A stretch of DNA of 64,000 bases from Octopus bimaculoides (Eukaryota), in the NCBI RefSeq assembly GCF_001194135.2, contig NC_068982.1:75983214-76047213 (forward strand). Reading direction: 5' to 3'. Numbering within the stretch: position 1 is the stretch's first letter; every line of letters starts with the position of its first letter. The position numbers and the translations under genes are program-made. The notes under the pieces were generated by a model. That model saw only the letters and a list, made by a program, of their open reading frames with translations. It ran no database searches and was not told where the DNA came from. Shown one piece after another: positions 1 through 64,000 of this stretch.

Positions 1-37
<37 letters not shown>

Positions 38-392
38 TTGGGAAGCTTTCCTGAAATATAATAATCTTTATTGGCATCACCATACATATTTTGCTGAACT
101 TATCTGCAGTGCTTAATATTCTTCTTAAAAATATTTATATCATTTACACTTTGCAGTGCTTCACACAAATTACAGAACTCTTAAAAGATTAGATTTAAAT
201 GATTCAGCCATGGGGAAAAGAGTTTTAAATTGATTTTGTATAAATTTATTTTTTTAGCTGGCTTTTAGCAAATCCTTCTTAGCTGGACTCTGTTACTGTT
301 AAAACTAAATAACTTGAACCTTTTATTTTCTATATTCGTTTTACTTTTCAGCAAAACCTTGATAATATTGGAATATTTCTATTATTTTCTAG

Positions 393-515
393 CATTGGCT
401 GTTGCACTGAAGCAAGCTAAAACAGAAGAATTTGTTCAGTACCAAAAGCAAGTTCTGTGTAATGCTCATGTAATGGCAGAAGAATTTATAGCACGAGGTT
501 ACACTCTGGCCACAG
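393..515 (+). CDS. SHMT: Serine hydroxymethyltransferase, internal coding exon (123 bp, phase 1/1); upstream exons lie outside the window
   Basis: Acceptor ttttctag at 385-392 and donor G|gtatat at 516. Translates (A)LAVALKQAKTEEFVQYQKQVLCNAHVMAEEFIARGYTLAT(G), matching the SHMT segment VAVALKQA...YQxQVxxN...GY. Confidence 0.95.
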
Positions 516-1508
516 GTATATCTCTTTTTTTTTAAATTCCAAACCATTTTACACATATGAATATTTTTATTTGCATTACTTTTTGAGCAGAACTGACTGA
601 ACTGAACCCAGTAATGTTCATTACTGAAGAGAATAATGTTTCTTATCTATTGATTAATCCATTAATCAGAACTAGCTGGATCCATGAATATTTTGTGTTT
701 CTCTTATTTTAGTGTTGTGTAGCCATAGTTCACCTCTGGTTGAGCAAACCTATAATAAGCAGCTAGTCAGATGAATGAAGTAGCATAAATCATGGATCCC
801 TCTACTCAGTTATTCCATTGCTCTGTCTATATGAGAATTATGCTGCATATTCTATCATAGTGTTACAAATCATATGGGATGCTGAGCATGTGAACATGGT
901 ATAATCACTATGCCAAGCTTGGACAACTTATTTGAGAAGTAGGCTGCATGAGACATGACTCATTATCTAGCAGGCTGCACTACTAGAGTTAAATTAAAGG
1001 TAATTTTTTTTATTTAGGTCTGCTATTCAGAAGGGTCCTGTGGGCTGCATGTTGCCCATATCTCTACTATACTATCCAGTCTATTGTTGTTTACCCTCAG
1101 GTTGCGATCATTCATCTGTTCAGGCTGTGATCATCCTATCATTTTGTATATTTAGTCCTCCTTCATTATACAATATGTGTAGCACAATATGGCATGGCTG
1201 AACAGTTAAGAAGTTTGCTTTGCAACCCCAGTGTACTGGGCTCAATCTCAATGTATGGTAGCTTAGGCAAGTATCTGGAATGGCACTTAATTCTCTTTCT
1301 CCTTTGTTGATTTAACTGTAGAAAATAAGTTCCAGATTTTTCTTTGAAAGTTACTTGTGATGTGACTAATATTCCAGAATTATTTTTATGGATTCTCTAG
1401 AATCCATAAAAAAGATTGATCATCATTGCCTCCATCACCACCACAACTATCACAATCATCACTATTATCATCTTGTTAACTGTGTTTTTCTGTTTCTTTC
1501 CCTGCTAG

Positions 1509-1736
1509 GTGGCACTGAAAACCATTTAGTTCTTTTGGATTTACGTCCAGATCAATTGGATGGTGCCTCTGTTGAAAGGATCCTTGAAGAGATAAATATT
1601 GCTGTCAATAAAAATACCTGCCCTGGGGACAAGTCTGCCTTGAAACCCAGCGGTATACGTATTGGAACCCCTGCCCTAACATCACGAATGTTTAAAGAAA
1701 ACGATTTCAAACAAGTTGTTGAATTTATCCATCAAG
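1509..1736 (+). CDS. SHMT: Serine hydroxymethyltransferase, penultimate coding exon (228 bp, phase 1/1)
   Basis: Acceptor ccctgctag ending 1508 and donor G|gtcagt at 1737. Translates [76 protein letters not shown](G), with the hallmark SHMT motifs NKNTCPGD and [12 protein letters not shown]. Phase is compatible with both neighbouring exons. Confidence 0.98.
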
Positions 1737-2139
1737 GTCAGTTTTTCAGTCATTTATTATTATTATTTTTTTGTTTTGTTTTGTTAGTACAGGCATGGCT
1801 GTGTGGTTTGGAGATTTGTTTTCCAACCACATGGATTAGAGTTTTGCCTTACTGCATAGTAAACTACAGTCCGTGTGTGCATATATATGTGTGTGTTTAT
1901 GTATATATCTCTCTCTCTATGTATATATATGTTTGTATGTATGTCATCATTTTTATGTCCTTTTTTCTATGCTTGCATGAATCAGGTGGAATTTGAGGCA
2001 GATTTTCTACAACTAGATACTCATTCTCTCACCAACCCTAATCCTGATACTTTCTTATTGTTCTTATCTTTATTATTGATGTTGATGCTGTTGTTGTCAG
2101 TACTATTGTGGTAAGGACCTTCTCCACCACCATCTGTTG

Positions 2140-2440
2140 TCACTATCTTAACTGCTATTGTCATCAATATCATTGCCATTGTCATCTTTGTCGTCGCCGT
2201 TGTCATCTTCGTCGTCATCTTTGTCATCTTCATCATCGCCGTTGTCGTCTTCGTCATCGCCGTTGTCGTCTTCGTCATCGTCTTTGTCATCTTCGTCGTT
2301 GTCATCTTCATCATCGTCTTTGTCATCGCCGTTGTCATCATCGTCGTTGTCGTTATCGTTGTTGTCGTTATCGTTGTTGTCGCCGTCGTCATCTTCGTCA
2401 CCGCCGTTGTCATCGCCGTTGTCCTTTTCGTCATCTCCAG
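2140..2440. repeat. Intronic low-complexity trinucleotide mosaic (GTC/ATC/TTC/GCC)
   Basis: Recurrent ttcgtcatcgccgttgtcgtc units; source of spurious poly-Ser, poly-Thr and Arg/His/Cys ORFs. Confidence 0.85.
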
Positions 2441-3267
2441 TGATGTATAATTGCTTTAGTTGGTATTAATATCTTTATCACAAGAAACTTTGATACCCTG
2501 TCATTGCTATCCATATCACTCTCGCCTACTCACACACCCATCCACTCACAGCCATCTCTTATCTTGTGTTGCCACCTTCACAGCTTTATCATTGCTGTGA
2601 CACCCCCTCCTCTTTCCATACTTAATTCATTTTGCAATCGATGCCATATTCTTCGTTGTCATCACCGACCTTGACTGTTATTTCCACCATCACCACTGCC
2701 ACCACCTCACAATAAGTCCCTCACTGATGTTATCCACTCATTATCGTCATTAATTGTTGTTGCCATTAACACAATGGAGCTTTCCTCTACTCTCCCGTCA
2801 CCACATCACTCCTGCACTGTTGTGACTGACCATCACTGCTGCTCATTGTTTGGTTTGTCATCGTCGTTAACAGATTTTAGTACACGAGGGAGTGCTGCAA
2901 TAATTTTACTGAAAATGTTTGATTAACTATTGCAGTCTTTCTGATAATCCAACACTTCATGTTCCCTTTCTTTATATGTTCCTGCTAATATTTTTATCCT
3001 TATCTCTTTCTCTTCATCTTGTTCTCTGTCCATATTTTGTTGGTTTATATTTTTTGTTGCTTTATATTTTGAAATTTATTTGTTATTTTATTCTCATACT
3101 GCAGAAAAAAATAATGGATAAACCAATGGGAGAAAGCTTGAACAATAGCACTTCAACCTGTTAGATAGTAACAGAACAGCCAAAAACATCCTTAACCCTT
3201 TTGTTACCATATTTCTGTTGAAAGACGCTTTTTGTTTCAATTAATTTTTAAAATTATGAAAAATTTA

Positions 3268-3424
3268 CAGGTGGTCATGTGGTAAGAAGTTTGCTTCCCA
3301 ACAACATGGTTCCGAGTTCAGTCCCACTCCATAGCAAATTGGGCAAGTGTCTTCTACAATAACCTCAGGCTAACCAAAGTCTTGGGAGTGGATTTGGTTG
3401 ATGGAAATTGAAAAAAGCCTGTCG

Positions 3425-3427
<3 letters not shown>
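3268..3427 (+). mobile_element. tRNA-derived SINE, head and body fragment
   Basis: A-box-like tggtcatgtggtaag and B-box-like gagttcagtccc, followed by a body (gggcaagtgtcttctac...gtggatttggt...gaaa) that recurs elsewhere in the window. Confidence 0.65.
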
Positions 3428-3477
<50 letters not shown>

Positions 3478-4036
3478 CTGAGGATGAAAGTAAACAAAGT
3501 TTGCTTTATAAGCGTTGAGGTGTATTGAAAGATACAGAAATAATTTATTCTCAAATGCATGACAATGCTAATACAATAGCATGCACAGGATAACCTATCC
3601 ATATATTGCAGAAAAAATCATTACTGGCCAGCCATGATACTTGAACTTATATCCCTGTGATTATGCATTAAGTGCTTTACCTTTAAGCTAAATTGCCCAG
3701 TAATGAATTGTTCTGCAATTTTAGGATTTATAAATCTAGCTTTATAAGACGCTAACGTTAAATTCAACTTGCAATTTTTTCTACAATATATGGATAGTTT
3801 ATCCTGTTTATGCTATTGTATTAGCATTATCACGCATTTGAGAAAAAATTATTTCTGNNNNNNNNNNNNNNNNNNNNNNNNNNNNNNNNNNNNNNNNNNN
3901 NNNNNNNNNNNNNNNNNNNNNNNNNNNNNNNNNNNNNNNNNNNNNNNNNNNNNNNNNNNNNNNNNNNNNNNNNNNNNNNNNNNNNNNNNNNNNNNNNNNN
4001 NNNNNNNNNNNNNNNNNNNNNNNNNNNNNNNNNNNN

Positions 4037-4960
4037 GTGCGGGTGACACATGAAATTTTTCAAGCGAGATCGTTGCCAGTGCCCCTGGACTGGCTCTTGT
4101 GCGGGGCCGTCGTAGGATTTTCGAGCGAGATGGTTGCCAGTGCCCCTGGGCTGGCTCTTGTGCGGGTGACACATGAAATTTTTCGAGCGAGATCGTTGCC
4201 AGTACCCCTGATCTGGCTTTTGTGCGGGACCGTTGTAGGATTTTCGAGTGAGATCGTTGCCAGTGCTCCTGGATTGGCTCATGTGCGGGTGACACATGAA
4301 ATGCACCATTTTGGGCGTGGCCATTGCCAGTGCCGCCTGGCTGACCTTCGTGGGATTTTCGATCGAGATTGTTGCCAGTGCCCCTGGACTGGCTCTTGTG
4401 CGGGTGACACATGAAATTTTTCAAGCGAGATCGTTGCCAGTGCCCCTGGACTGGCTCTTGTNNNNNNNNNNNNNNNNNNNNNNNNNNNNNNNNNNNNNNN
4501 NNNNNNNNNNNNNNNNNNNNNNNNNNNNNNNNNNNNNNNNNNNNNNNNNNNNNNNNNNNNNNNNNNNNNNNNNNNNNNNNNNNNNNNNNNNNNNNNNNNN
4601 NNNNNNNNNNNNNNNNNNNNNNNNNNNNNNNNNNNNNNNNNNNNNNNNNNNNNNNNNNNNNNNNNNNNNNNNNNNNNNNNNNNNNNNNNNNNNNNNNNNN
4701 NNNNNNNNNNNNNNNNNNNNNNNNNNNNNNNNNNNNNNNNNNNNNNNNNNNNNNNNNNNNNNNNNNNNNNNNNNNNNNNGCACCATTTTGAGCGTGACCG
4801 TTGCCAGTGCCGCCTGGCTGGCCTTTGTGGGATTTTCGAGCAAGATCGTTGCCAGTGCCCCTGGCCTGGCTCTTGTGCGGGTGGCACATAAAATGCACCA
4901 TTTTGAGCGTGGCCGTTGCCAGTACCGCCTGACTGGCCTTCGTGCGGGTGACACGTAAAA
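4037..4960 (+). repeat. ~61-66 bp GC-rich minisatellite array, interrupted by two N gaps
   Basis: Units such as gtgcgggtgacacatgaaatttttcaagcgagatcgttgccagtgcccctggactggctctt, alternating with variant units. Confidence 0.95.
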
Positions 4961-5125
4961 ACACCCACTGCACTCTCTGAGTGGTTGGCGTTAGGAAGGG
5001 CATCCAGCTGTAGAAACTCCGCCAAATTAGATTGGAGCCTGGTGTAGCCATTTGGTTTCACCAGTCCTCAGTCAAATCGTCCAATCCATGCTAGCATGGA
5101 AAGTGGACGTTAAACGATGATGATG
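4942..5125 (+). mobile_element. 3' tail of an RTE-type LINE, ending in (GAT)n
   Basis: cacccactgcactctctgagtggttggcgttaggaagggcatccagctgtagaaac...ccatgctagcatggaaagtggacgttaaacgatgatgatgat. This is homologous to the reverse-complement tail of the RTE copy at 18053-18230. Confidence 0.85.
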
Positions 5126-5613
5126 ATATATATATATATATATATCTGTGTGTGTCTTTCATCTCTCCTTTTCCGCTATTTGTTTTCTTATGCTTATCCA
5201 CATATATATATTTTTCCAATCTCTCCTTTCCTAAGCACTCAATACTCCATCTTAATTCTTTTCTTGCTTCCCTTGTTAGTGGATTTGGCAGACGGAAAGT
5301 GAAAGAAGCACATTGTGTGTGTGTGTGTAGGCCTGTGTCTTTGTGTCCCACCACCATTTGACAACTGTTGTGTTTATATCCCCGTGACTTAGTGGTTCAG
5401 CAAAAGACACTGATAGAATAAGTATCTGGCTTACAAAAAAAAATGAACTGGAGTTGATTCATTTAAGTTCAAGTCCTCGAAAGCGATGCTCCAGCATGAC
5501 TGCAATCTGATGACTGAAACAAAGACAAACAAGTAAAATATCAAGAGGAGGACACACACACACACATGCATGCACACGCACGCACGCACACACGCACACA
5601 CACACACACACAT

Positions 5614-5686
<73 letters not shown>

Positions 5687-6228
5687 CCATAATGTTAAAC
5701 CATTATGCTGCTGCTGATATATGATATAATACAATAGTTCAGTTATAAAATGTTTCTGAGAACAAAAATATGTTTCTTATTACCATGCAGCATTGCACTT
5801 CATACTTACAGTTCGAACTGGAAAGAGAGACAAAAGGCTCAATTGCTCACAAAAACATTTGAATAAGATTTAGCTATGTTTTGAGGTTCACAAAGAAGAC
5901 CTTAGTGGCCTAGTAGCTGTTGACTCTTGCTGTCTTAGAAGACAGTTGTCTCAAGTGGTGTGGAGTGGGATTGAGCCTGAAACTGTGTGGCTGTGAAGTG
6001 AGACATCTTAACTGCACAGCCATGCCTGTGCCTATATGCATGTATGCCTGTAGGTGTCTGTGTTTGTATATGTATGTATGTTTGTGTCTCTCTCTCTCTA
6101 TATATATAAACTAGATATGTACATGCTTGTATGTGTATATGTTTGTGCATGCATGCATGTGTATATATAGAAGTGTACATATTTGAGTGTGTATATGTAT
6201 GCATATGTGAATATTTGTGTTGTGTGTT

Positions 6229-6265
<37 letters not shown>

Positions 6266-7229
6266 GTATAATATCTAAAAGGAACTCTCTAGAAAGACAT
6301 TAGGTGTAACTTAATCATGCAATTCAATTCACTCTGTAACTTTTTATTGTTTCTCCCCTCCCTTTCCCTCCACCTCCTCTGTCGTACCTTCACATCAACA
6401 TAAGGTTTATTTTGAAAGACGATCTTGCGAAATCCTGTAAAAGTGTTAAGTGCCAATTTCAAAAATTGTTTCTTCATCTTGGCACTATTCCGTCATTTTT
6501 GTCAGTTTTCATATTTTTTCACCTCCCTTATGCTTGTTTAACCATGCGAAAAATTCTAATATAGCTTCTGTTTTTTTTTTTATTAAGAAAATTCTTTTAT
6601 CTATATACATTTTTTATCTTTTGTTATATTATTTTTGTATTTTCTTCATTGTTTTATTACATTTTGTTCATTTTATCTTTTCTGTTCTTGTCATCATATG
6701 TCCATTTTCCATGATTGCATGGGTTGTATGAAGTTTACTGAGGTAGATATTTTTATGGTTGGATGCCCTTTCTATCACCAACCCTCACCTGTTTCCAAGT
6801 TAGCTATATTTTCTCATGACCAGGCTTTTGCAGAATATTGGAAATGAATGACACTGCTTGTATGACAGTGACACTCAATTACAACTATCAAGCAATATCA
6901 TGACAAGGTGACACACACACACACATTCATACACATTCATACAACAGATTTCTTTCAGTTTCTATCTACCAAATTCACTCACAAGGCTTTGGTTGGTGTA
7001 GAGCCATAGTAGAAGACACTTGCCTAAAATCATGTGTTAGCTGAATGTATATTATTGAACCATTTTTTTTCCAATCAGATGCCCTTTATGATGCCATATT
7101 CATGATATAGTATTTCACACGTTTCTAAATGGTTAAAGTAATTTTATCTCCATATCTTGTCTGTGACATTGTCTTATTACCATATTCTTCCGCTCCAGAA
7201 TCAGTTACCATTTTTGGCACTTCAGTACT

Positions 7230-7449
7230 TTAACCCATTAGCATTTAAACCAGCAATATCCTGCCCTAATATTCTACTTGTTTTATGTTCAAACTGGCTA
7301 TATCTGGCTTCTCACACCTACCCTGCAGTGTTATTCTGAAAGTAAGCAATCACATCTCAAAGCCATGAGATAATGCAGGATTAATTCGAAACACTATGAA
7401 TAAATAAGCCTTACATTTAACAGAATAATCTGAATGCCAAGGGGTTTAA
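7230..7449. mobile_element. piggyBac-type MITE (TTAA target), older copy
   Basis: TTAA-CCCATTAGCA...TGCCAAGGGG-TTTAA; internally homologous to 16492-16712. Confidence 0.75.
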
Positions 7450-7750
7450 TTCTTTACCTCCCACTGTAGCTCTCTCTCTCTCTCTCTCTACTATCTCTGT
7501 CTTCTCTCTCTATATTTCACCACTGACATGTTGTTGCTGCCTTTTCTTCTTTACTGCTCTCGCTCTCTCTCTCTTTTTTCTCCCTCCATTTGTTCCCTTA
7601 CTGCTAACTTTCTCACTATTTTTCTTTTTCTTACCACCTCCCTATGTTCTGTATACCTCTACTTTTAGTGCCTCTTTCTAGCATCTCTGTATCTTACTCA
7701 CTATTGTCTCATTCACCCCCTTACCATCTCTCCACCTCTTACTCTCTCTT

Positions 7751-7803
<53 letters not shown>

Positions 7804-8639
7804 ACCTATCCTTACCATCATGCTCTTCCTTTCTCATTTCATGCTCTCCCCTCCTTCCTTTTATTTTTCTTTCTTATGTTCATGACTCCACTTCTCTCAT
7901 CTCACATCCAATTTACCGCCTTCCCACTCCTATTCACGCCTACACCTAACCTGTTCTTTTGTTTCATCCTCCATTTCCCCCGACCCCATCTCATACCACT
8001 GATCCCCAAATTTCTTGCACTATCTTGTCCCTCTCCTTTTCTCTTTGTACCTTTCTCTCCACTTTTCTTTCTCTGTTTTCCCATCTCTCTCTCTCTCTCT
8101 CCCTCTACCACTATTTCCATAATAATTAATATTACCCAGGTTCTGTGTTTTACACTCATACTCACACATTATACACTCTCCCCTTCTCTCTTTCTCTTTA
8201 TGTATATATAAATAAATATAAAACATCCTCATCATTTGCCATGCTTGATTGAGTCAGATAAAACTGATTGAGGCAGATTTTCTCTGGATGGATGTTCTTC
8301 CTGTTACCAGTTTAGGTAATATTTCCTTTAGTCATTTGAGCATGCATGAGCAGCTCTGTGGCCAAGCATGTTTCCATGGAATACTGCAAAACGAATGAGA
8401 CTTCCTTTACAATCAGCACAAATGTCAAAAGGTCTCTATACACATGTTATCATCATTCTTTTAATGTTTATTTCTCCATACTTGCATGGGTGAGATGGAA
8501 TTCATTCAGGCAGATTTTCTGTGATTGGATGCCCTTCTTGTCACCAACCACCACCTATTTCCTAGCAATAAAATATTTCCCCTTAGCAGCACATGTTTCC
8601 ACAGAATATTGGAAATGAACAACAACACAGTAGTAAAAG

Positions 8640-10085
8640 CCATGCATCAAGGCCAAAAGTGAATAGCAAGACAACTTCCACAACAAAAGCAGGCATGCTT
8701 CTGCCTGGGAAGTTCTGAAGGATTTTGCCAACAAGAATACTTCACTAGTGATCCACATTTGGGTGAAATCTGACCAGCATATTGATGCCTGGTGTTTTAG
8801 CACTTACAAATTGCTTCTTGGTAAAACAGAAATCTGCAATGCTAAATGTTGACAATTCTTTCACCACAGTGTAACAGTCTGTTGATTCAGACTGGCCCAT
8901 TCACCATAGAAGTAGTTTAGAAATGCTTAAGGAAGTTGAGAAACATCAAGATACCAGGTTCAGATATCATCCCATCAACCTTCTTGATGGGATTCAACTT
9001 CCAGTAAATGATCATCACCTACCTCAGAACTACAGAAGAATCACTCTCTTACCTCCAGCCTAAAAAAATCTACAACTCTATGCTCCTTAATAGAATTTCT
9101 CCCACACATTAATTTCATCCTAAGATAGCCAAAGGCAGATCAAGACTCCCACTGATCCTTGCCCTTAAAATAATCATAGAAAAGCTCAGGCTCTCCAAGC
9201 AAGAAACATCCATTGCATTTGGGGATTTTTCCAATGCTTTTGATAGTGTCCAGAGGAAGGCTATGATCAGAGAAAGACTATCCTGTTGAATTTTGGTATC
9301 CCAGATGAAATTGTCAGAGCTATCATTTTCATGAATGAAAACCCACCAAGTTTGGCAAGCCCTTAGTGATTGTGATAGGCCATTAGTGATTGTGATGTTG
9401 ACTCCATCCGAAACAAAGGGATGAAGTTGTCAGCAGAGCCTGAATCTTTCTAACCATGATTATGTTGATGAATTTTCCCTAACAGCTAATCAACTGTTTG
9501 ATGTACAAGACTTGTTAACATCTTTTGAGAATGCTTCTGTTTTCCAATGTGAAGAAGACTAGATATATGACCATCAATGCTGATGAAAGACATTTACCAA
9601 TTTGTTCATACAATAGAAAAACAATTCAAAGAGGTCAATGACTAAGTACCTTGAGTCCTATGTTACTGATAGTAAGAAAGATTTGACTTGCAAGGGACAA
9701 GCCTGGGTACCTGTAACAAGCTTCCAAATATGTGGCATCAAGTATTTCAGAATTCATGAAGGCTGGCCTTCTTCAAGGTATAAGTAAAGAATTTTCTTTG
9801 TAGTACAGGAACTTGGAAAATGAAGGAGGAGTTTCAAAATTACTTTGATACTACAAACATCAGATTTCTTACGAAGGCTCAAAACCTCTCTTTGCATGAG
9901 CACAAAACCAATGAGATTTATGAACACATTTCTCACATCTCTACTATTGCTGCTCAATGAAGGGTAGGCTTTGCTGGACACTGCTATCTTGGTGAACAAC
10001 AGATGCTATATATATTATCAAATGCTATATTTTGGGGACTTCCACAACTCCAACACTCTAATAAAGGACCAAGACCACTCAACTA
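8640..10085 (+). mobile_element. Degenerate non-LTR retrotransposon (RTE-like RT and C-terminus) in the SHMT intron
   Basis: Frameshifted RT motifs QNYRRITLLPPA (~9025), KIYNSMLLNRI, IAFGDFSNAFDSV (~9225), DYVDEFSL (~9460, YADD-like) and FAGHCYL (~9970). Confidence 0.8.
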
Positions 10086-10089
10086 CATT

Positions 10090-10375
10090 AAAAAAAAACT
10101 GGCACTCTGTTGGTTACGATGGCAAGGATTCCAGTTGATCTGATCAGTGGAACAACCTGCTTGTTACTGCACATGACTGAGCACTCCATAGACATGCATA
10201 CCCTTAACATAGTTCTCAGGGTCATTTAGAGTGAAACAGAATGTGACTAGGCTGGTCTTTTGAATTAAAGGTACTACTCAATTTTGCCAGCTGAGTGGAT
10301 TGGAGCAAAGTAAAGTATTGAGTCTTGCTCAAGGGCAATACGCTGCTGGGAATTGAGCTCACGACCTTATGTGCA
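10090..10375 (-). mobile_element. tRNA-derived SINE, antisense copy
   Basis: Reverse complement of the family at 12851-13175 (ccagctgagtggattggagcaa, cttgctcaaggg, gggaattgagctcacgacc). Confidence 0.75.
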
Positions 10376-11379
10376 CCTTCATACCACATTAATGTTATTT
10401 GTAGAAATATAAAATGAACCCTTTTGTTATATTTCTGTTGAAATACTCATCCTGCTTTTCTATTAATTTTGAAAGTAATGAAGAATTTAGTAAAATAATT
10501 TTGTCATTATTAAGCTAGTGTTTGGAACAAAACTTTAACATGTAATTTTAGATCCCTTTCAAAGTGGAAATTTGTGTCACAGACCCAGGGGTGGTCCCAG
10601 GCTGGTTGGTAACAAAAGGAAGTAACAGATTCTTGGCATGGTGAAAGACATCTCGGTTGTGACTATGTAAAGCAGAGGTTGCAACAGACAGTGGTTCAAA
10701 GGGAGCTCATGTCTTCAATGTTTCCCTAAAAATAAGGGATATATGCAAAGTCAATGTTTTCAAAAAGGATTTAGAGGCTATTCATAATCCCTGCTGAACT
10801 TCCTATGGGGCAAGATGAGAGCCACATTGTCAAACGGCCTCATTCATCAAATATTGAGGGCAAGGTTGAAAAGACCAGGAATGACCACAGCTGGTTGGTT
10901 GAAATTAATAAAAAGATACATGAATACATTATCTATCTGCCAGTCTGTTTCTCTACACATATACCCACATTATATGTATACACACATTAGTTATATACAG
11001 GCATACGCATATGCACACATAATGTATGTATACATACATGCATCTGGACATATACAGGCACATATTACATATGCATTACAAACACACACACACACACACA
11101 CAGTGGAAATGATCAGTTATTTTGGTCTTTTGTGGCCAAATGTTCTATTCACTGACTTTTTTTAAACACTCATTGTTTTCTCAGGATGGTCAATGGCATG
11201 TGTGTGTGTGTGTGTGTCTGTCTGTTGTCAATGACCCATGAAAGTATATGTCTGTGGTCAATGAGCCATGGATATATGTGTGGTGTGTGAGATTGTTTCG
11301 AATTATCAATTATCAGTGCCATCATAGGCATCAAGTTTATCGTCATCATTGTCCGTGTTAGCATCACTGTCTATTCTTT

Positions 11380-11416
<37 letters not shown>

Positions 11417-12220
11417 TCTTTTGTCTGCATCAGTGATGATAATCATCCCTCATCCGCTTCAATTTTATCACCATCATCATCACCACCATCCCCATCATAA
11501 CCATCACTATCATCGTCACCATCACAATCTTCTGCTTCTTCCTCCTTTTTTATTTTTCTCCATATCATTGTCAGTGTCATTTTTCATACCCTCACAGATG
11601 TGCTGGCACCATCATCATCACCATCACTATTGCTGTAATGTTCTTTGGTGGCTTCAGTGTCATCATCGTTGTGTGTCATTAACATCACCTCCTACCCAAC
11701 ACTCCTCCTGCCACTGCTCCTCCCCCACACCGCTTTCCATCATCATTTGTTGTCATTACAACTGTTTTAGGTGGGTAGGAAGAGCTGTATCAGTGTAATA
11801 ACCATTCCATTCACATTAATGTCAGGGTCTCTCTCACCTCCTCATCTTCCCCTATCCTTGTGGTCATCATCCTCACCACCACCACCACCACCATTGTCAT
11901 TGCTCTTCCTTTCTCTCTTTATCACTGTATCAAAACTACTGCCAACAATGTGTATATATGTGTGTGTTTGATGTGTTTAAGTGTATGTGTTTAATGGTGT
12001 GTGTTGATGGCCAGGACTGGATACAGAATAAATGTCTTTTGTGATTTATTAGATAAGAAACGGTCAGTTTTGCTATCAATTAAGGATGGAAGGTAGGAGA
12101 ATGTAATTATTAAGGAGGCAGCGTAGGGTCATTCACTCTTACCCCACCTGTGACATGGAGGGGAGGGACAAGTGAGTGGGGTGGAAGAAACTTCATCTTT
12201 TCACCTCACATCTTTTTATT

Positions 12221-12728
12221 TTGAAAGGTGGGCTGAAAAGTTCATAGGCTGGCTATGAAGGAGTGATGCTAGTGCTGTGAAATCTGGCATGCATTATTTT
12301 CAACTCTTCTTAATAACTGCATTGTTTCTTTCCAGGTAAACTGACTGTTCAAAGAAGACTTCAAAAGTAACTAGTAGCAACTTCTTTTGAAAATGGACAA
12401 AATATGGTATCATGGTGTTATGCAGTACCTGCAGAAAAAGGGTTTGACCTTTAAGGACATTCATACTGACATGGTTGCTATATTAGTGATGATGGTCAAC
12501 AGTGCAAAAGTGGGCAGCTGAATTTAGGAGGGAAAGGGAGAGTCTTAAAGATGACCCGATGTCTGGACGTCCTGCAACCACTGATAGAAGAAGCTTCACC
12601 TTTTCACTGCATCACTGATGGAAGAAGAGTTGACTGCAAGGGGGACTATGTTGAAAAATAAGCCTCATTTGGTCACATTCCATGAGAGTATCTTAGTTAG
12701 CCTATGAACTTTTCAGCTGACCCTCATA
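12221..12728 (+). mobile_element. Internally deleted mariner element
   Basis: ~30-bp TIRs ggtgggctgaaaagttcataggct / agcctatgaacttttcagctgaccctcata. ATG at 12393 gives MDKIWYHGVMQYLQKKGLTFKDIHTDMV...STVQKWAAEFRRERESLKDDPMSGRPATT, joined to the typical mariner C-terminus CKGDYVEK*. Confidence 0.9.
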
Positions 12729-12850
12729 TTTAGATTACACTCTTTTAGGAATGGTAGCCATCTATAGAAATGCTGTTAAAGCAGACATTGGAGCACAATG
12801 GTAGCAGTCATCTGGTTTGTTGGATTCTATCGAACTATCCATCCCATTGT

Positions 12851-13175
12851 GAAGGTGTGTGGCTTTGTGGTTAGGGTATTCAACTCATGATTGTAAGGTT
12901 GTTAGTTCAATTCCTAGTGGTGTGTTGTGTCCTTGTGCAAGACACTTTATTTCACATTGCTCCAGTCCACTCAGCTGGCAAAAATGAGATGTACATGTAA
13001 TTTAACAAGCCAGCTTTGTCATATTCTGTGCCATGCTGAATCTTCCTGAGAACAGTGTTAAGGGTACATGTGTTTGTGAAGTGCTCAGACACTTGCATGT
13101 TAATTTCATGAGCAAGCTGTTCTGTTGATAAGATTAACTGGAATCTTCGGCATTGAAACTGATGGAGTGCCAGTT
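12851..13175 (+). mobile_element. tRNA-derived SINE
   Basis: A box TGGCTTTGTGG (~12860) and B box GTTCAATTCC (12905-12914); body shared with several other copies in the window. Confidence 0.8.
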
Positions 13176-13761
13176 ACCCAGTCCATTCCAACATGGAACA
13201 TAAATGTTAAATGATGATGAAGATATTAAAAAGACAAGCATTCTTATGTAGAAGTATATATTTTTTTAAAACAGAAGGGAAGGCTGCAATCATGACCTTT
13301 TACAGAGCCTCTGAAACTAGTAAGAAATAACAAGGGGGTGAAGTGAGGGTCCATCCTGAAATTGAAGATCTGGCTTGGATGCTTACAACAGAGTGGATTC
13401 CTTTAAAAACTTTCAAGATAAAAGGCGATAGTGTCAAACTGAGCAACAGATAAATGTGATTTGAACAGGAATAAATATTGCAAGGCATCCAGTCTAATGT
13501 CCTTATCATTCTGTTCGTCCACTACCACTCTGGATTGGTTCTTTATTTCAACCCTGCCAAAATGGAAGGCTAAGTTAACTGTAGCCCTGGACTGGCTAAT
13601 GGCTTCTGAGTGAATTTGGGAGATGGAAATTGTGTAGAGCCTGTCGTATGTATGTATGTATGTATGTGTTGTATTGTATGTATGTATGTATGTATTGTGT
13701 GTATGTATTGTATTGTATGTATGTATGTTTGTATTGTATGTGTGTGTGTGTGTGTGTAATG

Positions 13762-14628
13762 TACGAGGTCTGATCAATAAGTATCTGAACTTTTGCCATA
13801 GTAAGAAAGCTAAAGCATGCAGAGTGAAACTGCTTGGCAAAGATTGACCTTGAACTCTGCTGTGCATGTGCACTAGGTTTTAACGTTCTTGCTCACTTCT
13901 GTTTACAGCAGTGCTTAGAAGGAAGGTGTGTAGCATGTGATCGTCGCATTGACTACGATAGAGAAAGTTGTCATGGCGATACCTGTTCAGAGGCCTATCC
14001 AAAGTTGCAAAAAGTGTATGGAGAGGAGTGTATGAGTGGTTCAGATGTTTCCAAGATGGCTGAGTAAATGTTGATATTGACAAACATTCTGGGAGACCTG
14101 CAACCAGCAGAACTGAGAAAAACATTGCATATGCGCATGCAACTGTGAGGGGAAATCATATCACCATCCGTGAGTTATCAGGAGTGCATATTAATTATGG
14201 TTCAGTTCAGTCCATTATCACTGAAAATTTGGGTATGAGATGTGTGTCAGCCAAGTTTGTGCCAAAACTGCTTTCGGCTGACCAAAATGACATTTGGGTT
14301 TCAGTTGCCCAAGGTCTTGATTGTGCCAAGAATGATGAAAACTTTTTGAAAACTTTGCATAGGCCTCTGAGCAGTTATCGCCAAGCTCTTGGCAAAATTT
14401 GATGTAATTCTCTGATCAACTTCCTCTGTCATGGTTAATGTGATGATCACACACTACACAGCTTCCTTCCAAGCACTACTGTAAACAGCGGAAGTGAGCT
14501 AGAATGTTAAAACTTAGTGTGCATGCACACCAGAATTCAAGGTCAATCTGTGCCAAGTGGTTTCACTTTGTGTGCTTTAGCTTCATTACTATGGCAACAG
14601 TCTGGATACTTATTGATCAGACCATGTA
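13762..14628 (+). mobile_element. Mariner derivative with ~250-280 bp terminal inverted repeats (foldback)
   Basis: TA-flanked ends (tacgaggtctgatcaataagtatc / gatacttattgatcagaccatgta). Arms 13762-14006 and 14351-14628 are reverse complements. The middle encodes a transposase N-terminus: GDTCSEAYPKLQKVYGEECMS...HSGRPATSRTEKNI...TIRELS...LGMRCVSAKFVPKLLS. Confidence 0.92.
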
Positions 14629-14856
14629 TGTATATGTGTGCATGTGACTTAAAAAGTTTTACATCCTGCTAGAAATAACTGCAAAATTTCCTGCAAATCA
14701 CACTACCATTATAAATAAAGGACATGTTAAAGATTGTAGTCTCAGGTATCTCTAGCTGGTTATGGTAGGAATTCCTTTGATCATAGTTCTGCTTGTTTAG
14801 AGGTTGACTTTCTGCTGACAATATCATCAACAAAATGTTTTTCCTGTATTTTTCAG

Positions 14857-15023
14857 GTATTCTGCTTTGTAAAGAGATCTATTCCAAGTGTGGCTCAAGT
14901 TTTTCAGAGTTCAAAGCCTTTTTAGAGAAAGATGCTGACATTCAGAAGAAAGTGGCCAATGTGCGTGAGCAGGTGAAGCAATTTGCAGAAAAATTTCCAA
15001 TGCCTGGTTTGGATGACATGTAA
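14857..15023 (+). CDS. SHMT: Serine hydroxymethyltransferase, terminal coding exon
   Basis: Acceptor tatttttcag ending 14856. Translates (G)ILLCKEIYSKCGSSFSEFKAFLEKDADIQKKVANVREQVKQFAEKFPMPGLDDM, stop TAA at 15021-15023. The FPMPG C-terminus is typical of eukaryotic SHMT, and the phase matches the previous exon. Confidence 0.95.
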
Positions 15024-15361
15024 AAAGGTGTACTTGCTTCCTTCTTGTCTTAACATAATGTGCAGCAAGTACTAATGAAGTTTGGCAGATGGTAATGGTG
15101 TCTTCATGTAGCTAATGTTTTACCATTTGCTGTCAGTTTCAATCATGGTTTGGATTAGTATATATACAATGTGTTTGCCTTTGAAATGTTTGTTAACCTA
15201 TAAAATATGGAATTTCTTTATTGTTGTATCCTGTACAAAGAAGTTCCTGATTATATATTTTTTTAATCTTTTTGTTTTGATTATATTTGAATTATTATAA
15301 ATCTGATTATCTGGACCTATATTAACTCCACTCTTTCAAAATACTCATAAGTGAATACAAA

Positions 15362-15367
15362 AATAAA
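15362..15367 (+). terminator. Candidate polyadenylation signal of SHMT
   Basis: First AATAAA that I noticed after the stop codon (~340 nt downstream). Others exist (e.g. 16118-16123), so the true 3' end is undetermined. Confidence 0.3.
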
Positions 15368-16491
15368 TCCATAAGTAGGGTGAAGCTGTGTGACCCTAGT
15401 GATTAGGGTCCTCTTTTAACACCCACCCTCTTCAAAATACTCATAGGTAAATACATAAATATCTAATTAAATAGGGTGAAGTATCTAAGAAGGTTATGAC
15501 ATGTGGCCTAGTGGTTAGGATGTTAGGCTCAAGATCACAAGGTTATAGGTTTACTTCCTGGGTGTGTAGCATGTTGTGTCCTTGAGCAAGATTCTTCATT
15601 TCATGCTGTTTCTCTCAGTTGCAATATGCACCAGCCAAATCCTGGTGTGGCCCTCTATCTCTCTCTCTCTCTGGCTTTTACGTCCTTGATGTTCCACTAG
15701 TTCTAGGGTGGGAGGCCCAGGAGTGTGTCAGTGTCTGCTCATAGACTACATTCATAAGCAACTAAAATGATTGGAGCAACCATGAGACATGCAACCAAGT
15801 CATGTTTGCTCACAAATGACAACCATGGGTTTTTTTTTTATGTAGATTAATGCATAGATTTATTTGTAATTTGAAGAAATATGTAATTGAAGTTAATGGT
15901 AGATAATATCTTAAACTGATTAATTCTGTAGATCAGAATTTGCATGCAATCTTGACAAGCAGAGAAAACTTAAATATACATTTGAGAAAAGAAAATATTT
16001 TACTATTTTAACAAAAAACATTTTATGCCAAACACTCACCTTCTGTGAAATTCAATGCAAATGGTAATTATTAAAAAGAGAAAAGAACCGGCTGAAAACA
16101 AGTAAAAATATATTAAAAATAAATACGGTGGATTATTATTTTTGAAAATCTTTGTTGATACTTCTGTTACAATGTTAGTTTATAATTGTAAATGTTGAAC
16201 ACTAACCAAATTTTTAACCTTTTGGTATTCTAACTATGAAGAATTTAGTAAAATATGTCATTAGTAATCTGGTGCTTGGAACATAAATTAACATGAACTT
16301 TTCATGGGAAGTTTTAATTTGGATCATTTTAAAATGTGAATTTTGTACTATAGAATTAGGGGCAGCCTCAGATTGGATAGTGTCAAAAGGGTTTACTGTA
16401 TTTGATGCTATATATGATGCACTTCAAAAAAAAATTGTTGAAATAAGTCACCCCCGGTCCTATATGTGAAGCTGGATTTATGTTTCATGCT

Positions 16492-16712
16492 TTAACCCTT
16501 TAGCATTTAAACCAGCCATATCCAGCCCAAATATTCTACCTGTTTTATGTTCAAGCTGGTCAGATCTAGCCTCTCACACCAACCCTACAGTGTCATTCCA
16601 AAATTAGACAATCACATTGAAATCTCAAAGCTATGAAATAATGCTGGATTAATTCAAAACAATGTGAAAAAATAAGCATAACATTTGACAGAGTAATCTG
16701 CTAAAGGGTTAA
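16492..16712. mobile_element. piggyBac-type MITE with intact TTAA target-site duplication
   Basis: TTAA (16492-16495) CCCTTTAGCA ... TGCTAAAGGG TTAA (16709-16712): perfect 10-bp TIR, 213 bp between the TSDs. Confidence 0.9.
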
Positions 16713-17029
16713 TGCACTTGAAAATTTTTCCAGGAAAGTGCACTGCTGAAATTGAGGTGCATCTGATGTACCTGTGTGTCATTTATGCCATCAAATACGA
16801 TATGTGCAGTTGATGATGATTAATTACATAACTGCAGTGATTGAAATTCTTATGCAATTAGCTGAATTCTCATTGTGGGTGATAAACTGAGATATCAGTC
16901 ATGTAATTGTTGATGTTCTGTGATTTTTTTTTTGTAGCTGAGTATTGTGAATCTTAGATAAAATAAAAATCTGTCCAACATTTTAATTTGTTTTCTCAGA
17001 ATCTTTCCACTGTTAATGGAGCAAGTCTA

Positions 17030-17720
17030 ATATCTGTTTTCAAGGCAGGGTTATACGTTATCATCTTCATAATTATCATTATTTTCTTCATTTTCATCAT
17101 CATCATCTTCATCCTGAATCATCATTCACGAATGAGGAGACCAGTTCATCTATTGTTATGGTGTAAGTCTCTAGATCTTCAGCATGGATCACATTCTTCT
17201 GTTATCATGACAAGACTGGCCAATACATCTTCCGCTGTAAAACCATCCCTTGTGCCAGAAGCAATTGATGATTGTGAGAGTCTGATGATTGTTCCACAAT
17301 TTAATGTAACCTTTATGCTTGTGAGGGTCTTTTAGTCTTGTTTGAGGGCAAGATGCTTCCCTAGTAATGATACAATGATAAAAGTACCCAGTACACTCTG
17401 TAAAGTGGTTGGTGTTAAGAAAGGCATCCAGCCATAGAAGTCATGTCAGCAATGAAAAAATGAGATGCAGTCTTCTGTCTCATTTAGACGAGCAGTGTCC
17501 CTTGAATACTTGAATATGTGTTGACCCAGTCTGTGGCAATCTATCCAACCCATTCCAGTTTGGAAAGAAATGGCGATGAGGACCGGTCTTTAGGGCAAGG
17601 GTACCATCTGGAAGGGCTCTGTAGTACAGTCTAGTTTCATATACCTTGTAGTTGTCATTAGAGCTGTTGGTCAGATTTTGAGGATCTTGGGTGTAAACTA
17701 TCTTTTCACACATTTTATCT
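17030..17720 (-). mobile_element. Tigger/pogo-like transposase remnant, with a LINE/SINE tail inserted at ~17380-17470
   Basis: YETRLYYRALPDGTLALK resembles the pogo/TIGD motif NxDETGLYYRALPDxTLA. IKLWNNHQTLTIINCFWHKGWF resembles AWxxVxxxTIxNCFxKAGF. It is followed by EDLETYTITIDELVSSF and an acidic tail DEDDDDENEE. Confidence 0.7.
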
Positions 17721-18052
17721 ACAATAAAGATTGAGAAAATATCTCATGCAAATAAATTTTTTGGTTAAATGTGTATGTAATTAAACAGTCAATTTAGTAT
17801 AGACATGAAGTTAAATAGGTGGGTATTTAGGAAAGTTATACAATTAGCTGAATTTTGTAATTAATCAGAATTGACCACACCACTTATCCAATTTGCAAAA
17901 TAATTTTTTTCATAGATAAAAGGCCTCAGATTTTTATGGGGGTGGAGAAATGAGATTCTGTTTGAAGGTCCTCTCTGACACCTCATCACCACTTCTATCA
18001 CTCCTCTGCTTCGGAAATGTTGCTGTCCTGCACTGGCCCTTTCATATCCCTC

Positions 18053-20600
18053 TCCTTATTTATCATCATCGTTTAACATCCGCTTTCCTTGCTGGCATGG
18101 GTTGGACGATTTGACTGAGGACTGCCAAGCCAGTAGGCTGCAGCAAGCTCCAATCTGATCTGGTAAGGTTTCTACAGCTGTATGACCTTCCTAACACCAA
18201 CCACTCTGAGAATATAGTGGGTGCTGCTTACGTGCCACTGGCATGGGAGCCAGTCAGGGGGAATCGGCATCGACCACGTTCGGATGGTGCTAATTACGTG
18301 CCATTGGTAGGTTGCCAGTCAGTAGGAACTGGCATCGACCACGTTCAGATGGTGCATTTTGTTATGTGCCACTGGCACAGGAGCCAGTCAGGGGGCACTG
18401 GCATCGACCACTTTTGCATGGTGCTTTTTACGTGCCACCAGCACAGGGAGCCAGTCAAGAGGCACAAGCATCGACCCACACTCGAATGGTGCTTATTACA
18501 TACCACCAGCACGGGTGCCAGTCAGGTGGCACTGGCCACAACTACGATTTTGATTTCACATGACTCAACAGGTCTTCTCAAGCACATGATATTTCCCGGC
18601 GATTCAAGGGTACTTTCAAATGGGCTGGTTATGCAACACTGGCATCGGCTACGGCTGTGATCTCATTTTACTTGCCGGGTCTTCTCAATCACAACATACC
18701 TCCAAAAGTCTTGGTCTCTTCACCACCTCATCCCATGTCTTCCTGAGTTTACTTCTTCCACAGGTTCCTTCCACTGTAAGGGTGTGATACTTCTTCACAC
18801 AGCTCTCCTCATCCATACGCAACACATGGCCTTACCAGCGTAGTCGTCTCTCTTGTACACTACATCTGATGCTTCTTATGTCCAATTTTTCTCTCAGGGC
18901 ACTTAAACTCTGTCGTGTATGCACACTGACATTACACATCCAGCGGATCATACTAACTTCATTTCTTTCATGTCCTCAACTGTCATGGCCCATGTTTTAC
19001 TGCCGTGTAGCATGGCAGTTCGCACACATGCGTCATACAGTCTACCTTTCACTGAGCGAGAGGCCCTTTCTTGCCAGCAGAGGTAGGAGCTTTCTGAACT
19101 TTGCCCAGGCTATTCTTATTCTAGCAGCTATGCTCTCAGAGCACCCCACCACTACAGACTTGGTCACCTAGGTAGCAGAAGCTATATCAACTACTATCTA
19201 AAGCATCACCATTACCATTGTAGCAGTTGACTATGGTGTTGCTACACCAGTCATTGAGAAATAACTACAAGGGTATCAAATTGTTGGATCAGGTGATGAA
19301 TGTCACAGAGAGTTAGCCTAGATAAGATACAGTTTGATTTTGTCCTTGGCAAAAGCACCACTGATGCTATATTTCTGGTAAGGCAACTGCAGGAGATATA
19401 CCTAGTCAAAGATAAACCTCTGTATTTGGCTTTTATTGACTGGGAGAAGCTTTTGACAGGTTCCCTCGATCCCTCATCTAGTGGTAAGTGGGGAAAATAA
19501 GGATAGACGAGTGGTTGGTAAGAGCTGTACAAGCCCTGTGCAGGAATGCTGTCAATAAAGTGAGGGTTGGCAACGAGTATAGTGAAGAATTCAGGGTTGA
19601 AGTAGGGGTTCATTAAGGATGTTCCTAAATCTCTTGACCATGCGGAGGGTTCTTAAGCTTCCAAATCCTTCTTTTCCAGATTGGTCTGCTTCTTGGCATC
19701 CTTCTGGTCTCGAGTTTAAAGTCACTAATAACTAGCCTATGCTGGGAGGTACATTCTTCAACAGGCAGGGTCTTTGTATTTAAGAGCAATCATGCATCCT
19801 GCTGTATGGTGAGAATGAAATCAATCTGGCTAGCAGAGTCACCTGATTGATAGGTTATGAGGTGGCCGGCTGGCTTCCTGAAGTTTGTAGATCAAAAGGT
19901 TATTTGCATCACAGAACTCAAGGAGCCTAGTTCCCTCTTCGTTTCGGGAACCAATTCCATGTATACCATGGAAGATACCAGGTTGCCCTCCGACATGCCC
20001 ATTAAAATCTGCAGCCACAAAGATGAGATCATTGTCACTCGTCTTTGATGTAGCCAGCAGAAGAATATCATAAAAGTGGTCCTGTTCATTTGGTAGTCCT
20101 GCTTGTGGGGTGTAGGTAGAAATAATTGTAGCTATACCATTCTGTAAGACTAGCTTGAGTTTAAACACTGTGTCGCACACTCTGACTACCTTTATGACCT
20201 TATCTACCCATTTCTCTGCAAGAAGTATGCCCACACCCCCTACTCCGTCACTACCTCCCCAGAAGATTTTATACCTATGTGCATTGCCTGTAAGGACCCT
20301 GGCTGAAACTCTTCACCTTACCTCTTGTATGCAGCATACATCAACACGCCTCCGTTCAAGCATCTCTACAATCTCGCTAGACCTACATTTCAATGTGCCT
20401 ACATTTACAGTGCCAACTCTGAAAACTGGGGAAGGGATGTGGGAGGAAACAAAGGAAGGAGAGATGTTATTCAGCACCTGAAAAGGTTTCCGTGTCGTTT
20501 GATAGACGTGTCACATCGGTTCTTCTCGCTTTTAACCTATCGTCATTCAAACATGTTAAAATTGTTGCCTCTACTGCGGGATGAGAGTAAGGAAGCATTG
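18053..20600 (-). mobile_element. RTE-clade LINE, rearranged: endonuclease, inverted RT block, C-terminus, repeat-containing 3' UTR and (GAT)n tail
   Basis: Minus strand carries the APE domain FRVGTVNVGTLK...DVCCIQEVR...VGILLAEKW...DFNGHVG...RNEEGTRLLEFC, and the C-terminus FCYLGDQV...AWAKFRKLLPLL...WMCNVS...RWxGHVLRM. The plus-strand block 19255-19620 carries RT motifs NNYKGIKLL, QFDFVLGKSTTDAIF, AFIDWEK and VGVH. Confidence 0.92.
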
Positions 20601-20619
20601 TAAATGAAAGTATTTTGGG

Positions 20620-20997
20620 TGTTGTAAATATAAGCGTTATGAGCATTGTACATATAAGTGTTACTGATACTGCAGATATAAATATGAGTAAAAAAATGAA
20701 TATATGCCAATGTTAAATTAAGTAAGTGGGCTGCTAACTGTTTGGATTAATCCAGAGCGAGAGAAAGGAGAGTAGGGCGAGATTATCGATACCAGTACGA
20801 GAGAGGGGATTTCAGGTAAGTGCAATGGGGTGTCCTGTAAGAGAAACGAGATTTCTTGGAAAGGATGGGCGCAACCACGTACAAGAAAGAATTATTTTAG
20901 AGAACAGTACGAACAAGAATTATTTTTAAGAGAAGTGCTAACAAGAAAATTTAGGGTTTGAGAGAGCTCTTTAGTCTTGCCGAGAGCCAAGACAACA
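20620..20997. mobile_element. Possible solo LTR
   Basis: 378 bp bounded by TGTTGT...ACAACA (TG..CA, 6-bp inverted ends). No target-site duplication is recognisable. Confidence 0.35.
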
Positions 20998-21289
20998 TTT
21001 ATTGTGCTGGTGCCTCATAAAAATGCACTTCGTACACTCTGTAAATTAGCCAATATTAAGAAGGGCATCCAGCAATAGAAACCATGTCAAAACTGCGACC
21101 TTAGAGCACAGCGTGGCCCTTTGGCTCATCGCTTACTGTGAAACCAATCAGTCCGAACCAACATGGAAAATGGAGGTAAAATGGCATTAATAAGTAAAAT
21201 ACTCGGTTTACACGTCTTCGCTGGATATATATATGTATGTATGCATGCATGCATGCATGCATGTATGTATGTTGTTTGATGTTTGACTC

Positions 21290-21347
21290 AGCTCCTTGAT
21301 AGTTTCGTAGGCGCGTTGGACATGTCCATGTCATCAGAAGCTTGGAG
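21290..21347 (-). ncRNA. Degenerate hammerhead-ribozyme-like motif
   Basis: Minus strand: CTT-CTGATGA-C-ATGG..15nt..CTAC-GAAA-CTA-TC-AAG. Core is intact; stem II base and stem III are decayed. Confidence 0.4.
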
Positions 21348-24265
21348 CAGAGCGGAAAGTTTGAGAGAAATTCAAGAAAGCCTCACGGTGTTTAGGCTTC
21401 CGATAGTCAGCTCAGTTCACGAATTCAACCTATGGAAGTAACTTTATATATATATATATATATATCCCAAATAGAGACGAACACCTATGCTCCATGTGAT
21501 AGGCTAGAATATTGTTGAAGACTTCCTTGACATGAAATCAATGGTAACCTTAAAACAAAAATCTTTATCCACCAATGCGGTGTTGAGCACTCATTCTCTT
21601 TGTTCGATATTTACACACACACACACACACAAACACTCAATGTTGTAGTTACTACTTATCTCTTACACCATCCTAACTTCATATATATCGACTTCAGACT
21701 TGATACACAGAAGATTAAAGAAAAGATTATAATTTCGTGTATTACTTTTGAAGCAGATTTCTGAAATTCACATCCAAAATAATACATTTTATGTGAGCAT
21801 GAATATCATAACGATGGCAGAGTTGTGTATTTTTGTTGTTATAGTTGTTTATTCTGTGGTCAAACGTTTTCGTAACCTTTCATATTCGACTCATCATCTC
21901 GTTCGGTAATTTCTAAATTTACTTCTTCTAAGGAACTTTGTTAGATCTTTATCAGATCTTTTGTTTGTTAAATGTAGTCGGTGAAATAGGAATAGTTCTT
22001 TTAATCTTTTCAAGACTTCTTAGACTAATGAATAATAATAATAAAAAAAAAAAAGGATGGAGGTTGGGGATAAGTAGGTGAGGGAAGTTAATCCATTCGA
22101 TAGATTATTGTTATTAGTAAAACTGAGAATGGTAATAGCAATGTTCTACTTGAATATTTGTTCTCTGCAAGTTTATTATTTAGTGGGTTATATTTTATTG
22201 GTTTCAACATCGGTGCAGGCGAAGCCGGGTGTGTTAGGAGCTTGCTTTGCAACCATGTGCTTTCTAATTCGCGTTCAGTCCCATTGCGTAGCTCCAGGCC
22301 GATCAAAAACCTTGTGAGTGAATTTAGTAGATGAAACCTGAAGGAAGCCCGTCGTATATGTGCGCGCGCGTGTCTCGCCTTGACAGTGTATGATACTTGT
22401 AAATGATGGTCACTGTCATACAAGCCGTGTCTGAACAGACATCTGACCAGAGAGAAATTTTGACGTCATGTGGTGGTTACAAACGAGCATAATCATCCTA
22501 CAAGTGATGTTCATTTCCAGTGCTCCGTGAAAAACGCGTCTGGTTATGGGGAAATGTTACCATGTTTGGAAACAGGTGAGGGCTGGCGACAGGGGGGCCA
22601 TCCGGACGAGAAAAAAAACTACCCCAACAAAATTCTAAGCCATACATGCTAATGATGATGATGATGATGATGACATCAATCACTAGCTGTAAACGATCTC
22701 GTCGCTCACGTGAAACAGCTACACGAGTGTGCTTAATTGCATATGTGTACATTGTTTGTTTCAACATCAACTCTCAGTTTTCATTCTAATTTATAGCTGT
22801 TTCTTCTGTTACGGGTGATGCTTGTCTGGTATCATTCTATCTAACATTGGACATCATCTCGTTTGTCAAATGCTTAGCATTCATAAACAGATTCTCTTGG
22901 TAAGAACCACTTACAAACTGATAGCATGTGTTTTTCCAATTAGATTTTCATCTCAAGCTACTGCAATCTCCAGCTGTAACTGTTACAGCTCGGTATTGGT
23001 TTTGTGTGTGTGTGTGTATACTCACACACACACAACGTTGATTTATGTGTGGTCTAGTGCTTGTGTTTATTGGTTTTTCATGGGTTGTATACGTTATTTC
23101 TGTAGTGGGGTATTTGTATTTCTAGTAATCGTAGGAGGGGGTGTCATTTATTTGTTTATGGTTTCTTGGTGGGGGATGTTTTTGTTTATCATTTTATTGC
23201 GTGCGTGTATGTGTGTGTGTCTGTGTAAGGAGTTTAAATGAACGTTTTGAATTGGTTTATTTGAAAGTGAAAGTAATTAAGGGTGTGTTCTGTTAGCTAT
23301 ATTTCTAATGAACGGTGCTTTACACGGTAGAATTATTTTTGGGTGGAGATTGTTTTATAAGAATATCTTTTGGTGGTGGGGATTGTTTTGGACAAATAAG
23401 TGTGTGTGGCAATTTGTATTTCTTTAGAATTTGAAACTTCCTCAAAGAAACATGTGTATGGATAGATGGATACGTGAGTGTGTCTAGTTGGTGTGTTAGT
23501 GTCTTGATTTGGGTACTTGGTCAGTGGTAAAGGGACAAAAAATGTGTGGGGTGGTATTGGTTATGACTGGTGATATATTTTAATGAATGTATGGACAAAA
23601 TTAAATGTGTGGGAACCACTGATCATGTATCCAAATCCGGTGCTTTCATAATTTTGCCAACCTACCACCTGGGATTGGTACTGAAAAAAAAAGAAAAGCC
23701 CTAAAAAACAATGATCTTAAAAAATTACCACTAAATATAACAATCAAGCTGATACACCAAGAACCTCTAATCCTGCTATTTTACATCAATTCCCTTTTGG
23801 CTACATAAAGTACCATTAAGGACAAACTGTATTTCGTGCAAGTTTGGATTATTAATTATCTTCTTACTGCATTATTACTCGACTTCAAAGTTTGTTAATC
23901 CTAATGTACCAACTGTTGTTTGAAAATTTAAAATTATTTTCTTGGTTTAGAAATTTCAATTTTAAACTCTTTTAAGATGGTTGTTGTATCTAAATTTTCT
24001 TCTGTTGAAACATAATTCCATGGTGGATAGTCTCCTCTTTTAATGAACATGATCTCTTCTTTAACAATATGTTGTTTTAATCACTTAACAGGTGCATACA
24101 ATGAGAATGAAAAAGGAGAGTGTGAGTGATAGAGAATGACTGTCTCCACATCTCCTAGCCTATATATATATATATACGTAACAACAAAAGAATGAGACCT
24201 CGATATTAGAAATAGAGGATTATATTTGTTATAATTTAGAACAAACTAAAAGGTTGTCATTATAG

Positions 24266-24319
24266 TAATCGGAGTTTCGAATGTCGGAGCAAAGAGCTGC
24301 GATACATTCTCATCGACTA
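24266..24319 (-). ncRNA. Degenerate hammerhead-like motif (first core segment truncated)
   Basis: Minus strand: TAGTCG-ATGA-GAATGT..19nt..ACATTC-GAAA-C-TC-CGATTA. Stems I and II are both 6 bp, but CTG of CTGATGA is missing. Confidence 0.4.
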
Positions 24320-24563
24320 ATAATGGCAACAGACGCTATGAAAAACCGTTGAATAAAGGGAAGTTACTTTAATAGGTAGAAAAAGGGCAAAGAAAAAAGA
24401 TTAAAAATACACGCAACCATATTCTCACAATACATAGACATAAACTTCCTTCGTTCACAACGTCTACATAGGTACACACTCACACAAATATGTATACGTA
24501 CATTCACATACACACACGAACATGTATGTACGTACTCATACATACACACATATCCACGCACAC

Positions 24564-24654
<91 letters not shown>

Positions 24655-24754
24655 TGTGTATATACGTATTTCTATATATTTGTATGTATATATATGTATG
24701 TGTATATATGTATGTATATATATGTATATGTAAGTGTATATGTAAGTGTATGAT

Positions 24755-24790
24755 GGATACCGATATTTCGCCATTCTTGTGGCTTATCAA
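24755..24790 (-). ncRNA. Minimal hammerhead-like motif with U3-A8 variant core
   Basis: Minus strand: TTGATAA-GCCA-caagaa-TGGC-GAAA-TA-TC-GGTATCC. Stem II is perfect and stem III is the palindrome ATAT; stem I is not formed. Confidence 0.5.
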
Positions 24791-25820
24791 CATCACCTAC
24801 GTGAATCGAACCGAGGACGAATAAAGGAACAGAGGCTGCTGAAATAAGTGATAGAGCACGAGGAAGACCATATGTATAATTGCAAGAACCCAATTGTAGT
24901 GGCAGCGTCCAAATGGCGGGGTAGCGTTTGAGGATTGTAAACAAGATAGGAAAAGTCTTCAGACAACTTCGGTTTAGCATAGAGATGCCAGCATGGTGTG
25001 TGGTGAGGAAGGTACTATACTCCTTATTAGAAGAGAGGCTTTAGCGTAGAGGTGTAAAAAGATCAGGGGTTAACTTTAGATAGAGTTAGCTATAAAAATG
25101 CAAAAATAGTATTGAAAGTGTAAGTTCACTTGGAATGAATAAAATATTAAGTTATTACTAGAATCGAATAAGATGAAATATAACGGATTAAGATAAAATA
25201 AAATATAATAAAAGTAAAGTAAGTGAACAGATTAAATAAAGTAAGTAGATTAAAATGATTTAATTAGTATTTATAAGCTAGGTGAAGAGTGAAAATATAA
25301 GTAGTAAAGTGTTGTATAACGAGTTAAGACAGAAGGTAAATATACTAATTTAATTAAATAAGCTTATGCCATATCTCAACCATGCTTAAGTGAAAGTGTA
25401 AGAGAATTATACAGAGATACTTGACTTACTGTGACAAAATCGAAAGGTTTTAAAGAATTTATGAACACAAGAGGAGAGCACTTCATGTTGTTTGTCTAAT
25501 AATTATGTTGGATTATGTAATAGTATTTGTATAGATTCTTTCAAGCATAGCCAACACGGAGTATTTTAACCCTAGCATGGAGGCCCCAAATCAATAATGG
25601 ATCAAATCAATAATGAATCAAATCAATAATGGATCAATAGGTATGACCTATTGTTTCTCAAGGTTGTGCATGTGGTCGGCTAGAGAAGTAGATTTACTAT
25701 ATTTCTTAAATATTCAAATGTACTGAGTATCTTTGATTTGAATTAACGGTTGCACCAGTATAAATCTTGGTATATATATATATAAATGGAGTTAAACGCA
25801 GGTGTTATTCAAATTCTTTT

Positions 25821-26085
25821 ACTTCCGACACATGTTTCGAAGATATCACTGGTATTATTCCAAAGGAATAAAATAGTGTAAAACTGTTGCGTCGACGGCC
25901 CCAGACGATGAAGTAGGCTAGTCCAATACCTAGATATAGAGGGAGTAGTCTAGACAACGTGGTAGTTGAGTAGAGGTCATCCGAACGTGCGAAATAACAG
26001 TGGCGACGAGGATTTCGTAGCTCACACAACCAATGTGTAGTAGTGCGATATAACAAAAACAATGTAATCTTCTCTTCAGGGAAAT
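25821..26085 (-). ncRNA. Type I hammerhead ribozyme, intact core, ~222-nt insertion in loop II
   Basis: Minus strand: ATTTCC(26085-26080)-CTGAAGA(26079-26073)-GAAGAT(26072-26067)...ATCTTC(25844-25839)-GAAA(25838-25835)-CATGTG-TC(25828-25827)-GGAAGT(25826-25821). Stem I is 6 bp (one G.U), stem II 6 bp perfect, with a GUC triplet. Confidence 0.8.
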
Positions 26086-26429
26086 GAAGAAATGAAACTT
26101 GTCAATAAGACATTTTAACAGAATATTATGGATATGTATAGTGATCNNNNNNNNNNNNNNNNNNNNNNNNNNNNNNNNNNNACGTGGTAGTTGAGTAGAG
26201 GTCATCCGAACGTGCGAAATAACAGTGGCGACGAGGATTTCGTAGCTCACACAACCAATGTGTAGTAGTGCGATATAACAGTGGCGACGAAGATTTCGTA
26301 GTTCACACAGCCATTGTGTAGTATTGCGATATAACAAAAACAATGTAATCTTCTCTTCAGGGAAATGAAGAAATGAAACTTGTCAATAAGACATTTTAAC
26401 AGAATATTATGGATATGTATAGTGATCAA

Positions 26430-29220
26430 CTGAGCTTTATTAAGTTTGTTTAAAAAAGAAGCGTTAGAGGATATAACGTCAAAGGTAGCCTATAGAAAAA
26501 GGAGGGGTAAAGGAAAGAAAAAATCCAAATAAATGAGAAGTATGAAACGATATGTAAATTAAATAAAACCCTATAGTCTTGGAAAAAGATATATCTAGTG
26601 AATGTGAAATGTAAGAAGAATATTAATGTGTAAATTATATATAATGATGGATATCACTTATATGAACTAAAAGTGTGTTTCTGCCAATGTTTATATCGGT
26701 ATGCACGCTCTATAACCGTATTTACAAGGGGATTTTTAGAAAAAAGAATAAAAAATAGTTCAGAATTACAGAGAAGACAGAATTCCTTGCCTTTATCATA
26801 AGGTATCGAAATTGAGAGAATCAACCAATCTAAATTAAATTGTTTATTGTGGTCTTTTAGATACCAAATTAATTTACTAAGCCCTGTACTGTTACGTTTA
26901 TTCCTATCCCTAAATGTAGAATAATGATTAGAAATTCTTTTAGATAACCGAGAAGATGAACTGCTTATATAAAAAAATATTTTATTACCAGAAGTAATTT
27001 TACACTAGTATATAGAATTTTTAATTTTAGAGTTACTTGACATAAATTTGATTCTGTTGTAATTGACTTCAGATGCAATAACCTTGTTATTCATATTTCT
27101 AGGGGGATGGAAGGTATTAGCTAAATTAATGTTCGTATTAGTAAATGTATCCCTATTTAACAGGCTAATATTATGTGAGGAGATAATTTGTAAGAGATTT
27201 TTTGTGTTGGAAAAACCAATCCTAACTGTGTGTGAGTTGATAATAGAGTAATGCCTAGAATGCTTTGGAAAATTCCTAATAATAGCTTCACGAAACTTAC
27301 AAAGTTTAGTTAGTTTGGTCTAATACATAAGTGGTAATAGGTTGGTTCAATCATATTGAAAACAAGGACAAATATTAATTCTTGCAAGTTGATATTAATG
27401 ATTATTATTCCTCCATTAACCCAATTGCTCTTAATAAAGCAATTTTATTTGCCAAGAAAAACTCCACTAAAACAAATACTGACAATTACTATAACCATAA
27501 TTCTGATAAGAATAATACCATAAGGCAAATTATCCCTTTTGGAAAAAAAATAAAAACTAACTCAATTAAATCTTTGCGTGGATTAATAACTAAAAACTTT
27601 ACTAATAATAAATATTGTGAAATAATTAATAATAGGAAAATTAGAATAGAGTTCTCTTTATCGCATAATCTATTTCGAATTATATCCTCAATTAACTAGA
27701 TTATTTTTATGAGAATCGTAAAATAGACACTCTTTCATTGAATACACAACATGATAAATCAGCCATGACAAATGGTGATGATTTTAGTTCAAATAGTGAA
27801 TGAGAAACAGCTCACTAGAACTTCTTTGTTATAATCAATAGTAAAGCTGATGAAAATAAATTTTGTAATTGTAAGAATAAGCCCAACTGTAAATTTAGTA
27901 ATTTCTGTAAATGCAATAATCTGGTATATCAGACTATTGTTGAATCTGAAAGTAATAATTATTTTTATATTGGAGCAACTGGATGCTTTATAAAGAAAAG
28001 AATAGCTAACCGCGAAAGTAGTTTTAGGAACCGCCTAAAAATTAGCAATACAAGTCTTAGCAAGTTCATTTGGAGAATAAAGAACAGCAATAAGAGTTAT
28101 AATAAGAGTTATAAAATTAAATGGAAAATTATGACTCACGCTAAACCATATAGTATCAATGATAGGCGATGTGAACTTTGTGTAGAAGAAATTTAGCAAA
28201 TATCATCTTCCAGACATCAACTACTTAATTCTAGAAATGAAAAAGTTTATCCTGTGTACACGTTTCGAAGTATATTTTCTCTTAATATTGCTAGACTATA
28301 TATGAAATACATACAAAGTAATAAAGTACAAACATGTAATATGTAATTTTTGTATAAATGAAATTGTAATAATTAACATGATCAATTTAGCAATATAATT
28401 GCTATGTAAAGAGACAATCTTCGTTAGGAATAATCTTACTTTCAATAATACATAATCTGATGATGTAATACACTAAATCTATGTTGCTATGTAACACGCA
28501 ATTTTTCCCTTTCTGCATCATGAATTTATTAACAATAATATAACTCTTATTTTTAATAATCTTGATTTTTTTATTTTTGTTTAATACAAATTTTTTTTTT
28601 ATACGTATGCACACACATATATAACATATATATATAAACAAACACATATTCATACGCTACGCGTTAACGAGTATATATACAGATATATAAATAATACATA
28701 GTTTTAACGGCTATCCTCTTCAAATTAAACTACATATATACATAAAGAAATCAATCTGATTCGATAAGATTTTATAATAATAAATACATAGGCAGTAATA
28801 TACATTGATTAAGTAAACTAATAGAAATTTACATAGATAACGGTTTTAGATTTTTTATCTTACTTTATATTATATATTTATTATTATTTGTTCTTTTTAC
28901 TTTTTACCCTTATACTATATTTTTAAATTTTTTAATATCATTTTTTTTTTAGATTAGTAACATAGACATACAAACACTAAAAGTATACATTTCTTAATTT
29001 TCTTAGTCTATTGATAAAACCCAATCCATCAACATGTAACTCTTTCTATTGTACTCTAGCCCTGATGAGATTCTACCCAATATTACTCAAAATGGAATTT
29101 TATTCTAATCTTTGGATTTATTCCAATCTTTGAATTTGCAATTATATATTGGACTAAATTTAAACGAAAGTAGGCTTTATTTGGCAGTATGTTAATAAAT
29201 TAATTTTGTATCCTTACCAA
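26430..29220. mobile_element. Patchwork of Penelope-like element fragments in both orientations
   Basis: Plus strand: RT motif-A-like QVDINDYYSSINPIALNKAILFAKK (~27385), linker NNRKIRIEFSLSHNLFRIISSIN, and GIY-YIG CNCKNKPNC..CKCNNLVYQ..YIGATG..LSKFIWRIK..KWKI..AKPY..CELC (27861-28200). Minus strand: HTVRIGFSNTKNLLQIISSHN (~27130-27200). A weaker GIY-YIG tail KPYSLGKR lies near 26560. Confidence 0.8.
29058..29176 (+). ncRNA. Hammerhead-like motif with long branched stem II in a PLE 3' region
   Basis: AGCC-CTGATGA(29062-29068)-[97 nt containing nested pairs CCAATAT/ATATTGG, TCAAA/TTTGA, TGGAAT/ATTCCA]-GAAA(29166-29169)-G-TA-GGCT. Stem III is one nucleotide short. Confidence 0.55.
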
Positions 29221-30479
29221 CTTACCATTCTTCTTCTTTAATCACACACACATACATGTGTGCATATATATATATATATANNNNNNNNNNNNNNNNNNNN
29301 NNNNNNNNNNNNNNNNNNNNNNNNNNNNNNNNNNNNNNNNNNNNNNNNNNNNNNNNNNNNNNNNNNNNNNNNNNNNNNNNNNNNNNNNNNNNNNNNNNNN
29401 NNNNNNNNNNNNNNNNNNNNNNNNNNNNNNNNNNNNNNNNNNNNNNNNNNNNNNNNNNNNNNNNNNNNNNNNNNNNNNNNNNNNNNNNNNNNNNNNNNNN
29501 NNNNNNNNNNNNNNNNNNNNNNNNNNNNNNNNNNNNNNNNNNNNNNNNNNNNNNNNNNNNNNNNNNNNNNNNNNNNNNNNNNNNNNNNNNNNNNNNNNNN
29601 NNNNNNNNNNNNNNNNNNNNNNNNNNNNNNNNNNNNNNNNNNNNNNNNNNNNNNNNNNNNNNNNNNNNNNNNNNNNNNNNNNNNNNNNNNNNNNNNNNNN
29701 NNNNNNNNNNNTATATATATATATATATATATTCCAAGGGTTAATTGCGATCTGCTTAACAGAAACAGGTTGTTGCTGGGAGTTATACAACAGACAAAAC
29801 CTCACCTCATATAAAAAAAACAAAAAAAACAACAAAAGACGAAACAAAACAAAAGCAAACTAGACTCCACCCGCGGAAAATATGAAAAACAACACACACA
29901 CAAATACAAACAGAGGCACACACACACATACGAACATACACACAAATCCCTTTAAAGTCTTTCAGATCTGGGGGAAATATTATTGAACTTTCGAATCTCT
30001 TTGATCTTTCAAGTATAATTATCTAAAAATATTTATTGATTTTCTTATCTGTTTGATAAATCAGTTTATATGTTTAAACTTTTAAGGCTGTGCCTACTGA
30101 ATATGCCACACACAGACAGAAACACAACCTCTCTCTCTCTCTCTCTCTCATTGTATACATACGTATATACATTTATTCATACATACAAACATCTATGTAT
30201 GTATGTATGTATGTATGTATGTATGTATCTATCTATCTATCTATCTATAAAAGTGCTGACAGCCATCACTCACGATCGAGTATAGCTTGGTAACATGTAC
30301 AATGCTTCCTCAAATTTGTTTTAGGCGCCTGTATAGTCGCGAGCAGATACAATCCTCCTCTTGGCTTTCCCTTCTCTCACCCTCAACCCAATGTAACATT
30401 GGGGTTGCAACAGCTGAAAGGAGAAAGAAGGTCGCATTAGTGTATGTATGTATGTATGTATGTATGTATGTATGTATGT

Positions 30480-32140
30480 TCTCAACTGTTTTTTAAGTAT
30501 AAAATGTTTCTCTGAGGAAGGAGCTGCTTTCTAACAAAAATACAAAGCCCCATCGTTGAAATGTAGATAACAGAAAACAATGCTATATTCTAAACCTGAA
30601 AAAAGTCTTGCACATTTTTACTGTTCCACTTACAGATTGTATTTGTAATGTGCGAGTTAGTTGTTTGATTTCTTTTTCTGAAAACCCTTGCTTATCCAGA
30701 TTGTCACTTATGTATTTACCCACAAAACCAACTATTATTGGTAGAAATGTGAATTTATAATCTAGATATAGACGGCTGGAGCTTTCGAAGCAGTTGTCCG
30801 TAATTATCCTCTCTTTCTTAGATTTGACAGCTGATCTCCATGACGGTACACACTTTTTCTTGCCTGTCCCAAACAATGTCTGGCGTGTTGTTTACAATGA
30901 CAGATGTTTTGATTGGGATGTTCCACCAATATTCTTTGTGCTGGTGTTTGTGTATGAATTCAATAACAAGTGGATTTTCTATATTTATTCCAGAACAGTC
31001 TTTTTTCCGAATGGCATTGCATATTATTTTCGCGACAACATCATGTAGCAAAGGGAAGTAGTACCTTGATGACATTTTTGGACAGTTGTTAAGTACATGT
31101 ATGACGTCTTCTACAGAAATATGACGTAATCAACATTTTCACTTGCATCTTGGAGCCCCAAGGGCTTCACTGTCTCTTTTGCTCATTAGGTATTTAGTGG
31201 CAATCTCCTGTTCTTGGATTGCAAATGCATAACCGCAAATGCATACCCGAAGTGTGATGTAGCGGTCACGAGTCCACGACAGGCTTCGCTTCATGTCGAT
31301 ATTACTGTCTTCATCAAATCTTCAGGAAGCATACTCATGCATAGTCCCTTTTTTTTTGTATACTGAGTGTTTTACATCCAGGTCTTCTTTGAAGCATGTT
31401 AGTTCGGCTATTTTGGAGAGTGTATGTTGGGCAATCAGTAAGAAAGTGTTTCCTGAGGAGCTCGCTACTGACACGTAGAATATTGTTCTTTTCACTTTTC
31501 AGCACTGAGTTAATGTATCTATTTTTGCTGCTGTTTAACAAGTGCTGTCAAAAGGAGACTAAAATGTTTCTCTGTGCTGTTGAAGCCGACTAGATTATTG
31601 TCATTGTTGCGTTTTGCCAAGTTCACATCTGAATGATAAGGCCTACGCACAAGGGCGTCCAACCGTGACAATGTCTTCATTTTGTATAGCTTGGATTATA
31701 TTTTCCAATGTGCTTGTTTGTTAAGATGAGAGGGTTTTGAAGACGCTTGGTTATCATTTCTAGCGGATCGAGCGACCGTGTAGAGGCTCAAAGCAGGGTT
31801 TTATCTGAGGGAGATTTGGGTGTTATTTCTTATCGGCTGAGCTACCACATCCTCTACGTAGTTGCTTGGTCTGTTAGAGAGAATACAACCAAATCTTCCT
31901 AAAAAAAAAAAACACCCTGATGTCTCTATTAGATTTTGTCTTTTTTTATGATTTTTATTCATGGAGATAGCGCATGTCCATACCTTATCACACCATCGTA
32001 GCAGGCATTGGGGGTTTCTCTTCAAGCTATACTGTATTAACTTAAATGTATCTCAAATTTCAGATATCTCTCTCGCATTCTTTCCCTTGTATATCACTCA
32101 CCTATTTACTATTACTTGTAACAACACAGTCTTATACAGA
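30480..32140 (-). mobile_element. 5'-truncated, decayed R4/Dong-like non-LTR retrotransposon (restriction-like endonuclease)
   Basis: FAIQEQEIATKYL; degenerate CCHC knuckle KC*LRHISVEDVIHVLNNC; HDVVAKII; YWWNIPIKT..NNTPDIVWDRQEKVCTVMEISC (PD..E motif); FLPIIVG; LQIQSVSGTVKMCKTFF*. The 3' end abuts (CATA)n at 30441-30479. Confidence 0.85.
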
Positions 32141-33152
32141 TGATATCCCCTTTTATTTCTTCTTGTCCTTTCTCATCTTTACATTTAAATACAAGAACGG
32201 TAGTTCTTAGTGAAATATAAATGCCGGTTTCGTGTCTATAGTTGACGAAGCGTAACGACGCTGAAACACGTGGCCTGCAGTCTAATGACATCCTTCATGG
32301 CCCAGTAAATGTTTTTCACATATATTGTCTCTAAAGAGAACATCTCTCCAGAGATACTTTTTCCAGCGGAGGCCTTTCTGAGTTTGAGTGTACACGAACG
32401 TGTTAAATACAATTGTACACACCTGTAAAATTGTATAATGCAATAAAGTGTTTCGACTAGTTTCAAAATATTGTCTTGATTCAAATCGATAATACTTTCA
32501 GTTTTAAAATCACAAATTATTCCAACATTTTCAATATGTTTATACTTCCATGCTTGATTGAATTATTTCATTCATCGGAGTTGAATCCATTCAATCTCTG
32601 CCAAGAACCACGACAAGACGTGAACACGGCTTACCTTCTGGTCTTGTAAATCTTCGGAAAGTAAAGTTGATTATAGAGTTGGAAGAAAAAATGTTCTGAA
32701 TACTTTACATGAGATAAAGCAAGAAATGGAAATACGAACAATTACTTAGACGAAACAAATTAATAAGTAATGACGTTTCTCGAATTGTAATTTCATAAAG
32801 CAGACAAAATGTAATTAGGGTACTCCTCGGGGACATGTTTGGCTTTCTTTTCTGTAAAGTTTCATATAACGTCTCGCCACCTGTTCATGCTCAACATAGG
32901 AATTTGTCACGAACGAAAACCTACTTTTGCTAAAATACCGAGTAGGCTGGTTGGTTAGTATTCGCTGTGTGGTAGATGGTGGCATAATATTTTATTTAAC
33001 AGAATTCGCAATGATTTAAGCTGTGACGTTATTATTATAGCTTAAGAGTTGATGTTACCCATTGTAGTATGGCTTATTTTTACAAAAAGTAAAAGTAATA
33101 TAAAACACACACATACGCACGCACACACAGACACAGACACAGACACACACAG

Positions 33153-33183
<31 letters not shown>

Positions 33184-33348
33184 GTATTTGGCAATGTGCG
33201 GATGGCGAAAGGCTATGTTTACATAATTTTAGATAAATAAAGAATAAAAAAATTAATGGCGTATTCGCAGTATCAATGAATGTATTATTCACTGTTTCCT
33301 ATGTATTGGAGCCAACAGATTTCATTTAGACAGGCGACTTGAGAGTAT

Positions 33349-33391
33349 ATGTCACTGACAAGGCTGAAGAAGGTCGAAATGCATATGGCGT
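33349..33391 (+). ncRNA. Minimal type I hammerhead-like motif (G8 to A)
   Basis: ATGTCA-CTGACAA-GGCT-gaagaa-GGTC-GAAA-TGCA-TA-TGGCGT. Stem I is 6 bp (two G.U), stem II 4 bp, and stem III is the palindrome ATGCAT. Confidence 0.65.
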
Positions 33392-34965
33392 TCTCGCTAG
33401 CTTCTACTGATAGATGTGTTTTTAAACACAACACGTCTATAAAAGGTTTTTATCTCTGACGAAAACTGCAGTGTCTTACTTGTCTACTGTGTATGTACGT
33501 TAAGTATGATACATAGATAGCAATTTCACTTTGAATGTTGCAGGTTAAGGGCTTACGGTAAAACACGGACAGTTTCTAAATAGTTGGTTGTTACATCGTG
33601 GTATGGCTGATGGAACAAACAGAATATCCTCCCCTCCCTCCTCCTCCTCCACACCATCATCATCGGCTTAAAGTTCAGTAATCCATGCTTGCATGGGTCA
33701 GACGAAACTACGTCGGAGCAGAGTTTCTACCGCCCGTTTCCCTCCACCCCTGACACCAAACTACATCTGTTTTCAAGAATGTTATTTATCCCATAATCTG
33801 TCGTACAACGGACAGCGTGGACTTGTCAGGTGGAGAACTAGAAACAAATGACACTGTCTGAGTGAACATTTTGTCTACAAAGGTCGTATATCAAGACATG
33901 TCATGAAGCTCGGACACGCTTTCAAGCTGGACTACAAGGAAACGACACCGCCTGTATGGACGGCGGTTGTTGTTTACATTCAGAAAGCACAATGCAAAAA
34001 TGAGGGGAAAGACGAACTCACTCACACAAACACATTTATGAACATATATTCATAAACACACATATATATGTATGATTATATGACAGACTTCAGTTTCTGT
34101 CTACCAGTCGATTTATAAAGTATTGGTTATATAGAACACCATCCTACAAGGCCCATGCAGTGGGACTGAATCCTTAATCGCGTGGTTATGAAGCGAATTT
34201 TTTTAACCATGCAACCATGTAGAATAATATAACTCTGAGGTTCTGTATTGCCAGTGTCTGAAAATTCATTTCGAAAGTAATATTTTCTTGTGACTAATTT
34301 CAAAACCGTCATGCCGTCGCTCGATTTATAAGAGCTGAATTGCCTTTAAATCAATCTATATCTCCCGAATAAAAGGAACAAATGTATTGCAGTGTTGTAT
34401 ACTGTAACTGTGTGTCTCAAAAGAAGGAATGATAGTCACGCTTGGAATGCTGGCTGAACGATAGACAATGTGATACTGATTACACAGATCAACATATCGG
34501 ATATGTAAAGTCTTGAATTTTTTTTTAAAGCGAAGATATAAAGTGCCGCATTATACTTAAGGAGTCCGACTCATTTGTGTGAGATAAGTCTGCTCGAGGT
34601 CTAGACAATAAGAGTTTAAGTTATACATACATTTATACATACATATATGCATGCATGCATATTTTCTTATGTGCACAGGGCTTCGTAAAGACGGGTCTAC
34701 ATAAAATCCGTGAAATGCTTGGGTTCTCCAAAAAAGAACAGATGCAGTTGATCATAACTGCGAAAATTTGTAAAACATTTCAGAGATTTTCTTTTCCAGG
34801 TTCCTGGACGAACATCTGCAAATAATCATAAATACATATCAAATGCGCACGCTCTCTCACGTAAACAGTAAATGAGTACACACACACACACACACACTTG
34901 TGTAATAACGTGATACGCTCATCCACTACACAAATGCACGTTTATTCACACGCACTCGTACATAA

Positions 34966-35006
<41 letters not shown>

Positions 35007-35201
35007 GTGTGTGTATGGTTGAAATGTACAGAAAACAAAGGACAGAGACAGGTGAGGGAACAACAAGCAGGTTTGACGCTCAGGAAAATGGAAAAGTCTT
35101 TGATGTTTCAAGTGTATGATCTTCGACAGAAAGAGATAAGAGGAAAATATGGAGAGTGAGAGAGAGAGAAAGATAGAGGGAGAGAGAGAGAGAGAGAGAG
35201 A

Positions 35202-35272
<71 letters not shown>

Positions 35273-37701
35273 CGGTGAAAGGAAAAAGAACGTGTTGAGA
35301 TTAATGGTTACACACATTTCCTAAAAATGTAAGAAAATACACAAATTATCGAGAAAATTTCTGTTAGCCGTTCTAGTTACCAACGGAGGTTTCTCACTGT
35401 ACAACGAACCGTCATTAGCGAGGAAGTACGACCTGCTAACGTGTCCCATTATATCTCTAATTATTTTAAGTGCCCATGTAGTTGTGAGCAGACATGTACA
35501 TCCTCGTGGTCTCTTCACCCTTGATCTCATGGAACATCGAGAATATAGCAAGAGCTGCACCAGTACTCAGCAGGTCTTCGTTTTCAGCTGAATGGAGTGG
35601 AGCAACGTAAAACGAAGAGCCTTGCTCAAAGACACAATGTGTTGCTCAATCCAGGAATTGAACCACAATCTTATGATCACGAGCCGAACCCTCTAACCAT
35701 TTGCTTAATACAGAAGATTTTAACCTTTAGCACATTATAGGTGATTCATGTCACCGTATGAGTTTCCTCCCCTGTAGTAACAGGGCAGTGGCAGGGGAAA
35801 TAATTCTGGAGAAACTGCAGTCTACTAAAGGTTAATAGGAAAGGGTTGGAAGTAAGATTTATGACATCTTATTCTGAATGGTGTCAGTGAGGTGAAATAC
35901 GTTTTATAGAAACCAAAACCGGCTCGAAAACTCAGTTTCATTTTCTAGAAACTGGAATTTATCTGAGATAAGGATTTCTAAGTCTGGAACAATATTGGTG
36001 CCACACACAAATATTGGCGTTGATGGTGGTGGCATATGTATGTGTGTGTACGTGTCTATATGTGTGTATATGTGGATGTGTGTGTAAATATATGTACGCG
36101 TATGTTTGTGTATGTGCTTGTATGCGTGTGTGCTTGCATGTGTGTGCGAGTGTTATTTGTGTGTGTGCAACAAATGTGTATGATCATGTATGTGTGCGCG
36201 TGTATATGTGTGTGCATGTGTGTGTACATGAGTGTATATATGTATGTATTTGTGTGTGTGTATGTGTGTGTGTGTGTGTATGTGTACGTGTGTGCGCTAG
36301 TATGTGTACGTGTGTGCGCTTGTATGTGTACGTGTGTGCGTGTGTGTGTGTCCGTATGTGCGTATGTGTGTATAGTCGGAATTACTATGTATGTTTGAAT
36401 GTATGTATGTATATTTGTATTTGTGTGTGTGTGTGTGTGTGTATACCTGTGTGTGTATGCGTGTATAGCCGGAATTACTACCGCTGTGACATCGATTAAC
36501 AACATTACCAACAAAAAGAGACAGCTCACAATCTAAATCGGTCAACTTGCAATTCAAAGATTATTTAGCTAAAAAACAAAACAAGACAAAACAAAGAAAA
36601 GGCAAGAAAATACTCGAATGGTAGTAATCACTAAACACCCACCACTACTTCCACGAACGCACCATCACCNNNNNNNNNNNNNNNNNNNNNNNNNNNNNNN
36701 NNNNNNNNNNNNNNNNNNNNNNNNNNNNNNNNNNNNNNNNNNNNNNNNNNNNNNNNNNNNNNNNNNNNNNNNNNNNNNNNNNNNNNNNNNNNNNNNNNNN
36801 NNNNNNNNNNNNNNNNNNNNNNNNNNNNNNNNNNNNNNNNNNNNNNNNNNNNNNNNNNNNNNNNNNNNNNNNNNNNNNNNNNNNNNNNNNNNNNNNNNNN
36901 NNNNNNNNNNNNNNNNNNNNNNNNNNNNNNNNNNNNNNNNNNNNNNNNNNNNNNNNNNNNNNNNNNNNNNNNNNNNNNNNNNNNNNNNNNNNNNNNNNNN
37001 NNNNNNNNNNNNNNNNNNNNNNNNNNNNNNNNNNNNNNNNNNNNNNNNNNNNNNNNNNNNNNNNNNNNNNNNNNNNNNNNNNNNNNNNNNNNNNNNNNNN
37101 NNNNNNNNNNNNNNNNNNNNNNNNNNNNNNNNNNNNNNNNNNNNNNNNNGCTGATGCTGTTATCACAGTTATTTTTGATACACTTTCTCTTGTTTTTATA
37201 ATTTTCTTTTTACTGTTATTGTTTTTAACTTGACTGTTCCTTCAGTGTATTCCTTATTTCCGGTCGTTCGCGAAATCTTCTGCTGTGTCTCTTATGATTT
37301 TTAAAAAATTTCTTCTTTTATAATAATGAATATATCTGTTTTATATCATAATCGAAATTCGTCAATTTATTATTTTGTTTTCAGCATCCATCTATTTTTC
37401 TTTTTCTATTACCCTTTCTTGCAAAAATTAAGCAAGTATGCTCTGGCAGCTCGCAGATATTGAAGTACATATGAAAACTAGAGTGTTACTCATATGGCGA
37501 CTAACCTTGGAAGTATACATTCGCTACCATGGGTAATATCAGAAAATATGGCACACTGAAAATAATTATAAATCAACATTTTTAAAAATAAAAGTTTCTT
37601 ATGCATATACAAAATCATGAAGTGAATATTGATTTTCAAAAGAAAAATATTTATTATTCTAACATAAAATCAAATAAAACAAATTTCTCATTTACAATAA
37701 A

Positions 37702-37887
37702 TACAGGGTGGGCCAAAAGTCACGTACAAAATAAGTTCAATACGCTCTGGAATTGTCAAGGACATGCTTCAATTTTTTAAAATTGAATAAAATAATGTAC
37801 TTGTACGTAATGAACAGAATGAATAATAATAATAACGTAATATAAATAGTCAAATGTTTTGGTGCGTGACTTCCGGACCACCCTGTA
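37702..37887. mobile_element. Tc1/mariner-type MITE
   Basis: TA-CAGGGTGGGCCAAAAGTCACGTAC ... GTGCGTGACTTCCGGACCACCCTG-TA: ~24-bp imperfect TIR with TA duplication. Confidence 0.85.
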
Positions 37888-38090
37888 TATGTCATTATTT
37901 CTCTAAATTTTATCAGCATAATTACAATCTACTCCATCGAAAACCTATCCCTGCAAAATTTTATGAAAATAAATGTGTATCTTTAGAAACTTATAAGACT
38001 TATAAACCTAGTCTGCTAAATCTCTCTGTATCTTTTTATTACACTTTCTTTTCCTCTCTCTATGCAATGTAAAGCGTGACTGAAGATGCC

Positions 38091-38195
38091 AACGAACGAA
38101 TGAACGAAAGAGCGAACGAACGAACGAACGAAAAACGAACGAACGAACGAACGAACGAACGAATGAACGAACGAACGAATGAACGAACGAACGAA
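38091..38195. repeat. (AACG)n tetranucleotide microsatellite grading into (CCAA)n
   Basis: Read directly from the sequence. Confidence 0.9.
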
Positions 38196-38518
38196 CCAAC
38201 CAACCAACTAACCAACTGACATCTATATCGGCTATTTTTATTTAGAGACGGAATGGTACTTGTCATATGATGGGTAACTTTGGCAGTATACTTTTGCTAC
38301 CATGGGTAAATAAGGTAATATGTTATTCATACAATAATTATGATTTAATTTTTATCAAATTTCTTGGTGGTTACACAAAATGATGAAATGAATATTGATA
38401 TACGAAAGAAAATATTTATAACCTGAAAATAAATTATATAAAACATATTTCTCATATCTCTCTTCTCCCATAACTACTCTGTCCTTTACATCACCTCTTC
38501 TTCCTCTGGCTCTATGAT

Positions 38519-38564
<46 letters not shown>

Positions 38565-39807
38565 GCGTTCCTTTACTCATTGCCTGACGCATAACTCGAA
38601 TGTGCACTTATCGTACACCTCTTATTTCAACGATATCTGTATCTCTCGTTTACTCTCTCTCCTCCTCTCTGTACGACTAGAGATCAACCAACAAACATTT
38701 ACATGGGCTATGATTATGCAGAGTTTTTCTTGTAGTATATTTCTGGCAAGTCAGCACAGCGGAAGTCACCCATTTCTAGTAAAAGATTTTAAATCGGACA
38801 CTGAATGACAGTAGAATGACAAACACAAAGACGCGCGCGCGCACACGCACACATTCGTACGTACGTAGGTACNNNNNNNNNNNNNNNNNNNNNNNNNNNN
38901 NNNNNNNNNNNNNNNNNNNNNNNNNNNNNNNNNNNNNNNNNNNNNNNNNNNNNNNNNNNNNNNNNNNNNNNNNNNNNNNNNNNNNNNNNNNNNNNNNNNN
39001 NNNNNNNNNNNNNNNNNNNNNNNNNNNNNNNNNNNNNNNNNNNNNNNNNNNNNNNNNNNNNNNNNNNNNNNNNNNNNNNNNNNNNNNNNNNNNNNNNNNN
39101 NNNNNNNNNNNNNNNNNNNNNNNNNNNNNNNNNNNNNNNNNNNNNNNNNNNNNNNNNNNNNNNNNNNNNNNNNNNNNNNNNNNNNNNNNNNNNNNNAACG
39201 ATGAAAAACTCCCTAGTGATCTTCGTTGACACATTTGAAACGTGGATTGGGTTATACCAGAGGACATCATGTTTCTTATATTTGTTGTTTAGCTTATTGG
39301 TTCTAGAGTGTTGTACTGGGTTGCGACGTATACGTATAGCAATATACACTGGACTGTGTGAATATGTCCATGTGAGTACGTATGAATGTATGTTGATATT
39401 TATGTCCGTAGTTTTGAATGTGCAAGTGCCATAAAGATACGCCAGCTAGACCCAGTGGAGCGCACCACTGAATGTGTAACTACTCATCAAGCAGTATCGT
39501 ATCACTGGCCATTAATGGGCACCGACTTTCTTAATACATATTTTATTCTGTGTACTAGCGTGTGTACGCGCGCCAGACCATGTATGTGTGGGCATTTGTA
39601 CATCCATATCTACTAACGGTTACATCTAATAATTTTTCCGCTGTATTGCGTATTTGTTTCTTTTTGTACTTCATCTTTGTCATTGATCTTCTGTAGGAAT
39701 AAAGCAGTATCCATTAACTTGCAGTTTCTATCTACGAAGACCAAAAAGAAAACATACAATAATAAGTTGTGCGAAAGAGAGTTTATTTTAACGAGATTCC
39801 TTTTGAA

Positions 39808-39913
39808 ATCACCTGAGGAGACACATCTACACCAAGGGATACACTCAAACCAGTTGTGTTGTATCCCACCCGTGAAGGATCGATGCTAGATGGGTCGAAT
39901 CGATTGTAGTGAT
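39808..39913 (+). ncRNA. Hammerhead-like motif with extended stem II and ~57-nt loop (A15.1 to U)
   Basis: ATCAC-CTGAGGA(39813-39819)-GACACATCTA..57nt..TAGATGGGTC-GAAT(39897-39900)-CGATTG-TA-GTGAT. Stem II pairs at 9 of 10 positions; inner hairpin GGGATAC/GTATCCC. Confidence 0.65.
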
Positions 39914-42457
39914 CAATAAAGATTCTTGTATCTTCCATCTTTCGTTTCTCTCATTAATTACATATCAAAGAACACTAAGCCAGTGAAGTGCTTTACCGGC
40001 AAACTACCAGGTGTATACCATACTATTAATTAAATATACATAGTACTTGTAACTTAGTGGTTCGGAAAAAGGGGCCGATAGAATATGTACTAGGGTTACA
40101 AAGAATAAGTCCTGGGGTCGATTTGCTCGACTAAAGGCAGTGCTCCAACATGACCGTAGTCAAATGACTGAAACAAGTAAAAAAGTAAAAGAATAAAAGA
40201 ATATATATAATAATTACACACATATATACATATATTTATCATATATATATATATGTGTGTGTATACTTGGACATACATACATACATACATACACACACAC
40301 ATATACATCTGTCTTTGCGATGAGCATCCCACGGTGGCTGTCTACTAAATTCAATGCCATTTGTCAGCCCGGGATCTAGAATAGAAAGCACTTGCTCAAG
40401 TTGCCACGTAGTGGGATAGACTGAACTCGAAACCACGGTGTTGCAAAACGAACTTCTTAACCACACAAGCATGCCAACAAATTTTAATAATTGCTATGCA
40501 GATTTCCACCCCACACTCTCCTAGTGAAAACCTCCTGATTTGGAGGCAGGTTTGAATGCTCGTTGGCGTTTGTGTGTTTTTATTTTAAAAGTGATTACTT
40601 CGTCTTGAAAAAGTTATTGATCTGTTATCTCACGTAATATTTATCAGTATTGTCTATTATTTTATTCTTGAAGAATGCACGTTCATTAACGTTTTCCGGA
40701 GGGAATCACATATCTATCATCGAATGCTTAATACAGCAGATCACTTTTTTGTTTGGTTGTTTATTCTGTCTATGTGACCATTCTATAAATTGTATTCACA
40801 TCGCTCCTCCACCTCCGCTCTTATTTTCCTGTTTTATAATCTTATCTCTATTTAACGTCCACGTCCTCGTATAATTTATGGAAATGTTTTCTTCAAGCAA
40901 TCNNNNNNNNNNNNNNNNNNNNNNNNNNNNNNNNNNNNNNNNNNNNNNNNNNNNNNNNNNNNNNNNNNNNNNNNNNNNNNNNNNNNNNNNNNNNNNNNNN
41001 NNNNNNNNNNNNNNNNNNNNNNNNNNNNNNNNNNNNNNNNNNNNNNNNNNNNNNNNNNNNNNNNNNNNNNNNNNNNNNNNNNNNNNNNNNNNNNNNNNNN
41101 NNNNNNNNNNNNNNNNNNNNNNNNNNNNNNNNNNNNNNNNNNNNNNNNNNNNNNNNNNNNNNNNNNNNNNNNNNNNNNNNNNNNNNNNNNNNNNNNNNNT
41201 ATATATATATATATATGCAAGCGGATTGTTATCTATATATATATTATTAAATAACCATCACGGCTGATCTTACCAATTGGTTTCGCTTTACAGAAAGAAA
41301 ACAGACCAATGAACACACCTATATATACTTACCCGGATAAAATTGTGCATATGACACCACTCCACATATCACACACCCCATCCCCACAGAAGCTCCACAT
41401 TAATAATACACATCCTCCCCACTTCAAGATAACTCTTACTGGCTTAACTGCACACCCAACCAAGGGACATAACTCTTAAAATCTTCCTCTGACCCCTTTT
41501 TTTCGTTTCACCACCTTCCACGACCTTCCACCAATGCCCTCAGGCTTAGCAAAAAGAGTTTGACCAAAGCACACACCAACATGAACACACACGCACACCC
41601 CTGTAAGGCGGACACTCCACAAAATAGACTGCCTCCTACTACACCTGCACACAAATTGTACCCCCACACATGCACAGATCCTCCACACACACATTACATG
41701 CACATGTATGTATGTATATATATATATATATATATATGTATANNNNNNNNNNNNNNNNNNNNNNNNNNNNNNNNNNNNNNNNNNNNNNNNNNNNNNNNNN
41801 NNNNNNNNNNNNNNNNNNNNNNNNNNNNNNNNNNNNNNNNNNNNNNNNNNNNNNNNNNNNNNNNNNNNNNNNNNNNNNNNNNNNNNNNNNNNNNNNNNNN
41901 NNNNNNNNNNNNNNNNNNNNNNNNNNNNNNNNNNNNNNNNNNNNNNNNNNNNNNNNNNNNNNNNNNNNNNNNNNNNNNNNNNNNNNNNNNNNNNNNNNNN
42001 NNNNNNNNNNNNNNNNNNNNNNNNNNNNNNNNNNNNNNNNNNNNNNNNNNNNNNNNNNNNNNNNNNNNNNNNNNNNNNNNNNNNNNNNNNNNNNNNNNNN
42101 NNNNNNNNNNNNNNNNNNNNNNNNNNNNNNNNNNNNNNNNNNNNNNNNNNNNNNNNNNNNNNNNNNNNNNNNNNNNNNNNNNNNNNNNNNNNNNNNNNNN
42201 NNNNNNNNNNNNNNNNNNNNNNNNNNNNNNNNNNNNNNNNNNNNNNNNNNNNNNNNNNNNNNNNNNNNNNNNNNNNNNNNNNNNNNNNNNNNNNNNNNNN
42301 NNNNNNNNNNNNNNNNNNNNNNNNNNNNNNNNNNNNNNNNATATGTCGGAATAAAGTATGCAGTTATAACATGCGTTTACTCCATTCCTTAAATTTATAT
42401 ATACTTTTGTTATTTACACCACCTGTCCTCGTCTGTTGTTATTATTTGTATATTCTC

Positions 42458-42502
<45 letters not shown>

Positions 42503-42530
42503 CACACACACACACACACATACATATATC

Positions 42531-42566
<36 letters not shown>

Positions 42567-42734
42567 TGTATATACGTACATACAAGCAGATATACATACG
42601 TTGTGTTCATTGTCGAAACAAAGAGTACTCGATACCACATTATATTATATAATAATATTATATGTTTGTATATACAATCGACCAAGAATCTATAAGTCAG
42701 ATAAAATAGACACTCGTATTTTATATTAATCAAA

Positions 42735-42894
42735 GTATACAGTATTATAGATTTTATTACACCCGATCTTACTAATCGGTTTCGCATCGTGTATTAGGTA
42801 GAGCACGTGTATTAAGATAACTGCCCAGTTACCTAATACCCAGAGCGAAATTGACTGATTAGATCGGCTGTACTGGTTCTATAATACTGTATAC
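42735..42894. mobile_element. Palindromic MITE (~160 bp)
   Basis: Ends gtatacagtattataga / tctataatactgtatac; arms pair imperfectly for ~68 bp (ccgatct/agatcgg, gtattaggta/tacctaatac). Confidence 0.75.
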
Positions 42895-42962
42895 TCTGAT
42901 TGATATATATATATATGTGTGTAATACGTTCTGATAGATTCGAACGTGAATATTCGATTGCT

Positions 42963-43503
42963 ATTGTTAGATTCATCGGCCCGATGAAGCAGCTTTGACT
43001 GAGGAGGTGTCGAAAGACCCGTGGTCTCTAAATCCCCTTACCTCGGTGAATTACCTACGTTACAAACATACATCGTTTAAAGAGAGTGGATGCTCTCCGA
43101 TGAGGAACAACACCAGTGATCAGATATTCAAGTCTGAATCTGCCAGAACATATTAAGAATGAATTGATACACTATTGTTTGGATTCTTGCTGCTTTGCGT
43201 ACATCCCATGAATTATTTGTTTGGCTGACAAGAATATTTGTATCAGCAAATATTCATTTGCTGATTTCTTCAAACAAGAGATGGTGTTCTTGTTAGATTC
43301 ATCAGTCCGGTGGAGACACATAATAAGGTCGAAACACTGCGATGTCTCAAAGTTCTCTTACATCAATGAATGACGTGAATTATGAACACACCTCGTCTAA
43401 AAGGAGGAATGGTTCTCCGATGACGAACAACAACAGATATTAGACATTCACGTTCAAAACTGCCAGAACTTATTAAGGATGGATACAGTATTGTTTGAAT
43501 TCT
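42963..43503 (+). repeat. Diverged direct duplication (~220-bp copies, ~325-bp period)
   Basis: Both copies start ttgttagattcatc, contain ctccgatga(g/c)gaacaac and ctgccagaac(a/t)tattaag, and end tattgtttg(g/a)attct. Confidence 0.75.
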
Positions 43504-43809
43504 CTATATAATGAATCATTATATGTATATATACGTTTTCTAGACCCTCTTCGAATTGACTGAGAAGTACCTCTATGTTCATAGAATAACATGAAACATA
43601 TAAAAATCAGATTGTTTATAACTTCTTTAATTGAACGGTAAATATAAGTTTTATATGAAGGTTGTGAAAAAAAGAAAAAAAAATGCAAGTTAAAAAGTAT
43701 TATGAGGTGGCCCATATTAAATGGATACTTTAGTATCGGTGTTTTTTTAAAAAAATTTTATCTTGTAGAGATGATAAAATAACGTATTGCATCGACAATT
43801 TATTTCCAC

Positions 43810-44200
43810 TTCTAATTATTACCTCATGGTTCGTGTGACAGAAAGTACAATCAGTTGGTTGAACTCAGCGAAAACATTGTCTTCTGTAGAGGTAGGTATT
43901 CGAGGATTTGTTGGAACCAGAGATCATTCAATGCTCAAGCGCCATAGACTAGTTGCGAAGGAGAGAAAAGAAGTTGCCAAGAAATTGTCAGAAACCGCTG
44001 AGGAAGCAAACCATGACATCTGGCTCAAGAAAGAGGACGAGTAGTGCAGCAACAACGATCTTTTAGGATGACAGAAACAGTCTGCCCAGAGTCACTGCAT
44101 CTGACTCAACAAAGCTTGTGATGTTGCGCTGAAGCTTTGTCGTCTTACGTTAGTGGATGACGCTGGGCAGCTCTAGTGTTACAGTGGAAAGGGCTGACGC
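43810..44200 (+). mobile_element. 3' end of a HERO-like (R2-group, REL endonuclease) non-LTR element
   Basis: RKYNQLVE..VEVGIRGFVG...KKLSETAEEANHDIWLKKEDE* resembles the conserved HERO-type C-terminus VEVGCRGF...LSxxAExASxWIWLKR. Confidence 0.6.
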
Positions 44201-44570
44201 ACCTAAAGAGTTGCTTCACTGCCCAATGAGACATCGATTCCTGCATGCAAATATTTGCCCTAAACGTGAAAAAAATAATGCGTAATTATTGAAACATTCT
44301 GCTATCATATTTCCGAAATCTGTTATTTCCAGTGACATCGCTTCCATCTTTTTTGTTGAAGTTTATGTCTCTGAGTAAGCTACAACATCACTGAAAACTG
44401 CAGCTGGACTAACTGACCGTGTATTTACATGATAGCTATGGTTAAAACAGGACCTACAGTTTGTAACTGCTGTCTTCATAGTCGAGATTCAAATGACTCA
44501 GTATAAGTACTTGAAAAATAAGTATCGTAGGGTGATGGCACATCTCACTTCAGTTTTGCCGTATTGACAA

Positions 44571-44573
<3 letters not shown>

Positions 44574-44652
<79 letters not shown>
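44574..44652. repeat. (AGT)n microsatellite
   Basis: Read directly from the sequence. Confidence 0.95.
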
Positions 44653-45635
44653 AAAGTAAAAGATATTAAACCAACAGAGTAAAACAGATATTTGGCAACA
44701 GATGAAACTATATTAATGAAGGAAAATGAAAGAATAGAAACAACAAATAAACATATTAAACACACACACGCATGCACACACAAACACAGACACACACAGA
44801 CACACATAAACATAGACACACAGAGACACAGATACACTGACATACAGACACACACACACACACACACACAGAGTCTTGGAGAAGTTGGAGATAGTGACGA
44901 GATGAGTAAATCTAAAAATACGGGAACCAATTCCCTTTACGTAAATTCCTTGCATATCTTCTGCTTATTTCTGTATCTCATTCAAACCAAACCTGGAAAT
45001 ATGATGGTATCTAAAGAAACGGTAATCCCAAAACAGTGGCACATTTTTTCCTGGAGAATTATAAAACAATGTCTACAAGAGTTCGAGATATTTCTGTATT
45101 TGACTTCTATATAATAAAGATGGAGGTTAAACTGCCAATTAATTTATGATGTCATCGCCACCAGCATCCACCTGATAAACAGTCGCATTGATTTCTGGTG
45201 CCGTTATTTACTCGAAGAATTTATATCGAAGAATGAAAATCACAAACTTCCATCCTTTCAGCATTGTTGACTTAATTCAGTGATAATTTTCGCACAATAG
45301 GTGCTAAAAATATTTTTATGGAGTGAAAAAACGGAGAAGAATAAATAGATAAATATATAAAGCAAAAAAAAAGATGACATACCTTTAGCGCGTATATACT
45401 CAAACACGTTCACATGCATAGGTAAACGCACATATACATATATACATACAGAGAGACATGCAAACACATATATGCACATACACGTACAGTGGGAGATGCG
45501 ACACATATATACACATGCACACACAGAGTCATACAAACACACACACATACTCACACACATACTCGCACACACATGCACACGCACACGTACGCATACTCTT
45601 ATTTATACACTAATACACATACAGCGAGACATTCA

Positions 45636-45689
<54 letters not shown>

Positions 45690-45714
45690 CACATACAGAA
45701 AAACAGGCAAACAC

Positions 45715-45756
<42 letters not shown>

Positions 45757-46213
45757 GCACAAATACATACACAAAGACATGCAAACTCACACATATACAG
45801 AGACTTGCAAGCTCACACACGCACACATATATGCATACATATACACCAAAACGCGCGCGTGTACACACACACATACACAATCATACATATATACGTACAC
45901 ACATCCATACACACACGTACATATACACAAACGCGATAATTCTTCTAAAACGACTGAAGTCAAGCGATATGTAGAGATAGAGCTCTATTGATAATAAGAC
46001 TCCACAATAAACCTGGTTGTGCTTGTAGTTTGGTTGTTGTTGTTGTTGTGGTGGTGGTGGTAATGGTAATGGTGGTGACTTAGAGGGAGGAGGAGGAGGA
46101 CGAGGATGTGATGGTTATGGCGACGGTGGCGAAGAAATGTTGTCATCAAAGGGTTGTGTTTTCAACTTTGAAAGGTAATTCAAACAGCTATTTGAAGGAA
46201 TAAAAAAGGAATC

Positions 46214-46216
46214 ATT

Positions 46217-46266
<50 letters not shown>

Positions 46267-46271
46267 TATTA

Positions 46272-46350
<79 letters not shown>
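46214..46350. repeat. Compound (CAT)n(TAT)n microsatellite
   Basis: Read directly from the sequence. Confidence 0.95.
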
Positions 46351-46398
46351 CCCCTTCATCCTTCGCCCTGCTGGCAAATAAACGAAATCATCATCATC

Positions 46399-46443
<45 letters not shown>

Positions 46444-46960
46444 AGAGTAGTAATAATAGTAATGATTGTGATGATGGTGATGATGACGGTGATGACGAGG
46501 ATGGTGATTTATTTGGTAAAGATGCATCAGCAGGAGAGTAGTAGTAGTAAATACATACATATTGTATATATATGTGTATATATATATATATATATACACA
46601 CAGTATGCATTATAATAATTGATGAAGGNNNNNNNNNNNNNNNNNNNNNNNNNNNNNNNNNNNNNNNNNNNNNNNNNNNNNNNNNNNNNNNNNNNNNNNN
46701 NNNNNNNNNNNNNNNNNNNNNNNNNNNNNNNNNNNNNNNNNNNNNNNNNNNNNNNNNNNNNNNNNNNNNNNNNNNNNNNNNNNNNNNNNNNNNNNNNNNN
46801 NNNNNNNNNNNNNNNNNNNNNNNNNNNNNNNNNNNNNNNNNNNNNNNNNNNNNNNNNNNNNNNNNNNNTGTATATATATATATATATATACACACAGTAT
46901 GCATTATAATAATTGATGAAGGAAACGGAAGATAGATATTATTTAGCATTAATCGTTATT

Positions 46961-47065
46961 CAGTGCGACGATCGTTTCGGCCCATCCTGCAACTATCCGT
47001 TATGGGTAGGATATTGTGCATCTAATTGAGTTGCATCACTGTGCAGTTTGTGTCACATCAGGTGC
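46961..47065 (-). ncRNA. Hammerhead-like motif, same family as 39808-39913 (A9 to U)
   Basis: Minus strand: GCAC-CTGATGT(47061-47055)-GACACA...GATGGGCC-GAAA(46978-46975)-CGATCG-TC-GCACTG. Stem III is the palindrome ACGATCGT, and the loop is homologous to that of the 39808 copy. Confidence 0.6.
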
Positions 47066-48029
47066 ATGCATAAAGAAGGGGATGTTCCGCTAGATATACT
47101 GAGCTCTCCTAGGCATGTTGATCTTGCTGACTACACACACACACACACACACACATATATATCTCTGTGTGTGTCTTTCATTTCTCCTTCGCCGCTATTC
47201 ACTTTCCTATGCTCAACCACATGTATATATTTTTCTTATCTCTCCTTCTTTTCTAAGCACTCAATACTCTACACATCTTTATTCTTTTCTACACATCTTT
47301 ATTCTTTTTAACACATCTTTATTCTTTCCTCTTTCCTCTAAACCTCGATACTCTCTTCACTCCTCACCTCTTTCTCTACTCCTTCATTTTCTCCTATCAC
47401 TTCCCACAACTTACCTTGTACTTCTGTATCTTTTCTCCAACGTTTTCATTATTGCTTTAAATAACTATCTACTTTCGTCGCCATTTTAATTATCAATCTT
47501 CACCACGCCCTGTTCAATGAATATTTTTCACACATATACACGCGTGCGCGAGCACGTGTGTATGCGTATAATGTATGAAACACTCCCAAGGTATCTTGTA
47601 GACATTCCGTTCATATTTTTCTATTAATATATCCAAACCCAGTCCATTTATCCAGTTTTCCTCCCTAATACAAATAGCTCTCTGCCATTAGTGCTATTGC
47701 TTCCAACCTGCTAATTAGAATATTTTTCGGTAAATCCATTCGTCTTTAATTCTTTTATTGCCTGCTGATTGTTTGTCTATCTATCTGTCTGTCGCTGAAA
47801 CAACTATATGCATTCTGTTGCCTGTATTCTTGACCTCTTAATCAATCAATCTACGTATTACATATCTGTGTAGACATACTCACACGTACGCACAATTCCA
47901 CTTGAGTAAACCTATTGAGTAAACTTATTAATAACGAACTTAATGAAACAGTTGTAAGTCAAATTTATTACAGTGAAAAAGAAACATGTAATGACCGTTA
48001 TTTATGCCTTGTCTGTCTGTCTATCTGTC

Positions 48030-48121
<92 letters not shown>

Positions 48122-48129
48122 CAAATAAA

Positions 48130-48592
48130 TAGGTAATAATTGATGGACAGGTGTCAATCCTGTACAGCCGTTTTTAACGAATATTTTAATTGATCAATGA
48201 GCATGTTATATAATTAAAAAACCGTTTTCTTCAGATGATTACATGAATCTTACAATCAAGGACATTTAAAATAATTAAAAATAACTCAAAATCCACAGCA
48301 TGAACATATTTTTCGTGTGATTTTACGACTGGTTCCTGCCTTAGAATAAGTAACCATTCTACGGCTGAAACCAGTCGTAGAATCACGCAAACAATAATGT
48401 TCGTGCTGCTGATTTTGAATTATTTAAAATTATTTTAAATGTCCTTGATTGTAAGAATCATGTATTTATCTGAAGAAAACGTTTTTTTTAAAATGATATA
48501 TCGTACTCATTGATCAATTAAAATATTCGTTAGAAACGGCTGTAAGGGATTGACAGCTGCCCATCAATTGTTATTTATTTTTAATTCACCTA
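48130..48592. mobile_element. Near-perfect ~460-bp palindromic (foldback) MITE
   Basis: Arms 48134-48334 and 48369-48573 are reverse complements (aattgatggacag/ctgcccatcaatt; caatcaaggacatttaaaataatt/aattattttaaatgtccttgattg; ttacgactggtt/aaccagtcgtag). Outer ends TAGGT...ACCTA. Confidence 0.85.
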
Positions 48593-48857
48593 TCTCGGAA
48601 CATGACCTTCGTATATTCCGAAGTATATTATGGACTGTATATTTAATTAAAATGTACATGTCTGAATAGCTCAAGAGCAGGTTGTATACTCAGTTAGGTT
48701 CAATTAATGGTATAAGTTACATAAAGTTCATTCTGCCAGTACTCCTGTACCAAGGTTGGAATTCATCTATATTTGTGGTGTGTGCATTTTATTCCGACCT
48801 AACCAGGTGCCTCAACTTTAAGTACCTTATTCAACTAATCTTGTTACATATATACAT

Positions 48858-48900
<43 letters not shown>

Positions 48901-49503
48901 CACACACACACATATATATATATACATATATATACACATACATACATACATACATGCATACATACATACATACATACATACACACACACNNNNNNNNNNN
49001 NNNNNNNNNNNNNNNNNNNNNNNNNNNNNNNNNNNNNNNNNNNNNNNNNNNNNNNNNNNNNNNNNNNNNNNNNNNNNNNNNNNNNNNNNNNNNNNNNNNN
49101 NNNNNNNNNNNNNNNNNNNNNNNNNNNNNNNNNNNNNNNNNNNNNNNNNNNNNNNNNNNNNNNNNNNNNNNNNNNNNNNNNNNNNNNNNNNNNNNNNNNN
49201 NNNNNNNNNNNNNNNNNCTTTCGTTACGTAAGTAAAACGTTAATGTTCGAAACTGCAATCCATAGATAATTCTTTATTATGTATATTTCTCATTTTGTCC
49301 TGTTCTGGCGTTTTGCGAAATTTTTTCTGGAGAACATTATTTTTCTTTGGGGCTGGGTCGTTGATGACGTCTTTCTAGCATATTGGATGTCCACCTAGTG
49401 GTCATCCCTTATACACGTGTAATACAATTTTTTCTGAATTTTCAGATTTTTTTATATGCTAGGCCACTTGGTTTTAAATTGAATTAATATTCAATTTATC
49501 ACC

Positions 49504-49539
<36 letters not shown>

Positions 49540-49540
49540 A

Positions 49541-49572
<32 letters not shown>

Positions 49573-49574
<2 letters not shown>

Positions 49575-52500
49575 GTAGAAATATAAAAATATATAAAAGG
49601 AACAAAAATACTGGAGATTCAGTATACACCACGTGGCAAAATTATGAGTTGAAAATATGTGGACAACATATATAAAAAGTGGAAGAGAAATGCCTTCGTT
49701 TCACATAGTTTAATATCTTTTTATAAAGAATTAAAAAAAATATATACATAAAATATATACACGGCGGTGCATCAGCATGGCCGCAGCTCTAAACTGAAAC
49801 TATAAACAACAAATAAACAACAAATAAACAACAAATATCTTATGGATGTAGTGATATCCGACGGTTTTCGCTATTTAAATTAGCTTTTCAAGGCACATTG
49901 TGAAGTAATTAATTCTTGTGACAAAGGGATCTCGCCATTTTGGATGCTTGAAAAATAAGAATGAGTTTAGAAAGTGGACCAAGGGAGGTAACAGGTGGTA
50001 AGGGGGACAACTAACTCCTCAGTATAATTTTTGAAGTGGTCAAGTTTGTGTATTAAGGTGTGGTCTGTACTTTTGTACGAACAGGCTTTCCTTGTTTAGG
50101 CGTTCTTGTAAGGAGATTGAATCTTTGCATTGGTATAATGGAAAGATAGGGAAATTCGGGGTTTTATTTCTTGCGCATCTGTCGATATGTTCGCTCAGGG
50201 CTATCTGCCTGTATTGGGGAAAACGAATCTATTCTTTATGCAGAGTAACTATGCGTCTCAATGTAAGGCTCGTTTGGCCCACATAAAAAGCAGGTTAGGT
50301 ATGGGCAAGTACCACAATTAGGTCGTCTGCATTTTTTAACTGTTGGTATCGTATGTATTGAGTATAGTTTTGCATTTGTTAGGAGTCTCTTGAGTGATTT
50401 GTCTTGTCTTTTGCATTTGAAGAGTTTATGTGTATTTAGGATGTTGTTCATTTTCGGGTCTTGAGTGAGCAGAGGGAGATTTTGTATAATTGTGTTGTAT
50501 GCTTCATTATTTCTGGGGTTGATATGTATGGGAGTGATTTAAAGTGAGGTGTGGTGTTTTGTTTTGTTGTCCTTAGTGTGTTTGTGTCCAATTTCTTGGC
50601 ACGTTGAATTCCATGGTCTATAAATGCGAGTGGGTATTGACGTTCAATGAGGTCTTGTAGGCGAAGTTCCCGAGTGGTTATGTCAGATACAATTGTACAG
50701 ATCCCTTTAGCTAGATTGAATGGGATATTTATTTTGGTGTGTTTAGGATGGCATGAAATGAAAAGGAGATACTGTTTTGAGACTGTTGGTTTGTAGTAGA
50801 TGTCAGTTGCAATTTAGTTGTTGGATTTTTTAATAATCAAAATGTCCAGAAATAGGAGCTGTTCCATTGTAAATTGAATATTGGAGTTTATATTGTTCAG
50901 CGTGGATTTGAAATCCAGGAGTTTATCAAAGGTTTCATTTCAGATGATAAAACAATCGTCTAGGTACCTTTTCCAGTTTTCTCTTATATACTGGTGGAAT
51001 GGGGGTCCAAATTTTTGGAGCAAAAGTTCATATAGGGTACATTCAAAGAAACCCATTATTAGGTTCGCAAGGACAGGCGCTGCTTTTGTTCCCATCGCAA
51101 TACCACATTTTTGGCGGTAATATGTTGCATCGAATAGGAAGTAATTGTTTTGTAGGATGAACAATGACAAAGGTCTGGTTTATGCGGTCTGGGAGAACTT
51201 CAGGTATTTTTCTGAGCAGAATTTTATTGCCTCTGGGCCCGCTATAATAGGCCTTAATTTTAAGTCTTCTGGTGTTGGGATATTTATGTATAGACCCAGA
51301 TCTGATTTGCAGGCATTAGTAATTATTTGACTCTTGTGGATTTTGGGGAGACCATAGAAAAAGCTTGGTTTGCATTTAAAGTTTGTGATAAAGTCTTTTT
51401 CTTTTTCTGTTAGGCCTTTTCCGTGTTTGAGTATTAAAGATGCAAGATCTTTTAATGTTTTTTGCTGCCTATAATTTGCAACTTTTTCATGAAAGGAGTA
51501 ATTTTCTAGTATAGACAATGCTAGGTTTTTATAGCATTCTGTGTCCATCAGGATTATAACACTACCTTTGTCTGCTTCTTTGATTATCAGGTCTTTGTCG
51601 TTTTTTAGCTGTAGTAGGTGCTTCCATTGTAGGTTGTTGAAGTTAGGTACAATTTTTGGTCTATAGATAGTGTGGGGAAAATTCTGGATATGGTTGCAGA
51701 AGTCGTCTAGTGTTTTATTCCTTCCTTTGGGTGGTAGATAATTGCTTTTGTTTTTCACTAGTGATTCGCCATCGTTGTTGCAGTTGGTTAGTACTTCTGT
51801 CAATCGAAGTTTTCCACAGAATTCTGAAATTTTATCTTTAATTTCATTGGAGTTGAGTCTACGTAGGGTGGGTGTAAATTTTAAACCTTTAGCTAAAATA
51901 TGGATTTTTGTTGTGGAGAGAGTTTTCTTAGATAAGTTGATTGTTTTGGGTTTCTCCCGTAACTTCTGTTCCAACGTGTGTCCCTGTGTCTCTTTACTCT
52001 GTTGTAATTAGGTTGGAAGGGGTTCTCAGTGTTAGGGTTGTTATTGTGGGAGTATTGTTGTGTAGGTGAATTGGTTGGGATTATGTAGTGTGGGTGTTTA
52101 TGTTGGAATGAATTGTAAGGGTGTTTGGTCCTGTATTGGGCGCTTTTTGTCTGGGTGAGAGAGTTGCAATTCCGAGAGTTGAATTCCTATGTTGAGGAGT
52201 AGGTAGGATCCCCTGTCTGTTTCTAGTTGTTGGAGGGAAAGAATTGAAATAATAATTGTTATTATTCTTCTTCCTAGTCCTGGGGTGTTTCTTACTGGTG
52301 TTTGCTATTAGTGGTATTTCCTATTAATGGGGATTCCTATTGTAAGGCTGGTGGTGGTTGATTTTCCAGTGACGGGATAGTTTTGTGTGTCTGTGTTGGA
52401 GTTTGATCTGGGTGTACGATTATTGGTTTCTGTGGATGTATTTGTTTTGGATTTTTTTAAAAAGGGGTTGTTTGAGGTGTAATCGTTTTTGAAATGAGAT

Positions 52501-53356
52501 TCGTAGTTGAGAAAAAAATTGATATTGTTTTCCCACCAATGTAGTGAATAAATTTCGTCCGATTCACAGTCGTCTTTCCATCGTTTAATAACATTTTGTA
52601 GAAGTTGTTCATTGGCATGTATCGTGAGTTCTGTGATCATCTCGTCATCGATCGTTTTATATTTTTGTTCATGATTCTTAGCTCTGAGTTTAAGTAATTC
52701 AATCTCTCTTCTCAGTTTTCTAGTGTTAGTTTTCTCTGAGAGTTCATTGTTGTTCTGGTTCATCTGGGATGGGTTTGATTTGGAGTTTGCGTGGCAAGAT
52801 TAACAGTGTTGAAGTGATCCATTTTTCATATATTTGTGCCTTATTGTTATTTTTTATCACGTTCCAGAATGAGAGTTTTCTGGTGTTGAGATTTTTGGAC
52901 CAAGTGTGACTAATGCGGTTTTTAATTAAGTATGCCGAAATTGGTGTGTTTTCATTCGGGGTGGGTGATTTTTGTAGTGTATCTTTTATAGTATTGTTTG
53001 TGAAAATGTTGGTAACGGATTGGTTTAATGTAGTGCATAGTTCACTTAGATTTTGACTGACCTTCTCTGTAGATTGCTTTCTTTGAAAGTTTTCTAAGTC
53101 TTCTCGGGTTTGGTGGTATAATCCATCGATTTTGTTGGTTAGAGTGACTAAATTTGTGTTGATTTCTTTCAATTCCTTAAGGATGTCCTCGTTGGTAATT
53201 TTATCCGACGCGGTAGAATTTGTTTCGCAGGCATTTTGTGTACCACGTGAGGCAAATAGTAGAAATATAAAAATATATAAAAGGAGCAAAAATATTGGAG
53301 ATTCAGTATACACCACGTGGCAAAATTATGAGTTGAAAATTTGTGGAAAACATATA
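49573..53356 (-). mobile_element. Penelope-like retroelement (Neptune-like), ~3.8 kb, disrupted ORF, 100-bp direct terminal repeats
   Basis: Broken ORF from ~53316 to ~50040: ILAKGLKFTPT, IKEADKG, FYGLPKIHK, LRPIIAGP, YRQKCGIAMGTKAAPVLANL, WKRYLDDCF, PFLDI, CRRPNCGTC (Neptune-type Cys linker), YVGQT, KESLFVQKYRPHLN. Repeats 49573-49672 and 53257-53356 differ at 4 of 100 positions. Confidence 0.93.
49854..49898 (-). ncRNA. Minimal hammerhead-like motif (U3-A8 core) in the PLE 3' UTR
   Basis: Minus strand: ATGTGCC-TTGAAAA-GCTA-atttaaa-TAGC-GAAA-ACCG-TC-GGATAT, ~150 nt downstream of the GIY-YIG stop on the element's sense strand. Confidence 0.65.
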
Positions 53357-54069
53357 AAACATATATATAACCAATGTGTTGAAAAAAGAATGAAGAATAT
53401 AAGGAATAGATATAGAGAAATGACGGTTTGGAACCGAGTCAATGCATGTTATGGGAATAGAGAATACCACCAATTTTGTAGCCCTAGCATTGTTGTTGTT
53501 GTTGTTGTCATTTCCATTATTCTTATGGTTCGTTTCATTCGTATAATAGTTTCAAATATCAATGCGTGGCAAGTTGAATATCGTAAAGTAAGAATATGAA
53601 AAGGAGATATTTAGATAGATAACTAGATGGATGGATGGATGAATGAATAGATAGATAGATAAACCGATCCATAGATACATAGATGGATATATAGATAGAG
53701 TGATAAAGAGCGAGAAGGAGGGAGGGAAACAGAGGTAGAAGGGGAGAGAACGAGAGAAAGAGAGAGAGAGAGANNNNNNNNNNTGGAGCACCGCCTTTAG
53801 TCGAACAAATCAAGCCCAGGACTTATTCTTTGTAAGCCTAGTACTTATTCTATCGGTCTCTTTTGCCGAACCGTTATTGTTACGGGGACGTAAACACACC
53901 AACATCGGTTGTCAAGTGATAGTGGGGAGACAAACACAGACATAAACCCACACATATATATACATGCATGCATACACCTGTGTGTACGTTTATATATATA
54001 TATATATGTACACACATACACACACACACACATATATGTACATACACACAAACATATATCAATATATAC

Positions 54070-54104
<35 letters not shown>

Positions 54105-54455
54105 TGTATGTAGACAGATAAAGAGGACTATGGAAAGAAAGATAAAAGAAAACGAAATAAAAAAAAAAGGAGTCCGAATAAAGAAAGGGAAGGCCTAAAG
54201 AGTGAATAAGCTAGTAAGGAAGAAATCGGTGAAAGAGAGAGAGAGAGAGAGATTGACAATAAATGGAATTGAATATGTTGTTAGGAAAGGAATAGATACC
54301 CGAGCCAAGTTTATTGGTATAGTGACATGTTAATATATTAGGCATATATATGGTATTGCTGGTCAGGTGAGTATAGATGAGGCTAACTTTTATTAGGTAT
54401 CCGGTGTGTCGGATGGGAGCTTTTCTAATATGAATATTACCAAACGTGATTTATG

Positions 54456-54521
<66 letters not shown>

Positions 54522-55218
54522 NNNNNNNNNNNNNNNNNNNNNNNNNNNNNNNNNNNNNNNNNNNNNNNNNNNNNNNNNNNNNNNNNNNNNNNNNNNNNNN
54601 NNNNNNNNNNNNNNNNNNNNNNNNNNNNNNNNNNNNNNNNNNNNNNNNNNNNNNNNNNNNNNNNNNNNNNNNNNNNNNNNNNNNNNNNNNNNNNNNNNNN
54701 NNNNNNNNNNNNNNNNNNNNNNNNNNNNNNNNNNNNNNNNNNNNNNNNNNNNNNNNNNNNNNNNNNNNNNNNNNNNNNNNNNNNNNNNNNNNNNNNNNNN
54801 NNNNNNNNNNNNNNNNNNNNNNNNNNNNNNNNNNNNNNNNNNNNNNNNNNNNNNNNNNNNNNNNNNNNNNNNNNNNNNNNNNNNNNNNNNNNNNNNNNNN
54901 NNNNNNNNNNNNNNNNNNNNNNNNNNNNNNNNNNNNNNNNNNNNNNNNNNNNNNNNNNNNNNNNNNNNNNNNNNNNNNNNNNNNNNNNNNNNNNNNNNNN
55001 NNNNNNNNNNNNNNNNNNNNNNNNNNNNNNNNNNNNNNNNNNNNNNNNNNNNNNNNNNNNNNNNNNNNNNNNNNNNNNNNNNNNNNNNNNNNNNNNNNNN
55101 NNNNNNNNNNNNNNNNNNNNNNNNNNNNNNNNNNNNNNNNNNNNNNNNNNNNNNNNNNNNNNNNNNNNNNNNNNNNNNNNNNNNNNNNNNNNNNNNNNNN
55201 NNNNNNNNNNNNNNNNNN

Positions 55219-55278
<60 letters not shown>

Positions 55279-55432
55279 CATACACACACCCATACATACA
55301 CGCATGCATAAATACTTACATACATAGACACATACATACATGCATGCACACATACACAATATAGAATGTATGCATACATGCATAAAAATATGTATATCAA
55401 TACCCCCCCCCACACACACACACACATACATA

Positions 55433-55465
<33 letters not shown>

Positions 55466-55857
55466 TATACATACACATATATACACATACACAAACAGGT
55501 GTGAAATGGTTAGGAATGGTTGTAAGTTTAATTGAATCTTGTTGAAATATATGTAATATATGGAGCGAAATTTCCCGAAGGAGAACCAAACCTCGCATCA
55601 ACACCGTCGTTAAAACACATCGCATAATGTATGGTATCAATATTGGAACCTAAAGATGAATTCCAAGAAAGTAGTGTGTGCGTGGTGTGTGTGTATGTGT
55701 GTGTGTGTATGTTGTGTGTGTATGTGTGTGTGTGTGTGTGTGTGCATGTATTTTTTTCTGAATTACGGATCTCTTAGCGTCTGTCGGTCTATGTATGTAT
55801 ATATGTATGTATGTATGTATGTATGTGTGTATGTATGTATGTATGTATCTGTCTGTC

Positions 55858-55927
<70 letters not shown>

Positions 55928-55990
55928 CAAACATATAATACACACATACATGTCTATCTATATATGTGTGTATACCCATACATATAAGTA

Positions 55991-56042
<52 letters not shown>

Positions 56043-56230
56043 NNNNNNNNNNNNNNNNNNNNNNNNNNNNNNNNNNNNNNNNNNNNNNNNNNNNNNNNNN
56101 NNNNNNNNNNNNNNNNNNNNNNNNNNNNNNNNNNNNNNNNNNNNNNNNNNNNNNNNNNNNATATATATACCCGGACATATATGTATGTATATATTTATAT
56201 ATGTATACACATGTATATATATATATATCT

Positions 56231-56265
<35 letters not shown>

Positions 56266-56359
56266 TATATATATACACACACATACACATCTGTGTATAA
56301 TCATATATTCATACATACATATATTTTTACAAGAAATGATTGACAGTGACTTCGAAGTT

Positions 56360-56630
56360 TAGCTTCTCAACTACCTCTTTTATAGTGTATGACGTATTTT
56401 TTTATACAAACTTTAATTCCAGAATTTGACCACTAAACTTTTAGGTTTCTACGTCATCGGATTCGCATGTGTGTTGTATGTATTGTTTATGTTAACTATA
56501 GCCTTCTAGTGCTACGCCACAAATGTGAATCTGACGATGTGGAACTCTAAGTGTCAAACGGTCAAATTCTGGAGGAAATGTCTCTTTAAATATAAACTGA
56601 CTACATCAAATGGTCAGTAGAGAAGCTCAG
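56360..56630. mobile_element. Degenerate foldback MITE
   Basis: Nested inverted pairs agcttctc/gagaagct, ccagaatttgacc/ggtcaaattctgg and ttctacgtcatcggattcgcat/atgtgaatctgacgatgtggaa. Confidence 0.6.
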
Positions 56631-56794
56631 CCACTGTCCACCCCAAAGATGTGGCTGAGATAGTCTGGAGACGTTAATATAAATGAATTTGCGAAATTTA
56701 TTTTTCCAAACGAACAATGAAGATTTGATATGCAGATGCAATAATAATAATAATGATAATGATGATGATGACGATGATAATAATAATGGTGAAA

Positions 56795-56838
<44 letters not shown>

Positions 56839-56899
56839 AATGATGATGATGATGATGCTGATTTTTTTATTGGGCACAAGAGTCCAAGACATGGAGGAC

Positions 56900-57350
56900 A
56901 GTAGCTGTTGAGAAAGTGACTGAGAACTTCTTTGGGAATTTCGTATCCAAACGGATCATGTCCTAGTGCATAACAGACGAGATACCTTGGTGTTTGAGAA
57001 GAGGAAACGAATATCCTCTATGATTGATGTGACCTGTCCATTTGAGACAAGAGTAAAGCAAAATAAATCAAGACGGTTGATATATACCAGGACTTGAAGA
57101 GAGAGATAAGCAGATTGTGGGGTTGCAGAGAAAATGAGGTCGTGCCAATTGTGAGTGGAGCCTTAGGCATAATGGGGACGAGACTCAAAGAGTGAACAGA
57201 CAATTTTGGCTTGCAGTAGTACATATAATACATGCAATTGACATGAAGATAATTCGAAAGTTCTTGGATGGCTGAGGTTACAGGTGGTGATTTGTTATCC
57301 AAGAGTAAACCCACCTAAAACCAATCATAGGGGGTGAGAGACAAAAGATT
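56900..57350 (+). mobile_element. 3' end of an R4/Dong-like non-LTR element (REL endonuclease)
   Basis: FRIQTDHVLVHNRRDTLVFEK..MIDVTCPFETR..YQDLKREISRLWGC..VVPIVSGALG..IIRKFLDG*. Confidence 0.8.
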
Positions 57351-57711
57351 TTGAAATAATAAAACTAAAAAATTAAATTAGAACATAATCGTGTTTTCAT
57401 AATAATATCTACACGAAAGCTCTTCTCCAAATATACAAATATATATATATGTATGTATATTCGAGTGCGTACTTATCCAAAATGGAGATGAACACTATCC
57501 CTCAATGTGATCGGCTAGAAAAAATAGTTAAGGTATTAAGATATTTTTCTTAACATGAAACGAATGCTAGCTTCAATGTACAAATAAAGAAATTTTATCC
57601 ACCAATGTGATGTTGAGCACTCATTCTCGTTGTTCGATATTTACGTATATATGCATATGATGGACTCTCCCGTCGAAGACGACGTATGAGCGTTCGGCTT
57701 TTTCCACATGA

Positions 57712-57942
57712 TCTGCACAAATGATTTGTTTATAATGATCGAATGTATGTGCTGTATATTATCCCACTCTCTCCATCAAATCGAGGTTGTCTGAACAGGT
57801 GCACCATGTACCACGCATAAGGTGTCCGAGTGATCGCAGAGAAACGCGAAATGAAGTGCTTTGCTCAAGAACACAGCGCACCACTCGGTCTAGGAATTGA
57901 AATCACGATCTAATGATCATGAGTGCAACACCCTAACCACTA
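57712..57942 (-). mobile_element. tRNA-derived SINE, antisense
   Basis: Minus-strand head tagtggttagggtgttgcactcatgatc...gatttcaattcc; homologous to 62215-62455. Confidence 0.75.
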
Positions 57943-58149
57943 TATATATACTCACATATGTACATTTAATCATACTTACTTGCACATGCATGCACACATA
58001 AACACAGCATACTTAAATGAATATATACATACAAGCATACATAATACATGTGTACACCCTTACACGCAGGTACATACATACACATACATACATACATACA
58101 TACATACATACATGCATACATACATATGCAGACATACTTACAAGATATG

Positions 58150-58400
58150 GTCATCGGAACATCTTTCACTGAACAAATCAATATCCCACAAAACATTCTC
58201 AGAACCAGAATTCTTGCTAACATTTTGGATATTTGATTGATCTCACCAAAAAATCCGTTCCATTGACAGGACAAACCAAAAAGATACTTACTTGCAAGCG
58301 GCAATTTCCACATCAACAGCGATATCGACAGGCTCTGTCCAGAATGGAAGCCAGACGGAAGACATCATGGTTCGCTTTCAATAACTTTTGACAGCCTGAT
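58150..58400 (+). mobile_element. Internal fragment of an R4/Dong-like element
   Basis: YLLASGNFHINSDIDRL resembles the post-RT region GxFHxNSDIDRLY of R4-clade elements. Confidence 0.6.
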
Positions 58401-61400
58401 ATAATATCAGAAATATATACACTAAACATATTTATTGATGAAAGTATTTGAAAACTGGACTTGTAAAAATTATACTTCAGGCAAATTATTTGTATGGAGA
58501 CAAAATATGAGCGTTTGGACAACGAGACCAAAACAAAAAAAATGGTTTAAAACTTTGGCACGTGGCTAGCAATTTTAGAGGAAAGACTAATTTGATTACG
58601 TCATAATTAGTGCTCCAGTGAAATTTGACCTCAGGATATACAGAGACTCAGAAGAAATGCCGTTAAACATTTTGTCACACGTCCTAATGATTGCCCAGCT
58701 AGCCACCTAAAAGCCAAAATAAATGTTTCAGATTTTTGCGCAAGGCCAGCATATTTAGGGGAGGAGGTTAGTTGATTACATCAACTCCAGTGTTCAAGTG
58801 GTACTTATCGCTCTTGAAAGGATGATAGGCAAAGTCGGCCTTGGCAGAATTTGAACTTGGATCATAATGAACCAGAAGAAATGCCGCTAAGCATTCTGTC
58901 CGATGCGCTAACGACTCTGCCAGCTCACCACATTAAGACCAACATAAATAATGAGTCTATCATTTCCTGGATGTGCGCTCAATATTATTTCTTATTTTTA
59001 AAATGTAGAATTTATTCATATTATATCTGTTAAACAAATTTCAACATTGGAAATATGATTCTTTGTCACAAACCATTTCGTTTCTTGGAGGAATAATTCA
59101 AATAATAATTAAAAAAAGAAAGACAACATGCTTATCATATATACATGTATACATACATACATACATACATACATACATACATACACGTATATATATATAT
59201 ATATNNNNNNNNNNNNNNNNNNNNNNNNNNNNNNNNNNNNNNNNNNNNNNNNNNNNNNNNNNNNNNNNNNNNNNNNNNNNNNNNNNNNNNNNNNNNNNNN
59301 NNNNNNNNNNNNNNNNNNNNNNNNNNNNNNNNNNNNNNNNNNNNNNNNNNNNNNNNNNNNNNNNNNNNNNNNNNNNNNNNNNNNNNNNNNNNNNNNNNNN
59401 NNNNNNNNNNNNNNNNNNNNNNNNNNNNNNNNNNNNNNNNNNNNNNNNNNNNNNNNNNNNNNNNNNNNNNNNNNNNNNNNNNNNNNNNNNNNNNNNNNNN
59501 NNNNNNNNNNNNNNNNNNNNNNNNNNNNNNNNNNNNNNNNNNNNNNNNNNNNNNNNNNNNNNNNNNNNNNNNNNNNNNNNNNNNNNNNNNNNNNNNNNNN
59601 NNNNNNNNNNNNNNNNNNNNNNNNNNNNNNNNNNNNNNNNNNNNNNNNNNNNNNNNNNNNNNNNNNNNNNNNNNNNNNNNNNNNNNNNNNNNNNNNNNNN
59701 NNNNNNNNNNNNNNNNNNNNNNNNNNNNNNNNNNNNNNNNNNNNNNNNNNNNNNNNNNNNNNNNNNNNNNNNNNNNNNNNNNNNNNNNNNNNNNNNNNNN
59801 NNNNNNNNNNNNNNNNNNNNNNNNNNNNNNNNNNNNNNNNNNNNNNNNNNNNNNNNNNNNNNNNNNNNNNNNNNNNNNNNNNNNNNNNNNNNNNNNNNNN
59901 NNNNNNNNNNNNNNNNNNNNNNNNNNNNNNNNNNNNNNNNNNNNNNNNNNNNNNNNNNNNNNNNNNNNNNNNNNNNNNNNNNNNNNNNNNNNNNNNNNNN
60001 NNNNNNNNNNNNNNNNNNNNNNNNNNNNNNNNNNNNNNNNNNNNNNNNNNNNNNNNNNNNNNNNNNNNNNNNNNNNNNNNGAAGCCAAGAGTATATAATT
60101 CTCTCTCTTTCTCTCTCTCCACACACACACACAAACCACACAGACACACACGTCACAAGCATATATATATCGACCAACAAGCGCTCGAAAAATATCTGCA
60201 AATGTAAAACGTTTTAGTGCAATCATTTCCTTTGGAAATATACAAGACATTATCGATTTTAAACGAATTTGTACCTGAGTTGGTGGGGTATATCAGAAGA
60301 CATTTTATGACTAAGACTTAAATAAATCAAATATTTTGTCCCTAGAAAAAATGCTACTGTTGTTATTGTTATTGTTGTTTTATAGACGCAGGTCAATCTC
60401 GATCGATCAGTCCTGTCTATGTTCAAAGTCGATCCAGACGTAAACATTCTTTTACCTTCAGTGCGTTGAGAACACCACCGGCCGTTGTTCAACCTTTCAG
60501 TTTTGTGAGACAGTATGATGCGATTTGTGGAAGATTTGGTTGCTATTTTTAACAGGCCCAGCGACCCAACAAAAGCTCAGTCGCAGGCTCGACTAAACAT
60601 GTATACTATTTAGGAGATATCGATTATCAAACCGATTTGAATTTTACATCAAAAGAAAGCGAAAAGAGAATCTCATTATCCAGATGATGCAGTAATTGCA
60701 CTCCAAATATACTCTGATAATAGTGTAGGATATCGTTTCATAATAATATAATCGTTATGACACTTTCTAACGTTACCAGTTTCTTTTTACTCTGTAACAT
60801 TAATAAGTTGAGCTTTACAAAGAACAGTAATAGCTTGATTTTATTTGAATTATTCAAATTCAATTTATAGTTTTTATACGATTTTGTTCTAAACAAGGCT
60901 TGGGGCCACAGTAGCGTAATGGACTACAAAGAAGGAAAAGAAGTGCCTACAATTTCAAAAGATGTCAATTGATAGAAAGCGAAAAAGGATTGAATATTAT
61001 AGACCAAAGGAAAATAAAATGATGGTTGTGCGTTCCAGAGAGTAGCAGTTTGAAGAAAGAAACTATTTGAACAAAAGGATTTATGACTTACAGGAACCTC
61101 AATAAAGAAACGATGCGCCCGGGCAAAAAAGTGGGTGACTCATTTTATGGTCTTGATATAGAGTACCAGACCAGAAAGATTATTAGAGAATGACCTTAGA
61201 AAAATTTATAGAAAAGTCAGAGTGAAATACACTTCGACGATGAGCCAAAGACTCCAACCTAGTTGAAAGAAGAGGATCCACCATGTTGACAACGTGATTC
61301 TGAATTCAATCAAGCCAGTTAAGACATTCAGAAGAGGCAACAGTCCAAAGATGACAGTAATATTCAATGCAAAATGGTGGTCTTATTTATAATAGTGATT

Positions 61401-61811
61401 TATTCTTGTTTCAATAATCGAAAGACATATAATAACACAATAAATCATCACGTGTACGTGGAACAACGAGAATCAAAATAAATGACGTACCGATTCATTC
61501 TCAATACGTTCCGGTAGAAACGAGCAATCAATACCCTTATAGCTGTTGTATTTCGCCTTCGGAAAGCCTCTTTTCCTTTTAGACGGTGTATGCTTATAAT
61601 ACATTCAATTTATTCACGTAAGGGGATTTTGAGACGCCGTGGTATTTCAGCCTGGTTGTGTCTCTTCAGTCAAAGCCACGTCTGTATCAATAAATCTAAA
61701 CAAGAATTATGGCTCATGCAAATACAAACGTATGCATACATCTATATATACCATACATATATGCATATATATATGTACCAATATGAATATGAAAACACAT
61801 ACTCGCACACA

Positions 61812-61847
<36 letters not shown>

Positions 61848-61857
61848 CCCACGCACG

Positions 61858-61897
<40 letters not shown>

Positions 61898-62214
61898 AAC
61901 AAACACACACGCTCAGTATTGGAGACGTTTGTAATTCGAAGTATCAGTCAAGCACTGGGGTCCTTTGTATCGACTAGGCCCTTCACTTAAAATTGCTGTC
62001 TCTCTTCCAAAATTTAAAGTAATTATCAAGGCGGCAAGCTAGCTGAGTTCTGGGCTCAAATTCCACCACGGTTGACTTTGCCTTTCATCTTTTCAGGGTG
62101 AAATAAAATGAAGTACCATTTGATCACTGGACTCAATGTAATCGACTTATCCCCTTCACTGAAAATTACTGCCCTTCTGCCTAAATTTAAAATAACTAAT
62201 AACGATAATAATGA

Positions 62215-62455
62215 ACAACCTGCACGAATGATTTGTTCATAGTGATAAAATGTATGTACTGTAGATTAGCTCATTCCTTCCATCAAATCGACGTTATTTG
62301 AACAGGTGCACGGTATACCGCGCGTCAGATGTCGAAGTGCTTGTAGAGCAACGTGAGATAAAATGTCTTGCTCACAACGCACACTCCGGTCTAGGAATTG
62401 AAACAGATGAGCTCACGATTGTGAGTGCAACACCCTAACCACTAGGTCATGCGTG
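62215..62455 (-). mobile_element. tRNA-derived SINE, antisense
   Basis: Same family as 57712-57942; the head on the minus strand is tagtggttagggtgttgcactcacaatc. Confidence 0.75.
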
Positions 62456-62915
62456 CTTATAACAACAACAACAACAATAATAATAATAATGATAAAGAGG
62501 AGAAAAAAAGAAAAGAAAAATTTTGTTATTGTTAATCATTTCATCTTAATGACCATATTCATCATCATCATCATCAGCAGCAGACAGATATTGCCAGTGG
62601 TATTATAATACTAATTTTTAAAAATCATAATCATGTAGCAAGGAATAGGTGTGTGTATGTGTAGGTGTACACACACACAGATATACGGGGGAATTTGGAG
62701 CTGGGTATGTGTCTGTATATGTATATAGTAAAGTAGTGGAGGTTGGTTATGTATTAGCATTTAAAAAAAAAAATTACGTCCTGTGAAAATACATTTTATG
62801 ATTCATTTACTATTTACATCAAGTCTTAAAAAAGGTAAATATTTCTCTCTCCTTATTCACAGCTTTATTCCCGTTTGCATTAACAAACTAATAGATATGT
62901 CTAAACACACACACG

Positions 62916-63007
<92 letters not shown>

Positions 63008-63876
63008 GTCTTCAGAAAGAATTCGCGATATAGTCACAAATTTTGAAGAAATATTTTCTTAAATTAAGGATTATTTATTATATAAAACTTATTAAACAAA
63101 TCGGAATGATACGATTGTTTTGTATTGTGTAAGCGCTTTCCCTAATAACAGCTTTTCAAACACACGTGTTATACGATATTCTATATAGAGAAAGTTGCTT
63201 TTCGTAACAGTGTTGAGACTTTCCGGTTTAGTTTCGGACTTCGAATTTTTGTAAAGTATTCTTTTTTCTGCTTTCGCAGTTGATCTTTTTCTCATCATAT
63301 TTTGAAAAATAGAAGATTTTGCATACAAACATTCAAACATGCATACATTTATACATTCGTACATACGTACATACATATATACATATATACATACATACTT
63401 AAATACGCACATATTCACACATACGCACGCGCGCACACACACATAGTCTGAATAATACCTAATAGCTTTATCGGAACCTCGGATATGAAGTGCAATTTAT
63501 TTGAGAAAGAATTACATTTGTGCCTATATAGGGAACGGCACCGGCAATGAGAAAATCAATACAGATGTGTACAAAAAAAGTGTATGTCTAATAGATAATT
63601 AGATATATTAGTAGTAATATATGTACATATATGCACGCACTCTGAGGCACATGCGGATGCAAAAATACACACACATGCAAGCACAACTCACAGATGCATA
63701 CACACGCTCAAATACTGAGATATAGTATCTCTGTGTGTGCGCACACACACACACACACATATATATACACATACACTCACACACATACACACACTCACAC
63801 ATACATACACACATATATACACACACTCACACACACAAGTACACACACGCACACACACGCACACACACACACACAC

Positions 63877-63924
<48 letters not shown>

Positions 63925-63934
63925 NNNNNNNNNN

Positions 63935-63976
<42 letters not shown>

Positions 63977-64000
63977 GTGTGTATATATATATATATATAT

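What the first reader, a model, noticed from the sequence alone, without database searches (positions are those of the whole stretch)
25821..26085. Intact-looking hammerhead ribozyme split by a ~222-nt insertion in loop II
Every canonical element is present on the minus strand: stem I ATTTCC/GGAAGT, CUGAAGA, perfect stem II GAAGAT/ATCTTC, GAAA, 2-bp stem III with a 4-nt loop (also the palindrome ACATGT, compatible with dimer cleavage) and a GUC triplet. Predicted cleavage is between 25827 and 25826. The two halves are 222 nt apart, so standard short-loop searches would likely miss it. PLE-associated hammerheads are known but are typically minimal. Discontinuous hammerheads are known (mammalian Clec2) in a different topology. 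A type I PLE-adjacent hammerhead carrying a large cargo in loop II is not something I recognise. It lies next to PLE debris (26430-29220), and other motifs here also have long loop II, which suggests a lineage of expanded hammerheads.
Basis: partly seen in the sequence, partly recalled or inferred. Interest (0 to 1): 0.85.

Follow-up and report, generated by a model that had tools for sequence, protein, structure and literature searches.

The report
Retrotransposon hammerhead relic split by insertion
This is a genuine hammerhead ribozyme motif from the tail of a dead Penelope-like retrotransposon, into whose long second helix another 171-base mobile-DNA fragment later jumped; it is an ordinary nested-transposon fossil, not a new kind of ribozyme.

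Summary
On the minus strand, 26085-25821 reads ATTTCC-CUGAAGA-GAAGAU-[222 nt]-AUCUUC-GAAA-CAUGUG-UC-GGAAGU, with C17 at 25827.

The motif alone is weak evidence: shuffles give about 0.003 matches per 64-kb window. Homology settles the question. The motif lies about 290 nt downstream of a decayed GIY-YIG endonuclease of a Hydra-clade Penelope-like element (PLE). It sits about 40 nt before the (TA)n where the element ends.

Six paralogous copies from other octopus assemblies, including Octopus sinensis, carry the same hammerhead at the same place. Their two halves are only 26-59 nt apart. Helices I and II, including an extended helix II, show compensatory changes.

Relative to those copies the window has a clean 171-nt insertion (26055-25885). 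It begins TGTT and ends AACA, is 47% GC against 32% in the flanks, and is flanked by a 5-bp duplication, GTTTT. Excising it restores CATTGTTTTACA, exactly as in paralogue L015. This points to a nested, solo-LTR-like transposon insertion in the apical loop of helix II. It is specific to this copy.

The second 5' half (26366...) is an assembly redundancy across a 35-N gap. No other hammerhead with a long loop II occurs in the window. Whether the relic can still cleave is untested. Interest is low.

The parts
26080..26085 (-). Hammerhead stem I, 5' strand (AUUUCC)
   Evidence: Sequence. Pairs with 25826-25821. Helix I shows compensatory changes among paralogues.
26073..26079 (-). Core box C3-A9 (CUGAAGA)
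   Evidence: Aligned with CUGAUGA / CUGAAGA / CUGACGA of the paralogues.
26052..26072 (-). Helix II, 5' strand: GAAGAU (10.1-10.6) plus extension UACAUUGUUUUUGUU
   Evidence: Inverted repeat I1, 21 nt, 71% complementary to 25839-25859. 11 modelled pairs are 80% paired across six copies, five of them with double changes.
26056..26060 (-). Left copy of the 5-bp target-site duplication GTTTT
   Evidence: The site is single-copy in the paralogues (CATTGTTTTACAT in L015).
25885..26055 (-). 171-nt inserted DNA (TGTT...AACA), 47% GC. Carries 1.2 copies of a 56-nt unit. Candidate solo LTR or other small transposon.
   Evidence: Absent from all six paralogues. Boundaries and composition. 56-nt unit. 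No other copy in the window or the loci.
25880..25884 (-). Right copy of the target-site duplication GTTTT
25857..25869 (-). Apical hairpin of the family's helix II domain (AUUCC-UUU-GGAAU)
   Evidence: Well kept in L018 and L004, partly in L011; about 65% of cells paired overall and no compensatory change.
25839..25859 (-). Helix II, 3' strand (extension plus AUCUUC, 11.6-11.1)
25835..25838 (-). Core G12 A13 A14 A15.1 (GAAA)
   Evidence: GAAA in five of the six aligned copies; GAGA in L011.
25827..25834 (-). Helix III (2 bp, loop AUGU, palindrome ACAUGU), U16.1 and C17. Predicted scissile bond lies between 25827 and 25826.
   Evidence: GAAACAUGUGUC is identical in L018 and L004.
25821..25826 (-). 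Stem I, 3' strand (GGAAGU)
26182..26427 (-). Redundant copy of the 5' half plus the start of the insert, with one extra 56-nt unit (26336-26281). It abuts the 35-N gap at 26147-26181.
   Evidence: 190/190 identical to 26146-25957 after the extra unit is removed.
26657..27319 (-). Decayed C-terminal linker and GIY-YIG endonuclease of a 5'-truncated Hydra-clade PLE. The hammerhead begins about 290 nt downstream.
   Evidence: tblastn hits to P0073 / P0103 residues 378-597. 1656 homologues, of which the long ones have a DKT-type RT and a CxCx5C linker. Clade features in PMC8557442.
27316..28241 (+). Inverted, internally deleted copy of the same kind of PLE (RT N-terminus 27316-27483, endonuclease 27858-28241)
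   Evidence: tblastn. Inverted 5'-truncated copies are typical of PLEs (PMC8557442).
25771..25784 (.). (TA)7 microsatellite at the 3' end of the element, the likely insertion target
   Evidence: Homology with L018 ends at about 25770. Hydra-clade PLEs insert into (TA)n.

Best explanation
The feature is the 3'-terminal type I hammerhead of a dead, 5'-truncated Hydra-clade Penelope-like retrotransposon in an octopus genome.

This PLE family's hammerhead has:
- a 5-6 bp helix I;
- a long helix II domain (6 bp, a small internal loop, 5 or more bp, and in some copies an apical hairpin; 54-59 nt in the better-kept copies);
- a 2-bp helix III with a palindromic loop, the weak-helix-III design that published work links to cleavage as a dimer in tandem transcripts.

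After this copy had inserted at a (TA)n site, a second mobile element integrated into the apical loop of helix II. It left 171 nt that begin TGTT and end AACA, flanked by a 5-bp target-site duplication, GTTTT. It is most likely a solo LTR or a comparable small transposon, and it contains a 56-nt variable tandem unit.

Because it landed at the tip of a long helix, all core nucleotides and both strands of helices I and II survive. That is why the ribozyme looks intact although it is split by 222 nt.

Shown: the motif, its homology and position in the PLE, covariation of the helices, the clean filled-site versus empty-site relation, and the duplication.

Inferred: that the insert is a transposon, and specifically LTR-like; that the relic has no present function; and that active family members self-cleave.
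For: Motif and coordinates.

PLE context:
- Endonuclease remnant at 27319-26657 (-) with an inverted partner copy.
- 1656 homologues, the long ones with DKT and CxCx5C, matching the Hydra-clade description, including (TA)n targets and universal hammerheads.

Paralogues:
- They carry an endonuclease remnant of about 70% nucleotide identity.
- They carry the same hammerhead about 290-575 nt downstream, with 26-59 nt between the core boxes.
- Alignment A3 with the proposed structure gives 75% paired cells against 24-43% when partners are slid. Ten pairs change on both sides, against 1-6 in the slid controls. Only 2 of 500 shuffles reach the observed pairing.
- Covariance model R1 scores the paralogues at 89-98 bits, but scores the window only as separate pieces of 42, 27 and 21 bits.

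Insertion:
- 171 nt, with GTTTT on both sides.
- 47% GC against 32% in the flanks.
- Excision restores CATTGTTTTACA, identical to L015.

Folding: helices I and II are kept in the MFE structure with or without the insert. The ensemble probability of the hammerhead fold is 0.0036 with it and 0.0081 without it.
Against: - No second copy of the 171-nt insert was found in the window or in about 60 kb of related loci. Its identity as a repeat, LTR or otherwise, is therefore unproven.
- A 5-bp T-rich direct repeat and 4-nt TGTT/AACA termini are short features.
- No octopus genome could be searched at the DNA level. I cannot exclude that the closest subfamily members (over 90% identical) all carry the insert.
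- All core positions and 14 stem pairs are intact in a copy whose ORF is badly decayed. That could hint at constraint, although the target is small and 3 of the 7 copies examined (six aligned plus L004) keep a full core.
- No activity or expression data exist.
Confidence: 0.75

Rival explanations
1. The split hammerhead is a functional, possibly selected, 'expanded' ribozyme. The 222-nt segment is a cargo or regulatory domain held in helix II. The RNA self-cleaves at 25827/25826, and the arrangement represents a lineage of long-loop hammerheads.
For: All 11 core nucleotides are intact, with perfect 6-bp helices I and II across the insert. The insert is predicted to fold as an independent domain closed by the extended helix II, with little cost to the hammerhead fold. 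The family already has an unusually long helix II domain of 54-59 nt.
Against: The insert is absent from all six paralogues. It has a target-site duplication and foreign composition. The host element is a truncated, stop-riddled fossil. No partner hammerhead lies on the same strand for dimer cleavage. With natural flanks the CUGAAGA box is sequestered in an alternative hairpin, and the fold is no better than shuffles (z = -1.28).
Confidence: 0.06
2. The inserted DNA is not a transposon. It is filler or templated DNA captured during double-strand-break repair, or a locally expanded minisatellite. The GTTTT repeat is then repair microhomology rather than a target-site duplication.
For: No other copy of the insert in the 64-kb window or the loci. 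It contains a 56-nt tandem unit that varies in number between the two assembly copies. The terminal features are short.
Against: Only about 69 of the 171 nt belong to the 56-nt unit. A clean insertion with an exact 5-bp duplication and TG...CA ends is the classical signature of integrase-type insertion. GC content differs by 15 points from the flanks.
Confidence: 0.15
3. The split is an assembly artefact. The two halves were joined wrongly, or the insert was placed there by scaffolding around the N gap.
For: A 35-N gap and a redundant 190-nt overlap lie immediately upstream. PLE loci are known to mis-assemble (PMC8557442).
Against: The segment from the 5' half through the insert to the 3' half (26146-25821) is continuous sequence without N. 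The left junction is seen twice, in both overlapping contig ends. The junctions give an exact duplication and restore the paralogous empty site.
Confidence: 0.03
4. The motif is a chance match to a loose hammerhead descriptor and has no ribozyme ancestry.
For: Shuffles give 0.19 matches per window at relaxed stem lengths and 0.003 at the observed ones. Genome-wide, many chance matches are expected. Rfam gives no hit.
Against: Both halves and their flanks are homologous to uninterrupted hammerheads at the same position in six paralogous PLE copies, with covarying helices.
Confidence: 0.01

Closest known systems
Hammerheads of Penelope-like elements (Cervera & de la Pena 2014, PMC4209133), specifically the canonical hammerheads reported as universal in the Hydra clade (Craig et al. 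2021, PMC8557442)
   Same: Type I topology. Located near the 3' end or pLTR of a GIY-YIG PLE. G10.1-C11.1 pair, helix II larger than usual, very short palindromic helix III that implies dimer-dependent cleavage. Host element inserted at (TA)n and accompanied by an inverted truncated copy.
   Different: The helix II domain of this octopus family is much longer (54-59 nt, with an internal loop and in some copies an apical hairpin) than the 6-8 bp helices described. In the window copy it also holds a 171-nt secondary insertion. No Rfam hammerhead model scores any family member at E of 1 or below.
Discontinuous hammerhead of mammalian Clec2 3' UTRs (Martick et al. 2008; recalled from memory and from citations in PMC3088659)
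   Same: Core and stems are intact but separated by hundreds of nucleotides, so short-loop searches miss them.
   Different: As I recall it (not checked here), the long segment in Clec2 separates the substrate and enzyme strands in a different helix and topology, the arrangement is conserved among species, and it is active. Here the segment lies in the helix II loop, is specific to one copy and bears transposon insertion marks.
Metazoan non-LTR retrozymes (Cervera & de la Pena 2020, PMC7229834; Li et al. 2026 preprint, 10.64898/2026.07.22.740005)
   Same: Type I hammerhead with a weak helix III, related to PLE pLTR sequences. Non-coding 'cargo' of a few hundred nt is associated with the ribozyme.
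   Different: Retrozyme cargo lies between complete hammerheads in tandem 170-400 bp monomers, which is topologically helix I. Here there is no tandem monomer array and the extra DNA lies inside helix II.
Nested transposon insertions / solo LTRs
   Same: Clean insertion relative to paralogous empty sites, a 5-bp target-site duplication, TG...CA termini (TGTT/AACA), composition unlike the host element, and an internal tandem repeat.
   Different: No other copy and no full-length parent element could be identified with the data available. 171 nt is short for an LTR.

Membership tests
Hammerhead ribozyme, type I (PLE / metazoan kind) | Conserved core: C3 U4 G5 A6 N7 G8 A9, G12 A13 A14, the A15.1-U16.1 pair, and H17 at the cleavage site | tested here: met
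   CUGAAGA ... GAAA ... A-U ... C17, all present. The same boxes are aligned in the paralogues.
Hammerhead ribozyme, type I (PLE / metazoan kind) | Three helices around the core, helix I open-ended, with helices supported by covariation | tested here: met
   Helices of 6 bp (I), 6 bp plus extension (II) and 2 bp (III). Across six copies 75% of cells are paired, against 24-43% in slid controls, and 10 pairs change on both sides. The sample is small and the structure was derived from the window copy.
Hammerhead ribozyme, type I (PLE / metazoan kind) | G10.1-C11.1 closing pair and a short palindromic helix III / loop 3 | tested here: met
   G-C at 26072/25839. ACAUGU palindrome at 25835-25830.
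Hammerhead ribozyme, type I (PLE / metazoan kind) | Compact, contiguous motif (helix II of a few bp with a small loop) recognised by curated models | tested here: not met
   222 nt separate the helix II strands. Rfam gave no hit at gathering score or at E up to 10. The uninterrupted paralogues also give no Rfam hammerhead hit at E up to 1.
Hammerhead ribozyme, type I (PLE / metazoan kind) | Mg2+-dependent self-cleavage 3' of position 17 | not testable with these tools
   Only thermodynamic folding was possible. The hammerhead-compatible fold lies 1.3 kcal/mol above the MFE, and its ensemble probability is 0.004.
Hydra-clade Penelope-like element (host of the motif) | C-terminal GIY-YIG endonuclease with CxxC and CxH motifs around the conserved E and N; CxCx5C linker; DKT instead of DKG in the RT | tested here: inconclusive
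   The window keeps the endonuclease with CLLC..E and a decayed C-x-H. Its linker cysteines and RT are lost. The homologues it matches best carry ADKT and CNCx5C. Assignment therefore rests on homology, not on the window's own motifs.
Hydra-clade Penelope-like element (host of the motif) | Hammerhead near the 3' end, insertion into (TA)n, and inverted or partial-tandem copies | tested here: met
   The hammerhead ends about 40 nt before (TA)7 at 25784-25771. An inverted copy lies at 27316-28241 (+). Features as described in PMC8557442.
Solo LTR / nested transposon (the 171-nt insert) | Target-site duplication of 4-6 bp flanking the insert, with a matching empty site in a homologous sequence | tested here: met
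   GTTTT at 26060-26056 and 25884-25880. The empty site CATTGTTTTACA is found in L015.
Solo LTR / nested transposon (the 171-nt insert) | TG...CA termini with short inverted repeats | tested here: met
   5' TGTT and 3' AACA. Only 4 nt, so weak.
Solo LTR / nested transposon (the 171-nt insert) | Other dispersed copies, or a full-length element bounded by the same sequence | not testable with these tools
   None in the window or the fetched loci. No octopus genome can be searched at the DNA level here. A protein-space proxy search with the ORF through the insert found nothing.
Metazoan non-LTR retrozyme | Tandem monomers of about 170-400 bp, each with a complete type I hammerhead | tested here: not met
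   TRF finds only a 56-nt unit here. The apparent repeat of the 5' half is a 190/190-identical assembly overlap. Only one 3' half exists.
Discontinuous hammerhead (Clec2 type) | Long separation of the strands that is conserved among homologues | tested here: not met
   Six paralogues lack the long segment.

The most novel reading that the evidence does not exclude
The insert-bearing hammerhead is not just a relic. It would be a natural type I hammerhead that still self-cleaves with a folded domain of more than 200 nt grafted onto helix II. Either a PLE / retrozyme-like subfamily propagates with this expanded helix II, or the locus yields a processed RNA ending at 25826.
Probability: 0.05. Interest if true: 0.65.

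Novelty: new member of a known kind. Interest (0 to 1): 0.22.

Why it matters
As it stands, this is one more PLE-associated hammerhead, in a clade where hammerheads are already reported as universal. An ordinary nested insertion happens to sit where the ribozyme tolerates it best.

It has two modest uses:
- It shows that this octopus Hydra-clade PLE family has a hammerhead with a 54-59 nt helix II domain that curated Rfam models do not detect. Counts of PLE hammerheads in cephalopods from standard searches are therefore probably too low.
- It offers a ready-made natural test of how large an insertion in helix II a dimer-dependent hammerhead can tolerate.

It does not open a new class of ribozyme or answer a long-standing question.

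Tried and rejected
1. Rfam at gathering score on the whole window, and at E up to 10 on 25600-26500, gave no hammerhead. The paralogous loci gave none at E up to 1; the mir-297-like hits in L018 are TA/TG microsatellites.

2. Descriptor scans for further hammerheads in the window, with either short or long loop II, found none.

3. Exact look-ups of three window ORFs spanning the motif, and homology searches with the degraded endonuclease and with the 85-aa ORF through the insert, were all empty. The route that worked was the exhaustive representative search followed by contig look-ups.

4. Loci L006, L020 and L021 end, or are interrupted by microsatellites, before the hammerhead.

5. I considered that the last 45 nt or so of the insert (25923-25880, '...CGACGCAACAG') is a decayed original 5' half, as global MAFFT and the covariance model forced it to align. 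I rejected this. Identity there is only about 50% over 21 nt, and homology to the paralogues resumes exactly at GTTTTACAC. The distal 5' half is by contrast clearly homologous and is perfectly complementary to the 3' half.

6. I considered a tandem retrozyme-like array because of the repeated 5' half. I rejected this after the 190/190 identity test.

7. A 12-mer shared between the insert and the 67-nt array at 18220-18536 is at chance level (E about 1).

8. The supplementary hammerhead file of PMC8557442 is not held.

9. The bacterial, viral and metagenome DNA collections were not scanned, because octopus DNA is not expected in them.

Full report
**1. The observation**

| Element | Sequence | Coordinates |
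|---|---|---|
| Stem I, 5' strand | ATTTCC | 26085-26080 |
| Core box | CUGAAGA | 26079-26073 |
| Helix II, 5' strand | GAAGAU | 26072-26067 |
| Intervening segment | 222 nt | 26066-25845 |
| Helix II, 3' strand | AUCUUC | 25844-25839 |
| Core | GAAA | 25838-25835 |
| Helix III to C17 | CAUGUGUC | 25834-25827 |
| Stem I, 3' strand | GGAAGU | 25826-25821 |

CAUGUGUC supplies C15.2, the AUGU loop, G16.2, U16.1 and C17; A15.1 is the last A of GAAA. ACAUGU is a palindrome. The predicted scissile bond lies between 25827 and 25826.

Rfam finds no hammerhead in the window, at gathering thresholds or at E up to 10 on 25600-26500.

**2. Is the motif more than chance?**

I scanned 300 dinucleotide-preserving shuffles of the window with the same descriptor: loop II up to 500 nt, helix III of at least 2 bp.
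- They gave 0.19 matches per window at stem lengths of 4/4 or more.
- They gave 0.0033 per window at the observed 6/6.

The match is therefore unlikely for one window. A scan of a multi-gigabase genome would still produce on the order of a hundred such matches, so the motif is not proof by itself. No other hammerhead-like motif, with a long or a short loop II, exists in the window.

**3. Context: what the 'PLE debris' is**

*Endonuclease remnant.* The stretch 27004-26657 (-) is an open 116-codon remnant. An exhaustive HMMER search found 1656 homologues at E of 0.001 or below. Most are short, decayed ORFs. The long ones (P0073, P0103, P0066) combine three features:
- an RT with ADKT in place of the PLE 'DKG' motif;
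- a CxCx5C linker (seen in P0103 and P0066);
- a C-terminal GIY-YIG domain with CxxC before the conserved E and CxH after the conserved N.

This is the published description of the Hydra clade of PLEs. That clade is also reported to be short (under 3 kb), to insert into (TA)n, and to carry canonical hammerheads universally (PMC8557442).

*PLE fragments in the window.* tblastn with these proteins shows:
- a 5'-truncated copy on the minus strand (27319-26666, residues about 378-597);
- an inverted, internally deleted copy on the plus strand (27316-27483 and 27858-28241), the arrangement described as typical for PLEs;
- a further endonuclease C-terminal fragment at 25565-25416 (-).

*Position of the hammerhead.* The minus-strand copy ends at (TA)7, 25784-25771. 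The hammerhead thus lies about 290 nt after the endonuclease stop codon and about 40 nt before the end of the element.

**4. Homologues**

Contig look-ups for the closest protein hits returned loci from Logan assemblies of runs SRR11869384-94 and from Octopus sinensis GCA_006345805.1. Their endonuclease remnants are about 70% identical to the window at the DNA level.

Wherever the contig reaches far enough, a hammerhead lies about 290-575 nt downstream:

| Locus | Position | Core boxes | nt between boxes |
|---|---|---|---|
| L018 (O. sinensis) | 11530-11614 | CUGAUGA ... GAAACAUGUGUC | 54 |
| L011 | | CUGAAGA ... GAGACAUAUGUC | 59 |
| L015 | | CUGGCGA ... GAAAUAUAUUUC | 48 |
| L001 | | CUGACGA ... 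GAAACAUAUGUC | 50 |
| L012 | | CUGAUGA ... GAAAUAUAUGUC | 57 |
| L004 | | | 26 |

In the window the same two boxes are 234 nt apart. Local alignment shows homology on both sides of the hammerhead and through both halves, with one large gap in all six paralogues.

**5. Structure and covariation**

I removed the extra segment from the window row and aligned it with five paralogues (A3). I then tested a structure with four parts: helix I (6 bp); helix II (6 bp, a 2x2 internal loop, 5 bp); an apical hairpin (AUUCC-UUY-GGAAU); and helix III (2 bp). Results:
- 75% of cells are paired, against 24-43% when partners are slid by 1-3 columns.
- Ten pairs change on both sides, against 1-6 in the slid controls.
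- Only 2 of 500 column shuffles reach the observed pairing.

The double changes lie in helices I and II, the very helices that span the insert in the window. Two cautions apply: there are only six sequences, and the structure was read from the window copy.

Covariance model R1, built from A3, scores the paralogues at 89-98 bits. It scores the window only in pieces: 42 bits for the 3' part and 21-27 bits for the 5' halves. This confirms that model-based searches miss the split copy.

Rfam does not recognise even the uninterrupted paralogues. The likely reason is the long helix II domain.

**6. The insert**

- Excising 26055-25880 restores '...GAUUACAUUGUUUUACAC...'. The 12-mer CATTGTTTTACA is identical to L015.
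- The junctions carry GTTTT on both sides (26060-26056 and 25884-25880). The inserted DNA proper is therefore 171 nt (26055-25885), beginning TGTT and ending AACA.
- It is 47% GC, against 32% in the flanks.
- It contains 1.2 copies of a 56-nt unit.
- It has no other copy in the window or in the fetched loci, and no Rfam match.

A clean filled-site versus empty-site relation, an exact 5-bp duplication and TG...CA ends are the classical signature of integrase-mediated insertion. I therefore interpret the insert as a nested transposon, most likely a solo LTR. That family assignment is an inference and could not be tested without an octopus genome.

**7. The duplicated 5' half**

The stretch 26427-26182 repeats the 5' half and the first part of the insert, just upstream of a 35-N gap. 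After one extra 56-nt unit (26336-26281) is removed, it is 190/190 identical to 26146-25957.
- This is what two unmerged contig ends or haplotypes differing by one VNTR unit look like.
- The real locus most likely has one 5' half, 288 nt after the endonuclease stop codon, as in L001, L004 and L011.

**8. Folding**

- For the exact 265-nt motif the MFE structure keeps helices I and II. The insert folds as a separate multibranch domain closed by the extended helix II.
- The fully hammerhead-constrained fold lies 1.3 kcal/mol above the MFE.
- Its ensemble probability is 0.0036 with the insert and 0.0081 without it. The insertion is therefore nearly neutral for the predicted fold.
- The 2-bp helix III is not in any MFE structure, as expected for the dimer-dependent metazoan/PLE design (PMC4209133).
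- With natural flanks, an upstream UCUUCA pairs with the UGAAGA of the core box, and the overall fold is no better than shuffles (z = -1.28).
- No second hammerhead on the same strand is available for dimer formation. The only other trace is a decayed remnant on the opposite strand at 28437-28505 (12.5 bits).

**9. Interpretation**

*Best explanation (confidence about 0.75).* This is a fossil 3'-terminal hammerhead of a dead Hydra-clade PLE. A later, copy-specific transposon insertion happened to land in the apical loop of its long helix II. That placement is why core and stems look intact.

*In active relatives.* The ribozyme presumably processes tandem or read-through element transcripts. 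This is inferred from the literature, where activity of PLE hammerheads is low and dimer-dependent.

*Rivals.*
- Functional expanded hammerhead with cargo: 0.06.
- Non-transposon filler or minisatellite insertion: 0.15.
- Assembly artefact: 0.03.
- Chance motif: 0.01.

**10. Comparison and novelty**

- *Membership.* It is a member of the PLE hammerheads: core, helices, G10.1-C11.1, palindromic helix III and position in the element are all met. Compactness and recognition by curated models are not met. Cleavage is untestable here.
- *Versus Clec2.* It works like, but is not, a Clec2-type discontinuous hammerhead, because the long separation is not conserved in homologues.
- *Versus retrozymes.* It is not a retrozyme, because there is no tandem array of monomers.
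- *Rating.* New member of a known kind. The only mildly new aspect is the 54-59 nt helix II domain of this octopus family, which Rfam models miss.
- *Interest.* About 0.2.

Noticed in passing
window 49560-53360 (-): A second, much better preserved PLE of a different, canonical kind. Its reading frames show KGLKF, ADKGS, YGLPKIHK and LRPII motifs, a CRRPNCGTC linker and a GIY-YIG remnant. It has terminal direct repeats of about 100 nt (53355-53255 and 49670-49565) and ends in (TAGA)n. Neither the descriptor nor model R1 found a hammerhead in it.
   Followed up: partly
window 28437-28505 (+): A weak match to the family model (12.5 bits, E 0.11): CUGAUGA, then 10 nt, then UAAAUCUAUGUUGC. It lies about 200 nt downstream of the inverted endonuclease copy. 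It is probably the decayed, internally deleted hammerhead of the plus-strand PLE copy.
   Followed up: partly
window 25416-25565 (-): A third endonuclease C-terminal fragment (C-W-L-C..E...C-V-H-K motif). It lies beyond the (TA)n that ends the hammerhead-bearing copy. No recognisable hammerhead follows it.
   Followed up: partly
window 26147-26181 and 26182-26427: The contig ends on either side of a 35-N gap overlap by 190 identical bases and differ only by one 56-nt tandem unit. This looks like an unmerged haplotype or VNTR redundancy in the assembly. The many other N gaps in the window are typically flanked by microsatellites.
   Followed up: yes
window 4037-4461 and 18220-18536: Two GC-rich tandem arrays (units of 61/123 nt and 67/134 nt). 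They appear to be the same repeat family in opposite orientation: GTTGCCAGTGCCCCTGGACTGGCTC versus the reverse complement GATGCCAGTTCCCCCTGACTGGCTC. Identity unknown.
   Followed up: no
window 1388-1996 (+): An ORF with a stretch (…VLLDLRP…[20 protein letters not shown]…) that I recognise from memory as a serine hydroxymethyltransferase exon. The window may therefore lie in or next to that gene. Not tested.
   Followed up: no
window 19839-20234 (-) and 30583-31075 (-): ORFs that resemble, from memory, an AP-endonuclease fragment of a LINE and the C-terminal part of a non-LTR retrotransposon protein. Not tested.
   Followed up: no
L012 68-183 (-); L018 6935-7948 (-) and 6396-6531 (-): Related loci also show the inverted-copy architecture. 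L012 has a second, inverted and decayed hammerhead (44.6 bits). L018 has an inverted PLE copy with a possible hammerhead remnant (18 bits, E 0.06).
   Followed up: partly
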